Shown: positions 1 to 24,000 of the stretch, in pieces
Position numbering within the stretch: position 1 is the stretch's first letter
How the letters are laid out: every line of letters starts with the position of its first letter
Assembly (NCBI GenBank): GCA_016219465.1
Contig: JACRMW010000034.1
Coordinates: forward strand, 176 to 24,175
Direction: 5' to 3'
Length of the DNA: 24,000 bases
Source of the DNA: Candidatus Aenigmatarchaeota archaeon
Lineage (GTDB): Archaea; Aenigmatarchaeota; Aenigmatarchaeia; GW2011-AR5; JACRAC01
Translations under genes and position numbers: made by a program
The notes under the pieces: model-generated
Database searches by the model: none
What the model was told of the DNA's origin: nothing
What the model saw: only the letters and a program-made list of their open reading frames with translations

Positions 1-17
1 CAAAGATTCATTTCTAA

Positions 18-188
18 TTAGAATCTTGGTTTTCTATGTTTTGAGAAACAATCCCTGCACCAAACTTCTCTTCCTTCAGTTGGCTTGAAAGGAACGTCAC
101 ACTCCTTTCCACAATCTGAACAAACAGCTTTGTGCATTTCTTTTGGGCCTCGGTCTCCTCGATCAAAGCCTCTTCGTTGGAATGCCAT
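18..188 (-). CDS. small zinc-ribbon protein, CxxC-x17-CxxC type (56 aa)
   Basis: Below the ORF-track cutoff. My minus-strand translation is MAFQRRGFDRGDRGPKEMHKAVCSDCGKECDVPFKPTEGREVWCRDCFSKHRKPRF, with ATG at 188 and TAA at 18-20. It has two CxxC pairs and an AAGGTG-like motif upstream. Confidence 0.65.
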   Translation of the reverse strand: MAFQRRGFDRGDRGPKEMHKAVCSDCGKECDVPFKPTEGREVWCRDCFSKHRKPRF

Positions 189-312
189 TTTATTCACCTT
201 TTAAATGTAGCTGAACCAAGAATAAGAACTTGCTATCTTGCTATAAAACTCAACACCAGACTCTTATTTGTTATTCATCTACTATACAATTTATACAACT
301 GGAAAAGGATAT

Positions 313-333
313 AAAGGGCTGGATTAGCCCTTT
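313..333 (-). terminator. 8-bp hairpin (AAAGGGCT/AGCCCTTT) followed on the minus strand by a T-rich tract
   Basis: Perfect inverted repeat just downstream of the AbrB-like reading frames. A role as terminator is inferred only. Confidence 0.3.
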
Positions 334-435
334 AGAGAGAACTACATCTTTTGATCTTCCAGCATCTCTTTTGTTTTATTAACAAACTCAACTGCATCAT
401 TTTTTCCACCTTTAATTTTTAGTAACATTAGTTTT

Positions 436-573
436 TCAACTGTTTTTTCGCAATATAATATCCTCTCCTTTTGTTGTGACAATTAGTGTGTCTCCTATGT
501 CTATACCCTCTAATTCCCGCACATCTCTTGGCAGTGTTATCTGAAAATTTCTGGTCACCTTTGTCATTCCCAT
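436..573 (-). CDS. AbrB/SpoVT-type DNA-binding protein, N-terminal part (45 aa), probably frameshifted
   Basis: My translation is MGMTKVTRNFQITLPRDVRELEGIDIGDTLIVTTKGEDIILRKNS, a typical swapped-hairpin AbrB/MazE N-terminus. The frame stops right after an A6 run (T6 at 443-448). A plausible C-terminal continuation reads in the next frame down to 342. Confidence 0.6.
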   Translation of the reverse strand: MGMTKVTRNFQITLPRDVRELEGIDIGDTLIVTTKGEDIILRKNS

Positions 574-581
574 ATTTTCAC

Positions 582-2300
582 CTATATTTTAATCATCTTC
601 ATCATTGTCTTCAATGGCCATGCATTTATGATGTCTTTTTTCTCAGCCCATCCACGCCTTGCCTGGGCTATGCCAAGTTCAAGAAAAGGAAAATGATACC
701 CGCTGTGAGCATCTGTGTCTATTACAAGCCTGACACCTGCTTTTACAGCCATTCTTATATGTTCGTCCTTGAGATCAAGCCTGTCTGGCATTGAGTTTAT
801 TTCCAATATAGTGCCAGTTGATTTGGCTATGTCTATTATTTTTTCAATATCAAGCTGTATAGCAGGCCTTTTTCCAATAAGCCTGCACGTTGGATGAAAT
901 AATATATCCACGTGCTCGTTCTCCATTGCAGTTATTATTCTCTTTGTCATTTCTTGTTTTGTCTGGTTAAAACTAGCATGAACAGCTATACCAACAATAT
1001 CCAGCTCTTTTAAGCACGAGTCTTTTGTGTCCAATTTTCCATTTTTAAGAATATTCACTTCTGCTCCTTTCAATATTTTGATTCCTTTGAGCTTCTTGTT
1101 AAGTATATCTATTTCTTTTCCCTGTTTTGCTATTTTCTTCTCATTCAAACCATTGATCATTGCCAATGTTTTTGTGTGGTCTGTTATTGCAATATATTCT
1201 AATCCATAATTCTTAGCGGCGATTGCCATTTCCTCTATACTGTTAGAGCCGTCTGTCCAATTTGTCTGTATCTGCAGATCTCCTTTCAGGCTCTTGTATT
1301 CTATAAGTATTGGCAGTTTATCCTGCATAGCTGCTTCTATCTCTCCTGCATTTTCGCGCAATTCAGGCTCTATATATTTCAGACCCAGAGCGCCATAGAG
1401 GCTTTTTTCATCAATGCCTGATATGTTTTTCCCTTTTTTGAAAAGGCCATATTCACTTAGCTTCATTCTTTTATGTATAGCTATTCTTCTGAGGGCAATA
1501 TTATGATCCTTGCTTCCTGTAAAATAATTCAAAGCAGCTGCATAGCTTTTCTCAGGAACAACCCTTAAGTCTGCTCCTATTCCATTATTCAGCAAGACCA
1601 TTGTCTTTGTCTTTCCTTTTCCATAGACATTTATAACTTCTGGCATTGATACAAAAAAATCCATAACCTTTTCTGGCTTGTCTGATATTGCTAAGATATC
1701 TATGTCTCCGACTGTTTCTTTTCTTCGTCTGAATGAGCCTGATATCACTGCTTTTCTTACAAATGGGAGCTGCTTTAGCCTGTTTTCTATGTCAGTTGCA
1801 AGAGGCATTATATGGCCTAATAAATATCTTCCTTTTGTCTTTTTCAGAAATTCTATTCCTTTCAAAATATTTTCCTGGCTTTTTGCGCCAAAACCAGACA
1901 ACCTGCTTATCTTTCCCTGCTTTGCTGCTTTTTCCAATTCTGCAACTGATTTTATGCCTAGTTTTTTATAAAGAAATAATATTTTTCTTGGCCCTATGCC
2001 TTCTACTCTTCGCAATCCATCGATGTCAACAGGAATCTCTTTTTTCAGCCTTTCAAATGTCTGCAGCTTTCCTGTTTTCAACAACTCTTCTATTTTCTCT
2101 GCAATTGCCCTGCCAATACCAGGCAATTCCTGAAGAGCATCAATCCCGCCTTTTTTATACAACAGTTCTATATCAGTCGGAAGGGACTCAATTGTCTGGC
2201 CAGTTCTTTCATAGGCTCTTATTTTAAAGACATTCTCATCCTTCATCTGCAGGAACAGGGCAATATCATAGAATATCTTTGCAATCTCCTCGTTTTTCAT
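582..2300 (-). CDS. polX: family X DNA polymerase with C-terminal PHP phosphoesterase domain (PolX)
   Basis: ORF 582-2315. It has helix-hairpin-helix motifs (LPGIGRAIAEKI, VEGIGPRKI), the nucleotidyltransferase motif GSFRRRKETVGDIDIL, and a PHP domain (TDHT..., HPT..., DTDAH). The ATG at 2300 (MKNEEIAKIFY) is preferred over the TTG at 2315. Confidence 0.9.
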   Translation of the reverse strand: MKNEEIAKIFYDIALFLQMKDENVFKIRAYERTGQTIESLPTDIELLYKKGGIDALQELPGIGRAIAEKIEELLKTGKLQTFERLKKEIPVDIDGLRRVEGIGPRKILFLYKKLGIKSVAELEKAAKQGKISRLSGFGAKSQENILKGIEFLKKTKGRYLLGHIMPLATDIENRLKQLPFVRKAVISGSFRRRKETVGDIDILAISDKPEKVMDFFVSMPEVINVYGKGKTKTMVLLNNGIGADLRVVPEKSYAAALNYFTGSKDHNIALRRIAIHKRMKLSEYGLFKKGKNISGIDEKSLYGALGLKYIEPELRENAGEIEAAMQDKLPILIEYKSLKGDLQIQTNWTDGSNSIEEMAIAAKNYGLEYIAITDHTKTLAMINGLNEKKIAKQGKEIDILNKKLKGIKILKGAEVNILKNGKLDTKDSCLKELDIVGIAVHASFNQTKQEMTKRIITAMENEHVDILFHPTCRLIGKRPAIQLDIEKIIDIAKSTGTILEINSMPDRLDLKDEHIRMAVKAGVRLVIDTDAHSGYHFPFLELGIAQARRGWAEKKDIINAWPLKTMMKMIKI

Positions 2301-2341
2301 AATACTATATTGCAAATCCTAATTAAAAAGATAATTATGCT

Positions 2342-2386
2342 ACTATGTTCTTTCTTGTATAATATCACTTGCTTCACATATAGCTC
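2342..2386 (+). repeat. 5'-truncated copy of the hairpin-array right end
   Basis: 43 of 44 bp identical to 5804-5846 (ACTATGTTCTTTCTTGTATAATATCACTTGCTTCAYATATAGC). It lies in the divergent spacer between polX and the next gene. Confidence 0.85.
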
Positions 2387-2456
2387 AGCACGAAATAATA
2401 TACTGTTTATTTTTTTGATTGCAAATCCTTATAAACTTGCAGGCTATTTCAATATT

Positions 2457-3017
2457 ATGATGGCAGTGGGGATAGATCTGGCTGGCAAGGAAACAAATCC
2501 AACAGGATTTTGTATTATAGAGTTTAATGATTCTGACAGTCTGTTTGGCTGCATAGAAAAGATAACAGTAGAAATGCTGTACAATAACAACGAGATTCTT
2601 GATAAGATAAATCCAACAAATCCAGATATAATTGCAATAGATGCGCCATTTTCCAGACCAATAAACAGGCCATGGAGGCATTCTGAACAGATTCTTCTTA
2701 GCAAGGGATTTAAGCCAATTTCATGCCAGCTGGCAAACATGGGAATACTTGCAGACAGGGCAATTGTCCTTAACAAAGAACTCGGCAGCTATAGGGTGAT
2801 AGAAACCTTTTCAAGGGCTGTTGAGAAAATACTTGATATAAACAAGAACATGCTTATGGCAAGTGTGGAAGGAAAACTGGAGAATAAGAAGCTCAACAAA
2901 GACCAATATGATGCAATACTCTGCGCATTGTGTGGAATGCTTCATCTAAAGAGCAGAACAGAGATTATTGGAAATACTGAGAATGATATGATTGTATTGC
3001 CTGGAAAAATTGCATGA
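2457..3017 (+). CDS. predicted RNase H-fold nuclease (DUF429/COG2410-like)
   Basis: N-terminus MMAVGIDLAGKETNPTGFCIIE and a later IIAIDAPFS motif resemble the archaeal DUF429 family. The ORF-track start at 2310 runs through repeat and promoter sequence. CTTATAAAC lies about 26 nt upstream of the ATG at 2457. Confidence 0.55.
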   Translation: MMAVGIDLAGKETNPTGFCIIEFNDSDSLFGCIEKITVEMLYNNNEILDKINPTNPDIIAIDAPFSRPINRPWRHSEQILLSKGFKPISCQLANMGILADRAIVLNKELGSYRVIETFSRAVEKILDINKNMLMASVEGKLENKKLNKDQYDAILCALCGMLHLKSRTEIIGNTENDMIVLPGKIA

Positions 3018-3071
3018 CTACAACAGTCTTAGAATAAAATAATCAAGATTGTATATCATTTTCTCACTTCT

Positions 3072-3348
3072 TTATAGTGGACCAACAAAAGAATACAAAC
3101 AGAAGCTTTGCTTCTGTTGTACAAGAAGGAATTTGCAATTCCTTCTGTACGCAAAGACTTGAGAAGTCTTTGCTGTACAGATTGAATCCTAGATTCAATC
3201 ATGTATAGCAACCAATGAAATATTATATGTAAGTATATATGGTGAAGCATAGCTTCACCTATACAGGTGGAACTATGTTCCACCATGTACCTGATTATTT
3301 CATTGGCTTGCTATAAATGCGATATCAAAAGAACTTGTTCTTGTATAG
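3072..3348 (-). repeat. TGTACA-hairpin mosaic array A (reverse orientation relative to B, C and D)
   Basis: Ends are TTATAG (3072-3077) and CTATAA (3311-3316). Perfect hairpins lie at 3098-3118, 3124-3146, 3151-3173, 3180-3200, 3241-3259 and 3266-3284, joined by TGTACA, TGTAC, ATGTAT or TATACA. An internal inverted repeat, TATAGCAACCAATGAAAT (3204-3221) / ATTTCATTGGCTTGCTATA (3297-3315, one extra base), encloses two hairpins. An extra weak hairpin lies at 3329-3342. Confidence 0.9.
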
Positions 3349-3405
3349 AGTTTTTAGAATAAAGAACTATTAAATATACCAATAGTAAAATTATTATTGA
3401 TTATC

Positions 3406-3858
3406 ATGATCGTGAAAGGAAATATAATACCAGGTGTGCTGAGAGGAGTGCCATTGATTGAGAGATATCTTCACAGGCTCAGGAATGTCCTTGGGTTTGC
3501 GCCTTTTCTTGGAACTCTGAATATAAAGATTGAGAAAGCAATCAACATGAAGGACTATGAGACAAAACGCCTTGATCACATATTATTGAGTGGCAGGACA
3601 TGGATTGATGTAAGGCTTGCGCCTGCATCTCTTTATATCAGGGATGGAGAAACCCTGAATAAGATAGACTGCTGGATAATAAGAGAAGAAAAAGGAGTGC
3701 ATTATCCAGATGTTGTTGAAATCGTAGCAAAAGATGATATTAAAAAGACTATGAATGTAGAGATAGGAACAGAAGTAGAGCTGGAGATACATAAAGTAAA
3801 GAGACCAAGATATGAGAAGTATAGGGAAAAGATAAAATCTCTTATATTCCAGAGATAG
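3406..3858 (+). CDS. ribK: archaeal CTP-dependent riboflavin kinase
   Basis: GVLRGVPLIERYL...LGFAPFLGTLNIKIEK and the later beta-barrel segment resemble the MJ0056-type archaeal riboflavin kinase. The ATG at 3406 is in frame with the ORF-track TTG at 3397. Confidence 0.75.
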   Translation: MIVKGNIIPGVLRGVPLIERYLHRLRNVLGFAPFLGTLNIKIEKAINMKDYETKRLDHILLSGRTWIDVRLAPASLYIRDGETLNKIDCWIIREEKGVHYPDVVEIVAKDDIKKTMNVEIGTEVELEIHKVKRPRYEKYREKIKSLIFQR

Positions 3859-3883
3859 TGTATAAATTATAATTGGTGTGTAA

Positions 3884-4546
3884 ATGAGCTTTTTTACTCA
3901 GATAAATTTTCATGGAGATAACAACATTGGATTATATGGAATTGCCACAGACTCTTTCTGTTTGCTTGGAATTGATAACAAGAAAATAAATCAGCAGATA
4001 AAAAGCGTGCTGAAAGCGCCTGTCTACAAAGCGCAATTTCTTGATATAAATCTGGCAAAGCTTTTTACAGCAGGCAATTCTGCTGGAATAGTTCTGCCAT
4101 CAATGATGCCAAAGCAGGAGATAGATGATTTTAGAAAAGAGTTTGATTTCAAGATAAAAGTAATTGATACAAATTATGCCCTGGGAAACTTTATTCTAAT
4201 GAACGACAAGGGTATAGTGATCTCAGATGTCATCAAAAAACATAAGAATGAAATAGAAAAATTCTTTTCATTGGATGTTGTCATAGGAAAGATATCAAAA
4301 CTAAACCTGGTAGGGTCGCTTGGCATAGCCACGAACAAAGGATGTCTTCTTCATCCAGATGTATTGGACAAGGAAGCAAGCTTGATAGAAAAATCATTGG
4401 ATGTGCCTGTCAATATAGGAACAGTGTCTTTTGGCAGCCATTATCCAGGAGCAGGCATCATAGCAAACAGCAATGGCTTCATAACATCAAGAACAACATC
4501 AGGCCCTGAAATGGGAAGAATAACAGAAGCATTGGGATTTCTATAG
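3884..4546 (+). CDS. eif6: translation initiation factor 6 (aIF6)
   Basis: 220 aa. It shows the pentein-like repeated pattern (NIGLYGIATDSFCLLG, GNFILMNDKGIVIS, GSLGIATNKGCLLHP, AGIIANSNGFITS) typical of eIF6. Confidence 0.9.
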   Translation: MSFFTQINFHGDNNIGLYGIATDSFCLLGIDNKKINQQIKSVLKAPVYKAQFLDINLAKLFTAGNSAGIVLPSMMPKQEIDDFRKEFDFKIKVIDTNYALGNFILMNDKGIVISDVIKKHKNEIEKFFSLDVVIGKISKLNLVGSLGIATNKGCLLHPDVLDKEASLIEKSLDVPVNIGTVSFGSHYPGAGIIANSNGFITSRTTSGPEMGRITEALGFL

Positions 4547-4578
4547 GTTTTGCATTTCTACAAAACTGATTTTTATTT
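4547..4578 (+). terminator. hairpin GTTTTG/CAAAAC followed by a T5 tract directly after the eif6 stop
   Basis: Inverted repeat 4547-4552 / 4561-4566, then TGATTTTTATTT. Archaeal termination at oligo-T is established, but the call here is inferred. Confidence 0.3.
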
Positions 4579-4773
4579 ATAATGGAGAAAGCAGTTCGCC
4601 TGATTTTCTTGTGAAAATAAAAACACCCCCTCTCTTAAGCAATTCAAGTCCTCCAATCTTTATTGGCCAGCGAAATTCAGGCCCTATTAATTCAGTTTAT
4701 AAGAATTTGCAGTTATGAGATTGCGCAATTGCCTGTTGCTGTCTCCGTTTCTTTCCAGATTCAGATTATCAAA

Positions 4774-4932
4774 ATAGAGGACTTTGAATAACATGTGTTT
4801 TGGTCAAAGTCCTTATTGAGAACTTTCACATGGTGTACACAAAGACCTTTAGTCTTTGTGTACAGCGTGTAAAAAGACTTCAGAATACCTGAAGTCTTTT
4901 TACAGATTGTAGGGTTAATCAAAGTTCTCAAT
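4774..4932 (+). mobile_element. family-2 two-hairpin MITE-like element, copy 1, carrying a 77-bp insertion of two TGTACA hairpins
   Basis: Terminal inverted repeat ATAGAGGACTTTGAATAAC / GTTAATCAAAGTTCTCAAT. Hairpin 1 is AGGACTTTGA...TCAAAGTCCT. Hairpin 2 (GAGAACTTT...AAAGTTCTC) is interrupted at 4829-4905. It aligns to copies at 20581-20665 (minus) and 22158-22241 (plus). Confidence 0.8.
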
Positions 4933-5119
4933 AATCATTCATTAGCGCGAGATGCTTTTTATAGCAGCCAGTAATAAATGCTCTAGATTCATCATCAAGA
5001 TAGTCTGCTGAAAACCATGGAATATTAAGAACCTTTTCTTTAGCTTTTTCAGCGCGCGATAATCTGTCATGCACTGTGATTGTTTCTCCAGTAGAATATG
5101 GCATATTATCATTAGCCAT
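4928..5119 (-). CDS. hypothetical small protein (63 aa)
   Basis: ORF 4928-5146; the ATG at 5119 gives MANDNMPYSTGE.... CACTATAAAAAC lies about 36 nt upstream. The last codons and the stop lie inside the family-2 element end. I recognise no family. Confidence 0.4.
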   Translation of the reverse strand: MANDNMPYSTGETITVHDRLSRAEKAKEKVLNIPWFSADYLDDESRAFITGCYKKHLALMNDY

Positions 5120-5152
5120 GAAATCTTTTAATATACACATCCACATAAGTTT

Positions 5153-5225
5153 TTATAGTGAACCAAATATAGCTCGCTATAAACAATCCAGATACAACAA
5201 AGATTCTCTGAATCTTTGAATATAG
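5153..5225 (+). repeat. degenerate hairpin-array element with one cassette
   Basis: Starts TTATAGTGAACCAA at 5153 and contains TAGCTCGCTATAA. The hairpin CAAAGATT-CTCTG-AATCTTTG (5198-5218) is the same cassette as 5770-5792 with one loop change. Confidence 0.6.
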
Positions 5226-5235
5226 GAATGATAAT

Positions 5236-5697
5236 ATGGCAAAAACTAAAAAAGAAAAGACAGTTGATAATAAAAACACTGGCAATGAAAAAGAAGAGCT
5301 GCAAAAGCTCTATATGCAGTATGAAATTATGAAGCAATATTCTGCTGTTTATAATCAGGAGAATGCTGCAATAGAGGCAAAATTAGCTGAGATAGCTGTC
5401 ACAATAGAGGCAATAAAAGGGCTTCCAAAACTGGATAAACAGAATGAATTCCTGACAAATCTTGGCTCAAGTGTATTTATGAGCGCAGAAATAGCAGAGA
5501 ACGACAAAGTCATTATAGAGATTGGCTCAGGCGTGTTTGGAAAGAAGCCGGTTGATGAAGCTTTGCAGATGCTTGAAAAAAGAAGACAGGAGCTTGAAAA
5601 AACAAGCAGCCAGCTTCAAATGGAGATGACAAGCCTGAATATGCAGCTGCATCACTTGGAGCCGCACATACAAGAGCTCATGCAAAAGATGCAGTAA
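5236..5697 (+). CDS. pfdA: prefoldin alpha subunit
   Basis: 153 aa. Two coiled-coil arms flank the central beta-hairpin region (FLTNLGSSVFMSAEIAENDKVIIEIGSGVFGKKPVDEA). It sits upstream of ftsY, as in many archaea. Confidence 0.85.
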   Translation: MAKTKKEKTVDNKNTGNEKEELQKLYMQYEIMKQYSAVYNQENAAIEAKLAEIAVTIEAIKGLPKLDKQNEFLTNLGSSVFMSAEIAENDKVIIEIGSGVFGKKPVDEALQMLEKRRQELEKTSSQLQMEMTSLNMQLHHLEPHIQELMQKMQ

Positions 5698-5737
5698 TTC
5701 AACAGCTTTTTATTCTATCAATATTAAGCTTATTCTA

Positions 5738-5846
5738 TTATAGTGAAGCAAGTAAATAATCAGAATAAAACAAAGATTCTCTAAATCTTTGTGTACAGAA
5801 AGAACTATGTTCTTTCTTGTATAATATCACTTGCTTCATATATAGC
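5738..5846 (+). repeat. TGTACA-hairpin element F (two cassettes with a closing stem)
   Basis: TTATAG-TGAAGCAAGT (5738-5753) pairs with ACTTGCTTCA (5829-5838), followed by TATATAGC. Hairpins lie at 5770-5792 and 5798-5816, separated by TGTACA (5792-5797) and followed by TGTAT. Confidence 0.85.
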
Positions 5847-5905
5847 AAACAACAAATATAATACTGAATACTTTGTTGTATTGCTATAAGCAAAGAGTGA
5901 TTTTT

Positions 5906-7570
5906 ATGTTTGGTATATTAAAGAAAAAACTTAAAGAAGTCATAAGCAAGGTCTCTGGTCGCATAGATAAAGAGGAATATAAGGAAATGCCTGCTCCTCA
6001 GCCAGGAACAATAGAGTCTTCTATGTCTATTGAAACAAACGAACCCAGTGAACAAGAAAGAATAGAAACTGAAAAAGTATTAGAGAACGAGAAAAAAGAT
6101 ATGGTAAAAGATAATGATAAGGAAAAATTATCTTCTGATGAAAAGCAGGATCTAATAGACGAGCTTGTTGAGACAGACCAGAAAATAGAGCAGGAAATAA
6201 GCAAGAAAGTGGAAGAATTGAAAGAATTTGAAGAAACAGTGGAAAAAGAAATAAAAGAAGAAAAAAGAGTTCTTGAAGATGTTGAAGAAAAACACGATGC
6301 TAAATTAATTCATGAAATTGAAGAGGAGATAAAGGAAGAAAAAAAGATTGTAAACGAAATTGATAAAGAAAAGCAGGAATTGGAAGAAATTGAGAAAAAG
6401 ATTGATGAGGAAAAGAAATCTGTTCTTGCTGCTGAAATAGAGCCAAAAAAGAAATCTATCCTTGAGAGAATTCTTCCAATGAAAACTAAAAAGCTTTCTG
6501 AACTTTCTGAAGCTAAAAAAATTATTGTGCCAGAGCCGGTTGTGGAGCCAGACAAACCAATTAAACAAGAGCCTATTATCAAGATAACAAAGTCAGTTGT
6601 GCCAGAAAAACCAACTACAATGCCACAAACCATTTCTATAAAGGTTGATGAAAAATCAATAGATATTGTTGAGAAAGCAGAACCGAGCGCAGCAGAGCTT
6701 GTTGTTGAGAAAAAAGGGTTTTTTACAAAAATAAAGGAAAAAACCCTTTCAGAAGACGACATAAAGGATATACTTGCTGATATACGCCATGCATTGCTGG
6801 AGAATGATGTTGCCCTGGATGTTTCAGATTGTATAATAAATGATCTGAAGAAAGAATTGATTGGCAGGACAATCAGCAGAGGAAGAACAGAAGAGGTTAT
6901 AGAAAATGCAATGAAGAATGCTGTTCTTGGAGTGCTGAGCCAGGAAAGAATAGACTTAGACAATATGTTAGAACAAGCAAAAGAACCGTTGTTGGTGATA
7001 TTTCTTGGGTTCAATGGTGTTGGGAAGACGACTGTGCTTTCTAAAATAGCTCATAGATATAAAAAATACAAGCCAATTCTTGCAGCAGGCGATACATTCA
7101 GAGCAGCAAGCATAGAACAGTTGGAAGAACATTCAAAAAACATTGGAGCTGATTTAGTAAAGCACAGATATGGCGCTGATTCAGCAGCAGTTATCTTTGA
7201 CGCAAAAAAACATGCTGCTGCGGCAGATTCTAAACTAGTATTGGCTGACACAGCAGGAAGAGCTCATACAAATGCAAATCTCATGGATGAACTGAAAAAA
7301 ATATGCAGGGTAAACAAGCCTGATTTGAAAATATTGGTATTGGACGCATTGACAGGCAATGATATCTATGAACAGGCAAGACTGTTTGATCAGGCAGTTG
7401 GTGTAGATGCTATAATACTTACAAAAACAGATGTCTATGAAAAAGGAGGCTCTGCATTGAGCGCAGCCTATACAATCAAAAAGCCTATTTTATTCTTAGG
7501 AACAGGCCAGAACTATGGCGACCTGAAAGAATTCAGCCCAGAAGAGATTGTGAAGAATCTGCTGGGATAG
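5906..7570 (+). CDS. ftsY: signal recognition particle receptor FtsY with a long charged N-terminal region
   Basis: The C-terminal NG domain has GFNGVGKTT, DTAGR and TKTD GTPase motifs. The ATG at 5906 (MFGILKKKLKEVISK) is preferred over the upstream TTG at 5873. The first ~270 aa are E/K-rich. Confidence 0.9.
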   Translation: MFGILKKKLKEVISKVSGRIDKEEYKEMPAPQPGTIESSMSIETNEPSEQERIETEKVLENEKKDMVKDNDKEKLSSDEKQDLIDELVETDQKIEQEISKKVEELKEFEETVEKEIKEEKRVLEDVEEKHDAKLIHEIEEEIKEEKKIVNEIDKEKQELEEIEKKIDEEKKSVLAAEIEPKKKSILERILPMKTKKLSELSEAKKIIVPEPVVEPDKPIKQEPIIKITKSVVPEKPTTMPQTISIKVDEKSIDIVEKAEPSAAELVVEKKGFFTKIKEKTLSEDDIKDILADIRHALLENDVALDVSDCIINDLKKELIGRTISRGRTEEVIENAMKNAVLGVLSQERIDLDNMLEQAKEPLLVIFLGFNGVGKTTVLSKIAHRYKKYKPILAAGDTFRAASIEQLEEHSKNIGADLVKHRYGADSAAVIFDAKKHAAAADSKLVLADTAGRAHTNANLMDELKKICRVNKPDLKILVLDALTGNDIYEQARLFDQAVGVDAIILTKTDVYEKGGSALSAAYTIKKPILFLGTGQNYGDLKEFSPEEIVKNLLG

Positions 7571-7677
7571 ATAAAATGGACAGAATTAGCCAGACATGGA
7601 ATGATCAATGAAATTGAAAGACTCCAAAAAGCAAACATTCTTAAAAAAATGATTGGCATCCTGTTGATGAAATGGAT

Positions 7678-7913
7678 TTATAGCAAACCAAGTAGATAAT
7701 CAGGTATGATACATGGTGGACCCGTTGAGTCCACCTGTACAGGTTGAGCATAGCTCAACCATGTATATTGGTTTGCTATACAGAATTGAACATAATTCAA
7801 TCTGTACAGGTAAAGCTTGCCTTGCCATGTATCGGTACAAGGAGGAAAATATATTTCCTCCTGTACAACAGAAGCAAAGCTTCTGTTTGTATTCTTTTGT
7901 TGGCTCACTATAA
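7678..7913 (+). repeat. TGTACA-hairpin mosaic array B
   Basis: Ends are TTATAG (7678-7683) and CTATAA (7908-7913). Hairpins lie at 7715-7735, 7742-7760, 7783-7802, 7809-7826, 7840-7862 and 7867-7887. Junctions are TGTACA at 7736, 7803 and 7862, GTACA at 7835, and ATGTAT/TGTAT variants. The inner inverted repeat TATAGCAAACCAA (7679-7691) / TTGGTTTGCTATA (7768-7780) encloses the first two hairpins. Confidence 0.9.
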
Positions 7914-7915
7914 TT

Positions 7916-8296
7916 TCACACAATAAAACTCAGATCTCCGATTTCTGGATTGATCACAACATCGCAGTTATTCCATTTGCCACGCTCTTTATTTTTATAC
8001 CCTTCATAAAACCATACATATTCATTCTGCTGCTGTTCAGACGTTTCAAATATTTCATTAGCAGTTTTCAGATCACTCAGCTTTGCTTCAGTATAGCCTT
8101 TCCAAAATAATTTTGATCTAAGTGGTTTTAGCGACTTGTAGTTTCCAACAATATTAACCTGTGTAAAGAAATATATTTCTGGCATCTTGCTGGCATTGTT
8201 TATAAGATAAGCCATGCTTTTTTCATTCATTGTTTTTCTAGCATTTCTCTCATAATTTTCTGATTCTTCATAAGATGTTAAATTATCACTATACAT
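7916..8296 (-). CDS. hypothetical protein whose 5' end is disrupted by a 19-bp tandem duplication
   Basis: ORF 7916-8308 (GTG start), with an internal ATG at 8296. An SD-preceded ATG at 8327 would be in frame only if one 19-bp repeat copy were removed. No family recognised. Confidence 0.5.
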   Translation of the reverse strand: MYSDNLTSYEESENYERNARKTMNEKSMAYLINNASKMPEIYFFTQVNIVGNYKSLKPLRSKLFWKGYTEAKLSDLKTANEIFETSEQQQNEYVWFYEGYKNKERGKWNNCDVVINPEIGDLSFIV

Positions 8297-8320
8297 AACC
8301 TTTATCACTATACATAACCT
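8283..8320. repeat. perfect 19-bp x2 tandem duplication (TTATCACTATACATAACCT)
   Basis: Copies at 8283-8301 and 8302-8320 are identical. They cover the start region of the 7916-8327 gene. Confidence 0.95.
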
Positions 8321-8517
8321 GCTTCATTACTCCTTCATACAGGGGATTTGTTTTCATGTCCTATGAAAACTCTTGATGCGCTATAATCCTGATCTATTGC
8401 TCCTATCATTTTATCACTTCAGTTACTTGCATGCAAAGCTTTAAATGTTGACTATTTGGTTGAGAATAGAAATTAGAATATCTTTTTAGCTAATTTATTT
8501 ACAGAGCACAAACAGTT

Positions 8518-8964
8518 CTAGGCTTCAACGGTTCTTGATTTCGTGTCAGCTGTGTTCAGCTTAGGCGCTTCTGCTGATGTTTTTGCGTCTCCTTCTATTT
8601 TCTTTTCTTCTTCTGCTTTTTGCATTGCCTTTGCGCCCATTCTTGCCTTTAGCTGATCCAAGAGTTTTTCTTTTTTCCTGACTTTCATTGCCACAAAATC
8701 CTGATAATCACGGCCAAGAATCTCTGCTTTGACAACATCATCTGCAATGACAGCTTTTACCCTTACCATTGTCTGCGGCTTTTTTGGCCCTCTTGTCCAG
8801 ACAAGCGAGTTCAGGTGCCTGCCTATCTTTATTGTCTTCTTTTTTGTATGCAGCTTCAGATATTCTTTGATGAGAGCCATTGCATAATTTGATCTCCTCA
8901 TCCTGCACTTTTTGCGCGTTTCTCCAATAGGAATATTAAAAACTTTTTCAACTGGTTCTGCCAT
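8518..8964 (-). CDS. rpl31e: ribosomal protein L31e with a K/E/A-rich C-terminal extension
   Basis: VFNIPIGETRKKCRMRRSNYAMALIKEYLKLH...LNSLVWTRGPKKPQTMVRVKA matches the L31e core. It lies directly downstream of L39e. Confidence 0.9.
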   Translation of the reverse strand: MAEPVEKVFNIPIGETRKKCRMRRSNYAMALIKEYLKLHTKKKTIKIGRHLNSLVWTRGPKKPQTMVRVKAVIADDVVKAEILGRDYQDFVAMKVRKKEKLLDQLKARMGAKAMQKAEEEKKIEGDAKTSAEAPKLNTADTKSRTVEA

Positions 8965-8995
8965 TTTTAAACACCTTAATTATTCAAGATTATTA

Positions 8996-9160
8996 TCACA
9001 CCTTAATCCTGCCTCGTCTCCAGTGTTTTGTGGCAATGCGAATTCTTCGCGTTCTTGCTCTTTTCAGAGTGAATTTCCTGATATCAGCCCATCTAGGAGC
9101 GCTCTGCTTCCTGGCTGCCACAAGTTTTCTTTTTTCACCGGATTTTTTTATTGAACCCAT
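8996..9160 (-). CDS. rpl39e: ribosomal protein L39e (54 aa)
   Basis: Below the ORF-track cutoff. My translation is MGSIKKSGEKRKLVAARKQSAPRWADIRKFTLKRARTRRIRIATKHWRRGRIKV, with the typical basic L39e sequence ending HWRR..K.KV. Confidence 0.85.
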   Translation of the reverse strand: MGSIKKSGEKRKLVAARKQSAPRWADIRKFTLKRARTRRIRIATKHWRRGRIKV

Positions 9161-9254
9161 TAATATCACATGATGTTATTTTAGATATCTTATTAAGATG
9201 ATATTTAAATGCCTGTTAATATTCTGATGGCAATAATCTTTAAATATATCCATT

Positions 9255-9270
9255 CCCATATATAAATGGG
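9255..9270 (+). promoter_or_regulatory. short palindrome CCCAT-ATATAA-ATGGG around a TATA-like box upstream of vapB
   Basis: 5-bp arms flank ATATAA, ending 9 nt before the ATG at 9279. A role as promoter or antitoxin operator is inferred. Confidence 0.3.
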
Positions 9271-9278
9271 TAGTGGGT

Positions 9279-9536
9279 ATGACTAATGTGAAAATTGATG
9301 ACAGGGGCAGAATATTAATACCTCAAGAAATTCGCGAAGCTATACATATGGAATCAGAAGAGGTGTTGAATCTGGTTTTAGAGGATGACACTATTCTTCT
9401 AAGGAGATTAAGACACAAAAAGACGCAGAAGAAGGATTCTTTGCTTGTTTTATTAGAATCTCCTATGCATGTTGATCCAAAGAAATTAAAGGGGATTGAT
9501 CTGGAAGAGATAGAGAATAAAATGTGGTTGCCGTGA
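9279..9536 (+). CDS. vapB: AbrB/SpoVT-family antitoxin (VapB-like)
   Basis: MTNVKIDDRGRILIPQEIREAIHMESEEVL is a canonical SpoVT-AbrB N-terminus. It overlaps the downstream PIN gene. Confidence 0.8.
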   Translation: MTNVKIDDRGRILIPQEIREAIHMESEEVLNLVLEDDTILLRRLRHKKTQKKDSLLVLLESPMHVDPKKLKGIDLEEIENKMWLP

Positions 9537-9925
9537 TTCTTATAGATTCCAATATATGGATTTTTGCAAATATTGAGGAATATCCTGAGAACAGTTCTGC
9601 AAGAAAACTCATAATAAATGCCACAAAAGAACAGATAGCAATCAATGCAATAATTTTGTCAGAAGTCTTTCATAAGCTGAGTGTCTTGACAAATGTTGAA
9701 AAGGCAATAAAAGCCATTGAAAATATCATTGATTCAGATTATGTTGTTTATCTGCCAATTGAAGAATCCACCATATCAAAAGCATTATATCTTACAAAGA
9801 AGCAACTTAGAATAAATGACGCTATAATTGCGCAGCATGCAAAGGACATTAGATGCAAACTCTTGAGCGACAATGCAAAGGATTTCAATAAAATAGACGG
9901 CATAAAGTTGTTAAAATTCAGATGA
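9524..9925 (+). CDS. vapC: PIN-domain ribonuclease toxin (VapC-like)
   Basis: Acidic PIN residues occur in LIDSN, SEV, NDAIIA and SDNAKDF. The GTG start at 9524 overlaps vapB by 13 nt; an in-frame GTG at 9533 overlaps by 4 nt (GTGA). Confidence 0.85.
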   Translation: MVAVILIDSNIWIFANIEEYPENSSARKLIINATKEQIAINAIILSEVFHKLSVLTNVEKAIKAIENIIDSDYVVYLPIEESTISKALYLTKKQLRINDAIIAQHAKDIRCKLLSDNAKDFNKIDGIKLLKFR

Positions 9926-10261
9926 TTATTTTCTTGTTATCTTGAAACTGTGTTTGCCTTCTATCTGGCTTAGTATTGCTATCAACTGCTCCTCTGTTAT
10001 CTTTTGCTGCAGCTGACCTGACTGGTATGCCTGCGCGAGATATATTTCCACCTGTGTTGCAACATCAGGCTTAACCATCTTTAGATTATTAAGACGCTCC
10101 CGCGCTTTTGGCTCTAGTATTTCTGTCATGATCATTTTGAGCATTTCCAGCTGCTGATTGATAGCATGCTGCTGGCCTGCTGCCTGCTGCATCATCTGCT
10201 GCTGATAGAGCTGCTGCTGTTTTTCAAGCATTCTTCGTTTGAGCTTACTTTCTTCATTCAT
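9926..10261 (-). CDS. PDCD5/TFAR19-like double-stranded-DNA-binding protein
   Basis: ILEPKARERLNNLKMVKPDVATQVEIYLAQAYQSGQLQQKITEEQLIAILSQI matches the PDCD5-like archaeal family. The ATG at 10261 is preferred over the TTG at 10276. Confidence 0.8.
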   Translation of the reverse strand: MNEESKLKRRMLEKQQQLYQQQMMQQAAGQQHAINQQLEMLKMIMTEILEPKARERLNNLKMVKPDVATQVEIYLAQAYQSGQLQQKITEEQLIAILSQIEGKHSFKITRK

Positions 10262-10263
10262 AA

Positions 10264-10446
10264 TTATAGCTGCCAAAGAAAGTATTAATTCTTTTGGATG
10301 GCTGGAACAGATTTCAATTCACAGAATCAATGGAAAAAACGGATTCAATACTCCTGCGGTTCTTGACTTTAATCTTCACGAACCACAGAATGCAAAGAGG
10401 ATATTTCTATAGTCTCTATCTTGATTATTTCATTGGCTTGCTATAG
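10264..10446 (+). repeat. degenerate member of the TTATAG...CTATAG element superfamily
   Basis: The left end is TTATAGCTGCCAAAGAA...TTCTTTTGGATGGCT. The right end GATTATTTCATTGGCTTGCTATA (10423-10445) is identical to 3293-3315. The interior lacks clean TGTACA cassettes. Confidence 0.55.
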
Positions 10447-10462
10447 CTGTTTGTTTTTGCGA

Positions 10463-10879
10463 TCAGCTTTTACAATCCTTTGCAATCTTGTCAAGAAACC
10501 GCTGTCCTTCTTTTGTGACTATTCTGCCTTTTTTTGGCTTGTTTACTTTTTCAATAAGACCTGCTCTTTCAAGCTCTTGTAAAGATGTTCTTATTACCTT
10601 GCCTCCTGCTTTCTTGAAATGTGAAGGTTTGTGTCCAAGATTTCTTAATCCGCCATAGTATGACCTAAGTTTGGAAACACCAATAGGACCATCCATGTAT
10701 ACTTTTCTTAGAAGGCTGGCTGTTCTCAAGAACCACCAATCTTTCTGTTCAGGCGGCCTTTCCTTACATACTCCTGTTTTTACAAAATTAGCCCACTCTG
10801 GCATTTGTATTCTTTTCTCCAGTTCCAATGATGCTTTTTTCACAAGCAGTGATTGATTGACGTCACGAATTGATACCAT
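10463..10879 (-). CDS. rps19e: ribosomal protein S19e
   Basis: PEWANFVKTGVCKERPPEQKDWWFLRTASLLRKVY...GGKVIRTSLQELERAGLI matches S19e. The ATG at 10879 is preferred over the GTG at 10888. Confidence 0.9.
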   Translation of the reverse strand: MVSIRDVNQSLLVKKASLELEKRIQMPEWANFVKTGVCKERPPEQKDWWFLRTASLLRKVYMDGPIGVSKLRSYYGGLRNLGHKPSHFKKAGGKVIRTSLQELERAGLIEKVNKPKKGRIVTKEGQRFLDKIAKDCKS

Positions 10880-10958
10880 GTTTTTCACATTTCTAATTTT
10901 ATACTATTAGTACAAAGATATTTAATATAAAGAGATTTAAACATATTTCATCTGAGAA

Positions 10959-11291
10959 TTACATCACTACTGCTCCTGGCTCTGCATTTCTATCTATTGT
11001 AAGCAGGACTGACTTGCCATCAACAACAGCTGCCAACAGCATTCCCTGGGATTCCAACCCTTTGAGTTTTTTAGGCACAAGATTTGCAAGGACTATAATA
11101 TTCCTTCCAATGAGCTCGCCTGCAGAATAACTGTCTGCAATGCCTGCAACCAATTGTATATCATCTTTTTCTCCAATATCCACCTGCAGTTTCATGAGTT
11201 TGTCTGTGCCTGCCACGTGCTCTGCTTTCTTTATCATTCCAACGCGCAATTCAAGCTTTTGGAAATCGGCATATCCTATCAGTTCCTTCAT
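10959..11291 (-). CDS. tRNA-binding domain protein (Trbp111/CsaA/MetRS C-terminal-like)
   Basis: FQKLELRVGMIKKAEHVAGTDKLMKLQVDIGE...VANLVPKKLKGLESQGMLLAA is the classic EMAP/Trbp OB-fold signature. Confidence 0.85.
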   Translation of the reverse strand: MKELIGYADFQKLELRVGMIKKAEHVAGTDKLMKLQVDIGEKDDIQLVAGIADSYSAGELIGRNIIVLANLVPKKLKGLESQGMLLAAVVDGKSVLLTIDRNAEPGAVVM

Positions 11292-11324
11292 GATGCATCA
11301 CGATATATTTGTCAGTTCTCTAAT

Positions 11325-11476
11325 TTATAGCCAACCAAATAAACAAACCGGACATAAATTTGGTTAGCTGCATTCAGAAAACAAAGTTTTCTGATGTGCC
11401 AAAGAACTTTTAGTTTTTTGAGCATATACGAGCAACAAAAAATATTATACTCGATTACTTTGTTAGCTCGCTATAT
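11325..11476 (+). repeat. degenerate member of the TTATAG-ended element superfamily
   Basis: TTATAG-CCAACCAAAT (11325-11340) pairs with ATTTGGTTAGCT (11358-11369). The hairpin CAGAAAAC-AAA-GTTTTCTG lies at 11375-11393. The closing repeat is CGAGCAACAAA...TTTGTTAGCTCG followed by CTATAT. The right end overlaps the last codons of the Rpp21 gene. Confidence 0.5.
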
Positions 11477-11786
11477 ACTCCTTTAATTTGTATCTCATAA
11501 CCCTGCTGCAGTTTAGGCATTTTATTTTTAAAAATCCTTTTTCCTGGGTTTCCTCTGAGCTTACTCCATTGCAAAGATATTTCTTACACTGTCTGCAGAA
11601 TCTTCTTCTATAATTTGACGGCAGCCTTACATTGTAACGCATGCCTATCTTTCTTGCAAGATGAATATAACGATTTGCATATTCTATCCTTCCTTTTTTT
11701 GCAGACTGCTCTGCATGGTTAAATAGCATGGCTATCCTTTCTTTTGCTATTTTTACCTGATCAGCCGGTTTTTGCCTGCTTCGCAT
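11463..11786 (-). CDS. rnp4: RNase P protein component Rpp21/Rpr2
   Basis: N-terminal helices (RIAMLFNHAEQSAKKGRIEYANRYIHLARKIGMRYNVRLP) are followed by a zinc ribbon, FCRQCKKYL...IKCLNCSRV. Confidence 0.85.
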   Translation of the reverse strand: MRSRQKPADQVKIAKERIAMLFNHAEQSAKKGRIEYANRYIHLARKIGMRYNVRLPSNYRRRFCRQCKKYLCNGVSSEETQEKGFLKIKCLNCSRVMRYKLKEYIAS

Positions 11787-11798
11787 ATATTATCATAC

Positions 11799-11922
11799 TC
11801 TTTCGCGCTCACTGCGCTCAGATGCGCATCAAAGATGCTTCTTCGCTTTGCTCGCTTGAATCTTTCGCGCTCACTGCGCTCAGATGCGCATCAAAGATGC
11901 TTCTTCGCTTTGCTCGCTTGAA
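11799..11922. repeat. perfect 62-bp x2 tandem repeat, locally GC-rich
   Basis: Unit TCTTTCGCGCTCACTGCGCTCAGATGCGCATCAAAGATGCTTCTTCGCTTTGCTCGCTTGAA occurs at 11799-11860 and 11861-11922. It contains the 10-bp palindrome GATGCGCATC. It fills most of the gap between the nuclease stop (11923) and the Rpp21 start (11786). Confidence 0.95.
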
Positions 11923-12459
11923 TCAGCAAACATTCTCAGACTTTTCATTGAATAGAGTGGTGTTGAAATAGATGCTGGAATTTGTGCGCAACGCAACTGC
12001 CATTGCATCAGAAGGCTTCATGTCCAGCTGCAAAATATCATTGCCAACCCTGAAATAAGCATCTGAATAAAATGTATCATCCGCAAATGCATAGACCATG
12101 ACTGATTCTACTTTTATATTATATGCCTGCATTAGCGAGACCATTCCTTCATAGATATCTGGCCTCTGATCAGTTCTGTTATAGAGAGCATTGAATATAC
12201 CCAAGGCTCTTTCGGGTGTTGTTTCTGCAGTCAGCTGTCTGCACCCTTTTTTTATCAGAACCGAGGCGCCTGTTACTTCAAAGGAATCTGGCTTAATATA
12301 ACCTGGAGGAACTTTCCATTCTGCATATTCTACATTGTCTTGCTGTCTGATAACATCAATGGATTTGCTTGTTGCTAAATACAGCAATAAAGACACTAGA
12401 ATAACTATGATTATTAACAATGCAACTGCAAGATAGAGAAATATAGAGTTTTTTGCCAT
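11923..12459 (-). CDS. membrane-anchored bifunctional nuclease family protein (DUF151/BFN)
   Basis: LQLDMKPSDAMAVALRTNSSIYF and the upstream PERALGIFNAL...DIYEGMVSLMQAYNIKVESVMVY match the DUF151 pattern (SRPSDAIALALR). The N-terminus MAKNSIFLYLAVALLIIIVILVSLLLYL is a transmembrane helix. The ATG at 12459 is preferred over the TTG at 12486. Confidence 0.7.
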   Translation of the reverse strand: MAKNSIFLYLAVALLIIIVILVSLLLYLATSKSIDVIRQQDNVEYAEWKVPPGYIKPDSFEVTGASVLIKKGCRQLTAETTPERALGIFNALYNRTDQRPDIYEGMVSLMQAYNIKVESVMVYAFADDTFYSDAYFRVGNDILQLDMKPSDAMAVALRTNSSIYFNTTLFNEKSENVC

Positions 12460-12541
12460 GTATATCAATATTTTATTAACAAACAAAGCATAAATATGTT
12501 TAAAACGAACTTTATTTTAGACTATATTTTTAGGGTTGTAT

Positions 12542-13462
12542 ATGATAAAATATTATAAATCTGTGAATGGGAGCATCAAAGAATTGAGAAAGCCAAAGCC
12601 AAGATGCTGGATAGATGTCTTTTCACCAAATGAAAAAGAACTGGCAGAACTATCAAAACTGGTGAAAATACCTGTATCTGAATTCAAGATGGCTCTTGAT
12701 GAGGATGAAAGGCCCAGAATAGATATTGGAAAAAACTTCACATTGTTCATATTAAGACTGCCTTTTGTCCAGAAAGAAAATGAAATAGAGACATCTCCTA
12801 TTGGCATCTTCTTGACAAAAAATTATACAATAACAGTCCATCTTTATTACACTGGCTATGTAAAGCCGATATTTGAGCCATCCAAGAATATGCCTATTGA
12901 AAATAAGACAGAATTTATTTTATACATACTTTCACAAACCATCAAGAGTTATTTCCAGGTACTGGGCAAGATAGAAAAACAGATAGATATGATTGAAGAT
13001 GAGGTTGTAAAGAATCCAAGAAACATAATTATTGAGAAAATGGCTGATATCAAGAGAACACTGATATTCTTCTACAGGTCATTGATTGCCAACAGGGTAG
13101 TTGTGCTGTCCATGATAGAGAAGAACATTCTTTTCATTGACAAGAAACGTGTTGAAGACATGAAGGATATTCATACAGAGATATTCCAGTTGCTAGACAT
13201 GACTATAACATACAGGGATCTGCTAAAAGGAAGCATGGATTCATATTCCTCAATAGTCTCAAATAAAGTAGGAGAAACTGTCAAGATACTTACTGTGATA
13301 ACAGCTATACTAACCATACCACTGCTAATAACAGGATTCTGGGGCATGAATATTAGCCTGCCATTTGGCAGTGATCCAAATGCATTTACATTTCTGGTTG
13401 TCCTGCTATTGGCATCCATGATAGGAACATTGTCTATATTCAAGCTGAAGAATTGGCTGTAA
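12542..13462 (+). CDS. corA: CorA-family magnesium/cobalt transporter
   Basis: GMN signature in ITGFWGMNISLPF, followed by a second C-terminal transmembrane helix. Size is typical. ATG at 12542. Confidence 0.9.
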   Translation: MIKYYKSVNGSIKELRKPKPRCWIDVFSPNEKELAELSKLVKIPVSEFKMALDEDERPRIDIGKNFTLFILRLPFVQKENEIETSPIGIFLTKNYTITVHLYYTGYVKPIFEPSKNMPIENKTEFILYILSQTIKSYFQVLGKIEKQIDMIEDEVVKNPRNIIIEKMADIKRTLIFFYRSLIANRVVVLSMIEKNILFIDKKRVEDMKDIHTEIFQLLDMTITYRDLLKGSMDSYSSIVSNKVGETVKILTVITAILTIPLLITGFWGMNISLPFGSDPNAFTFLVVLLLASMIGTLSIFKLKNWL

Positions 13463-13491
13463 GAACAACAACAAAATTTGCTATAGTGCGA

Positions 13492-14724
13492 TTAGCCTTG
13501 TTCGGAAAGTTCAATTTCTTTTCCTGCCAGATCAGAGATCAAGGATGCTGTTTTTTTCTTGTTCTCTGTTATCTGCTGCTTTGCATCTTCTATCATCTGT
13601 TTTATATCCTGCTCCCTTGCTCTTGCAAGATCTATCTTCTTCTCTGTGCTCCTGATCTCTTTTTCAGCGTTCTTATTCAAGTCTTCTTTCTCTGAGAGCA
13701 TGCCTTCTTTATTGCTTAATTCGCTCATTCTCTTGTCAAGTTCATCTATCTCATTCCTGCATTGATTTAGTTCATCTAGTTTGTCAAGAGTCTCTTCAAG
13801 CTTTAGAATGCTTTTCTTGTCTATATCCAATTCATTGTCCTTTGTCATCACAAGGGTTTTTATCAGAACATTTCTTATTTTGTTTTCCCTGTCCTGCATA
13901 AATGCATCATATGGCGATTGTATGTATTCTGATATCAGGGCATCTTCCTTGTTATGATAAGCGCGCTTTAATATTCTTGACATGCTGCCAAGCACAGAAC
14001 TTATCTGCTGCCTTAGATAGGACATTCTTGTATCAAGATGCTTTATACTGCTCCTTGTATCTCTATATTCATCAAGACTGATAAGGGATATGCTGTCTTT
14101 CTTTTTCTCCAGACTGTTCAATTCATTGGATAGATCCTTGAGCTGATCACTTCCCTGCGCTATGCTGTTTTCATATGATGCAATGGATGATATGCATTTC
14201 TCTATGTTATTCTTCTTTTTTGCAAAATCGCCTGATATTATTGATTCCATCTTCTCAATGTTTTTGTATATTATGCTCATCAACCTGGCAACATCAGAGA
14301 ATTCTTCTGAGAAGAAGAATTTTATATGCATAACTTCTTTTGGACTAAGGTCAATCCTGTCAACGTGTTTTTTCGCAGTCCTTGCAAGCTCTCCAATATC
14401 ACCATAGCCAGATATGTTTATTTTCTCTATCTCGAACATGTTGTTGAATGTTGCTATTGATTTCTCAGAAAATCTGTTCTTAACAAGTTCAGATGACTTT
14501 GCCCGCTTTTCCGGGATTTCCTTATTCTTAAGATTGTCCATAACAACAAGAAGGTCTTTTGCAATTGATAATATATTATCCCTGGCAATGCGCGCTTCAA
14601 TGATATCAGTCCGTTCCCTGGACTGTATGCTTTCATAGAAATAATGCTTGAGCCTTTCATAATCCATTGATATTTTTTCTGTCTTTTTCTCTTTTGCAAA
14701 TATTTTTTTCAGTCTGTTGAACAT
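13492..14724 (-). CDS. hypothetical coiled-coil protein (410 aa)
   Basis: Long ORF with an ATG start, E/K/L-rich heptad-like segments, and consistent coding appearance. No family recognised. Confidence 0.6.
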   Translation of the reverse strand: MFNRLKKIFAKEKKTEKISMDYERLKHYFYESIQSRERTDIIEARIARDNILSIAKDLLVVMDNLKNKEIPEKRAKSSELVKNRFSEKSIATFNNMFEIEKINISGYGDIGELARTAKKHVDRIDLSPKEVMHIKFFFSEEFSDVARLMSIIYKNIEKMESIISGDFAKKKNNIEKCISSIASYENSIAQGSDQLKDLSNELNSLEKKKDSISLISLDEYRDTRSSIKHLDTRMSYLRQQISSVLGSMSRILKRAYHNKEDALISEYIQSPYDAFMQDRENKIRNVLIKTLVMTKDNELDIDKKSILKLEETLDKLDELNQCRNEIDELDKRMSELSNKEGMLSEKEDLNKNAEKEIRSTEKKIDLARAREQDIKQMIEDAKQQITENKKKTASLISDLAGKEIELSEQG

Positions 14725-14796
14725 ATGCCATCATATATAGAATAACCTGAAAGCTTAAAGAATTTAGCTTTGTAAAATGTCTGCATTGTGGCATCT

Positions 14797-14931
14797 TCAT
14801 TGCATCTTTTCTGGCTGGATAATCTTTCTTTTCAAGGAGCCAGATGAGAGATAACCACAGACTTTACAGACATGACCAACTGTATCGTAATGATTCATCT
14901 TGCTTGAACACACTGGACAGGTGCCAACCAT
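14797..14931 (-). CDS. small zinc-ribbon protein (44 aa)
   Basis: Below the ORF-track cutoff. My translation is MVGTCPVCSSKMNHYDTVGHVCKVCGYLSSGSLKRKIIQPEKMQ, with CPxC and CxxC pairs. Confidence 0.4.
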   Translation of the reverse strand: MVGTCPVCSSKMNHYDTVGHVCKVCGYLSSGSLKRKIIQPEKMQ

Positions 14932-15065
14932 ATTACCACACAAATCATATTATATAATTTCCAGTATTTAACTTTTATGGCTAAGAAGAATCACTCTTGC
15001 ATTGTGATAAAATTCCATTGCATTGAAGGCTTTATTTCTTTGGGCATAGAGTTAATATAGTGATT

Positions 15066-15386
15066 ATGGTGGAATTCAAATACAAAAGGGCTGCAGCAAC
15101 TCCAAGACTTATTGCAAAGATAGACCCGGTCAAGGACATCAGGGTGCGCATCACTGGACAGGTTGTTGACAAGATGAACGGCTCTGTCATGCTTGAGGAT
15201 GCATCTGGAAAGGCAGAAATATTTATGGAGAATAATCTAGTGGAATCCCTTAGAATAGGGGAGACGCTTAGGGTGTTCTGCAGGGTTCTTGAGAATAATG
15301 AGCTAAGAGCAGAACTGATACAGGATATGAATAATCTTGACATGGAGATGTATGAGAATATTATTTTAAATAAGAACGTTTCCTAA
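15066..15386 (+). CDS. OB-fold nucleic-acid-binding protein
   Basis: IRVRITGQVVDKMNGSVMLEDASGKAEIF...GETLRVFCRV fits the tRNA_anti/RPA-type OB-fold pattern. The ATG at 15066 is in frame with the GTG at 15060. Confidence 0.55.
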   Translation: MVEFKYKRAAATPRLIAKIDPVKDIRVRITGQVVDKMNGSVMLEDASGKAEIFMENNLVESLRIGETLRVFCRVLENNELRAELIQDMNNLDMEMYENIILNKNVS

Positions 15387-15402
15387 TAATTTCAGTGATT
15401 CT

Positions 15403-15867
15403 ATGGAATGCATCTTGTGCAGGATAATTGACAACCAGATTGCGTCAAGAAAGATATATGAAGACGAGGACAATATAGCTATACTTGATATTAATCCTGC
15501 ATCGCCGGGTCATACGCTTGTTGTGCCTAAAAAGCACGCTGATTCTATATTTGCAATGGATTCTCTTGATTTGAGAAGAACAATAGAAGTTGTGAAACTT
15601 ATTGCAGAAAAGATAAAAAAAGAACTCAGGACTGATAATATAAATATAATTCTGAACAATGGGCGACTGGCTGGACAGATAATAGACCATGTTCATTTTC
15701 ATGTTGTGCCAAGGTTTCCAAATGACAGGATAAACTTCACAATACCAAGATATCAAATGTCTGATGAACAATTCTGGGAAGTGCAAAGCAAGCTTATAAT
15801 AAACACAGAGATGCCTCCAAAGCCAGAGCCTAAAAAAGAGGAAAGCGAACGGGGTAAACTAGAATAA
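15403..15867 (+). CDS. HIT-family nucleotide hydrolase/transferase
   Basis: CILCRII N-terminus, the histidine triad HVHFHVVPR, and NPASPGHTLVVPKKH. Confidence 0.9.
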   Translation: MECILCRIIDNQIASRKIYEDEDNIAILDINPASPGHTLVVPKKHADSIFAMDSLDLRRTIEVVKLIAEKIKKELRTDNINIILNNGRLAGQIIDHVHFHVVPRFPNDRINFTIPRYQMSDEQFWEVQSKLIINTEMPPKPEPKKEESERGKLE

Positions 15868-15927
15868 AAGGCTTCTCTTTTATATTTTATCAATCTTTGT
15901 AGATATGAACACTGCAGAACTCTTGGA

Positions 15928-16208
15928 AACAAAATGACTTTCGAAGAAAGTCATTTTGTTCTTGTATAGGAAAGTATATTTATTATGATATTTTCCTATA
16001 CAAGACACACAGAAAGCAGAGCTTTCTGGTGCACCAAACAACGTATGTTGTTTGTGTGTTTAGCGAGCTTGCGAAGCAAGGCCGCTTTGTTCTTTCTGTA
16101 CAGGTAAAGCTTGCTTTACCATGTATCGGTACAAGGAGGAAAATATATTTCCTCCTGTACAACAGAAGCAAAGCTTCTGTTTGTATTCTTTTGTTGGCTC
16201 ACTATAAT
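15928..16208 (+). repeat. hairpin array C: long hairpins, a two-hairpin domain closed by ACACAC/GTGTGT, then three TGTACA cassettes
   Basis: 14-bp stem at 15928-15960. 13-bp stem at 15961-16004. ACACAC (16005-16010) / GTGTGT (16054-16059) encloses hairpins at 16010-16028 and 16035-16054. Cassettes lie at 16103-16120, 16134-16156 and 16161-16181. Segment 16097-16208 matches 7803-7914 at 110 of 112 positions. Confidence 0.9.
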
Positions 16209-16215
16209 CACTGTT

Positions 16216-16821
16216 TTATCTATTTGCAGAAAACTTCTTTCTTGGAATTTTGTTTTTCTCTAGAAAAAAATTCATCTCTTTCAATATATTATTGCATTGA
16301 TCTATGGAGCTGGTTGGATCATTTCCTCGTATATCCACTATTGGATTCTTTCTGCCAGCAACGTATGCTGCAAACCAGTCAGTAACTCCATCTCCTTCTT
16401 TGTCATATACAGAGAAGGAATTTTCTTTATCATAGACATGAATGACATTGCCTTCTAATTCTATTTTTGCGCCAGCTTTCAATGCATGGACGCAGGCATT
16501 GATGTATTTTTGCGTAATGGCTTGCGCCATTTCCTTGTATGCGCCGTCTGCATTAACAGCAATATCATTCTCCATGACAACAGATGCTTCAGATGATTTT
16601 GCCCCTATCCTGGCATAATCAGGAAATCCGTCAAAACTACCCATTGTGCCATCATAGAAAATCCATTTATTTGGCCCTCTATACACAATCAATCTAGATT
16701 GACCTGATTTAGGCAATCCTTTGTAATCTGGCGCGACTTCAATAACAGCGCCATTTGAAACAAAACTTGCCCTGGACAAATCAAAATCTCCTGCATATGC
16801 CTGACTACATGGCGCATCCAT
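16216..16821 (-). CDS. hypothetical protein (201 aa)
   Basis: Clean ORF with an ATG start and non-repetitive composition. No family recognised. Confidence 0.55.
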   Translation of the reverse strand: MDAPCSQAYAGDFDLSRASFVSNGAVIEVAPDYKGLPKSGQSRLIVYRGPNKWIFYDGTMGSFDGFPDYARIGAKSSEASVVMENDIAVNADGAYKEMAQAITQKYINACVHALKAGAKIELEGNVIHVYDKENSFSVYDKEGDGVTDWFAAYVAGRKNPIVDIRGNDPTSSIDQCNNILKEMNFFLEKNKIPRKKFSANR

Positions 16822-16938
16822 AGATCATCACTGTTACTACTTATTAGAGAACTAACCATTTAAAGATATGGGCGTTGTCCTATACAAGAACAAGAATAGA
16901 CACCCATTCACTATTATCGTCGGATTCTTCTCTGAGAA

Positions 16939-17670
16939 TTATTCCTCAACTCTTGGAGCCAGGATAAATGAAAGCCTTGATTTTCCTGGCACGCTAAACA
17001 ATATTCTCATTGGAAAATCTGTTGAATATGCAACAGACACAAAGTCAGACATCTTCTTTGCCTTTATTATTTTTTTTAGGTATTCTATTGAATATCTTGC
17101 TCTTGAACTCTCTGATGACTTAAAATCCTTAAGACTTGTTATTTCCAGTTCAACAGCAGACTGGTCACTATCTGCATTTATTATAACCTTATTGTCTGCT
17201 GTCAAAAACAGGAGAGTGTCTGAGACAAGATCTGTGTCATCCACTGCGCTGCTTAGTATGTCTGAATTTATCTCAAATGAAGAAGCAAAATCAAGCTTGT
17301 CTATAGGTGGAAGCTCTTCTTTTGAGACATCTATGATAGGAAGAGTGAACTTTCTTGATGAACTGCCTTTGAATTTCAGCTCTATTTTCTTGTCAACTTT
17401 TATTTCCATTATGTCATCTGTTCCTGCTCTTTTTAATATTCTTAATAAGTTCAGCAGATTGACGCCTGCACGCATGTCTGTGCTGTAATTATATTCCCTG
17501 AATCCGGATTTGTCCAAAAAGAAATCCACTACCACGACAACAGCCCTGTCTGATGACACTAGTTTTATACCATCCTGGCGTATAACTAATTCTGCTTCGT
17601 CTATAAGCTCTGCAATAGATGCCATGCTTTCCCTGAGAATACCAGTGTCTTCCAGAATTGCGCTGAACAT
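16939..17670 (-). CDS. pcn: DNA polymerase sliding clamp PCNA
   Basis: MFSAILEDTGILRESMASIAELIDEAELVIRQDGIKLVSSDRAVVVVVDF and the C-terminal FPMRILFSVPGKSRLSFILAPRVEE are typical of archaeal PCNA. The ATG at 17670 is preferred over the upstream ATG at 17733. Confidence 0.9.
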   Translation of the reverse strand: MFSAILEDTGILRESMASIAELIDEAELVIRQDGIKLVSSDRAVVVVVDFFLDKSGFREYNYSTDMRAGVNLLNLLRILKRAGTDDIMEIKVDKKIELKFKGSSSRKFTLPIIDVSKEELPPIDKLDFASSFEINSDILSSAVDDTDLVSDTLLFLTADNKVIINADSDQSAVELEITSLKDFKSSESSRARYSIEYLKKIIKAKKMSDFVSVAYSTDFPMRILFSVPGKSRLSFILAPRVEE

Positions 17671-17742
17671 AATATCAAATAGAATAATAGTCTCAAGCTT
17701 TTTATAGACAGATGGATATTGGTTTAATGCCATTTTGATTTC

Positions 17743-18012
17743 TCATAGCAATTTACTAGAATCATCATAAACATTTTTCCTATGTCCAATGAAAAGAACT
17801 ATTATTTTCTTTTCTGCATGATTTATTTCAAGGATCGCTCTATAATCACCTATTCTAATTTTCCAGAAAGGTGTTGAGACAAGTTTTTCGCAATGATCTG
17901 TAGCATTTCTTAATAACTTTAGTTCTGTTTTTATTCTATCCCCATTAATTCTATCAATCTTTTTAAGAAACTCTGCTGCCTTAGGATGCAGAAGAACAGT
18001 ATAATTCATCAT
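17743..18012 (-). CDS. relE: RelE/ParE-family toxin
   Basis: 89 aa. WKIRIGDYRAILEINHAEKKIIVLFIGHRKNVY is the RelE/StbE C-terminal signature. It has a 4-nt ATGA overlap with the upstream antitoxin gene. Confidence 0.8.
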   Translation of the reverse strand: MMNYTVLLHPKAAEFLKKIDRINGDRIKTELKLLRNATDHCEKLVSTPFWKIRIGDYRAILEINHAEKKIIVLFIGHRKNVYDDSSKLL

Positions 18013-18227
18013 ACCTCCTCAAATGGAATAAGTATGCCAGGGTTATTCTTGCTTTCATCGCTTCTTTTTGCAAGCATTTTTAGAAATTTCATGGTCTTCT
18101 CTCTTTCCTCAAAAAATGCAACAATTGTTTTTATAGCATCGCTTCTGCTTTTGAATTTTCCAGATTCAACCCATTTATCAATCTCATCCACAGTCTTTTC
18201 TGGCATTCTTATCTGAACTTGTATCAT
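18009..18227 (-). CDS. ribbon-helix-helix (CopG-like) antitoxin
   Basis: IQVQIRMPEKTVDEIDKWVESGKFKSRSDAIKTIV is an RHH fold pattern. The alternative ATG at 18245 lies inside the palindrome. The TATA-like TTATATATAT at 18256-18265 favours a near-leaderless start at 18227. Confidence 0.75.
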   Translation of the reverse strand: MIQVQIRMPEKTVDEIDKWVESGKFKSRSDAIKTIVAFFEEREKTMKFLKMLAKRSDESKNNPGILIPFEEV

Positions 18228-18237
18228 ATCACTCACT

Positions 18238-18255
18238 GTAAACATATGTGTTTAC
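18238..18255 (-). promoter_or_regulatory. palindrome GTAAACA-TATG-TGTTTAC next to a TATA-like box; candidate antitoxin operator
   Basis: Perfect 7-bp arms at 18238-18244 and 18249-18255, directly downstream of TTATATATAT (minus-strand sense) and overlapping the first ATG of the RHH gene. Confidence 0.4.
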
Positions 18256-18267
18256 ATATATATAAGG

Positions 18268-20526
18268 TTATTTCTTCTCCAGTTTTGCAACAAGATGTTT
18301 TGTGTGAAATACTGCGTCTGTCTGAACACTAATGGAATCAATGCCTTGTTTTACTAGAAATTCCGCAAACTCTGGATAATTGCTTGGAGCTTCTCCGCAT
18401 ATGCCTACGGGTTTCTTATGAGCATGAGCTGTTTTGATAATCATTGAAACCATTCTTTTGACTGACTCATCTCGTTCATCAAAGCTTTTGGCAACCAACT
18501 CGCTGTTTCTGTCTATGCCAAGTGTCAGTTGCGTCAGATCGTTTGAGCCAATGCTAAAACCATCAAAATATTTTGAAAACTGGTCTGCAAGAATAACATT
18601 GCTTGGTATTTCTGCCATGGCATAACATTTTACTTTTCCTAGTCCAGACTTATTCAGTTCTTTTATAACCTCAGCAGCTTCCTTGATTGTCCTGCAGAAC
18701 GGAACCATTATTATAACATTGCTAAGTTTTGTTTCGTAGATTACTTTCCTCAATGCATGGCATTCTAGCGCAAAGGCTTTTTCAAATCCATGGCTGATGT
18801 ATCTAGATGCTCCACGCCAGCCTATCATTGGATTTTCTTCCAGAGGCTCGTATTCTTCACCGCCTTTCAGTCCCCTGTATTCATTTGTTTTGAAATCACT
18901 CAATCTGACTATCACTGGCCTTGGATAGAATGCTGCTGCAATCTTTGCAATTCCTTGAGCCAATTTATCAACATATTCCTGGCCACGATTTTGTCTTATC
19001 ATTGCAAGAGGATGTTCTTTAATAGCAGATGATATTATGAATTCCTGTCTTGCAAGACCAACTCCGTCAACAGGCAGCATTGCAGCATCCAATGCAAGAT
19101 CCGGATTTCCTACATTTACATAAATCTTTGTTCTTGTTTTTGGCAGTTCTGAAAGATCATATGTTTTAACAGAATATTTCAACAACCCATTCCATATTTT
19201 TCCTGTTTCAGCTGTGCAGTCAATTGTGATATTCTGATTGTTTTTTAGTTTCTTGACCGCTCCCTGGCAGCCAACTATGCATGGAATTCCTAGTTCTCTT
19301 GATACAATGGCTGCATGGCATGTTGAAGCGCCTGTCTCTGTTATGATTCCAGAAGCTATTTTCATTAAGGGCTCCCAATCTGGATTAGTGGTTCTTGTTA
19401 CAAGTATTCTTCCTTTTTTGAATTTATTGATTTCACTCAAGTTGTGTATTATATTTACAGCGCCAGCTGCAACTGAACGACCAATTGCAATTCCTTCCAT
19501 TACAGGAGATCCTTTTGCCTTTAGAGAGAATTCTTTATAAACAGGCTTTTTCTGCGAATAGACAGTTTCAGGCCTTGCCTGCAATATGAATATCTTTCCT
19601 TTTTCTTTTGCCCATTCAATATCCATTGGTTTTTTATAATGCTTCTCAATCATGATGCCATATTTTGCGAGCTCTGTGACCTCTTTTTCACTTAGCGCAA
19701 ATTCAACCTGTTTACCAGCAGAAACTTCTTTTCCTTTTACCCCTTCTTTTGCACTGATCTCCATTTTCTTTTTTAAACCTAGTTTTTTCTCTATAATTGT
19801 CATGGTTGCTTTGTGCACAAGATAACTGTCTGGATCTGTCTTTCCCTGCACAATATAATCGCCTAGTCCCCATGAGCTGTCTATCTTGATAAATCCAGAA
19901 TGACCTGAATTGGGCTCTATTGTAAACATCACACCGCTTGCATCTGAATAAATCATTTTCTGCACACCAACGCTCAGAAGAACTTTAAGGTGATCAAATC
20001 CCTTGTCTTCTCTGTAAGAAATTGCTCTGTCAGTAAAAAGAGATGCAAAACATTCTCTTATCCTGTTCAAGACCTCACTGCCTGATACATTGACATAACT
20101 CTCCTGCTGGCCTGCAAAAGACGCATCTGCGCTATCTTCTGTCGTGGCAGAGCTCCTAATAGCCACACGAAAACTGCTGTTGCTTTGCAGTTGTTTGCCT
20201 GCGCTTAATTTGTTGCAGGCTTCTGCTATCTCTTTTCTTAATTCCTTTGGAAAAGAGCCATTCTTTATAAGCCTCCTGATTTCACTGCCTGCGTCCTGTA
20301 GCTGGTCAATGCCTTTTCCTTTTCTTTTCAGTACATCCTTTATTTTCTCATCCAGTTTATTATGCAATATGAAATAACTATATCCTTCTGCAGTGACTGC
20401 AAAGCCGTCTGGCACAGGCAGGCCTGCTTTCAGCAGTTCACCAAGCGATGCATTCTTGCCGCCAACTGCAGAAACGTCTTTCATGCCAATCTCTGAAAAG
20501 AATTTTATGTATTTCATAACTACCAT
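18268..20526 (-). CDS. ppsA: phosphoenolpyruvate synthase (pyruvate, water dikinase)
   Basis: 752 aa. ATP-grasp N-terminus (VGGKNASLGEL), phosphohistidine swivel motif GASTCHAAIVSRELGIPCIVG, and a C-terminal PEP-utilising TIM-barrel domain (GFSIGSNDLTQL). Confidence 0.95.
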   Translation of the reverse strand: MVVMKYIKFFSEIGMKDVSAVGGKNASLGELLKAGLPVPDGFAVTAEGYSYFILHNKLDEKIKDVLKRKGKGIDQLQDAGSEIRRLIKNGSFPKELRKEIAEACNKLSAGKQLQSNSSFRVAIRSSATTEDSADASFAGQQESYVNVSGSEVLNRIRECFASLFTDRAISYREDKGFDHLKVLLSVGVQKMIYSDASGVMFTIEPNSGHSGFIKIDSSWGLGDYIVQGKTDPDSYLVHKATMTIIEKKLGLKKKMEISAKEGVKGKEVSAGKQVEFALSEKEVTELAKYGIMIEKHYKKPMDIEWAKEKGKIFILQARPETVYSQKKPVYKEFSLKAKGSPVMEGIAIGRSVAAGAVNIIHNLSEINKFKKGRILVTRTTNPDWEPLMKIASGIITETGASTCHAAIVSRELGIPCIVGCQGAVKKLKNNQNITIDCTAETGKIWNGLLKYSVKTYDLSELPKTRTKIYVNVGNPDLALDAAMLPVDGVGLARQEFIISSAIKEHPLAMIRQNRGQEYVDKLAQGIAKIAAAFYPRPVIVRLSDFKTNEYRGLKGGEEYEPLEENPMIGWRGASRYISHGFEKAFALECHALRKVIYETKLSNVIIMVPFCRTIKEAAEVIKELNKSGLGKVKCYAMAEIPSNVILADQFSKYFDGFSIGSNDLTQLTLGIDRNSELVAKSFDERDESVKRMVSMIIKTAHAHKKPVGICGEAPSNYPEFAEFLVKQGIDSISVQTDAVFHTKHLVAKLEKK

Positions 20527-20552
20527 TATTCTACTTATTACATTCAGCCTGT

Positions 20553-20665
20553 TATATAGCTCTCCAATGAAGTATTCACTATAGAGAACTTTGATTAACC
20601 CTACAACTCATCAAAGTTCACAATAAGGACCTTGACCAAAACACACATTATTCAAAGTCCTCTAT
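20553..20665 (-). mobile_element. family-2 two-hairpin MITE-like element, copy 2 (reverse), preceded by a TATAG...CTATAG mini-module
   Basis: The reverse complement of 20581-20665 aligns to 4774-4828 plus 4906-4932, and to 22158-22241. The mini-module 20553-20584 reads TTATATAGCTCTCCAATGAAGTATTCACTATAG. Confidence 0.8.
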
Positions 20666-20844
20666 ATTATTTCATTGGAAGCTATACATGGTTGAACCAT
20701 GTTCAACCTGTACAGCAAAGACTTCTCAAGTCTTTGCGTACAGAAGGAATTGCAAATTCCTTCTTGTACAGATGAACTCTCTAAGTTCATCATGTATGTG
20801 AACCAACTATTATCATACCTGATTATTTAGTTGGTTCACTATAG
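20666..20844 (+). repeat. TGTACA-hairpin mosaic array D
   Basis: Hairpins lie at 20690-20708, 20715-20737, 20742-20764 and 20771-20791, with TGTACA or GTACA at 20709, 20738 and 20765. The closing hairpin is GTGAACCAACT (20798-20808) / AGTTGGTTCAC (20829-20839), followed by CTATAG. Segment 20709-20770 is identical to the reverse complement of 3118-3179. Confidence 0.9.
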
Positions 20845-20922
20845 ACCTTCTATTCCTTGTTCTTGCAATTTAGAAACGCTTAAGAATATGCCAAATAATC
20901 AATTATGTAAGTTGGTGTTTGT

Positions 20923-22158
20923 TTGGTAAAACTTCTATTGGTCCCTTGTTCTGGAGGAGAAACATCTGACTTAACACGAGGAATCTTAAACGCTTTGAAA
21001 CATGATCACAATCTTGGTGAAGATGTTGAGATTTTAGGAAGCAGTAGATCAATAACTATAGAAAAAGGCACTCCAAAAGATAATAGATATCCTTTAGTGG
21101 TTGATTATTTTGATGATGGTGAAGTTCGCGCAGATATTGGAAAAAACGAATTAATCGACACTATCAGAGGCAGACATGTTGTTCTTATAGAACACCTACT
21201 AACACCTGACAGAGAAATGTTTTCAGATTTTATAGGACAAAAGGTTTCTGTCAATGACCATGTCGCAACAGTAAAAGGCGTTCTGAATCTACTTTCAAAT
21301 ACTGATGCACTTGGAAGAATTCTAGTCGCACCATATCTTACATATGTACGCTCACATAGTGTTGAAAAATATAGAGAGCAAGAATTTTTTCAATTTGATT
21401 CGTTGAATATGTTTTTAAAAGAATTCCAAAATTCAAAATTAGACACGTTAGTAACATTAGATCCTCATTCTGACAAAGCAAAACAAATTGCAGAAGAATT
21501 TGGTATGTATTATCATGCTGCAAATCCTTTCCAATCAACTAGATCATTAAATCCATATAAACTAGGCATTGCTGATGAAAAAATAGACAGTGTAATGAAT
21601 AATCTCAGACCTTTTCATAAAAGATTTGAAGAAATGAAAAAAGAATATGGGAATCGTCTTTATTTGGTATCAGTTGATGATGGCACCGAAGGAAGGGTAG
21701 AAAACTTTGTCGATAGATGTTTTGCAGAGCTCCAACCAAAAGAATATTATGCAAGGGTTATGTATTTTGACAAAAGACGAGTTGCTCTAGATAAAAGTGA
21801 ATATAAAGTAAAACCTTTTAGTAAGATAAATAGAAAAAATGTTGATAAAGAAGGAATTTATATAATAATTGATGATATGTATGCAAGTGGAGGAACTGCT
21901 TGTGATGTCGGTGAAATATTAAAAAAAGCTGGTGCAAACCGAGTAGAAGTCTGGACATCTCATGTAGTTACAACACCAAGACAATATGAAAAAAGTAATA
22001 ATAGACCATATATAGATGCCCTCGTATGTATTGATACTGTTCCAAGAAATGATGGATTAAAAGTTGAATATATTCCTGCAAGCACAGCACTTCTAGCATC
22101 AGAAATATACAAAGCCCATCAAAAACTTGTAAACGAAAGATTACGTAGATTTAGATAA
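20923..22158 (+). CDS. prs: divergent ribose-phosphate pyrophosphokinase (PRPP synthetase)-like protein, 411 aa
   Basis: FDDGEVRADI, HVVLIEH, APYLTYVRSH, LDPHS and the PRPP-binding loop IIIDDMYASGGTACD follow the Prs order of motifs, but with longer linkers. TTG start with GGTG upstream. Confidence 0.75.
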   Translation: MVKLLLVPCSGGETSDLTRGILNALKHDHNLGEDVEILGSSRSITIEKGTPKDNRYPLVVDYFDDGEVRADIGKNELIDTIRGRHVVLIEHLLTPDREMFSDFIGQKVSVNDHVATVKGVLNLLSNTDALGRILVAPYLTYVRSHSVEKYREQEFFQFDSLNMFLKEFQNSKLDTLVTLDPHSDKAKQIAEEFGMYYHAANPFQSTRSLNPYKLGIADEKIDSVMNNLRPFHKRFEEMKKEYGNRLYLVSVDDGTEGRVENFVDRCFAELQPKEYYARVMYFDKRRVALDKSEYKVKPFSKINRKNVDKEGIYIIIDDMYASGGTACDVGEILKKAGANRVEVWTSHVVTTPRQYEKSNNRPYIDALVCIDTVPRNDGLKVEYIPASTALLASEIYKAHQKLVNERLRRFR

Positions 22159-22241
22159 TTGAGGACCTTGAATAACATGCTTTTTACTCAAAGTCCTTAT
22201 TCCGAACTTTGCCAAAACATGGGTTAATCAAAGTTCTCAAT
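22158..22241 (+). mobile_element. family-2 two-hairpin MITE-like element, copy 3
   Basis: ATTGAGGACCTTGAATAAC...GTTAATCAAAGTTCTCAAT, a terminal inverted repeat of about 18 bp with 3 mismatches. It starts on the last base of the prs stop codon. Confidence 0.8.
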
Positions 22242-22466
22242 TATAAAAATGTAATCTATCTAGTCATTTTCCAATAAACCTTTATCTCACAATCAAATTC
22301 CCTACCAACAGAATCAATCATTACATTCTCACCTACAAATACTTTGTTGTATTCTATAAATATTGAAATGCAGAGGGCAGGAATTTCCATCAAACCTATT
22401 TCATGGTTTCTAGAGTTGCCTGTATAATTAGTTTCGTCAGAAACTATATTTCTTTTTAGGCAACAT

Positions 22467-22799
22467 CTAGCCTTTTTCTTTGAGGAAACGGCTTGATATT
22501 TGAACCTGCGAATGGACTAACCAACTAGGTCCTAAGCCTAGCGCCTTTGATCCGAACGACAATAATATACTGTCGCACTCAGCTAGTTCGCTAGCGAATT
22601 TCTTACGAAATTCTTGCTCACACGCTTCGCTTGACCATTCAAGGACATCTGAGTATTCAAAATGTCTGGCTTGGCTACCTCTGCAAAAGCTCTTTTTCGC
22701 CAGCAAGCGCAAATCTGCAAAAAGATTGCGAATCTTTTGAGATCTTAGAAAGCTCCACTTTCTAAGAAAAGTGCTGGCGAAAAAATACGCTATCAGCAT
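22467..22799 (-). CDS. hypothetical protein in a locally GC-richer patch, possibly a gene remnant
   Basis: 110-aa ORF with an ATG start. Composition is visibly more G+C-rich than the neighbours. A second open frame continues downstream (22263-22466) in another phase. Confidence 0.3.
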   Translation of the reverse strand: MLIAYFFASTFLRKWSFLRSQKIRNLFADLRLLAKKSFCRGSQARHFEYSDVLEWSSEACEQEFRKKFASELAECDSILLSFGSKALGLGPSWLVHSQVQISSRFLKEKG

Positions 22800-22889
22800 T
22801 TAGCCTTTTTATATATTATGAGAAATGAGGATTTAAATGCTCCAATATCACCGAAACCTATTTCTATGACATATTTGTATATATGATAT

Positions 22890-24000
22890 ATGCGAATTTT
22901 TTATTCGGTTGCAATATTGCTGATTATGATTAGCTTTGTTGTTATACCTGCAGCTGCTGACAGCAATGATGCTCTTTCGCGCTCTTCTGATTCGCTGCAA
23001 TCGTACACATCGCCTGAATATATTCCTGGCCAGATGCTTGTGAAATACAAAAATAATGGAGAGCCTACTGACATTGTAAATATCCTGGGCATTGCGCAGG
23101 CTGCTGAAGAGGATGAGAAGCCTAATATAATCGTGATTGAAGTTGATAAGAGAACAGATATTGAAGCGCTGGCAAAGCAGTATGAAAAAAATCCTGCTGT
23201 GGAATATGCAGAACCTAATTATCTTGCGCAGGCATTTTTAGCGCCAGATGACCTTTCATATTCAACCCAGTATCATCATGCAAACATAGAATCCAGCCTT
23301 GCATGGAACATCACACAAGGCAACATTTCTGTCATTATAGGCATCATAGACACAGGTGTTGACTGGGATCATCCTGATCTTGCTTCAAATATCTGGAACA
23401 ATACAGCTGAAACAAACTGCACAAATGGCGTGGATGATGATTCTAATGGATTTGTAGATGACTGCAGGGGCTGGGATTTTGTAGACAATATAACTGACTG
23501 TTATGATGGAGAGGATTGTGATGACAGGGACAATAATCCTATGGATTTTCATGGCCATGGAACACACGTATCTGGCATTGCAGCTGCAGTGACAAACAAT
23601 TCAATTGGCGTAGCTGGTGTATGCTGGAACTGCAAGATAATGCCATTGAGAGCAGGCTTCAAATATAATAATGGAGGAGGATATCTTACTACAGCAGATA
23701 TTGTCTCTGCTCTTTATTATGGAGCAGATAATGGAGCAGACATAATCAGCATGTCATTTGGATTAAGCTCTTCGTCATCAAGCCTGCAGGATGCTATAAA
23801 TTATGCTTATTCAAAAGGTGTTGTGTTAATAGCTGCGTCTGGTAATTCTAATTCAGCAACAAGGCAATATCCTGCTGCATATGACAATGTTGTTTCAGTG
23901 GGTTCTACTGATTCATCAGATGCAAAATCATCTTTTTCAAACCACGGAACATGGCTTGATGCTGCTGCGCCAGGCACAAGCATAAACAGCACTTATTTCA
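22890..24000 (+). CDS. secreted subtilisin-like serine protease (peptidase S8), 3'-truncated by the window end
   Basis: Absent from the ORF track because no stop is reached. My translation starts MRIFYSVAILLIMISFVVIPAAADS (signal or anchor peptide). It continues with an I9-like propeptide, catalytic Asp in IGIIDTGVDWDHPDL, His in HGHGTHVSGIAAA, and Asn region AASGNS. Confidence 0.9.
   Translation, partial: MRIFYSVAILLIMISFVVIPAAADSNDALSRSSDSLQSYTSPEYIPGQMLVKYKNNGEPTDIVNILGIAQAAEEDEKPNIIVIEVDKRTDIEALAKQYEKNPAVEYAEPNYLAQAFLAPDDLSYSTQYHHANIESSLAWNITQGNISVIIGIIDTGVDWDHPDLASNIWNNTAETNCTNGVDDDSNGFVDDCRGWDFVDNITDCYDGEDCDDRDNNPMDFHGHGTHVSGIAAAVTNNSIGVAGVCWNCKIMPLRAGFKYNNGGGYLTTADIVSALYYGADNGADIISMSFGLSSSSSSLQDAINYAYSKGVVLIAASGNSNSATRQYPAAYDNVVSVGSTDSSDAKSSFSNHGTWLDAAAPGTSINSTYF

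Follow-up and report, generated by a model that had tools for sequence, protein, structure and literature searches.

In integron attC sites it is the folded single-strand structure, not the sequence, that is conserved, so that one arm covaries with the other; such sites accompany gene cassettes beside an integrase gene and carry GTTRRRY cores. RUP and ERIC, beside the Correia elements (CREE) of Neisseria, are TA-duplicating bacterial MITEs, and we know of no transposase identified for such MITEs as the Correia elements. REP sequences and their REPIN and BIME arrangements are high-copy extragenic palindromes in which a doublet is the spreading unit, clusters are mosaic and singlets decay (PMC3116915; PMC6006769). 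A tetranucleotide, GTAG or GTGG, lies 0-2 nt 5' of the hairpin foot, and class 2 TnpA-REP proteins have been reported from bacteria (PMC6006769). In the mitochondria of Allomyces, tiny double-hairpin units occupy intergenic DNA singly or in tandem and vary between close relatives; they have no known enzyme and reportedly lack flanking duplications (PMC2800124). REPIN-like structure-dependent mobile DNA has thus far been described as bacterial, with mitochondrial analogues of no known mechanism, and our literature search found no description of such elements in Aenigmatarchaeota or DPANN. The hairpins described here are a REPIN/MITE-like family of palindromic mobile elements in this archaeal phylum, with an unusual doublet architecture.

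The window, by which we mean the whole 24,000-nt stretch analysed, is a chromosome piece from an Aenigmatarchaeota (DPANN) archaeon; a protein from an Aenigmarchaeota MAG matches its FtsY fragment with 100% identity. The genes of the window specify a family-X DNA polymerase, a CTP-dependent riboflavin kinase, eIF-6, prefoldin, FtsY, L31e, S19e, PCNA, PEP synthase and toxin-antitoxin pairs; no protein outside the housekeeping and toxin-antitoxin classes is encoded in the window, and a whole-window scan found no tRNA. A DUF429 gene, whose product has an RNase-H fold, lies beside array A. A perfect stem of at least 8 bp is present in 31 hairpins, where 30 dinucleotide shuffles give a mean of 3.8 and a maximum of 8, and for TGTACA 13 occurrences compare with 4.3 expected; a chance origin of the hairpins is thus excluded. 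They fall into seven intergenic regions (3073-3315, 4760-4935, 5160-5222, 5738-5888, 7679-7912, 15928-16206 and 20580-20844), which span ~1.4 kb of the ~6.6 kb outside long ORFs. The parts of these regions, in window coordinates, are as follows.

3073-3097: outermost part of array A, a single arm of the long-hairpin element TATAGTGGACCAACAAAAGAATA; it recurs inverted, closing array B (7888-7912) and array C (16182-16206)
3098-3118: short TA-flanked hairpin AACAGAAGC/ttt/GCTTCTGTT (hairpin scan), with further copies at 7867-7887 and 16161-16181
3120-3178: double-hairpin cassette including the TA on either side; hairpins 3124-3146 (AGAAGGAATT) and 3151-3173 (GCAAAGACTT), GTAC junction
3180-3200: short hairpin GATTGAATC/cta/GATTCAATC (hairpin scan)
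3204-3315: array A module, a long hairpin TATAGCAACCAATGAAAT…ATTTCATTGGCTTGCTATA whose loop carries a degenerate double-hairpin cassette (3241-3259, GGTGAAGC; 3266-3284, GGTGGAAC; joined by TATACA)
4760-4935: inverted copy of the 20580-20680 element, with two extra hairpins (4834-4864 and 4868-4904)
5160-5222: element end TATAGTGAACCAA… and hairpin CAAAGATTC (5198-5218), upstream of the prefoldin gene
within 5738-5888: long hairpin TATAGTGAAGCAAGT…ACTTGCTTCATATA enclosing hairpins 5770-5792 and 5797-5817
5841-5888: long hairpin TATAGCAAACAACAAA…TTTGTTGTATTGCTATA with a conserved 1-nt bulge, following the TATAGTGAAGCAAGT…ACTTGCTTCATATA element
7679-7780: array B module, a long hairpin TATAGCAAACCAA…TTGGTTTGCTATA with cassette hairpins 7715-7735 and 7742-7760, in the order TA-CATGGTGGAC…GTCCACC-TGTACA-GGTTGAGC…GCTCAACCATG-TA
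7783-7912: remainder of array B, comprising hairpins 7783-7802 (bulged), 7809-7826 (GGTAAAGC, decayed), 7840-7862 (AGGAGGAAA) and 7867-7887 (AACAGAAGC), terminating in a half long hairpin (7888-7912)
15928-16206: array C, between convergent genes, with hairpins 15928-15960, 16010-16028, 16035-16054, 16103-16120, 16134-16156 and 16161-16181, a GTGCAC junction at the 16010-16028/16035-16054 group and a half long hairpin at its terminus
20580-20844: array D, between divergent genes, with long hairpin TATAGAGAACTTTGAT…ATCAAAGTTC, hairpin GGTTGAAC (20690-20708) and a cassette (20709-20770)
20709-20770: array D cassette, hairpins 20715-20737 and 20742-20764
20771-20791: array D hairpin GATGAACT
20797-20844: array D long hairpin TGTGAACCAAC…GTTGGTTCACTATA

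The original prediction described these regions as arrays with a leader; they are instead mosaics of nested, TA-flanked insertions, as identical cassettes with different neighbours and inserted hairpin pairs demonstrate. Cassette 3120-3178 is the reverse complement of 20709-20770, with 100% identity over 62 nt and different neighbours on both sides, so that the same 62-nt unit stands at two loci of the window. Likewise, a two-hairpin insertion separates 4760-4935 from 20580-20680: hairpins 4834-4864 and 4868-4904 occupy a TACA site that is empty in the 20580-20680 copy. A longer stretch of array B, 7803-7912, is a near-identical copy of 16097-16206 in array C. The hairpins of the mosaics are separated by TGTACA, ATACAT or ATGTAT. 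A CRISPR array, with identical direct repeats of 23-50 nt, unique spacers and a leader, was considered and rejected: what is constant here is a junction of 4-6 nt, and the hairpins vary and are found again at other loci.

Within these mosaics, the hairpins first singled out in arrays A and B are present and perfectly paired, by direct reading of the sequence and by the hairpin scan. In array A they are GGTGAAGC/ata/GCTTCACC (3241-3259) and GGTGGAAC/tat/GTTCCACC (3266-3284), in array B GGTGGAC/ccgttga/GTCCACC (7715-7735) and GGTTGAGC/ata/GCTCAACC (7742-7760), with a third variant, GGTTGAAC/cat/GTTCAACC, at 20690-20708. The two modules, 3204-3315 and 7679-7780, are of one kind in opposite orientations, each with a long hairpin TATAGCAA.CCAA…TTGG.TTGCTATA around two short hairpins. 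Between GGTGAAGC and GGTTGAGC two stem positions differ, each on both arms, as had been noticed, and between GGTGGAAC and GGTGGAC one base pair is missing from both arms. The further series of related stems also exist, the CAAAGAC series at 3151-3173, 4834-4864, 4868-4904, 5198-5218, 5770-5792 and 20715-20737 and the GATTGAATC series at 3180-3200 and 20771-20791. The claim that all GGT-type variants are paired holds for those named, but decayed copies in array B had been overlooked: 7809-7826 (GGTAAAGC tt GCCTTGCC) has two mismatches, its twin at 16103-16120 being perfect, and 7783-7802 contains a 1-nt bulge. Thus, not every GGT-type variant in the window is paired.

These differences had been read as stepwise compensatory substitutions between positionally equivalent cassettes of A and B. 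The common module kind stands, whereas strict equivalence is uncertain, because the cassettes lie at different TAs of the long-hairpin loop, in array A after CAGG-TA and in array B after CAGGTATGA-TA. Stepwise change in place is not supported: GGTGGAAC, GGTGAAGC and GGTTGAAC are family variants that also occur in other species. The closest relative available for comparison has an FtsY identity of just 66%, too distant a genome for an alignment of truly orthologous arrays. Replacement or independent insertion of different family members explains the A/B difference at least as well. The recurrence of the variants elsewhere, together with the different TA sites in the loop, suggests that the two arrays would carry different family members in paralogous composite elements rather than substitutions fixed in place. 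The sole A/B stem so far seen in the window alone is GGTTGAGC (7742-7760), which could be a local one-pair derivative of GGTTGAAC.

To follow the pairing beyond the window, prokaryotic genomes (one per species) were scanned with the pattern CTGTACAGGT N8-20 ACCATGTAT, in which the flanks and the three outer stem bases are fixed. This flank-only pattern returned at least 82 loci, at least 74 of them from ~22 archaeal MAG species, most titled Aenigmatarchaeota among the matches listed, and at least 8 from unrelated bacteria. All five interior pairs are Watson-Crick in 86 of 95 archaeal copies (90.5%), which carry at least 13 different stems, and in 0 of 8 bacterial matches (both counts among the matches listed); a scan of viral contigs gave six chance matches, 0/6 of them paired. 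The bacterial and viral matches are chance matches and act as built-in controls. Among the matches listed, then, copies from ~22 species keep perfect pairing over an interior that the pattern leaves unconstrained, which bears out the original view that structure is kept rather than sequence; unpaired variants, many of which would have counted against that view by its own terms, are rare.

Covariation was quantified on 36 distinct 32-nt sequences. In this set 97.6% of cells are paired; 47 cells are altered on both sides and 0 on one side alone, and the changes involve four of the five free pairs. None of 500 shuffles attained the observed covariation score, and sliding the stem partners against each other lowered pairing to 27-44%. 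A frame blind to stem type, TAC-N-GTAC-N-GTA with perfect stems of at least 7 bp demanded in both halves, gave 95 of 142 candidates perfect in both halves, against 0/77 in shuffled DNA, with 63 distinct stems. On the strength of the unconstrained interiors, the stem-blind frame and the shuffles, the covariation is genuine and holds across the lineage. Moreover, the arms within one hairpin are ~97% complementary (96.8%), whereas the two hairpins of one cassette are 55% identical, and none of 81 cassettes has two identical hairpins. The property under constraint is therefore pairing within each hairpin.

The stems are nevertheless not free in sequence. Their 5' arms share a purine-rich, rGGnGAAnC-like pattern, and among the sampled loci the same stems recur in 4-8 species with identical flanks and at many loci per genome. 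It follows that sequence is read to some extent as well, or that the elements are of use to the host or have been co-opted by it. Another reading is that of palindromic sites on duplex DNA for a dimeric regulator or nucleoid protein, or of cruciforms with a host role, spread by ordinary recombination: ACCTGTACAGGT is a perfect 12-bp palindrome, the linkers TGTACA, ATACAT and GTGCAC alternate purines and pyrimidines, and the elements are conserved in many species. A dimer that reads sequence would fix that sequence, however, and 63 self-complementary stems are seen; together with discrete 50-nt TA-flanked insertions, which indicate transposition, this makes protein-binding or chromosome-organising sites a highly unlikely account of the family. 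The recurrence of stems also bears on the proposal that each hairpin arose where it stands as a palindromic duplication, through snap-back or template-switch repair synthesis and with no need for selection. Perfect arms, loops of mostly 3 nt (305 of 506 hairpins) and a family-X polymerase gene in the window are in keeping with it. The stems, however, share a common pattern, each unit is a doublet of a fixed 48-nt length whose ends are conserved, and identical stems with identical flanks are shared by as many as 8 species and by many loci of one genome. Such hairpins spread as identical copies, and local origin is largely refuted and retains a nearly negligible probability.

The elements are strongly concentrated between genes. 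In the sampled loci, which were picked through one hairpin type, hairpin density is 3.3 per kb in intergenic DNA and 0.24 per kb in genes (14-fold), and just 4 of 95 cassettes lie inside crude ORFs. By intergenic type the density is 3.4 per kb between tandem, 4.5 per kb between convergent and 2.5 per kb between divergent genes, and elements are found in both orientations. Among the units, a 48-nt double-hairpin cassette (CATGG-hairpin-CC TGTACA GG-hairpin-CCATG) is the most frequent; other units are long hairpins of 45–50 nt, TATAG…CTATA, and each inserted unit lies between TAs. A composite module recurs across genomes. In it a long hairpin TATAGTGAA.CAA…TTG.TTCACATA precedes CAT-[GGT hairpin]-TGTACA-[GGT hairpin]-ATG, which is followed in turn by another long hairpin, TATAGCAAACAAGG…CCTTGTATTGCTATA, whose one-base bulge is conserved; when such modules are folded as single DNA strands they reach z = -11.3 and -12.1. 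The 5' flanks of hairpins are most often TGTACA (69), ATACAT (58) and CTGTAC (24), giving a foot motif GTAC / TA-CA.

The original prediction had taken arm-to-arm compensation as the signature of a functional RNA or single-stranded DNA hairpin. If the arrays were transcribed and their stems kept for 3'-end protection, termination, processing or sequestration of the ribosome-binding-site kind, strong covariation would be expected; the somewhat higher density between convergent than divergent genes (4.5 versus 2.5 per kb) fits as well, and by eye the 5' arms look like Shine-Dalgarno sequences (GGTGA, GGAGG) and the 3' arms like the anti-SD. Selection on RNA should nonetheless tolerate G:U pairs on the functional strand, which the prediction had proposed as the means of identifying that strand, and the 36-sequence covariation set contains none in 288 cells. 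The few mismatches have a transversion-type spectrum; on the sense strand they comprise 41 G·T and 48 A·C, a comparison of low power that is made on 10-bp stems including bulged feet and is noisy, and they show no strand bias. Elements also lie on the promoter side of genes, between divergent starts, and both orientations occur. Absent G:U cells, the mismatch spectrum, the lack of strand bias and the promoter-side copies argue against selection at the RNA level, as do the discrete TA-flanked insertions, the identical copies at unrelated loci and the absence of any Rfam match at gathering thresholds in the whole window. Functional RNA hairpins are accordingly distinctly unlikely. Nothing points to an RNA role, and of the two forms originally envisaged a single-stranded DNA form is plausible.

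Two narrower RNA candidates were rejected separately. Hairpins resembling intrinsic terminators are not what is seen, with 2.5 per kb between divergent gene starts and flanks of TGTACA or ATGTAT that lack T runs. For a known structured RNA family, there was no Rfam match, no cell altered on one side only and no sense-strand bias.

Presence/absence comparisons within and between genomes give evidence of mobility, with 62 non-redundant events. The modal insert is 50 nt, and in 30 of the 62 events it is the 48-nt cassette with CATGG…CCATG ends plus a TA. At the junction, the repeated sequence consists of TA alone in 22 events and includes TA in ~9 more; 12 of those 22 have CATGG/CCATG as termini, and target sites are TAs within an A/T-rich context. 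In one genome, an empty site TTCACA-TA-TAGCAAAC has a filled counterpart TTCACA-TA-(CATGGTAAAGCaaaGCTTTACC TGTACA GGTGAAACgttGTTTCACCATG)-TA-TAGCAAAC; in one genome, too, the site AAGTCA-TA-TCGTG, inside a long-hairpin loop, is found both empty and filled with a different cassette. Long hairpins and whole mosaics are inserted likewise, with TATAG…CTATA at their borders. New units enter a TA beside a resident unit or in its loop, and intergenic regions thereby become nested mosaics. Single hairpins, by contrast with doublets, gave 0 presence/absence events among 260 TA-flanked units in an indexed empty-site search. The junctions fit both a 2-bp TA duplication and insertion beside a TA by an element that itself ends in TA, and cannot tell the two apart.

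A TA on both sides of the insert is a hallmark of duplex cut-and-paste transposition (IS630/Tc1-mariner) and not of known single-strand HUH transposition, an observation that speaks against a single-strand step.

We consider it somewhat better than an even chance that the hairpins form a family of miniature palindromic mobile elements which extends across the Aenigmatarchaeota lineage and spreads by way of a folded single DNA strand. The both-arm stem changes suggest that the folded strand, not the base sequence, is recognised or copied. The form recognised would be two adjacent hairpins with TA at their feet, and propagation would be restricted to copies whose arms pair; surviving variants would then differ on both arms. 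Mismatched copies such as 7809-7826 may be dead copies that are drifting. That the elements persist across a phylum whose genomes are very small could point to a host function at the level of RNA or chromatin.

The TA junctions are also what would be expected of duplex MITEs of the IS630/Tc1-mariner kind, in which a DDE transposase binds the cassette halves as terminal inverted repeats, pastes the element into TA and duplicates the TA, the hairpins being irrelevant. The inserts are TA-flanked (exactly so in 22 of 62 events, with more containing TA) and have CA…TG termini, the targets are TAs in an A/T-rich context, and the two halves of a cassette are related in inverted orientation. To our knowledge Correia-type MITEs likewise lack an identified transposase. 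IS630 elements, furthermore, occur in archaea (PMC13343696). However, a protein that tolerates halves that are 55% identical and never the same would not keep each half 97% self-complementary; that the halves differ while each remains self-complementary locates the constraint in pairing within the hairpin and not in the reading of a duplex site. A 48-bp duplex would also be very short for joining two ends, and the sample contains no IS630-like gene and no longer element that shares the cassette ends. We therefore regard transposition of a plain duplex as rather unlikely and continue to favour spread through a folded single strand.

No transposase or nuclease tied to the elements was found in ~545 kb of Aenigmatarchaeota DNA from the sampled loci of ~22 genomes. 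Clustering of 1239 ORFs revealed no gene family enriched beside hairpins, and the sampled loci contain no serine-recombinase motif. The sample also holds no long elements bounded by the same inverted ends, with only housekeeping genes lying between modules. An IS at one locus (L001) has ends unrelated to those of the cassettes. A RAYT (TnpA-REP, a Y1 HUH enzyme) is encoded in REP systems by a cognate single-copy gene flanked by the repeats. A phmmer search with IS200 TnpA and E. coli RAYT as queries gave one match, an ordinary IS200 TnpA, and detected no RAYT in the ~545 kb from ~22 genomes. This match, a class 1 IS200-type TnpA (DHVH … YVLSQQ), is the sole Y1 HUH gene in the ~545 kb and lies on another locus (L083), 1.5 kb from the nearest hairpin.

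By analogy, the elements appear closest in logic to REP/REPIN/BIME sequences: both are short, high-copy extragenic palindromes with a conserved motif at the hairpin foot, mosaic clusters and decaying singlets, and in both it is the inverted doublet that moves (here 30 of 62 events) and not the singlet (0 of 260). For REP elements, too, the active form is believed to be folded single-stranded DNA (PMC3116915; PMC6006769). The differences are nevertheless considerable. The elements here reside in an archaeon, the foot is (T)GTAC(A) or TA-CA and not GT[AG]G, and the hairpins are shorter and perfect, with an 8-10 bp stem and a 3-nt loop. Within a doublet the stem differs from one hairpin to the other and the hairpins are unable to pair together, and TA lies on both sides of the insert. 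Because the GT[AG]G foot is absent and ~545 kb yielded no RAYT, we do not file the elements as members of the REP/REPIN group.

Likeness to the TA-duplicating MITEs (Correia/CREE, RUP, ERIC) and to IS630/Tc1-mariner elements lies in TA ends, an overall palindromic form and an intergenic, nested and rearrangement-prone distribution, whereas the elements here are two to three times smaller and have internally palindromic halves with covarying stems. MITEs share the terminal inverted repeats of a transposase-encoding element; CATGG…CCATG termini exist here, and a search of the sample yielded no longer element with such ends. Within the first 18 bases of the Correia repeat TATAGTGGATTAACAAAAA (PMC5039591), a long-hairpin end, TATAGTGGACCAACAAAAG, agrees at 16. 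The likeness is lost over the full 28 nt, with 18-19 matches against 19-21 in shuffles, and does not support homology.

With integron attC sites the elements have in common a conserved single-strand fold with covarying arms; gene cassettes, an integrase gene and GTTRRRY cores, by contrast, do not accompany them. The Allomyces elements, the hairpin-forming elements of sponges and the mitochondrial GC clusters of yeast resemble them as tiny hairpins or double hairpins that invade intergenic DNA and have no known enzyme. Those elements belong to eukaryotic organelle genomes and are unrelated in sequence. Moreover, TA flanks are the rule here, and flanking duplications are reportedly absent in Allomyces (PMC2800124).

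A more specific form of the preferred single-strand account, possible though somewhat doubtful, is a vertically persistent replicator system in which a candidate enzyme encoded by the host would respond chiefly to shape, namely a neighbouring pair of single-stranded DNA hairpins with TA feet, and less to sequence. Such a system would amount either to the archaeal equivalent of REPIN-RAYT or to a new structure-directed mechanism of transposition or copying. If so, it would account for dozens of unrelated-looking stems that all spread and are all self-complementary. A DPANN phylum with very small genomes, whose intergenic DNA consists largely of 48-nt double-hairpin units, is a compact natural setting in which to look for the enzyme that moves such elements.

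The elements also matter for how these genomes are read. A covariation signal of this strength can stem from mobile DNA and not from functional RNA, which calls for caution. They can break assemblies of metagenome-derived genomes, and they may supply TATA-like or ribosome-binding-like sequences beside genes. They also mark rearrangement breakpoints: in comparison with a relative, the 4.3-kb block that separates arrays A and B is inverted.

Comparison with the closest relative among the matches listed (locus L001, 1-9233) revealed that a 4.3-kb block encoding RibK, eIF6, prefoldin and FtsY lies in the opposite orientation in the syntenic part of the window (3073-7912). The gene order in L001 is L31e-X-RibK-eIF6-prefoldin-FtsY, followed further along by DUF429(-) and then PolX(+), and the DUF429 proteins of the two regions are 74% identical. 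The inverted arrays A and B form the two borders of the block, and hairpin mosaics are located at both inversion breakpoints, which is the arrangement that recombination between inverted copies is expected to leave. The family-X polymerase is a single 577-aa ORF in the window (582-2315) and two overlapping gene calls in L001 (7571-9233), where a frameshift or an assembly error could account for the split. Toxin-antitoxin genes lie amid housekeeping genes in the window:

9273-9925 and 17743-18012: MazE/PrlF-like antitoxin with PIN-domain toxin; ParE-like toxin

Close to FtsY, L001 has ParE and MazE/PemK pairs as well.

A three-hairpin mosaic of 110 nt occurs in two near-identical copies in the window, one containing 7809-7826 (array B) and the other 16103-16120. 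The array B copy has two transitions, both within the 3' arm of its GGTAAAGC hairpin, which is consequently mispaired; the hairpin at 7809-7826 clearly illustrates a copy in decay.

Within single cassettes from all archaeal loci listed, the two hairpins were identical in 0 of 81 cases (mean identity, 55%), as if neighbours of the same sequence were unstable or not viable. Among the matches listed, reverse-complemented loops were found on one stem with unchanged flanks, for example in L001, L022 and L026 compared with L010, L052 and L075; the loops ata and tat share a stem within one genome, and the pairs gaa/ttc and ttt/aaa between genomes. Such loops could result from hairpins shifting place inside cassettes or from copying of a flip-flop type. 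Read from the inner to the outer side, T-rich loops are the commoner ones in the same set (gtt, 14; aac, 0). Across all loci listed, almost every stem has a 5' arm rich in purines, in many cases with a Shine-Dalgarno-like sequence (AGGAGG, GGTGA, GGAGA), whose 3' counterpart resembles the anti-SD terminus of 16S rRNA (TCACC, CCTCCT); the palindromic nature of the stems makes this reading valid for both strands. Purines and pyrimidines alternate in all linkers. Some hairpin pairs have GTGCAC as their linker and CGTGTA/TACACG as their flanks, in place of TGTACA and ATGTAT:

window 16029-16034: GTGCAC-joined hairpin pair
L076, about 6440-6470: GTGCAC-joined hairpin pair
L011, about 2450: GTGCAC-joined hairpin pair

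In a related MAG, the gene for an IS200-type TnpA (L083, 1560-2031) adjoins CTATATTGAGAACTTTGATTATCCC, which is similar to the long-hairpin arm GAGAACTTTGATTAACCC. An IS200/IS605 element may have inserted into a long hairpin of this kind, two copies of which lie in the window:

4905-4935: long hairpin with arm GAGAACTTTGATTAACCC
20584-20610: long hairpin with arm GAGAACTTTGATTAACCC

To our knowledge, the Correia repeat is a TA-flanked element without a known transposase. A long-hairpin end of the form TATAGTGGA(CC/AC)AACAAAAG recurs in the window and in two JACPRW loci:

window 3073-3091, 7894-7912 and 16188-16206: long-hairpin end
L073 and L076: long-hairpin end

This end agrees with the Neisseria Correia repeat TATAGTGGATTAACAAAAA (PMC5039591) at 16 of that repeat's first 18 bases; over all 28 nt, the similarity does not exceed that seen in shuffled DNA. 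TA flanks are common to the Correia repeat of Neisseria and the long hairpins of Aenigmatarchaeota.

Follow-up and report, generated by a model that had tools for sequence, protein, structure and literature searches.

The window, by which we mean the whole 24,000-nucleotide stretch of DNA analysed here, contains three copies of a short double-hairpin repeat (family-2), one of which (copy 1) carries further hairpins within one of its own loops. The question that this locus raises is whether those hairpins were added to an element that was already in place and, if so, by what kind of process. DPANN genomes are tiny and compact, yet much of the intergenic space here consists of nested palindromic repeats. 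A preliminary description, made from the letters alone, had reported the three copies, with short loops in the second hairpin of copies 2 and 3; nhmmer and a reading of the sequences find all three copies, and the short loops are confirmed by alignments.

With a G+C content of 36%, the window comes from an archaeal chromosome of DPANN/Aenigmatarchaeota type and has genes that include those for PolX, eIF6, prefoldin, FtsY, ribosomal proteins, PCNA and PEP synthase; the best non-self match of its eIF6, at 75% identity, is in an Aenigmatarchaeota MAG. Scans of the window against Rfam (E up to 1) and for tRNAs gave zero matches, so that neither family-2 nor the TGTACA hairpins discussed below are explained by a known RNA.

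Family-2 is, to judge from its ends and flanks, a 79-bp MITE derived from an IS5-family insertion sequence. Its members are 78–80 bp long, lack an ORF, lie between genes and occur in multiple copies, three of them in the window, with the consensus GAGGACTTTGAATAA-loop-TTCAAAGTCCTTATTGTGAACTTTGA-loop-GGGTTAATCAAAGTTCTC and a double-hairpin interior in which the arm GRACTTTGA is present four times in the orientation → ← → ←. An nhmmer profile built from 25 copies places the window copies at 4773–4932 (+), 20581–20665 (−) and 22158–22241 (+), and about 34 copies were gathered with nhmmer from the window and many Aenigmatarchaeota MAGs. The 18-mer GGGTTAATCAAAGTTCTC, common to all three window copies and kept across genomes, was found at 37 loci in a scan of species-representative genomes, about 27 of which are complete short 79-bp copies in many Aenigmatarchaeota MAGs; the MAG JBAZQV01 holds at least 11 family-2 copies. 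The 4-mers that flank the element are identical in 30 of 31 full copies (AATA in 25, AATG in two, and TATA, AATT and TGAT once each), and since they co-vary on both sides, the five non-AATA variants included, they are taken as 4-bp target-site duplications. The assignment to the IS5 family follows from these duplications and from a related metagenome contig, L005, in which an intact IS5-family insertion sequence of about 1.2 kb has the same ends as family-2 (AATA/TAGAGGACTTTGATTA ... GGGGTTAATCAAAGTTCTC/AATA) and a 330-aa ORF that scores 197 bits on the NCBIfam model NF033581 transpos_IS5_4 (cutoff 140) and matches Pfam DUF772 and DDE_Tnp_1. An IS5-like element in the nearest relative (L038) was discarded as the parent of the MITE, its ends being unrelated.

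In being small, without an ORF, intergenic and bounded by matching terminal inverted repeats and a 4-bp duplication, family-2 resembles other IS5-family MITEs, which are moved in trans by an IS5-family DDE transposase and from which it differs in its double-hairpin interior and in its conservation of 90% or more across Aenigmatarchaeota. We found no published description of it in the literature on DPANN/Aenigmarchaeota repeats, and a scan of viral contigs for the MITE gave one spurious match and otherwise none. Between MAGs of different sites family-2 is about 90% or more identical, while the eIF6 proteins there are at most 75% identical to that of the window, a pattern that suggests horizontal and recent spread of the IS and the MITE among Aenigmatarchaeota. 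Its identity as an IS5-family MITE common to many members of this group makes family-2 helpful in annotating genomes and in tracing horizontal exchange between these organisms.

Two of the window copies are empty. Copy 2 (79 nt, 20584–20662, minus strand, placed by nhmmer) is flanked by the duplication TATA (20580–20583 and 20663–20666), and copy 3 (78 nt, 22161–22238, plus strand, likewise from nhmmer) by AATT (22157–22160 and 22239–22242). The left AATT of copy 3 (22156–22160 region) overlaps the TAA stop codon of a phosphoribosyltransferase-like gene (20923–22158), so that this MITE abuts the gene end directly and leaves the protein unchanged. Relatives of the element were also encountered elsewhere. 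Contigs L007, L011, L017, L020 and L028 of the MAG DeMMO3_24, labelled Thaumarchaeota, start 40–100 nt inside one shared sequence that finishes at the family-2 right terminus (...AAAACTATCGAAAAAAAAGAGGGTTAATCAAAGTTCTC), apparently a longer, second multi-copy relative of the IS at which the assembly breaks; the binning label of DeMMO3_24 may be wrong. A different double-hairpin element, TATAGAGGGTTTTGATAAACCCTATATAGCGAACTTTGAT...37 nt...GGGGTTAATCAAAGTTCTCTATA, at L030 2775–2859 and L040 166–250 has only the second-half arms in common with family-2 and is probably a separate MITE lineage within the same IS group.

Copy 1, by comparison with the canonical 79 nt, is filled and 153 nt long (4777–4929, plus strand; nhmmer, model positions 1–86), and its ends match those of the L005 insertion sequence. 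It lies between two copies of AATA (4773–4776 and 4930–4933), an equal 4-mer on both flanks. The first half of the MITE, the hairpin GAGGACTTTGA...TCAAAGTCC (4777–4812, plus strand), is intact in both fold and alignments. The left arm of the second half, GAGAACTTT (4818–4826, plus strand), forms an inverted repeat with the right terminal arm, AAAGTTCTC (4921–4929, plus strand), which lies inside the conserved 18-mer. Between these arms stands a module of 74–75 nt (4831–4905, plus strand; 4828–4901 is an alternative placement), around which the terminal repeats and the 4-bp duplication are undamaged. The module holds two hairpins. Hairpin a, TGTACA-CAAAGAC-ctttA-GTCTTTG-TGTACA (4834–4864), has a perfect stem of 13 bp (TGTACACAAAGAC/GTCTTTGTGTACA) and the loop CTTTA, exactly where the preliminary description had put the first hairpin of its extra segment. 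Hairpin b, TGTAAAAAGACTTCAG-aatac-CTGAAGTCTTTTTACA (4868–4904), has a perfect stem of 16 bp, one base pair longer than the 15 bp first assigned to it at 4869–4903, and the loop AATAC. Both had been called TGTACA hairpins, which is right for hairpin a; hairpin b has only a TGTA/TACA foot, and its unusually long stem is atypical for the family. The two have TGTA..AAAGAC in common. The single-stranded DNA fold of copy 1 has −48.6 kcal/mol (z = −11.4) and keeps the outer stem of the second half closed around both inserted hairpins; that of the empty copy 2 has −13.6 kcal/mol.

The empty site of copy 1 can be read from L043, a family-2 copy in another metagenome that shares 77 of its 79 element positions with copy 1 and reads ...GAGAACTTTCACAAATTGTAGGGTTAATC... 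at the position of the insert. The metagenome scan that yielded L043, and L044 discussed below, was designed for copies with 26–86 nt between the second-half arms, and the empty L043 passed it because its first arm reads GAACTTT. The site is CACA/A/ATTGTAGGG, obtained by alignment of copies as the preliminary description had expected, and the insert at 4831–4905 is either 75 nt in place of one A or 74 nt with an A-to-G change; the borders slide by 3 nt because ACA stands both before the insert and at its end. The extra DNA previously given as about 77 bp is real, and its length is to be corrected accordingly. As the short form accounts for 31 of the roughly 34 family-2 copies in many genomes and the long one for only three, and as the near-identical L043 is empty, the long form is clearly derived, and the event was an insertion and not the outcome of deletions elsewhere in the family. 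The proposal of an insertion into a pre-existing element has thus held, and the contrary case that accompanied it, a segment present in most copies, is the reverse of what the alignments contain. A two-hairpin module has been added inside a pre-existing MITE whose ends were left undisturbed, and the pair of filled and empty sites records a dated, directional event in which the hairpins joined the element after it had formed.

The surroundings of copy 1 differ between genomes. The segment 4547–5235 is wholly absent from the nearest relative, whose eIF6 identity is only 75%, and so is family-2 from the eIF6–prefoldin spacer of that closest available genome; the spacer measures 690 bp in the window (4547–5235) versus 187 bp in the relative (L038 2400–2586). 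The extra DNA consists of the MITE, about 225 bp without assignment (4547–4772) and an orphan ORF of 63–72 aa (4928–5146, minus strand), which has no homologue among 5.8 billion proteins and no family. This ORF beside the MITE was considered as a candidate enzyme and dropped as an orphan without family.

By its feet and stems the insert is a member of the genome's own intergenic hairpin family. Counting as perfect any hairpin with a stem of 8 bp or more and a loop of 3–7 nt, the window has 30, compared with 3.5 ± 2.0 in dinucleotide shuffles, and 22 of the 30 lie within 12 nt of another. A strict ACA...TGT foot is found on 14 of them, compared with a background of 1.2%, and GTA/TAC on both sides of 18. 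The motif TGTACA occurs 13 times where 4.3 are expected, an excess that arises because hairpin units abut as ...TG/TA/CA.... About 20 hairpins with TGTA/TACA feet lie in the intergenic arrays of the window, and both inserted hairpins are alike in this respect. The stem of hairpin a falls into a CAAAGA(C/T) group, with kin at 3151 and 20715 (GCAAAGACTT) and at 5770 (ACAAAGATT), and at its left edge the insert reads CATGGTG, as arrays usually do (7710 and 20685). The hairpin pattern, at copy 1 and in the window as a whole, is not due to chance. Unit stems differ by changes on both arms (GGTGGAAC, GGTTGAAC, GGTTGAGC, GGTGAAGC), and units recur in rearranged or inverted arrays, as in 3124–3173 versus 20715–20764.

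The arrays are spread over the window. Six TGTACA-type hairpins lie at 3098–3284, a pair at 5770–5817, further arrays at 7715–7887 and at 16103–16181 (the latter a paralogue of 7809–7887), and four hairpins at 20690–20791, the middle two units of which are the reverse complement of 3124–3173. The 119-nt hairpin arrays at 7796–7914 and 16090–16208 are 97% identical, each immediately 3' of a minus-strand ORF (7916–8308 and 16216–16821, the two being unrelated and of unknown function), and hairpin 7809–7826 has lost pairing relative to its paralogue 16103–16120. Related MAGs have similar tandem hairpins with the junctions TGTACA, GTGCAC/GTGCGC or CACA/TGTG, at about 0.4 hairpins per kb versus 1.25 per kb in the window, or about a third of its density.

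Copy 1 is one of several cases. In L044, a family-2 copy with intact AATA flanks has about 54 nt in the same loop, with two unrelated hairpins (CATGAATG..., GGCAAAGC...), and lies 600 bp from a second copy that is empty. In L014, a copy recovered by nhmmer, the first-half left arm and the whole second half stand about 225 nt apart with five hairpins between them, in the other loop; the right arm of the first hairpin is lost, and about 25 nt of the host element are missing. L044 and L014 come from unrelated genomes, their hairpins differ from those of the window, and the two copies were filled independently. A second class of palindrome in the window, TATAGC...CAA...AAATAATCAGG - loop - ...TTG...GCTATA, behaves similarly: its loop is empty in three instances (20795–20843, after the four-hairpin array; 5841–5888; and L038 58–105) and contains exactly two TGTACA-type hairpins in three others, namely 3201–3315 (with hairpins 3241–3284, the last two of their array), 5736–5850 (with the pair 5770–5817) and 7677–7790 (with 7715–7760, the first pair of its array). 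The loop of a TATAGC palindrome is twice occupied by family-2 itself, in one L031 copy and in window copy 2 (palindrome 20555–20686), the flanking arms of which, CCAATGAAGTATTCAC and TTATTTCATTGG, can be read as inverted repeats. Four of five apex fills are clean, with exactly two complete hairpins. Because L044, L014, the three TATAGC fills and the family-2 copies in TATAGC loops all concern palindrome centres, these centres are repeated landing sites, and hairpin addition there is a recurrent process; the window insert and the two independent cases point to the palindrome apex as a preferred site.

The TATAGC palindromes may have a further role. About 25–30 nt upstream of start codons, for example those of FtsY and of the relative's prefoldin gene, stand their outer arms (GCTATAA) and, for some hairpins, the TGTATAAA edge (sites 5841–5905, 3292–3320 and L038 2540–2590). 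These sequences may also serve as archaeal TATA boxes of leaderless mRNAs, in which case the repeats may carry promoters.

The borders of the insert are less regular than its position. The empty site CACAAATTG contains no TA, no other canonical target duplication borders the insert, and a fixed-length duplication for the inserted module is likewise wanting, with only ACA...ACA, the 3-nt ambiguity, in the window and no clear matching flanks around the L044 and L014 inserts. A 'peel and paste' insertion of IS200/IS605 type would place DNA with hairpins at its two ends 3' of a fixed tetranucleotide, without a duplication. In the window the left flank ends in CACA^ and the insert in TACA^; in L044 the insert again ends in TACA^ and the left flank in AAAT^, and L014 does not fit. 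A duplication or conserved tetranucleotide at the borders, which the preliminary description had proposed to look for, is missing as a signature common to the three filled copies. Two readings of the junction were rejected. In one, the hairpin is a TA-targeting (IS630/Tc1-like) mini-element, with TG/TA/CA as end, duplicated TA and end, which fails for this insert because the junction of the empty site contains no TA; in the other, a long target duplication ACAnnnTGTA stands on both sides, which, relative to the empty sequence, would demand three neighbouring substitutions in its left copy. Neither a second copy nor a donor of the 74-nt module turned up when the 24-kb window and about 300 kb of related loci were searched, and an autonomous element with CATGGTKGA-type ends and an ORF was likewise sought without success. 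It had been suggested that the hairpins are mobile or can be added: two more filled copies bear out addition, and the junctions, the donor search and the transposase search do not support mobility by a defined transposition, which is not established because the junction features are inconsistent.

What, then, put the hairpins there? The hairpin system is best described, by analogy, as a REP/BIME-like variant in an archaeal lineage. Like REP, BIME and REPIN sequences, the inserted hairpins would be short extragenic palindromes with a foot, arranged in inverted pairs and mosaic tandem clusters, and like them they occur as doublets in longer palindromes, here the loops of the three TATAGC palindromes and of two MITE copies (window and L044). 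REP dimers inside longer palindromes are known from Anabaena variabilis, Thermomicrobium roseum and Halothiobacillus neapolitanus (PMC3733652); the cleavage and joining of REPs is the work of HUH/Y1 enzymes, which recognise the hairpin and the foot tetranucleotide on single-stranded DNA, and 'double-foot' forms are known (PMC6006769). The differences are that the foot here is YACA/TGTR, not GT[AG]G or CGTC, that stems are far more variable between units, and that the host is archaeal, with no RAYT (TnpA-REP)-like gene found in the window. From Archaea only IS200-type Y1 transposases have been reported, and not the REP-associated transposase classes (PMC6006769). Compared with a DDE-type MITE, the inserted module shows no fixed-length duplication and has, in the sequence searched, neither near-identical copies nor an autonomous partner.

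Other composite repeats offer partial parallels. Pneumococcal BOX elements (boxA-(boxB)n-boxC) and Neisseria NIME/dRS3 are intergenic and have a variable number of short modules between conserved end modules. The arrangement of variable internal modules between conserved ends is shared with the repeats described here, the modules of which differ in being individually perfect hairpins of variable sequence and the ends of which are TATAGC-type palindrome arms. Nested plant MITEs (Tourist/Stowaway) have canonical TA or TAA duplications and many identical inserted copies, and favour other repeats as targets. There, as here, a comparison of filled and empty sites reveals a second inserted family, whereas TA/TAA duplications and identical inserted copies are not seen here.

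We consider it reasonably probable that the window at 4777–4929 records a REP-like addition of a hairpin pair to an IS5-family MITE, likely through a trans-acting enzyme that works on single-stranded DNA. The 79-bp MITE from its IS5-family parent was in place first (or the insertion occurred in its master copy), and the 74–75-nt two-hairpin module then entered the non-terminal core, between CACA and ATTGTAGGG. The hairpins would behave like bacterial REPs, as short palindromes defined by structure with a conserved foot YACA...TGTR that gives TGTACA where two units abut, usually in pairs and accumulating in tandem arrays. Addition would be preferred at the apex of larger palindromes, where folding on a replication or transcription intermediate would leave the DNA single-stranded. 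The agent, we infer, is most likely a trans-acting enzyme that reads hairpin structure and foot on single-stranded DNA, similar to IS200/IS605 or REP-associated transposases. No HUH/Y1 or other candidate transposase is among the window ORFs, and tblastn with E. coli RayT together with a HUH..Y motif scan, a search of low sensitivity in 300 kb of partial related genomes, was negative. Also counting against an enzyme are the lack of a donor module in the window and the related loci, the differing junctions in the three filled MITE copies and the atypical hairpin b; stems vary greatly between units, which makes a sequence-specific transposase a poor fit. A bolder version, which we put forward tentatively and as doubtful, is a true archaeal counterpart of REP/REPIN, in which YACA-footed doublets are actively inserted at single-stranded apices, of MITEs and of promoter-bearing TATAGC palindromes, by a putative hairpin-recognising enzyme, the window genome being caught in mid-burst. 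To our knowledge, no REP/REPIN-type system of this kind has been described in Archaea. If an enzyme is responsible, REP-type biology would be extended to Archaea, with a concrete substrate for biochemistry.

The main rival to a REP-like process is copying during repair or replication without dedicated mobility: a replication fork would stall at the folded MITE, or the loop would be cut, and the broken or stalled 3' end would copy part of an existing hairpin array elsewhere through 3-nt microhomology and then return, so that whole hairpins are pasted in. The ACA at both borders (CACA/TGG ... TTTACA/G, with L043 as reference) is what two microhomology-guided template switches would be expected to leave, the inconsistent junctions of the three filled copies and the loss of about 25 nt of the host element in L014 agree with it, and the insert begins with an array edge (CATGG+TGTACA) minus the first hairpin. 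The clean fills, with two whole hairpins each, speak against it; moreover, a donor array with these stems is absent from the available sequence, and 3 nt of microhomology are near the level of chance. On balance we judge repair copying unlikely; were it responsible, it would show palindromes seeding further palindromes in a genome of limited repair capacity.

An origin of the hairpins in place, by snap-back or fold-back synthesis, or by hairpin duplication with arm-to-arm correction at a fragile palindrome centre, seems to us a good deal less probable. It would account for stems that are perfectly Watson-Crick throughout with loops of 3–5 nt, for the frequent likeness of neighbours (the motif shared by hairpins a and b; 3241/3266; 7715/7742) and for the paired changes on both arms by which related stems differ. 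However, no arm of the inserted hairpins is derived from flanking MITE sequence, their stems belong to families at other loci, and local fold-back would not yield a conserved foot motif.

It is slightly more improbable still that copy 1 derives from the IS by a separate deletion that left a longer element, or belongs to a cargo-carrying MITE subfamily, and that the hairpins are original internal IS sequence. The insert does occupy the position of the transposase gene in the full-length element, and other variants with different internal segments exist (L026, L030/L040 and the DeMMO3_24 contig ends). Yet outside the insert copy 1 is the near twin of the empty 79-bp L043, the sole full-length IS seen (L005) is without such hairpins near its ends, and the hairpins belong to the TGTACA type native to the host genome. 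That the long form came first and the short copies arose from it by deletion, or that the segment is an assembly artefact, is scarcely credible, as the bare length difference is all that speaks for it, while the short copies of many species have the same loop sequence, L043 contradicts it too, arrays and filled copies are seen in independent assemblies, and a mis-join in a repeat would not leave both element halves and matching target duplications around the insertion.

Two other features of the window deserve mention. Type II toxin-antitoxin pairs are encoded at 9273–9925 (AbrB/MazE-like and PIN) and at 17743–18245 (RHH and ParE). In addition, a 62-bp unit richer in G+C, TCTTTCGCGCTCACTGCGCTCAGATGCGCATCAAAGATGCTTCTTCGCTTTGCTCGCTTGAA, is present as a perfect tandem duplication (×2) at 11799–11922, between the RNase P Rpr2 gene and a gene with a bifunctional-nuclease domain.

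Follow-up and report, generated by a model that had tools for sequence, protein, structure and literature searches.

Tiny, apparently mobile palindromic repeats with TA-flanked units in a few Aenigmatarchaeota (DPANN archaea)

Several families of short repeats resemble the elements described here. The MITEs mobilised by IS630/Tc1-mariner transposases include RUP of the pneumococcus and SM1 of Sulfolobus. The Correia elements of Neisseria duplicate TA, and we know of no transposase identified for them. The BOX elements of Streptococcus pneumoniae are assembled from the modules boxA, boxB in variable numbers and boxC, which results in mosaic copies, and nesting at a palindromic junction is, to our knowledge, not known for them. 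REPs are imperfect palindromes that fall into one or few sequence families; they bear an asymmetric 5' motif of the GTAG type and leave no target duplication. It has been proposed that REP/REPIN populations may be kept by a single-copy domesticated enzyme and not by a multi-copy IS (bioRxiv 10.1101/2021.07.10.451892). IS630/Tc1-mariner transposases are documented to target TA and to duplicate it (PMC2170065). Archaeal MITEs rely on transposases supplied in trans, the Sulfolobus MITEs SMN1 (320 bp) and SM3A (164 bp) being tied to ISC1733 and ISC1058 (PMC3718332). Correia repeat enclosed elements (CREE) measure 69-151 bp, carry the Correia repeat tatagtggattaacaaaaatcaggacaa, were reported as unique to Neisseria and can supply promoter elements from their ends (PMC5039591).

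Here, a comparable set of repeats was analyzed in the window, i.e., the whole stretch of 24,000 nt under study. Its genes are archaeal (PolX, eIF6, prefoldin, FtsY, S19e, Rpr2, CorA, PCNA, PEP synthase, subtilase) and PEP synthase (PEPS) places it in Candidatus Aenigmatarchaeota (DPANN), the nearest relative by this protein being the MAG GCA_043800495.1 (JAZDMZ01) at 80% amino-acid identity. Nested palindromic modules occupy about one third of the non-coding DNA of the window (~1.8 kb of 5.5 kb). TGTACA was found 13 times against 4.3 expected, a number reached in 0 of 100 shuffles, and perfect hairpins with stems of at least 7 bp were counted 41 times as compared to 11-29 in shuffles. As many as 35 of these 41 hairpins lie inside the non-coding 23% of the window, and 18 of the 35 carry TA-type flanks on both sides, as compared to about 2% expected (P ~4e-21). 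By these counts, and by the single-strand fold given below, the arrangement of hairpins and TGTACA lies far outside what chance would give.

The modules are mainly of two kinds, type I and type II (Table 1). Type I is a long-loop hairpin of ~45 bp bounded by TATA, exemplified at 20798-20843 by GTGAACCAAC and GTTGGTTCAC-TATA enclosing a 20-nt loop with CCTGATTATTT; its inverted termini read TATAGTG[GA]ACCAA.../...TTGGTTCACTATA, and its end motif TTGGNTNNCTATA, expected 2.1 times, is present at 19 places in the window. Type II is a twin-hairpin unit of 50-54 nt with TA flanks and the ends CA...TG (sometimes CG), in which two different perfect hairpins are joined by a GTAC, TGTACA or GTGCAC hinge. 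The stems measure 8-10 bp, the loops 3-5 nt, and closure by GC-NNN-GC triloops is frequent; more than 15 different perfect stems are present in the window alone, each unit occurring there in 2-3 copies. By our own reading, the two ends of one unit are alike at 6-9 of 12 positions, which amounts to weak terminal inverted repeats. Arrays of the TA type always contain two or four hairpins, the unit size of 50-54 nt holds across four genomes, and the TGTACA junction parses as TG (end of a unit), TA and CA (start of the next unit). A module listed as type III, consisting of two long-loop hairpins, has further copies at 22157-22241 and at 4773-4933, the latter broken by ~80 nt of TGTACA-linked hairpins; this insertion (4827-4906) was left uncounted, since the divergence of its left border leaves the target undefined.

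Table 1. Positions of palindromic modules, twin-hairpin units and arrays in the window.
Feature	Position	Strand	Remarks
Array A, whole	3072..3320	-	colinear with array B over ~250 nt except for the segment between two TGTACA sites, which is replaced
108-nt nested element, array A	3096..3203	-	TA at 3094-3095 and 3204-3205
Second copy of the inner unit, array A	3122..3175	-	54 nt, 100% identical; TA on each side
Type-I module with a twin-hairpin unit in its loop	5738..5890	+	unit at 5770-5817; a second type-I module follows, directly upstream of ftsY
Array B, whole	7676..7914	+	type-I module with a twin-hairpin unit (7715-7760) in its loop, then a second unit (GAATTGAAC-TGTACA-GGTAAAGC), the 52-nt unit and the M1 arm
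52-nt twin-hairpin unit, array B	7838..7889	+	CA-AGGAGGAAA..-TGTACA-ACAGAAGC..-TTG; TA on both sides
Copy of the array B 52-nt unit, in array C	16132..16183	+	
Twin hairpin with GTGCAC hinge	16010..16054	+	flanks ACACA...TGTGT; architecture as in the 52-nt unit of JACPRW01
Module-type end TTCATTGGAGAGCTATATAA	20552..20571	-	precedes the PEP synthase start by ~40 nt
Type-III module, two long-loop hairpins bounded by TATA	20580..20666	+	
Type-I module arm TATATTATTTCATTGGAAGCTATA	20663..20686	+	homologous to 3204-3227, minus strand
108-nt nested element, array D	20687..20794	+	TA at 20685-20686 and 20795-20796
Inner twin-hairpin unit, 54 nt, core of the finding	20713..20766	+	TA at 20711-20712 and 20767-20768; CA-[GCAAAGACTT ctc AAGTCTTTGC]-G-TA-C-[AGAAGGAATT gca AATTCCTTCT]-TG
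Complete type-I long-loop hairpin module	20798..20843	+	GTGAACCAAC-[TATTATCATACCTGATTATT]-TAGTTGGTTCAC-TATA; multi-copy in genome JACPRW01, terminal motif 23/24 identical

The starting point was a 62-nt block at 20709-20770, TGTACA-GCAAAGACTTCTCAAGTCTTTGC-GTACA-GAAGGAATTGCAAATTCCTTCT-TGTACA, which the initial annotation had described as identical to the reverse complement of 3118-3179 and as placed in different neighbourhoods. The identity of 62 out of 62 positions was reproduced with exactly the sequence given, and in a repeat search of the window the match grows to 69 nt at 99% identity (3118-3186 vs. 20702-20770); the block corresponds to the 54-nt unit plus the flanking TG-TA and TA-CA. 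The flanking cassettes were likewise as described, namely GGTTGAAC.. and GATGAACT.. in array D and GATTGAATC.. and ACAGAAGC.. in array A, with the ACAGAAGC cassette and the right end common to arrays A, B and C and the AGGAGGAAA and GGTAAAGC cassettes restricted to B and C. The notion of different neighbourhoods holds for the right side only, where an abrupt difference sets in after the second TGTACA and the right-hand hairpins are unrelated in sequence, whereas on the left side array A (minus strand) is homologous to and colinear with array D (plus strand), the two aligning over 110 nt at 91% identity (gapped alignment). The core of this alignment, 69 nt long, contains one difference, while the remaining 41 columns, comprising the type-I arm and the first hairpin, are ~76% identical. 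Together with the next 10 nt the arm matches at 88% over 34 nt (3194-3227 vs. 20663-20696), and in the first hairpin the changes are paired so that the stems stay perfect (GATTGAATC vs. GGTTGAAC). A core this clean would be expected under uniform divergence with P ~6e-9. Whole-element copies diverged by point mutation, with breakpoints away from the junctions, would have refuted the proposal; this condition is not fulfilled, given the clean core within a backbone of ~76% identity, the unrelated right-hand hairpins and the block boundaries in junction zones (see below).

The anatomy of both loci becomes regular once the inner unit is recognised as an insert. When the 54-nt unit and one TA are taken out, outer units of exactly 52 nt remain in A as well as in D. 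The outer unit of D, CATGGTTGAAC..ACCTG-TA-CAGATGAACT..CATCATG, then reads CATGGTTGAAC..-TG-TA-CA-GATGAACT..CATG, and that of A, CATGATTGAATC..ATCTG-TA-CAACAGAAGC..CTGTTTG, reads CATGATTGAATC..-TG-TA-CA-ACAGAAGC..TTTG. The two arrays are related: in each, the central TA of the 52-nt outer unit is occupied by the identical inner unit.

Insertion at TA was further examined by joining the flanks of a unit and searching for the resulting empty site; the comparisons of filled and empty sites were made between paralogous copies or between species only, not between strains. In the genome JACPRW01, the unit CAAGGTGGATTC..CTCCTCG is flanked by TA..TA and has six paralogous empty sites with a single TA (..GGAAGTAA-TA-TCGTG..), and for the unit CATGGTAAAGC..CACCATG, equally flanked by TA..TA, five empty sites were found, again with one TA. 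Arrays B and C carry their 52-nt unit between TA..TA, and its site is empty in locus L010 of the sister genome, where one TA is present (ACCATGTATCGG-TA-TTCTTTTATTGG). Conversely, an insert is present in L010 exactly at the TA of a TGTACA that is left uninterrupted in array B of the window; it comprises 169 nt including one of the two flanking TAs, starts with CA and ends with TG before the TA. With both inserts removed, the backbones of B and L010 align at 90 of 101 positions; as MAFFT misplaced the large gaps in nested copies, the inserts had been cut out explicitly before re-alignment. Thus, insertion at TA with TA on both sides was observed for three independent units and in the reciprocal case of B and L010, TA being all that the insertion sites have in common, without a fixed 4-5-nt target. 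One exception was found: the GTGCAC-hinged 52-nt unit of JACPRW01 is flanked by TA..TA, yet nine empty copies read TATA, which is compatible with excision keeping both TAs and not with simple insertion. Moreover, duplication of the TA cannot be formally told from insertion beside a TA by an element that brings one TA of its own.

The proposal that exchange boundaries coincide with the TGTACA junctions was evaluated by all-against-all blastn of the window and Aenigmatarchaeota loci, taking the non-redundant ends of shared blocks within TA-type arrays. Junction zones contained 30 of 33 such ends as compared to 52% under the null (P = 2e-6), and 23 of 27 (P = 3e-4 against the same null) in a conservative count with neighbouring positions collapsed and one misassigned boundary corrected. 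These values have to be read with the caveat that an alignment will naturally continue across a junction common to both sequences, so that block ends are drawn toward junctions, and in view of genuine counter-examples such as the cut-off copy at 2342-2384, which breaks inside a hairpin loop. Taken with the nested arrangement of A and D, these data support cassette-wise recombination or insertion at the TGTACA palindrome with three refinements. Movement by cassette is upheld, with a hairpin pair of 50-54 bp and CA...TG ends, not the single hairpin, as the moving unit; insertion within the junction is upheld and narrowed to the TA at its centre, with one TA in the empty state and TA on both sides in the filled state; and A and D are related, nested arrays, as described above.

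A scan for the type-I motif in one genome per species (GTDB representatives) returned 56 loci, about 33 of them from JACPRW01 (a MAG of Aenigmatarchaeota from groundwater, 53% GC), two each from JACPJV01 (46% GC) and JAZDMZ01 (32% GC) and one from DATDTP01; the others were scattered chance matches. JACPRW01 contains at least 21 distinct full copies of a 96/148/242-nt composite in ~220 kb, all with unique flanks and with the constant termini TATAGTGG...CACTATA. The modules thus occur in three other Aenigmatarchaeota genomes of 32-53% GC, identical modules and hairpin stems are found in genomes of 32, 36, 46 and 53% GC, and, with this architecture recovered from four independent MAGs, an assembly artefact can be excluded. 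Type-I motif and arrays were not found in three more distant Aenigmatarchaeota loci (41 kb in total). A single metagenome scan with the hairpin GCAAAGACTTNNNAAGTCTTTGC yielded only unrelated terminator-like hairpins, and searches of viral, plasmid and phage collections gave nothing meaningful besides one chance match inside a phage gene. Our literature searches found no description of such arrays in Aenigmatarchaeota or DPANN. The family of very small palindromic repeats recorded here appears to be mobile and is present in a few of these archaea.

We read this modular anatomy, with its TA-flanked presence/absence differences, its breakpoints concentrated at junctions and its near-identical copies dispersed in related genomes, all of which are direct observations, as the trace of mobile DNA: the block would be a copy of a non-autonomous, MITE-like, TA-targeting twin-hairpin element of ~52 bp, a reading to which we assign a probability of roughly 55%. 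That the elements are mobile and integrate at TA is derived from the TA-flanked presence/absence, the quantised size, the nesting, the dispersed copies and the random orientation to genes. We infer that a trans-acting transposase, most likely a TA-specific one of the IS630/Tc1-mariner kind, duplicates the TA, although the enzyme itself has not been demonstrated, and we further infer that the hinge, a flexible alternation of purines and pyrimidines, lets the two ends meet. Following this, we propose that units insert at TA dinucleotides and duplicate the TA and that, with TA present in their own hinges and borders, new units would land in or beside old ones, so that repeated insertion would yield arrays in which every junction reads TG-TA-CA, i.e., TGTACA. 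Since every cassette has identical CA...TG ends, whatever lies contiguously between one CA end and a TG end further on could act as a unit and move or be excised, which would shuffle cassettes at TGTACA. In arrays A and D, the identical 54-nt unit would have entered the central TA of two 52-nt outer units that had already diverged and that themselves lie in or beside larger TATA-bounded hairpin modules of this family.

The likeness to MITEs of the IS630/Tc1-mariner group thus consists of the TA target, TA on both sides, the short non-coding body, the inverted ends and a trans-supplied transposase, the last of these being inferred here. Differences are nevertheless evident: the Sulfolobus MITEs are larger with an identifiable parent IS, whereas our units measure 50-54 bp, have ends that are each formed by a perfect palindrome and are only weakly alike to one another, and have no known parent IS. 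Mosaic composition is shared with BOX elements, whose modules are not known to be TA-bounded hairpin pairs. As to the enzyme, no transposase gene was found in the window, no multi-copy ORF was found in ~290 kb of sampled Aenigmatarchaeota DNA (loci, not whole genomes), and a search for widely separated ends with an ORF between them led to no clear candidate. The only paralogous pair of ORFs in the sampled loci encodes aminotransferases, not a transposase.

Mobility of a different kind has also to be considered. In the manner of REP/RAYT or IS200/IS605, an HUH tyrosine enzyme could read the folded hairpins and cut at the adjacent GTA/TAC, with hairpin pairs moving by peel-and-paste during replication. 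We regard this as unlikely, even though much in the structure would suit it: the stems are perfect Watson-Crick palindromes, often closed by GC-NNN-GC triloops, a kind of loop that is stable in DNA, and a single-strand DNA fold of 20684-20800 reaches -35.2 kcal/mol (z = -11.9), with the two TGTACA copies pairing around the block and ATACAT pairing with ATGTAT around the whole array. Furthermore, the two unlike hairpins of a unit are reminiscent of those at the left and right ends of IS200/IS605, small size would be no obstacle to such a mechanism, and the clusters, being short intergenic palindromes in pairs with short linkers, recall REPINs and enterobacterial BIMEs. By contrast, IS200/IS605 and REP elements use 4-5-nt targets and leave no target duplication, which does not agree with the TA found on either side of the inserts, the stems show great diversity instead of belonging to one or few sequence families, and no Y1 HUH (RAYT) gene was seen in the sampled DNA, which does not comprise complete genomes. 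Membership in the REP/BIME-RAYT group was rejected for these diverse and perfect stems and for the junction, which is symmetric (TGTACA or GTAC) and lacks an asymmetric 5' tetranucleotide like GTAG, and derivation from IS200/IS605 in the manner of PATEs is not supported given that only TA is common to the insertion sites and stands on both sides.

Alternatively, cassettes might not move at all: whole composites could have been duplicated and segments such as the 62-nt block homogenised afterwards by gene conversion or homologous recombination, the junctions appearing as breakpoints only because they are the sole sequence common to all cassettes. The colinearity of A and D on their left side and the whole piece of 114-119 nt that B and C have in common at 97-98% identity are in line with such a history, and the alignments on which the breakpoint counts rest necessarily cross the conserved junctions, as mentioned above. 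We nonetheless consider it improbable, since a common sequence of 6 bp is too short for homologous recombination and conversion cannot yield TA-flanked inserts with single-TA empty sites, including the reciprocal case of the window and L010; nor does it agree with unit and outer-unit sizes quantised at 50-54 nt or with right-hand partners of the block that are unrelated hairpins. Gene conversion between whole copies explains less of the data than TA-targeting mobile units do, and the same holds for purely functional cis-elements. The latter possibility, i.e., immobile protein-binding palindromes, hairpins that end or stabilise transcripts or donors of TATA boxes kept by selection, with stems recurring between genomes because a host factor reads them, would draw on the stems GGTAAAGC, GGTGGAAC, xCAGAAGC and AGGAGGAA, which recur with different loops in genomes of 32-53% GC, on module ends at TATA-box distance from gene starts such as that of PEPS and on the paired changes that keep stems perfect, but it appears very unlikely in view of the TA-flanked presence/absence and near-identical dispersed copies, which indicate insertion, the absence of arrays from the orthologous spacers of relatives, the lack of any Rfam match even at E up to 1 and the lack of a fixed orientation or spacing relative to genes. 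It would remain compatible with mobile elements that were co-opted secondarily for such functions.

The genomic context agrees with TA-integrating mobile units. Array D sits between the divergent genes for PEPS and a PRPP-synthase-like protein, in a spacer of ~400 nt. The corresponding spacer is 117 nt long in the sister genome, and two Aenigmatarchaeota at a greater distance have ~100-110 nt, which indicates that array D was inserted where the ancestral spacer was short. Of 15 module ends, about 8 are turned toward the 3' ends of genes, and ends pointing toward gene starts and gene ends alike are what insertions would give; a dedicated promoter motif was rejected on the same grounds. Other readings were likewise discarded. 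A CRISPR array is contradicted by a constant part of only 4-6 nt, variable parts that are perfect palindromes and the lack of cas genes, and a known structured RNA family by the Rfam search, which was negative both at the gathering threshold and with E relaxed to 1; tRNAs were likewise absent. GTAC avoidance through restriction-modification was dropped, as GTAC, despite 5 occurrences in coding DNA as compared to 12.9 expected from a Markov model, is not depleted overall or in related genomes.

In terms of size, units of 50-54 bp lie below the prokaryotic MITEs compared (CREE, 69-151 bp, PMC5039591), and there is no evident way for a cut-and-paste enzyme to join the ends of such short double-stranded DNA; both points weigh against the reading as mobile elements. 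Size, all-hairpin construction, self-nesting and host lineage are what is unusual about the elements, which we otherwise class with TA-targeting miniature non-autonomous elements. It is possible, though we put it forward only tentatively, that they are the smallest transposable elements yet seen (~52 bp), made of two palindromic enzyme-binding ends and a flexible TA hinge and inserting preferentially into each other's hinge to give self-assembled arrays, with larger TATA-bounded relatives that share the terminal sequence of Correia elements. If the units truly transpose, they would set a new lower size limit for mobile DNA, and their sequence would directly record array growth, cassette shuffling and excision as these take place in nature.

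The resemblance to Correia elements (CREE/NEMIS) concerns the larger modules. Both are small, non-coding, intergenic and multi-copy with inverted ends starting TATAGTGG; the type-I module end TATAGTGGACCAACAAAAGAATAC matches the Correia repeat at 16 of its first 19 bases, and the right end reads ..CCTGATTATTTACTTGGTTCACTATA here as compared to ..CCTGATTTTTGTTAATCCACTATA in Correia. Membership in the Correia family is not supported, as the likeness is confined to the first ~19 nt of the 26-bp repeat, a Correia core is absent and the elements are smaller. Unlike CREE, they measure ~45-54 bp, consist entirely of hairpins, nest into arrays and reside in DPANN archaea. The terminal similarity is a lead and not a demonstrated relationship. 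Should the link be real, the archaeal and the bacterial family would both depend on one unidentified TA-specific transposase or domesticated enzyme, and the likeness of the module ends provides a concrete route toward the enzyme behind both. DPANN genomes are tiny and streamlined; judged by their share of the non-coding DNA in this window, the modules are still a major shaper of intergenic space and possibly of promoters. As with Correia ends, module ends can here also place a TATA-like box, and the one listed upstream of PEPS may, by inference, act as a donated TATA box for this gene.

The 4-nt motif GTAC is concentrated outside the genes of the window, with 18 of its 23 occurrences lying in non-coding DNA, which makes up 23% of the window. 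The coding DNA contains five sites as compared to 12.9 expected under a Markov model and 63 expected from composition alone. A depletion of GTAC was found neither overall nor in related genomes and, therefore, restriction avoidance cannot be concluded.

The boundaries of blocks shared between hairpin arrays fall mostly in junction zones, and one truncated copy breaks this rule: the 43-nt segment 2342-2384, which is 98% identical to 5804-5846 and lies directly upstream of a DUF429-like gene, has its left end within a hairpin loop. With regard to the hinge, hairpin clusters at three loci (L018, L022 and L053) of JACPRW01, a related GC-rich groundwater genome, are also linked by GCATGC, GTGCAC and TGCATA. 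These linkers are alternating purine-pyrimidine palindromes, and the hinge may require flexibility rather than one particular sequence.

A third module family, in which TATA bounds a pair of long-loop hairpins, GAACTTTGAT.. and AGGACyTTGA.., was also observed; its copies are listed in the table together with three module ends located near gene starts.

Copies of the third module family and module ends near genes (window positions)
Feature	Position	Strand	Remark
Third-family copy	4773-4933		Broken by ~80 nt of TGTACA-linked hairpins at 4827-4906
Third-family copy	20580-20666		Uninterrupted
Third-family copy	22157-22241		Uninterrupted
Module end TTGGnnnnCTATA(A)	5154-5166	-	Upstream of small ORF 4928-5116, at a distance plausible for a TATA box
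Module end TTGGnnnnCTATA(A)	11326-11338	-	Upstream of tRNA-binding-domain gene, at a distance plausible for a TATA box
Module end TTGGnnnnCTATA(A)	20552-20571	-	Upstream of PEP synthase, at a distance plausible for a TATA box

In the sister genome JAZDMZ01, the corresponding position at PEP synthase is occupied by an ordinary TTTTTATATTA box. The hairpin elements may have taken the place of promoters or supplied them. In JACPRW01, composite elements stop approximately 30-35 nt from tRNA genes (e.g., ~3238-3333 in locus L011 and 4488-4583 in locus L046). Two readings are possible: transcription of the tRNA from the element end, or targeting of tRNA-proximal DNA by the elements.

The PEP synthase of the window (18268-20526) lacks an intein. 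Its homologues include P0012, P0027 and P0036, which are among several Aenigmatarchaeota PEP synthases of 1150-1270 aa with intein/LAGLIDADG domains. The segment 9273-9925 encodes a small ORF and, after it, a protein that resembles PIN-domain proteins, judged from the translation only; this suggests a putative VapBC-type toxin-antitoxin pair among housekeeping genes.

Moreover, a 62-nt unit occurs as two identical tandem copies at 11799-11922, in the interval that separates the gene for RNase P Rpr2 from ORF 11923-12486. No ORF spans this duplication, and it has no Rfam match; the GC content of the unit is 52%, as compared to 36% for the window, and the predicted structure is modest (-15 to -17 kcal/mol).
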